Positions 1 to 20,000 of a stretch of DNA of 20,000 bases are shown here, piece after piece. Within the stretch, counting starts at the first letter, position 1, and each line of letters starts with the position of its first letter. Position numbers and translations under genes: made by a program. A model generated the notes under the pieces. The model saw only the letters and a program-made list of their open reading frames with translations. It was not told the DNA's origin and did no database searches. Source of the stretch: Basidioascus undulatus (lineage: Eukaryota); the NCBI GenBank assembly GCA_000826855.1, contig JTLS01000002.1, positions 53,061 through 73,060 on the forward strand, written 5' to 3'.

Positions 1-3000
1 GATGTCGCTTAGATGCATGGTCGACAAGGCGAACGACTGGATCGAGCGTGCGAGCTTCTTCCTGATCCGTAAGCAGCTTAAGCGCCGCGGCGGGGGGGCG
101 ACGACCGGCCGGCGCCGCGGGAGCGCTGTGCTCGAGGTCAAGGAGGAAGAAGAAGACGTGAAGGAGGAGGACCGCGCCCCGGAGCAGGTTTTTGCGCTCA
201 TCGCCGAGGTCGAGAAACTCCAGTTCGACGCGCCCGAGGTCGCCCAGATACGCCAGCTCGGCCAGCAGATCACCGACTACCGCACGCGCGCGAGCGCGGT
301 CCTCGCTCAGCCCGAACCGGCGCTCGAGACGTGCGAAGAGCTCGTCGTCATTGCGTCGACCATCAACGTCGAACTCGCCGAGGCGCAGCCGCTCGGGGAG
401 CTCACCGCACGCCTCCGCTGGCGCAAGCGCATCGCCGAGGCCGAGCTCGAGACGCTCTTCCTCCACGAGCTCAGCAAGCTTAGGACGGAGGGCGAAGACG
501 CAAGCATCGCGGCGGACGACCCGGCCATGGTTCAGCTCGAGCAGAAGCAGCGTATCGGCGAGGACTGGACCGCGAGGGCATCCGCAGCGCTCGAGCAGCC
601 AACCTGCAAGATCGAGGTCCTCGACGAGCTCCTTCAAAACTCCGACGTCGTCGACGCCGATCTCCTGCACAAGATCGAGACGCTCGTCACGCGCGCGCAC
701 GAGTGGGACGCGCAGTTGATCGCGCTCCTCCAGCGCGCGCAAGACGCGGAGAACCCAGACGCGAATGTCAAGCGGCCCACGCTCCTCGAGGTCCAGCGTC
801 TGCTCCGGAACATCAGAGGAAGCAACATCTCGTTCGACGCGGCCGACGAGCTTCGCGCGCAGATGGACATGCACAAGGCGTTTATCAAGGAGGCCGCGCA
901 GGTCTTCGGCCTTGACCAGCTGGGGCTCGAGGACATCAAGCTGGAGCGGCAGTTGACGATTTTGCTTGAGGACGTACGTGCTCTTGTTCGCTACGGTTTG
1001 GGCCATGGCTGTTGCTCACATGAGATGGAGACGCCCAACACAGACGCTCGCCAACATCCAGGCTAGGACGGCGCCGGACGACGATGTGCCCGCTCCGCCG
1101 GCGGCGCCTGCCGCGGTTATGTCGGCGCCTGTCCCGAACGGCAGCGTAAACGGGCGAGGCGCCGCTGTTCCTCCCGTGTCAGCCGCTGCGCCTCCCGCTC
1201 CGCCCGCGGCGCACACGTGCCTCTGCCGGTTGCCCGAGCACGGCACAATGTCTCTATGCATCGTCTGCGACGTCCGCTATCACTCGCCCTGCATCCAGAT
1301 CTACAATCGGACGATGAAGAAGGTAAGGCATTTGAACGCTTTTTGGCCTGCCATGACTGACGAACTGTGAGCCTCGCAGGGCAAGGATTTTGTCTGTCCC
1401 ATCTGCGACACGAAGAAGAAGCCGTTCGTTTACGAGCGCCCTCCGACGCTTGCGCGCCTCACCGAGCTCGTCGAAAACCCCGCGTACAAGTTCAAGTTCG
1501 TCTTCCCGCAGTACGAGTCGCTTCGCGCGATCGTGTCGTCGACGAAGCGCTTTGCGGACCTCCTCGCCGCCTTCTTCGCTCGGCCCGAGCAAGACCGTCG
1601 AGACGTGGAGCTCGTCAAGCACTACATGCGCAAGCTCGAGGGCTTCCACGTCGAGATCGCGCCGCCGGACGACCCGTCCTTTGTCTACGGCCCTCAGTTG
1701 CGCACGCTTCTGCATGGTCTCGTAGTGTCGACCGAGGGTGCGCAGCGGCGCAAATCCGGCGCGGGGTCGGTCCTAGCCGAGGAGGCGACGGCCGCCGTCG
1801 AGTCGCCCAGCGGCTCGCGCAAGCGCGCGCGCAAGCCGAAGGTCTACTTCGAGGAGGAGCCGCCCGCCCGAAGCGCGGCCGACCGCGAGCCGGACGTCAC
1901 GTACTGCCTCTGCCGCGGGAACCCGCCGTCACACCCGCAGGCGGACGACATGGCGATCGGCTGCGACCGCTGCTTCAACTGGTTCCACCTGCAGTGCGTC
2001 CACGTCCTCGACCACTTGCAGGAGCTGGACGGGAAACACTTCAGCGTGAGTAGCTTCCTTTAGTTGTCTGCTCACGCCCGAGCTAACTGCCTTTTTACTT
2101 TACAGTGTCCGTGCTGCGCGCTCAAGGCGAACAAGGAGTACAAGTACGCCGAGGTCCGAGTTCAAGACAAGGGTAAGCGGACTTACTCTTGGATGCCTTG
2201 AACGTCGGAGGCTTACGCCGGTTACCCTGCGCAGTCGACGTCGGCACCGATGTCTTCGTCGATCTCGATCAGACGATGAAGAAGCTAACCGAGCTCGTCA
2301 AGCGTTCGCTGCCACCGCCGGCCGATCCCAGCGACGTTATAAACCTGCAGATTCGCCGGTTCGTGCCGGGCGCTCCCGCGACGGTCGGCAAGGATGGCGC
2401 TGCTGCGTCTTGCGCCACCGCTCCCGCTGCGAAGAAGGTCAAGGACGAGCGTGGGGCGTCCGAGGCCTCGCTTCCACCGTCCGCGTCCTCGTTACAAACG
2501 CCTACCCCCGCGCTGGCCGGCCCGTCCGTGCGCGGCTCTACGGCACCGTATATGCCGTCCGTCTTCGCCCAGTCGGCCTCGCCGGCGCTGCCGCTTCTCG
2601 CTCCGAAGCCGGGCCCGCGCGACAACATCCCTCTGCCGGTGCACGATCGCCACGGCGCTCACCGCCACGCCTTCCCCAGTCCTCCGCCTGCCCCCTCGCA
2701 GACCTACACACCCGCAGTTGCCTCGGCAACGTCGACGCCGAGCTCGTCAGTGGCTAGCACGCCGGCTCCACCGCCGCGTCTGCCAGGACCGTCGAAGCGC
2801 CCCTCAACGGGCGACTACGACGCTCCCACGTCGCCGAAGCGGACACGGCACGACGGCGAAAGCGGGAATGGCTCAAGCTCGCCGGTGGGCAGTCACGAGC
2901 AGGTTCGTCAGACACTCAGGTCTATCTTGCCCAATCTCTCGGTCGACGATGTACGTGTTTGTCGCCGACTCGTGTGGCGCCGAATGTCTGCTGACGAATT

Positions 3001-3372
3001 CCTCGCTAGGTTGAGCGTCTCATCGCTACCAGCCAGCAGCTGCCGGCGCCCGCGATCCTCAGCGCCCCGGTTCTTCCTGGAGCTGCGCCGCTCACGGACG
3101 GCTTCATGCGCCACGACAGCCCCTCGTCCTTCAACTCTTCCTTCCCAACCCTTCCTCCCTACCTGAATCACCCCGCTTCCGCCTTCCCTTCGACTTCCTC
3201 TCCAATGAGCCCCTCTGCGCTGCCGACCACTCTCCCAACTCTCCCGCCGATGCACGTCCTGGAGCGCAATTTCGCGCCTCCGTACTCTTCAATACCTCCA
3301 CTGGACGACGCACCGTCAACAGGCGTTCCCGCTCCGCTCTTCCCACCGCCGTTCGGTGAAGAGCGCCGTTGA
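1..3372 (+). CDS. KDM5/JARID1 (Lid2-like) H3K4 histone demethylase, C-terminal portion (5' end lies outside the window): PLU-1-like helical region, two PHD fingers, Pro/Ser-rich tail
   Basis: Hand-spliced exons <1-973, 1044-1322, 1380-2045, 2106-2172, 2235-2950, 3010-3372 (TGA). All five introns are GT..AG, 57-70 nt, with branch motifs (gctcac, actgac, gctaac, gcttac, gctgac), and frame is preserved at every junction. The protein has the PLU-1-like segment 'VDKANDWIERASFFLIRKQ...VEKLQFDAPEVAQI' followed by two C4HC3 fingers: CLCRLPEHGTMSLCIVCDVRYHSPC...DFVCPIC and YCLCRG...MAIGCDRCFNWFHLQC...FSCPCC. The JmjC domain is not in the window, so the family call is inferred from domain order. Confidence 0.85.
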
Positions 3373-4192
3373 GCATTCGGCAGCTGGTCTCCTTCCGCGC
3401 TTTCTCCTGTTCCACCCGTTAGTGTCCTGTGCCGCATCGCCTTTCCATTGCTTCTTGCATTGTCTCATCGCTCTGTTTCCTCGCACCTTGTTGTATTGTA
3501 CTCTTTGTCTTTCCTTTGTTTTAGTCGCCGTTTTGCCCGTCTCTTATGCGTCCGCTGTTCGTCTTTGGAGCTCATATACAGGCATGACCACTATATCTGG
3601 ACTTGTGCCGGTTGGCTTGCGTTTGTAAGCCTGCAGACCGACTGTGAGTAAGAGCTAAGAACGCCTGCTGCGGCCGCTTGGTGGCTGCCATGCCATCTCA
3701 ACCCGCCGTGCCAGCCGTCCAAACCGCACACACACAACGCACATTCACGCGATGAGCCCTGGTGGCTGAGTTGCGAAATCTACAAAAACAATAGAATTGG
3801 TCGCTAAGGCAACTCAGTCAAACGAAGACCAGAAGTTGTTGAAAGGCGGAAATTGCGGAACGTGAGGCGGAACACGCAGAACAGGTGTATCTGGCCGGCA
3901 CGGACCGCTGTCGGCGAACTATCCACGCATCGTCGACCCGCTGGGCACGCCGTGTGTCCGTGGTCCACCCGAGCTCGTTGCTCGCTGCCTCGGAGGTCGT
4001 GCGCTCGCTATGCCACACCTTACCAATGCCGTCCCCATTGCACGCTGCAATGCTCCTCGCCGTGAGAGGTTGAGGCCGTCGCCCATGAGAAGGGTTATCG
4101 TTCCTATGAAAGGAGGAACCTGACCGAAAGTGCCGGGTTACCTCTCCCCATCATTTTCTTAAATCATGCATCAGTCCTTTTTATTGTAACAA

Positions 4193-5449
4193 TCACCTTA
4201 TGCATTCCCATGTTCCTTTAACGAGCCGGAAGACTTGGGAACAGGGCCATGTGTCCGGAGCGAAGGAAACGCTTGCTTGTGCGACGCGAGAGGCGTCTGA
4301 GGGAGAGGGTTCAAGGCCGCACCGTGCTAAATTACTGAGACAATGGACTCTGCCAAATTTGACACTCATGTCAGGTGCTAGCTGCCGACCTGAGGACTCC
4401 TTACGCTGGAATCTTCATAGCAGTTCTGAGCAGGTCTGTGTCCAGACAGTAGCAACGAAGCGGGCAATGCGCTCCAGATCGGGCTTGAACATCATGGATA
4501 CGCGGCGCCGCGAACAAGTTCTTTCAGCTTCCGACGTGACTACTGGAGTTGAAGGAAAATAACGGGATTGTGTAACAATGACCCTGACTTGAGGCAGTGT
4601 CGAGGCTCCAGGTGCAGTGGATGAAAAGTGTGGGACCCCTGGCTAGTCAGCGTCCCGTTTGCGCGTAGTTGGAGTTCAGCAGGTGCGACCAGCCTGGCAC
4701 CGGGCATCGATTCAAAGATTAGTCGTTCTGAACATCTTCCATTATGCTTCTAACAGGAAGATGTGACACAGTCGGTATAAGCACGTGGTGTCGCGCAGTA
4801 GCGGATTTCAACAGTTGAAACGTTGCAGACCTCCGTCGCTCCCATTCGTTCCAGCACAGCTCAGCCTTAACTTGATAATTACTCATGTAAACTTTTGCTA
4901 TCCGAATTTTCACTGCTCCCAAGCCGTGTCGGCGCCGAAGTGATATACGCAGACTGCAAGATAGCGTGCTGCACGGTGACAGGAAGACTCGGCACTGGAA
5001 CAAGCCGCAATTATCTCTGGCTAAGGGGAACCGAGGGTCTGCTACCGGTACGCATTCCTCGACGTTTGAGAAGGTTGCATGCTCGAGATATATTTTCCTC
5101 CCTCCTGCCTCTTGTTGTCTTACTATTGTTACCGGTATTCAAACATGGGCCTGCATTGGTCGATACTTCTCGTTCACAGGCGGACTATGGCAAGGGACGC
5201 CCCAGAAGTCGGAAGGCCTTCAGCAGCCGCTTCGAGGTTAGAATATTTAGAATACTGCCAAGCAAGCGACAGAGAGCATAGGTCCGTGTAACGTACAACT
5301 TTGAAGGCCATCCGCAGTGGGCCGCCTACGGTCGTTGCGGTTGAGCTCGAGGCGCTTGCGGTCGTTGTCGCTGTTGGGGCGGCGGAACATGACCTTGTCG
5401 CCCTGCATCTCACAGTTGGAGAATCCTGCGACTTAGGTCCTCGCGGCCC
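4193..5449 (-). pseudogene. Possible decayed minus-strand gene remnant, product unknown
   Basis: An exon-like block at 5449-5297 has splice signals and strong third-position C/G bias. A ~120-codon frame ends ...QVFRLVKGTWECIR* (TGA 4195-4193), has one internal stop (4417-4415), and is followed by AATAAA (4185-4180). No family was recognised. Confidence 0.25.
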
Positions 5450-6012
5450 CTGTGGGGGCAGTCAGGCGTTATCAGCAAGCGCATCCACCCTACTGAACTA
5501 GCATGGCCTGTTCGAGCAACCCACTGGAAGTTGCGGGCGTCGGAAAGGGTGCCTGTGGAGCTTATCATACTCAGCACAATAAAACAGGAGGATAGGCCGA
5601 GAACACGAATAATACGCACCCTCGCCGAAGTCGCGTGCCTCGTAGTTGCAGCGCAAAGAGCACGCTACTGGTGGCGGTTCGGCTCCGGATGAAGATTACC
5701 GCTTTCGCACTGCTTATTTGCGCTTTCCCGCAGTTTCATACGAGCATGCAAACTTATCTGGTGCGATAGTCCGCTTCCACACAGAAGAGTCGAACTAGTC
5801 ATATGTTAAGAAAGGATTTTGTGAGACTTCGATGTGAGCATAGTCAGTAGTGGTTAGACCGGACAAGGTGCCCTCATGTAAAGCGCGTGCTGGGCTGTCA
5901 GACGCTCGTGAGGTGTATGGCGGAACTTCAAAAAGATAATAAAAAATAAAAAATTACGTCTCCTCTCAGACTTCCTTCCAGAAGAATCATCGGGCATGTA
6001 AGCCGTCGCTTT

Positions 6013-6041
6013 TAAGTCGTGGGCATATAAGTCGTGGCATA
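6013..6041. repeat. Short imperfect tandem duplication in the 3' UTR of the AAA ATPase gene
   Basis: taagtcgtgggcata immediately followed by taagtcgtggcata. Confidence 0.6.
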
Positions 6042-6055
6042 AATTGGCAGCCATG

Positions 6056-8570
6056 TCACGCCGCCTTCTCTCCCTCAACATCCTTGGGACCCGATGCCTT
6101 TCGTTGCACTTCCTCCGCCTCACGATCGAGCGTCTCGAGCACCATCCTAATCGACCATGCCATGACCGGTGTCATAGGGAACAGCTCAGGCTCCTTCCCT
6201 GATTTCCACCCCGCGCGAATCCGCCCGTCTACCCCTTCACCGCGGCCATGACGACCGTCGACCCCCGCACCAAGGATCTCGAGGTCGCCCTCGCCGAGAA
6301 TGCTGCCCCAGCTACGCGTGCCGTGCATGCTGTAAGCCTGAGAGGGCCTGAAATCCAAGCCCTACGGGAGCGGCCTACCGAACTTCAGCTACTCTTGCCC
6401 TCAACAGGCCATCTACAGCTTCCGCGCCGAACGCCCGCCGCGCCGGGTAGAAAGCGAGCCCTTCCTGGTCGGCATGCGCGCTAAGCAGAGCTCGCAGGAG
6501 AGGAAGCGTGTTGGGCGGCGGAGATGGCAAGGGATGCGGCGGAAAGAGGTGGTTCGAGAGGAGAATGAAGGCTTGTGTAGGGTGCGCGGAGGATGTTACT
6601 GTCATCCGCATCAAGGACGGGACGACGTCAGTTTGGGTTGAATGCAAAGGAAGAATACCTGTCGAAAGTCGTATTGGTACGAAGCACGTACCGGGAGTCC
6701 CTTCTTCCACCCATTCTTTGACAAACTCTGTTGTGCAGGAACCGTTTCTGTAAGTCGTCACTGGAGCGGAAGGGCGAAAAAGAAATGCAACACGCACCCT
6801 CCCAGTGCACGAGCTTGCCCCCAATCACTTCATAGATCGCGTCAAACTCGTCGCGCAGATGAGCATGCAGATGCGCTGGCACGGAAGGCAGCAGCGCCGT
6901 CTCGAGGTACCGATGCGCGAGAGACTTTGTCGGGTCCGTCAGATGGCAAAAGGTGCAATGTTGAGCGACGTTGTCTGGCACGCCATACAGTCCCATGTTT
7001 CAGCCTCAATCGGGAGGGTGCGGGGAACATAATCAGACCGACGTTGAATGAGCGTGTCCCTATCAAGATACATGAAGCGACTTTAGGCGGGCTTCGACTT
7101 TCGGGTCGATCAGAGGGGAGGGCGCACATGTAGAACGAGTCAGACGTCGCTTGAATGATGTGCGCCAGACGCTCCTGCTTCGTGAGCACCACGAAGGCAT
7201 CCAACACCGTCTTCATGAGCTCCGGCGATTCAGATATCAGGACCGGGAACTGAGCTTGCTCCGTCAGTGCCATTGTGCGGGTGTGATGCAGTAAAGATCA
7301 GAAACGCACTCGGTGGGCTTCGTCGAAGAGGATGACTGGGATCTATCATGGAGACGTTAGTTGCAGTATGCGATGTGAAGATTTCCGCGCTCACCAACCT
7401 TCTTCGGAACACGCTGGCCCGTAGGCACACGCTCCGCTGGCTCCATCAGCTTCTGGTCGGGCCCCGCTGGATCCTCGTCCTCGTCGAGCGCCTTGTTCAC
7501 TTCGACGTTCTCCTTCGCAGGCTCCCAGTTCCAGTACCTGAGCAGCGCATTCTACATCCCGTTCTGGCGGGCGTGAGCCTGCGGTTTCCGCAAGGGCAGC
7601 AGGACGAGATGGCGCACCTGCACAAGCTCAAACAGCCTGCTCAAATCGCGCGCGCCGATTTGCTTGGCCTCGTCGGGAAGCCCCTCGCCGGTGAGGCGCC
7701 GCTCCACGTCCAGCCGCGCGTGTTTGATTCCTAGAGAGAGCGATTCCGCCTCGTCGAGGTACCCGTCGAGCTCCTTTCCGAGCTGGAGGAAGAAAGACTC
7801 GAACAGCTGGGAGAGGGCGACTGGGAGTATAGGAGGGGCGTGAGTTTGGTGAGCGATTCTGAGAGTTCATGATCGATGACGGATGGCTCGCACAGTACAG
7901 GGAGGGCGCATCGGCGAAGCCGGCTATGCGGAAGTCGCTGAATGAAAGGGAGTCTCAGCTCATAGTCTTCAGCTCGTGTATGTAGAGAAACGCACATGGG
8001 TAGCACGAGATATCTTGGGCTTGTCAAGATCTGCCTGAGCATGCTCGTCTTCCCCGTGCTGTGGGCAACACGTCAAAGATAAGCTCCCGTTCCTTCCTCT
8101 GGGATTTCAAGCAAGCGATGCACCTGCTCGCGCCAAACAGGACAGTGAACGTCGCCTGCCCCTCGAGCACGCGCTTGATCCGGTCCTCCTCGACCTTGCG
8201 TTCAAAGTACCCGGGCGCACGCACGAACGTCCGCACGGGCGGGAGACGCTGGCGCTCCTTCTCCTCGGCCATCTCCGCGCGGACCTTCTCAAGCTCGCGC
8301 CGCGCCTCGGTCAGCTGGGAGAGCGTCTGGGCGGGGTTGAGGGCGGCATCTTTATGGGCCAAGTGGAAAGAAAATACGACGTGATGTTAGGGGTCTGGAG
8401 CTGTCTGGGGCTGAGGAGGGCAAGGGATGGGACGTGCTGACGAGGTCGCCCATGCCGAAGAACGAGCGGAGTGGGGGGAGCGAGGGAGGCGAAATGGCCG
8501 GACGAGGCAGGGTCTGACGATGGCGACTCAGGGTGTTCGAGCGCAGGCGGACGCGACGGACGAGGAGCAT
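6056..8570 (-). CDS. Uncharacterised fungal P-loop AAA-type ATPase (~560 aa) with predicted mitochondrial targeting peptide
   Basis: 13 exons: 8570-8438, 8349-8124, 8058-7996, 7937-7894, 7820-7618, 7551-7399, 7342-7310, 7249-7128, 7059-7043, 6974-6798, 6727-6692, 6598-6379, 6311-6056. Total 1683 nt, stop-free until the terminal TGA. Splicing reconstitutes Walker A (TVLFGASSTGKT), 'DFRIAGFAD', Walker B (IPVILFDEAH), 'VLTKQERLAHIIQATSD' and 'GGKLVHW'. From memory, these motifs match a conserved basidiomycete AAA family of unknown function. The N-terminus is Arg-rich and lacks acidic residues. Confidence 0.88.
8350..8437 (-). other. GC-AG intron 1 of the AAA ATPase gene
   Basis: A|GCACGT donor, ctaac branch site, AAG acceptor. 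Gives FFGMGDLVNAALNPAQT, whereas the nearby GTCAGC donor would shift the frame. Confidence 0.68.
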
Positions 8571-8800
8571 CGTCGCGATCGATGGATTATCGACGTCGAC
8601 ACGATTCGACGCGTTTGAGCGATAAGCGAGGGTTTGTTCAGCCACCAAGCGAGGCAAGAGATGAGTTAGGTATTATGTGGAATGTGAAATATAGGTCAGA
8701 TTCGAGGTGTACGATGATGACGGGCTGCGATATGGTGGACGAAGGAAGGGGAGGAGGGGAGGGGCAGCCAAGGTTGGGAACCAGGCGTCGATGCCGTCAC

Positions 8801-8812
8801 GACGCGACGCGT
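8801..8812. promoter_or_regulatory. ACGCG/ACGCGT (MCB-like) motifs upstream of the AAA ATPase start
   Basis: gacgcgacgcgt lies ~235 nt upstream of ATG 8570, and a second acgcgt is at 8608-8613. Any function is inferred only. Confidence 0.25.
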
Positions 8813-9038
8813 GCGCGGTGGCTGGCACCGCGAAGACTCCGAGGTGACCATGATATTTTTTGCATGGCAGACATGGTACTCTCGTAAAAAAGTTTCGGGA
8901 GATTATTGAGGGAAAATATCTTCAGGTTTTACGAAAGTCGAACCTGGACGTGACAAAGCGCGCTCGCGGTCGGGTTTTTCTCGTTCTCTCAAGTCCATAC
9001 ACCTTCAAACCTCCATATCTTCTCCCAATCCACGCCCA

Positions 9039-12000
9039 CTACATCCTAAACACCCCAAAGCCCACATCCTTCCCGTCCCAGCTCTCATGCCTCGGTCTGC
9101 CCGACGCGCGCCCGTCCTTCGCCGCGAGCGCCAGGCCGAGCCCGACGGCAGAGCGCGTTTCGTGAGGGAGGATGACTGTTGCGCTCCAGTGTCAGAGAAG
9201 ATCACAGGAGAATTGGAGTGGGAATATGAGGATTTAGGAAGGGAAGGGAAGAGGGAGGAAACGCACTCCCATCGTCCCACAGCCGCGCGGAAGCGTACAG
9301 CGCCGTCGACTGCGTGTCGATCTGCTCCCGCAGGGCGGCGTGCTTCGTCGGGTCACTGTTTCTCATCACAATTCCACCATAAATTCGGTAAATTATCGAA
9401 TACCATGAGCCAGACTTGAGGTGTTACGGACCTTGACACGGTATTCATGACCGATGAGAGCTGCTCGCCGCCCATGACGCCAACTTTCGCATTCTGCACA
9501 AACCCACATCGCGTGTTCAGCTTGCTTGCCTCTACAAATTCTACCTATAGTTTATAACTTACCGGCCACATCCACAAGAACCGCGGCGAGTACTGCGCGC
9601 GTTGCCGTCAGCTTAGGTTCTGCAACTGCAAAAAGGAGAGGACATACAGCGCGCCCGCACATGCCTGCTCAGAGGGAAAAGATTAGCATCAACTTGTGTT
9701 GCACTAACCTAATCAGTGTAAACGTAGACCGCACCGTAGTTACCCGCCCTGCCCTCCCCTCAGTCAGTCCGCGCGCTGAGCCTGATTTCAAAGCAGCTGC
9801 TCAGACTCACCCGAACGACCCGCCCACGACGACCGTAAACTTCGGCACGTCCGCGCACGCTACCGCCCTGACCTATCCGCTCCCACAAGGACTGAGTATG
9901 TACTCAAGATGGGCTCGAGCAGGGCAAGTGTAGCGCGCGCGAAGCAACGGACCATCTTCGCCCCGTCCTTTGCGATCCCGCCCCGCTCCGCCTTGCTGCC
10001 GACCATGTATCCTGGCCAACCATCACACCAACGCATCAGCTTCAGTTTCGTTGCCTCTACCCAGAACAAAAAATAATTGCTGACCCGTAACGTTCACCAT
10101 AAACAACAGCGGCACCTTACGCTGCGAGCAGAGCTCGATAAAGTGTGCGGCTTTCAGAGCAGAGGGGGAGAAGAGGATGCCGTTGTTTGCGATAATGCCC
10201 TTTTCTCCAGCCCTCGCAGTCAGTACTGCAGTCTCGAAGTGGACGAACAGGGACAGGCGGACGCACCACCGGGTACCCGTGCACCCTCGCAAAGCCCGTG
10301 ACGATCGTCGGGCCGTACGCCTTCTTGAACTCGTCAAAGCGCGAGCCGTCTACCACACGTGCAATCACGTCCTACAACCCCCTCCCCTCTCCAGTCAGTC
10401 AGCCAGCTCCCAGCGGGAAGCAGGGAGGAAGGCCCGCCCGACGCACACGCATGTCGAACGACCGCCGCGTATCGACGCCTACGATACCGCCGAGCTCCTC
10501 AGCCGGGTAGAGCGGGTCTTCAGCTGCGTACAGAGGTGTCTGTTTCATTTTTATTCTCTTGTTCAGCTCTGTCCGAAGGGTTGGAGGAAGGATGGGAGAA
10601 AAGCGCACCCCCGCGTTCAAAGGCACGTTCAGATTCGCCACTGCCCTCCGCGCCATCGAGAGCGCCTCGTCGTCCGATGAGGCGAGGTAGTCGGTCACGC
10701 CGCTCTGGAAACAAAAAACGGGAGTGGAAGAAGTTTTGGTCAGAAGGATGCAGGGGAGGCAGAGGAGGAGGTTCGGACACGCCTCGGAGGAATGCATCTC
10801 CCCACCGCCGAGGGTCTCTTCATCGACGACCTGAGAAGGCAGATGTGTCAGACGAAGCTTCGTTTGATGAGATGTAATGTGGGTGCGGGTGCCCACCTCG
10901 CCTGTGGCTGCTTTAACGAGCGGGGGTCCAGCGAGGAAGATGTGTCCTGCGTGGGCGGAATGAAAGTGTCAGACTGTGCCAGGCCGTCCAGCTCGCCGCT
11001 TTCGGGGTGCGAAGGTAAGAGTAAGTAACCCGTACCTTGTTGCCGCACGATGATAGTCTCATCTGACATAGCTGGTACGTACGCTCCGCCTGCACTCCCG
11101 TAAACGAATAAGCGAGTGAACATCAACGGCTTCCTGTCCCAACTTCGTCAACGCAACGCACCAGCCACCGAGATCCCATGTACGACCGAAATCTGCGGGA
11201 TTCCAAGGGCGGAGAGCTGGGACTGTTTATTCCCCCATCCACCAGCCGGACCTCTCATTAGCCGACGGACTTGTCGTTGAGTTACGGGAGGCGCACCATA
11301 TTGTAGAAGATCCGCCCGAAGTGCTGTGCGCCTGGGAAGACGTCCGCTTGGTGCGGGAGAGCGGCGCCGCCGGACTCCACTGGGTAAAAAGGCTCAGGTC
11401 AGAGACGGTGGAAGCGTTAGGGACAGAGGAATGGGAGAGGGGGGGAGAGGCAATGACTGTACCGAGGTAGACGCAGGGCAGCCGGTTCTCTCGCGCGATC
11501 TCTTGCGCGCGGAGGTGCTTCTTAACCTGTGTGGTTTTGGTGAAGCAGATAGGTTTAGGAAGGGGGTTCGGGCTTAAAAAATGTGGGAAACGGGAGGTGG
11601 AAGGAACAAGACGCACAGAAAGCGGGTAGTACGACCCTCCCTTGACAGTCGCGTCGTTCACGACGACCATGCATTCCACGCTGTCCAAACCATCCTTGTC
11701 AATTCGATGGATCCCTCGTCCCACAAAAGTCTTGAAAGCGCACCCCGATATCCGCCCCACGCCCGTAATGATCCCCGCGCCGGGCACGTCCTCGCCGGGA
11801 TACACCTCGTGCGCCGCGAACTGGCTGAGCTCGAGAAACGGCGAGTGCGGGTCGAGGAGCTTTCCCAGTCTGTCCCCCTCCAACACCCTCATCAGCTTCT
11901 TTCTCCCCACTTCCCCTTTCCTTCCCCGGACGCAACACACCTCTCCCTCGGCAACAGCTTCCCCGCCTCACGATGCTTCTTCCGCGAGCGCTCGCTGCCC

Positions 12001-12203
12001 CCCAGCCGGTTGCGCGTCGCGAGCTCGGAGATCCGCCGAGAGAGATCGGACATTGCGAGGTGGTTCTCTTTGAATTCGGGCGCGAAGGTGTCGAGCGTGG
12101 AGGGGAGGACGGAGGCGAGGGTGTCGGGTGTGTGGTACGCCCTGGCTCGGCGGGGGAGGAGGCGGGACAGGGGGAGGAGACGCGGGTTGGGAAGGGGTCG
12201 CAT
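9039..12203 (-). CDS. mccB: 3-methylcrotonyl-CoA carboxylase beta (carboxyltransferase) subunit, mitochondrial, ~563 aa
   Basis: 21 exons: 12203-11941, 11869-11744, 11680-11617, 11526-11463, 11379-11297, 11222-11162, 11089-11036, 10946-10897, 10830-10783, 10704-10609, 10539-10447, 10371-10267, 10199-10085, 10011-9953, 9872-9811, 9748-9735, 9664-9648, 9592-9563, 9493-9432, 9355-9267, 9175-9039. Total 1692 nt, in frame. Diagnostic motifs: [107 protein letters not shown] and the C-terminal FGVFRM*. Confidence 0.96.
10705..10782 (-). other. Probable GC-AG intron in mccB
   Basis: GAG|GCGTGT donor, ctgac branch site, ttccag acceptor. Gives MHSSE|SGVTD and so restores the conserved H-x3-SGVTD motif. 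Confidence 0.68.
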
Positions 12204-12849
12204 GGTTCCTGTGGGGCTTGGATACGGGCTGTGTGTTGGTGTCGCTGTTGCTGTTGATAGAGAGTAGGAAGGTCGCTGCGTGAGCACTGTTATCCTGTCG
12301 ATTCTCCGGCCCGGCATGCCGCAGAGCCCGGGGAAAGCAGAAAGCACGTGGCCTTTCTGATCTGACAACTTGATATTGTTTGCCGTCGGCATTCTGTCGT
12401 ACATGTGCTTATGCAAAGTTTGGGTGTATAGAGGACTTGAATTTTTGGAAATATTTTCCAACGAATCCATCCCATGAGCACCTTAAGGTAATTTTATGGC
12501 CTTGCAAAGCGGGCTCCCGGAGTAACGCGCGAAACCCAGCTTTCAACGCCTCGCACCTGTCCCAACAATATCCTCGCCCAAATTTGGTCGTCAAAAGTCA
12601 GCACATTCACATGATATTATTTGACTTCCAATAAGCATGTATCTGGAATGTGGGAGCTTGAATGTGATGTATCGACAGGCTTTTCCGATTCCCCTGAGGA
12701 TCGAAGAGGAATCGGTCACTCCATCTTTCTGTAACGCGTTTGACCGCAACTTTCTGAATAAGCAGTCTTTCCGAGGCTGGTCCGCGGAGTGCCTTGTCCG
12801 CGTTCAACCGCGTTTGCCTGCATCAAACCACGTCAATCCACCTTAACAG

Positions 12850-14720
12850 TGCAATCATCAATCATTATCCGTAAAAGCGCTAGGCACTCCTTGAAATGCT
12901 TGTAGCACTGTTTGATGCTGGGGCTGCTTGACGAAAGGGGTAGGTGGAAGCTTCAGCTGTGCTGTTCCGGTGCAGTTCTGCAAGAAGCTACCAACCTAAG
13001 GCTTTGCTTTTGGGTATAGGATTTGTTCGAGGAATGAGATTTTTTTTCGATTATCGGTGCAGTACCATAGAAGTTGAAGAGAACAGACACAGCACTGCAG
13101 CTTGTCTATGACTTAATATGTCTGCCAACTAGTGATATGACCAGAGCTTCTCCTTTTCTAACTTTTGCTATATAAGGGTGAGGAACTGCTCAGAAGCTAT
13201 CAGGAAAGCTAAGGTCCTTTTTCTTCCCGTGTATGGAGTCCGAGTCAGGTTAGCCACCCGAAGTGCGAAACTGTTGATGTATGAGCATGGTCCCCCTTGC
13301 ACATCGATTTTCAAGTGAAAAATTTCTATGATTCTGAAGTCCAGATCCATGCATGCATAGCGGTCCTTGCTGGCATACAGAGCTGTTCTCGTACTTGTAA
13401 CATCTACAAAGCTGCATTCTGAACTGCCCAAACCTGTAGCTTGGCTTAGACAAGGAATCAGTCCTGCCACGCTTGCGTCGGCCTTACTTCAACAGGTCCT
13501 ATGAGCTGTATTTGGCAAAGAACCGGATAGGCTGTGGACCAGGCTTTCAACGGTAAAAGCTGAGTCAGCACAGTGAAAGTTGAACGCTCGCAACCTCCCC
13601 CTTTCAATGCTCACACCTAGATTACAAGTCAGACAGTGCTTCTTGGGTGTTTTAGGTACAACTGGAGGACTAATCATGGCAGAAAGAGGACAGAAATGAG
13701 CAACTTGTGAGAGGCAGAGGAGCAGGTGCTGGAAAGCTGGGTGTCTGAATTTGAATACACGGGACTGCAGCCTTTACCTCTCGTCTCCAAAACCGAGTAT
13801 CTCAGCATCAGCTGCTCTCCCTTTCGTTCTATGCATTATTTAGACACTGCAAGAGTAATATATCCCTGTTCAATATGTCAATAATGGGAATTTGATTTTT
13901 AAAGTGGGTGGTGGTGCAAGGGCAGAACAGTCTCCAGAGCCCATCCCGAGGCCAAAAAGGTCATCACAGAGCAGACCTCTTTCCACTTCGATTTTTTGCT
14001 CCGTCCCGCACACTCTTTTAAGGGAGGGGTCTTCGTAGGTTGGTTGAAAGGTAGGCACAGGAATGCCACCATGAAATTTTGAACAGAAAAGAGCCAATAT
14101 TGATGGAGTTCCGTGGGAGGTGAAGTTGAAATTGTTGAAAGCCCGGTCCCGTTGAAAGGTGGGTTTTGCACGTTACTGTCCCTTCCTTCAGTGCCGTTAC
14201 GTATCCATTGAGGAGCAGAAACTCTTGGAACTCTCGCCATTTATTCAAGCCAGTTGTCATACCTATATTCCACACCATGGGCTTGCTGGTATATCGAAGC
14301 ACTCCACATTGTGTGTGCATCTGCTGTGTATTGGTCAATCAACTAGCATGCTGTTCACCTACCTAGGTCTGAATGCTGGCAAAGTCTTGACCTGCCCACA
14401 ATTTCCCCATACACACATGGTTGAAATATTGGAAGTTTCCAACTTGCTATTGCCCTCCTCACGAAGGAGCGCCTCCCGAAGCGGCGCCCTCTTCATCTCA
14501 CGTCTGGGCCGGCAAACCACAATCAGTGCAAGCTTCATGTTCACCTGCTACTGTAACTCTTTTCCAATATCCTGGAACTGAATATAGAACTTTCCGTAAT
14601 AGGTCAGGGCTAAGCTCTGAATTGCTAAAGCCCAACAAGTCTCGCATCCACCGTAGTGAAGGGAGGACTTAGGAAGGACAAGTGTCTGCAAGTGTGACAC
14701 ATGTGCCTGCGGGACAGAGA
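12850..14720. other. CpG-depleted, lower-GC degenerate sequence (possible old methylated repeat or gene relic)
   Basis: Hand count gives 19 CpG in 13081-13980 (900 nt), against roughly 45 expected at ~45% GC. CpG is abundant elsewhere in the window. Only short, broken ORFs are present and no domain was recognised. Boundaries are approximate. Confidence 0.4.
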
Positions 14721-15138
14721 CGTTACTGACGAATTCTACCGTCATTGCCCCAGAAATGAATCCCACCCGGCTTGTTCTTGCTGATTGAAGTAGAGTCTCC
14801 AGTCCCTTGCACTACAGTATAAATTTGGCGACCCTCGCGACTGCACAACACTCGTCCAGCTTTGCCAGCCGGGACCGTGCATACGCCCATGCCGATCTTT
14901 TGCCGAGTTACCGACGGCCGTGCTGATCCGAAAGTCATCCTCCTGCCTCAACATCTTTATCAGCTTGCCTGGTCCGGGTTCCCCCTCATGTACACGACCA
15001 TTGTTGATATTCTCTTTCCCTTCATTCCGCTCCTCCTCCCGACCCTAGCTCAGCCGCCGATACCCCGGAGCACTTTGACCTTCTCGCGGCGCGCGGGCAC
15101 CTTCCTTGATTCCTCTTTGACCCCGCAGCTGCCTGAGC

Positions 15139-18100
15139 ATGCGCCCTGCCGCATCTCTCATCGCGTCTTCCACGCTCGAATCACGCCGTACTGCCATATA
15201 TGTGGAAGAGGACGTGGAGCGGGGCGGAGTGCCTGGAGGGACTGGGAAGCGTGATGTCGATGGGGGTGGGGAGAAGGGGTTGGAGAAGGAGGTGATCGTA
15301 GATTGGGACGGAATAGAAACAGATCCTGAATGTCCACTGTGCGTTTTCTTTATCTTCCCTTCCAGCCAAATGCCATTTTGTTGTCACGAGAGGCTCATGA
15401 TGTGAGGAATGCGAACGCAAAGAAACTGGCCCCGCTCAAAGAAATGGGCTGTAACCTGCCTCGTCTCGTCTTTTAGCCTCAGCACCACCATTGCAGCGGC
15501 TATTGTTTCCCCTGCGGCCGCTCAAGTTGCAAGGGATTTCGATATATCAGGGAGTGTTGAGGCAAGTGGGTGGTCTGCGTGTGTATGAGTGAGAGTTGTA
15601 TATATATAAGCTCACGCTAGGGGCTGGGGAACCAGACTACTTTAACTTTCTCAGTCTTCGTGTAAGTTCCGGTCTTCTGTCAAATTTCGAGGCATGGCAT
15701 CGACTTAGTCCTTGTGTCTTGCGAGCTGACGACCTGGCTCACTCCGCGCGCTCACAGCCTGGGTTTCGCAGTGGGGCGTGCGTCCTTCTCACCTGCCTTC
15801 GCCCACCGTCTTACCTCCGAAGCTCGTACCAACCCGCTGGTCCTTCTCTCCGATTATTTTTCTCTGGGAATTTTTCCCTCGCAGCCCTGTTATTTGCGCC
15901 CTTTTCCGAGATGTACGGCCGCATCCGAGTCCTGCAATTCGCAAACATGTGCGTTACCTCCCTTTCACTCCCTACTCTCCCTTCTTGATTATATTGCCAA
16001 AATTTGGACGACCGCTAACGGTCCGTGACGTGCGCAGATTCTTCTTTGCCTTCAACTTTGGCTGCGCGTGGGCTCAAACGAAGGGCGAGCTGATAGCGTT
16101 CCGGTCCGTCCCCCTTCCTTCTCTTTATCCTCCCCCTGCTTATTTCATATTCTCCCCTTGACGTATGCTGACCCAGAACAATAGGTTCCTGGCAGGTATA
16201 GGCGGCGGGGCCCCGATCGTCGTGGGTCTCTCTTGTCGTCCCTTGTTGAACGCGGCGCGTGGAACCGATACTAACTGGAATGTGCATTCCTGGCGCCGGT
16301 GTACAGCTGTATGTAGAGTTGGGATTGTTTTTACACACGATATTGACCAAATCTCAGCGGTGGGGGCGTTCTTGGGGACATCTGGCGCGCGCATGAACGC
16401 GGCCTGGCGATCGCAGTGTACTCTTCAGCACGTGCGTCTGCGTCTTGCTTCTTCCAACCTCTATTTTGACTCCATATCGTGAACTGAACAAACCATTCCC
16501 CCGCAGCTGTACTCGGGCCCGGCCTGGCCCCGCTACTCGGAGGGTGGATAGCTGAGAAGTCCACATGGCGGTGGGCGTGTGCGTCAATTTCCTCTTGCTT
16601 TTGGCCCACTTCATGCTTCCTAGACATGCCAAAGCGGGCTGACTGACCCCTCCTGTACACCTGCAATGCAGTCTGGTCCACCTCTATCGTCGCCTTCCTC
16701 CTCGAAGCGCTTTCCCTCATCCTCCTCCGCGAGTCCTACCACCCCACGCTCCTCGCGCGGCGCGCACGAAGGTTGCAGAAAGCCTCAGGAGCCGGCGGTG
16801 TCAGGTATCGCAGCCGGTATGATACGGGGGACCGGTCCGTGATGGGTGTCGTTACGAAGAACCTGGTGCGTTGCTGCCAGAGGGCTGGGGGTGTTGGGGC
16901 TGAAGATGAGATTCAAGAGAAAATGTTGATTAGAGTGGTGTATAGAGTCGCCCCTGGATGCTGGTAGCTAGACAGCCGATTCTGGTCGCTATCATGCTGT
17001 GTGCGTCTTTCGTTCGTGGCCGGCGGGACTGGGCCGGTGCGATAGGCTGACAGGAGGACATGCAGACATGATGCTGGCGTATGGGATGATATACACTATC
17101 CTGCCCAGTGCGTATCCCCTCACGCTACGTCAAGCAGTCCAGAAGCTGAAACTCAGATGGGATGGGGTGGATAGTCGTCTCCACCGTCTTCGAGAACGTC
17201 TACCACCAATCCACCGGAATCGCGTCTCTCCAGTGCGTCTTGTCTTTTGTCTTTACCCTTTTCTCATTCGACTCCTTCCCGAATTCCTGACCTCCTCCCC
17301 TTCACCACGCAGCTTTATCGCGCTCTGTCCGTAACCTCCTCCCTCTTCCCCTCCTCTCTGCCTGAACGTCCTCCCACACCATACAGCCCTCGGCCTCTTC
17401 ATCACCGCCCAGACGCACGCGCGCGCGCTTGATATTCTTTACTCCCGACTCTCCCGCCATAACGGTGGGGCAGGCAAGCCCGAGTTCCGCCTGGCGCTTG
17501 TAGGGCTCAGCTTTGCGCTGCCGGTGGGTACGCCGGTTTCCTCTCTCACTTCCTTCTCGGGCGACCGAGACGATTGACTCGTTCTGGCGGCGGATCAAGG
17601 CCTCGCAATATTTGGCTGGGTCGCCGAATTCGAGAAGCACTGGATCGGCGCGGACATAGGGCTCGTGCTGGTGGGCGCGGGCATCGTGGTTGTGTTTCAG
17701 GCGCTGCAGGCTTATGTGCGTCTTGTGCCTCTTTTATTTCGAGCGATTAGTATTCACCAGCATCGATTTGCGCTCAAAGGTCATCGACGCTTTTACCCTC
17801 CACGCTGCATCTGCCCTGGCGTCCATCAACTGCGCCAGGGCCATTGCGGCGTTCGCGCTGCCACTGGCTGTCCGTGCGTCGTTTTCTGTCTCTCCTGTTT
17901 AAACGGTTCAAGCCGCCTCCAGATTACTAACAAGGCCTTCTTATGGTGTAGCGTCCTTGTTTTCTACCCTAGGATATGGATGGGGTTGTCGTGCGTCCAC
18001 CTCTTATTCTCCCCCGCTGTCGCTCAGGCTCACACCGTGCGACGGGTTCAACAGAGCTACTTTGTTTCCTCGGACTCGCGCTCGGACTTCCGGCCGGGCC

Positions 18101-18158
18101 GCTCCTGTACTTCTACGGAGAGAGGTTACGGAAAATGTCCAGAGCGGCAGTGCCGTAG
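15139..18158 (+). CDS. MFS transporter, DHA1 (drug:H+ antiporter-1) family, ~518 aa
   Basis: 20 exons: 15139-15338, 15423-15561, 15636-15661, 15758-15777, 15885-15948, 16038-16103, 16185-16221, 16307-16308, 16358-16431, 16507-16578, 16672-16865, 16946-17000, 17066-17107, 17175-17232, 17313-17326, 17387-17527, 17600-17715, 17780-17873, 17952-17990, 18055-18158. Total 1557 nt. Motifs: VDWDG..DPECPLNWPRSKKW, GPLLFAPFSEMYGR (motif A region), FRFLAGIGG, GGGVLGDIW..ERG, LGPGLAPLLGGWI (antiporter motif C), WRWAFW, PEFRL, YVIDAF, LGYGWG, YGERLR. The start codon is uncertain, since an upstream exon spliced to the CAG at 15126-15128 is possible. Confidence 0.92.
15562..15635 (+). other. GC-AG intron in the MFS gene
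   Basis: GAG|GCAAGT donor, gctcac branch site, accag acceptor. Joins SGSVE to TTLTFSVFV in frame. Confidence 0.82.
16307..16308 (+). other. 2-nt micro-exon (CT) in the MFS gene
   Basis: Context is actaac...gtaCAG|CT|GTATGT...attgac...ctCAG|C. The CT is needed to join APIV to GGGVLGDIW in frame (CT+C = Leu). Confidence 0.8.
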
Positions 18159-19158
18159 CTTTTGTACTTGTCGTTGCATTGATAACTCATTACGGGAGTC
18201 TGAGGTTGTGAACTTGAGGGTCAAGAGGCATGCATGTATCGTTTGAGTTGCACACGCAGTGGATGTGGCATAGAGTCGGGCAATTTGCCTGAATAACTGC
18301 GAGGTGTCGAAGCGTTACCATTCATGAAGTTACTTCCTAGCCGTACTTCAAGAGGACGGGGAGTAAAAAGCCCGAAAAGATGCTTGGAAGTGCAAGTCAA
18401 TGAAAGCATGCCTTCGAGGCCAGCGCAAAGTCGCCGGCCTCGATTGGACGCAAAAGAGACAACCCCTAAGACGAGTTCGAGTGAGATATCCAGATGAGCG
18501 AACGTCAGGGGTAGACACGGTGTGGTGAAATTGAGTATGAACTGGGCGTGAGCGCGAATGCTTGCGTAAGATGTGGGACGAAGAATCAACTGCGGGTGGG
18601 GATTCCTACCTGTTGAGCGCCAGAAGGGGCAACCAGAGCTGAGGCTGGGGATGGGTGTGTCAACAGGCCACCAGCACCCAGGGAATGTCCTTTAAGCTTG
18701 GATAATGCTATGTAACGTCGTCTGCATGTGTTGGAAACATAACCCGCTGCGACTCAGGCAGCTATGCAAGGACGTCGGGTGCTAACGACTATACGGAGAG
18801 GCTGTCTGGACCTGGCGGCCGAGCCAAGGTAAGTAGGTTTCCGAAAATACTCTATGAACTCTTTGTTCTTACTCTTGAAAGCACGCACGACGCGATCCGC
18901 TGGGGCTAGAGAGAAAGTGGGAGACTGCAGCTCGAAAGAAACGTCAGAGTCTTTTCACCTTAAGCTACCTGTTTGGCACAATTTTTACAAAAACTTCGAA
19001 AGCATTGCGGATCCGCGAAGGACTGCCCACGGGCGTGGCCCAGCGGGTCCCATTCCTTGCACCTGGAGCCGTGCAGCTCGCTCTGCACTGAACCGCCACC
19101 ATCTCCTCGACCCGACCTCCCCTCCTCACGCTCTCATCCCGCTCACCCAGCCTCGAAC

Positions 19159-19965
19159 ATGCCCATCGTCGTCCCTCTGGACATCATCGCCGGGGTTATC
19201 TAACAAATCACCAACCCGTCGGGCTCTTTCAACTACTTCACACTGCACCGCAAGGGAGTCCGGGAGACCTTCAGTGCTCTTGCCTCGTCTCTCGCGATGT
19301 TAGCCCTCTGGCGCTCGCTCAACTCTATCGCACTCACAGCATCACCACCTGGAAGTCCCTCACCGCCCTTTCTAGGCCTTTGAACCTGCGTTATGTGCAC
19401 GCTCTGAGCTATACGGGGACGTACCCTCGTCGAGCCGAGCCCGTGACCCTTGCCCTTCTCGCCCTCCTCGAGAACGTGCGACCTAACCTGCGTCGCCTAT
19501 ACCTCAACTATCTACCCAAGACTTTCAACGACTTGACGCACGTTCTGAGCTCCCTCGAGCTCGAGGAATTCGCGCTTTTCACGCATTCTTATTCTAGTCA
19601 AGCCGCCAACGCCAGCGCCGCAGACACACTTATCCATCCTCCTTCAAGCATCCTGTATCGGACCTGGGGCCCGTGGAACTCAACGCCTCTGCATTCCTTT
19701 TCCACCCGGTTTTGAGATATGGGGCAGGGCAGCTTCCGCTTTGAGCAATTTCAGGACGCTTACGCACGTTGTCTTGCAGCTACCTGACGCCGAACCGGAG
19801 ACCTGGCTCGCACCCTTCTACAAGTTCGTGTTCCCCGTGCTTTGCGAGATGCCGTACATACGTCAGACTGAGATTTACTGCAATGGATCACTTCGAGATC
19901 ATTGGCCCCTTTTTGATCAGGCAACGAAGGGACTCAACCTGAAGCTTTCCCTTATAACGGCCTGA
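19159..19965 (+). pseudogene. Intronless F-box-like (F-box/LRR-type) pseudogene
   Basis: ATG at 19159 follows a pyrimidine-rich leader and reads MPIVVPLDIIAGVI, then an in-frame TAA at 19201-19203. The frame continues QITNP...RETFSAL, and a frameshift near 19280 is needed to reach CLVSRDVSPLALAQLYR, the typical basidiomycete F-box-like 'LCLVS..A...LYR' segment. LRR-like repeats follow (PNLRRLYL, LELEEFAL). A second frameshift near 19620-19640 leads into LLQASC...NFRTLTHVVLQL...SLITA* (stop at 19965). Confidence 0.7.
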
Positions 19966-20000
19966 TGAGGGAGTCCAACATGCTTTCATTCGGTGAGATC

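Follow-up and report, generated by a model that had tools for sequence, protein, structure and literature searches.

Two letters, CT, at positions 16307-16308 of the forward strand in the window analysed here, a 20,000-nucleotide stretch of the Basidioascus undulatus genome, quite probably represent a genuine two-nucleotide internal exon of a 20-exon gene predicted to encode a Major facilitator superfamily (MFS) transporter. This reading rests on the reading frame, the spacing of a conserved segment in homologues, the profile score of the joined protein, the splice signals, the lengths of the introns and a DNA sequence that is identical in two data sets.

The transporter gene and its product

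The gene and its smallest RNA-confirmed exon are located as follows:
15139..18158, + strand: coding part of the MFS transporter gene, 20 exons and 19 introns, with a 518-aa frame when CT is included
17313..17326, + strand: 14-nt microexon of the same gene, 14 letters that X3 carries at the joint 17232/17387

Fourteen introns of the gene are supported by spliced contigs of run X3, which is labelled 'DNA?' and is RNA-like as judged by these spliced contigs, and three more are supported by homology. When joined by their coordinates with CT included, the 20 exons yield one open frame of 518 aa whose sole stop is its end. A profile built from 49 PF07690-carrying homologues matches the resulting protein with 419 bits (E 7e-129), and through this profile the product is predicted to belong to the Major facilitator superfamily (PF07690 MFS_1). 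A direct PF07690 match is given by the homologues L001 (E 8e-50) and P0121 (E 6e-30); the same search with single exons, which are too short, gave at best one in nine at E 0.002, under the cut-off. In some sources the homologues carry the label 'multidrug resistance protein'. We take the transporter to be drug:H+ antiporter-like and a candidate member of the DHA1 subfamily (TCDB 2.A.1.2), with which it is compared here by the local P-xxx-GxG-xxx-D spacing. The marks of DHA1 proteins are 12 transmembrane segments and, in TM5, an antiporter motif of the G-x-x-x-G-P-x-x-G-G type.

Exons of 14, 20 and 26 nt within this gene are confirmed by the RNA-like contigs of X3. The smallest of them was located by matching the 14 X3 letters to the window, where they are flanked by CAG and GTCCGT, and this microexon shows that very short exons are spliced in Basidioascus undulatus. 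All 14 RNA-confirmed introns are of the GT-AG or GC-AG type, the latter occurring at 15562-15635 (the X3 joint being shifted there by two bases, as the joint table allows). Apart from CT, every one of the remaining 19 exons is intact, and expression with correct splicing is seen for at least 15.

A two-nucleotide gap in phase and the signals within it

The region between exons 7 and 9 is proposed to be organized as follows:
16185..16221, + strand: exon 7, 37 nt, coding for (R)FLAGIGGGAPIV, with its end in phase 0 (tblastn against L001)
16222..16306, + strand: proposed intron 7, 85 nt, with donor GTGGGT, branch TACTAAC at 16269-16275 and acceptor CAG at 16304-16306
16307..16308, + strand: proposed 2-nt exon CT, which with the C at 16358 would give CTC (Leu), based on frame and spacer
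16309..16357, + strand: proposed intron 8, 49 nt, with donor GTATGT at 16309-16314, branch-like TTGAC at 16343-16347 and acceptor CAG at 16355-16357
16358..16431, + strand: exon 9, 74 nt, coding for (x)GGGVLGDIWRAHERGLAIAVYSSA and starting at codon position 3 (X3 record 5)

Upstream of the gap, the frame is set by homology through ...AF-R-FLAGIGGGAPIV, since tblastn pairs exon 7 with RFLAGCAGAAPLT of the intronless homologue L001, and the last base of the GTC codon in ...APIV is 16221. Downstream, the 1098-nt contig X3 record 5 aligns from 16358 on, which confirms the acceptor at 16355-16357, and it covers exon 9 and then 11 more exons up to the 3′ end. As exon 7 ends in phase 0 and exon 9 starts one base before a codon boundary, two bases are missing; the phase gap of two nucleotides reported by the first-pass annotation is therefore real, with its upstream side fixed by homology and its downstream side, including the start at 16358, by the X3 contig. 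If CT is left out, a stop is reached 12 codons into exon 9.

The CT dinucleotide is directly flanked by an upstream AG and a downstream GT (CAG/CT/GTATGT, 16304-16314), as a microexon would be. The positions given by the first-pass annotation for the exon ends, the branch motifs, both CAG acceptors, CT and GTATGT, as well as the lengths of 85 and 49 nt for the two introns, all agree with the sequence, and the ACTAAC that it placed at 16270-16275 is in fact part of a full TACTAAC starting at 16269. The acceptor of intron 7 is the first AG past this motif, 32 nt downstream of the branch A. On its + strand, the 20-kb window has just two copies of TACTAAC, each in an intron of the MFS gene. In intron 8 the candidate branch A, within ATTGAC at 16342-16347, lies 11 nt before the intron end. 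Scored with a splice-site matrix built from the 17 other introns of the gene, intron 7 reaches 3.6 bits for its donor and 6.8 bits for its acceptor, and the donor of intron 8 reaches 4.6 bits. Both flanking introns are thus complete in silico (donor, branch, acceptor and viable length), with donors weaker than the norm of the gene: 15 of the 17 other donors, mostly GTGCGT at 8-12 bits, surpass both of them. Regarding length, the 17 other introns span 60-107 nt, a range that includes the 85 nt of intron 7; the 49-nt intron 8 would fall below the 60-nt minimum of these others and be the shortest of the gene, and a single intron of 136 nt would exceed them all.

The simplest alternative is that all 136 nt constitute one intron (donor 16222, TTGAC, acceptor 16357), that the transcript is frameshifted and that AG-CT-GTATGT is coincidental. 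The two outer splice sites, 16222 and 16357, are canonical and might be used as a pair. Even so, this explanation is unlikely, and so is either state that it would impose on the gene, namely a recent pseudogene or a source of mostly unproductive mRNA targeted by nonsense-mediated decay (NMD), given that none of the remaining 19 exons is damaged and that expression and correct splicing extend to at least 15 of them. An intron of 136 nt would in addition be an outlier in length for this gene, and the gap amounts to exactly one residue of a conserved motif, in which CT provides the consensus Leu.

The coincidence that a single intron requires was evaluated in 100,000 Markov-simulated introns of 136 nt, with both sub-introns held to at least 45 nt. 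A bare internal AG-NN-GT occurs in 12.5% of them, and the remaining 17 introns of the gene, 1329 nt in all, contain three bare AGNNGT, so that the motif as such is common, as the one-intron explanation would have it; none of these three has a good donor. When both site scores are required to be at least 0 bits, the frequency drops to 2.1%, and it falls to 0.023% for site scores matching the real ones and to 0.002% when the branch motifs are added, the thresholds behind these last two figures having been chosen after the real site was seen, and lenient thresholds giving a chance of 2%. The internal AG-CT-GT arrangement exceeds chance, and the improbability of the combined signals (0.002-2%) weighs against a single intron. 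Across the whole window AGNNGTRNGT is not enriched, with 4 found and 3.3 expected. A strict AG-NN-GT scan of the window also returned a second match, on the minus strand near 3102.

Spacing of the conserved segment in homologues

The conserved segment bridged by the proposed exon has a nearly invariant length. The P-xxx-GxG spacer consists of exactly three residues in 120 of 122 homologues. This set of 122 is narrow, 120 of its members being orthologues of one Dothideomycete protein, about 30% identical to the MFS gene, so that the spacing draws on only a few independent lineages. At the third spacer position the 120 homologues with a three-residue spacer carry L in 65 cases, I in 52, M in two and F in one, Val being absent, and CT plus the following C would encode L, the commonest residue. 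Aligned with the intronless L001, the gene without CT is short by exactly one residue.

L001 came from a metagenome scan with exon 11, which returned two loci, L001 and L002, each 34% identical, intronless and Pleosporales-like; both inform the spacing and, being intronless, say nothing on intron conservation. A search of 1.84 billion representatives with exon 11 gave two matches, P0121 (52% identity) and P0122 (45%), both of them fragments, and neither exon 11 (63 aa) nor exon 2 (46 aa) found a significant match among longer proteins. MAFFT badly misaligned L001 and the individual exons of the window, and the resulting alignment was left out.

Alternative splice models

Enumeration of canonical alternatives gave 25 in-frame solutions with a single intron. 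Ten of these contain stops, another ten take the acceptor at 16416 and lose exon 9 sequence that is present in the RNA contig, and the remaining five widen the P...GGG spacer from three to 10-28 residues with donors of -8.1 to -2.4 bits; on these grounds, namely stops, loss of exon 9 or a widened spacer, the single-intron solutions were rejected. Two-intron solutions with an open frame number 21, and the top three by score all include CT. Nested solutions of the stwintron type (donor-disrupted types were enumerated) were likewise rejected, as none of the nine in frame keeps the three-residue spacer. As predicted from the sequence, the CT exon is the sole canonical solution that preserves both the frame and this spacer. 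The first-pass annotation had pointed to mRNA kept in frame without CT through other sites as an outcome that would count against its proposal; no enumerated canonical solution of that kind keeps the spacer at three residues.

A product extended by additional residues between APIV and GGG, made through other canonical sites, is nevertheless conceivable, for example by joining donor GTTGAA (16245) or GTGTAC (16299) to the acceptor ending at 16357, or by using the CT exon together with the GC donor GCGCGT at 16255. Such combinations are open and in frame, as the frame of exon 7 is open across the whole region; the 16255 donor scores 5.7 bits, the two-intron model that uses it ranks first by the sum of its site scores (17.4 versus 15.2), and the gene does contain a GC-AG intron, at 15562-15635. 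Against this, the spacer would become 10-28 residues long where it is three in 120 of 120 matched homologues, the GT donors involved reach only -8.1 and -2.4 bits, and the 16255 variant still needs the CT exon. Moreover, the join at 16298 would end in G, so that the alignment of the RNA contig should include one more base than it does, if the aligner behaves as we infer. The profile separates these models too: the CT model scores best, with 419.3 bits, and the alternatives reach 407.5, 404.4, 403.0 and 395.0 bits, a loss of 12-24 bits. The insertion isoforms were rejected for their weaker profile scores and poor GT donors, and an extended product of this kind must be regarded as very improbable.

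Less probable still is a non-canonical event in which exon 7 would run to 16223 (...GTC GT) and be followed by a GG-AG intron, to give APIV-V-GGG. This would restore the frame with a hydrophobic residue and would fit two unaligned letters ending in T before 16358. It conflicts with the finding that 14 of 14 RNA-confirmed introns are GT-AG or GC-AG, it leaves the complete internal signal set unexplained, and it would place at the third spacer position a Val not seen there in 120 homologues.

RNA and DNA data at the site

The X3 contigs leave 15778-16357 uncovered, a stretch that takes in exons 5-7, and this gap was not used as evidence. Record 5 carries two letters 5′ of 16358 that do not align to the genomic AG and whose identity is not displayed. 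Two extra letters are what a CT-bearing transcript would give, but other upstream ends would fit equally, such as the TC left by a direct join of exons 7 and 9; the undisplayed letters and the missing contig over exons 5-7 are compatible with a single 136-nt intron. The claim of the first-pass annotation that CT is required to make APIV-L-GGGVLGDIW holds as the best-supported reading, through frame, spacing, profile and signals, and stops short of proof by an RNA junction.

In draft genomes, indels are the usual cause of phase conflicts, and this is the sole point in favor of an assembly or sequencing indel at an exon edge in a gene that would truly have one intron here. The DNA contigs of X1 (2014) and X2 (2025), runs from different samples and studies that are both flagged as possible sources of the window DNA, show no difference from the window over 15100-18200. 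An assembly indel, an alternative that the first-pass annotation had itself brought up, is unlikely because these two DNA data sets agree letter for letter, and no indel appears in them over that interval. Furthermore, the X3 RNA contig matches exon 9 exactly, and on either side of the gap the alignment with homologues reaches the splice site, making an indel the least probable of the explanations considered.

Proposed order of splicing

If CT is an exon, the apparent 136-nt intron would be two ordinary U2-type introns of 85 and 49 nt, each short enough to be recognised alone by intron definition, as expected in fungi, and removed one after the other. Either order would leave a normal substrate for the second reaction: removal of intron 7 first would leave ...GTC-CT/GTATGT, and removal of intron 8 first would leave ...TACAG/CT-CGG. 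The mature mRNA would then read ...ATC GTC CTC GGT GGG..., and the conserved P-x-x-x-G-x-G segment would contain Leu. We infer that CT is joined into the mRNA and that splicing is sequential. The first-pass annotation had spoken of 'recursive-like' splicing, a description that does not suit the site, since GTATGT pre-exists, the two bases stay in the mRNA and sequential removal of intron-defined introns suffices.

It could also be envisaged that inclusion of CT is regulated, two-step splicing giving a functional transporter and one-step removal of 136 nt giving a stop and probably decay. The weak donors GTGGGT and GTATGT, unlike the GTGCGT norm, would permit such a choice, by which the transporter would be switched by splicing, and the contig break two letters before exon 9, together with the uncovered exons 5-7, could reflect mixed forms. 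Regulation of this sort is doubtful, and the NMD on/off switch suggested by the first-pass annotation is pure speculation.

Comparison with known ultra-short exons and composite introns

The CT exon probably adds to a kind already published in fungi, where exons of 1-3 nt have been described. In the long-read annotation of Coprinopsis cinerea, as far as the available part of the report goes, exons of 1 nt number 13 and those of 3 nt 27, and 50 genes together contain 57 exons of 2 nt; omission of these tiny exons mostly leads to premature stops, automatic gene models break at them, and they are enriched in P450 genes (PMC12230235). The B. undulatus site resembles them as an internal exon of at most 3 nt in a fungus with many short introns. 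It differs in its evidence, full-length transcript reads in C. cinerea and frame, homology, signals and an inconclusive contig end here, and in its gene, an MFS transporter in place of the P450 genes (PMC12230235). In Fusarium, the accessible text on the CYP621A genes describes a 1-nt exon that predictors miss, which is kept in 20-24 orthologues and confirmed in SRA reads (PMC12940212). That case shares with ours the out-of-phase exons, the gap relative to an intronless homologue, an intronic AG-N-GT candidate and a strictly spaced motif, whereas its exon is of 1 nt with orthologue and read support and the CT exon is of 2 nt and deduced from sequence (PMC12940212).

Outside fungi, a 1-nt exon has been documented in Arabidopsis (PMC4674806), and the plant APC11 and VPS55 genes contain constitutive 1-nt exons missing from reference annotations (PMC4674806, PMC8831610). 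In the portions of these reports at hand, the plant exons likewise lie between two complete introns and are needed for the correct protein; unlike the CT exon, they have been validated by GFP fusions and RT-PCR and are deeply conserved (PMC4674806, PMC8831610). Because exons of 1 and 2 nt are already documented with RNA evidence in both fungi and plants, no new mechanism is called for; the remark of the first-pass annotation that CT is near the physical lower limit for an exon is true, and such exons are not new. Its statement that gene predictors mis-model these sites is in line with the literature, within what the available parts of the reports cover (PMC12940212, PMC12230235, PMC8831610). 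If the CT exon is real, gene models that miss it would truncate, frameshift or distort the transporter, turning the locus into a test case for annotation pipelines; an MFS transporter would join the fungal ultra-short exons, which in the parts of the literature available here are so far P450-enriched in C. cinerea and represented by one Fusarium P450; and short fungal introns would be recognised independently even with two bases between them.

Two other arrangements bring splice sites into similar proximity, and both are characterized here from partial versions of their sources. Like the ratchet points of Drosophila, the CT site has an AG beside a GT inside a longer intervening sequence that would be removed in two steps (bioRxiv 10.1101/006163). 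Ratchet points leave zero nucleotides in the mRNA, lie within very long introns and have their 5′ site regenerated by the first splice, whereas at the CT site two bases are kept, the donor pre-exists and both introns are short (bioRxiv 10.1101/006163). A zero-nucleotide recursive splice site was thus rejected, as two bases separate AG from GT and are needed in the mRNA. Stwintrons resemble the site in that two touching spliceosomal introns are removed in consecutive reactions, and differ in that the internal intron sits within a splice signal of the external one, leaving no exon between them (PMC6616335, PMC12403724). At the CT site the signals of neither intron are interrupted and 0 of 9 donor-spanning nested in-frame solutions fit the protein, which sets it apart from a stwintron.

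Structure of the MFS transporter gene

The CT dinucleotide at 16307-16308, proposed as a 2-nt exon, lies in an MFS transporter gene whose exons were delineated with the contigs of run X3, which is labelled 'DNA?' and shares its sample with the DNA run X2. The X3 contigs are spliced and have zero differences from the window, and 13 of their joints define 14 introns. GT..AG is listed for 12 of the 13 joints, one of them with 14 letters between its two sides; the remaining joint, given as AG..CC with an ambiguity of two bases, is read as a GC-AG intron (15562-15635, +) after a 2-base shift. Its donor, GCAAGT, is the sole exception to GT in the 14 confirmed introns. Adding three introns placed by homology gives a gene in about 20 exons.

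Features of the MFS gene
15139-18158, +, coding part containing the CT site, from the ATG at 15139 to the stop at 18156-18158
15636-15661, +, 26-nt exon, RNA-confirmed
15758-15777, +, 20-nt exon (exon 4), RNA-confirmed
15778-15884, +, intron, from homology and canonical sites only
15949-16037, +, intron, from homology and canonical sites only
16104-16184, +, intron, from homology and canonical sites only
16222-16306, +, proposed intron 7: donor GTGGGT, perfect TACTAAC at 16269-16275, acceptor at the first AG past the branch (32 nt)
16309-16357, +, proposed intron 8: donor GTATGT, TTGAC 11 nt from the end, contig-confirmed CAG acceptor
17313-17326, +, 14-nt microexon, seen directly as 14 letters inside an RNA-contig joint; flanking introns of 80 and 60 nt

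The X3 contigs are interrupted within exon 1 (15281-15317, +) and stop precisely at the 3′ end of exon 4 (15777). The stretch of exons 5-7 (15778-16357, +) has no X3 assembly and is uninformative for or against CT. These gaps may come from an isoform mixture, low depth or filtering.

Elsewhere in the window, open frames at 2-3200 (+) match PLU-1-like (PF08429, E 5.5e-48) and, below the cut-off, a PHD finger (PF00628, E 4.8e-4); these presumably form the 3′ portion of a KDM5/JARID-type gene. On the opposite strand, 10399-11967 (-) holds an intron-split acyl-CoA carboxylase beta-type gene, where open frames hit the carboxyl transferase domain (PF01039, E 1e-7 and 2e-6).

Two bases are missing between exons 7 and 9

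The first-pass annotation had deduced a required 2-nt exon from a phase conflict, and its coordinates are all correct when checked against the sequence. Exon 7 (16185-16221) ends in a complete GTC codon, in a frame set by the alignment of ...LIAF-R-FLAGIGGGAPIV with ...MLVGF-R-FLAGCAGAAPLT of an intronless homologue. Exon 9 starts at 16358, from where an X3 contig (record 5, 1098 nt) aligns across 11 further exons and past the stop, and this base is codon position three in the exon 9 frame. Since exon 7 ends in a full codon and exon 9 starts at a third codon base, two bases are missing; a direct 16221/16358 join leads to a stop after 12 codons.

An assembly indel at the site is unlikely: two DNA runs that differ in sample and study have contigs spanning 15100-18200 with 0 differences, although at most one of them is fully independent, since the window may derive from either. 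As to RNA, the alignment of record 5 begins at its third letter, and the two preceding letters were left unaligned to the genomic AG before 16358, which shows the transcript to be spliced at the 16357 acceptor. This start has the expected look of a CT-bearing transcript, with which it is compatible without proving it, and the two letters fit other upstream ends as well, e.g., the TC of exon 7 joined straight to exon 9. If transcripts retaining intron 7 coexisted with fully spliced ones, a de Bruijn-graph contig would begin right at CT.

Alternative splice solutions

Enumeration of all frame-keeping GT/GC-AG single introns from exon 7 to exon 9 yielded 25 solutions. Ten contain stops, and another ten use an acceptor at 16416 that would remove exon 9 sequence contained in the RNA contig. 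The other five use the confirmed acceptor 16357, but expand the Pro-to-GGG segment from 3 to 10-28 residues, and their donors score from -8.1 to -2.4 bits in a matrix of the gene's 17 other introns. Among 21 open two-intron solutions, the top three by summed site score all place CT in the middle; the solution using donor 16222 (15.2 bits) alone fits the protein family, whereas the variant whose GC donor lies at 16255 reaches 17.4 bits yet adds 11 residues. None of nine nested, donor-disrupted (stwintron-type) solutions fits.

A conserved three-residue spacer

A metagenome scan with exon 11 found two loci, each with an intronless 539-aa homologue, whose relatives are Dothideomycete MFS proteins with PF07690 and PF00083. 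Both loci, L001 (gene at 3230-4849, +) and L002, lie on metagenome contigs >100 kb, and the homologue shares 92% identity with a protein named in one source as a membrane transporter of Alternaria alternata. Among 1.84 billion representatives, the only closer proteins were two fragments.

The pattern R-h-h-x-G-x-x-G-x-x-P-(spacer)-G-x-G-x-x-x-D is matched in 120 of 122 proteins, always with a 3-residue spacer. This sample is narrow, since orthologues of a single protein, with ~30% identity to the window gene, make up 120 of the 122. The exceptions are P0057 and P0122, the latter a fragment beginning past the motif. The third spacer residue is L (65), I (52), M (2) or F (1); the window reads P-I-V-?-G-G-G, where CT and the C of 16358 together make a Leu codon. 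Scored against a profile built from 49 of these homologues, the CT model reaches 419.3 bits; the insertion models reach 407.5, 404.4, 403.0 and 395.0 bits, while the frameshifted, truncated product stays at 146.4 bits.

Splice signals and chance

TACTAAC occurs only twice on this strand of the 20 kb, and its second copy falls within another intron of the gene, one confirmed by RNA. Of 100,000 simulated introns of 136 nt, 0.023% contain an internal AG-NN-GT matching the real quality, and 0.002% do so with the branch motifs added, under strict thresholds chosen after the site had been seen; lenient score thresholds give 2.1% and bare AGNNGT 12.5%. A single 136-nt intron would exceed all 17 others (60-107 nt), among which the 85 nt of intron 7 are typical; intron 8 (49 nt) would be the gene's shortest. 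Two observations count against the CT model: of the 17 other donors in the gene, 15 outscore both CT-flanking ones (3.6 and 4.6 bits), and AGNNGTRNGT, a looser form of the pattern, shows no enrichment across the whole window. GTGCGT is the donor hexamer of 12 of the 17 other introns (15139-18158, +), the CT-flanking donors being GTGGGT and GTATGT instead. The only other window site passing the strict AG-NN-GT scores is AAG-CC-GTCCGT at about 3095-3110 (-).

Taken together, the phase gap is confirmed by frame and contig, and a required 2-nt exon is its best explanation and a probable one, the exon 7-CT-exon 9 junction being a candidate for RNA proof.

Mechanism and comparison with known ultra-short exons

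The two short introns would each be defined independently and removed in succession, either order leaving the remaining intron with an intact donor or acceptor and normal flanking bases; a mechanism beyond this sequential removal is not needed. The recursive-like splicing first suggested does not fit, as recursive sites are zero-nucleotide sites and CT is not one; nor does the site fit a stwintron, judged by the donor-disrupted arrangements. Skipping of CT as an on/off switch acting through NMD is a speculative possibility. Its value is mainly for annotation.

The claim that CT is near-unique as a lower limit was overstated, 1-nt and 2-nt exons being documented in fungi and 1-nt exons in plants. 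Literature searches under '2-nt exon' and variants returned no fungal cases, the Coprinopsis cinerea paper wording its case differently. The long-read annotation of that species lists exons of 1 nt (13), of 2 nt (57, in 50 genes) and of 3 nt (27), and leaving them out mostly produces premature stops (PMC12230235). Plant APC11 and VPS55 1-nt exons are experimentally validated (PMC4674806; PMC8831610), and 2-5 bp exons are stated to be known from Arabidopsis, Drosophila and humans in the Fusarium CYP621A study (PMC12940212). According to the same study, the CYP621A 1-nt exon was discovered via a phase conflict, the logic that also led to CT, and was confirmed by SRA reads.
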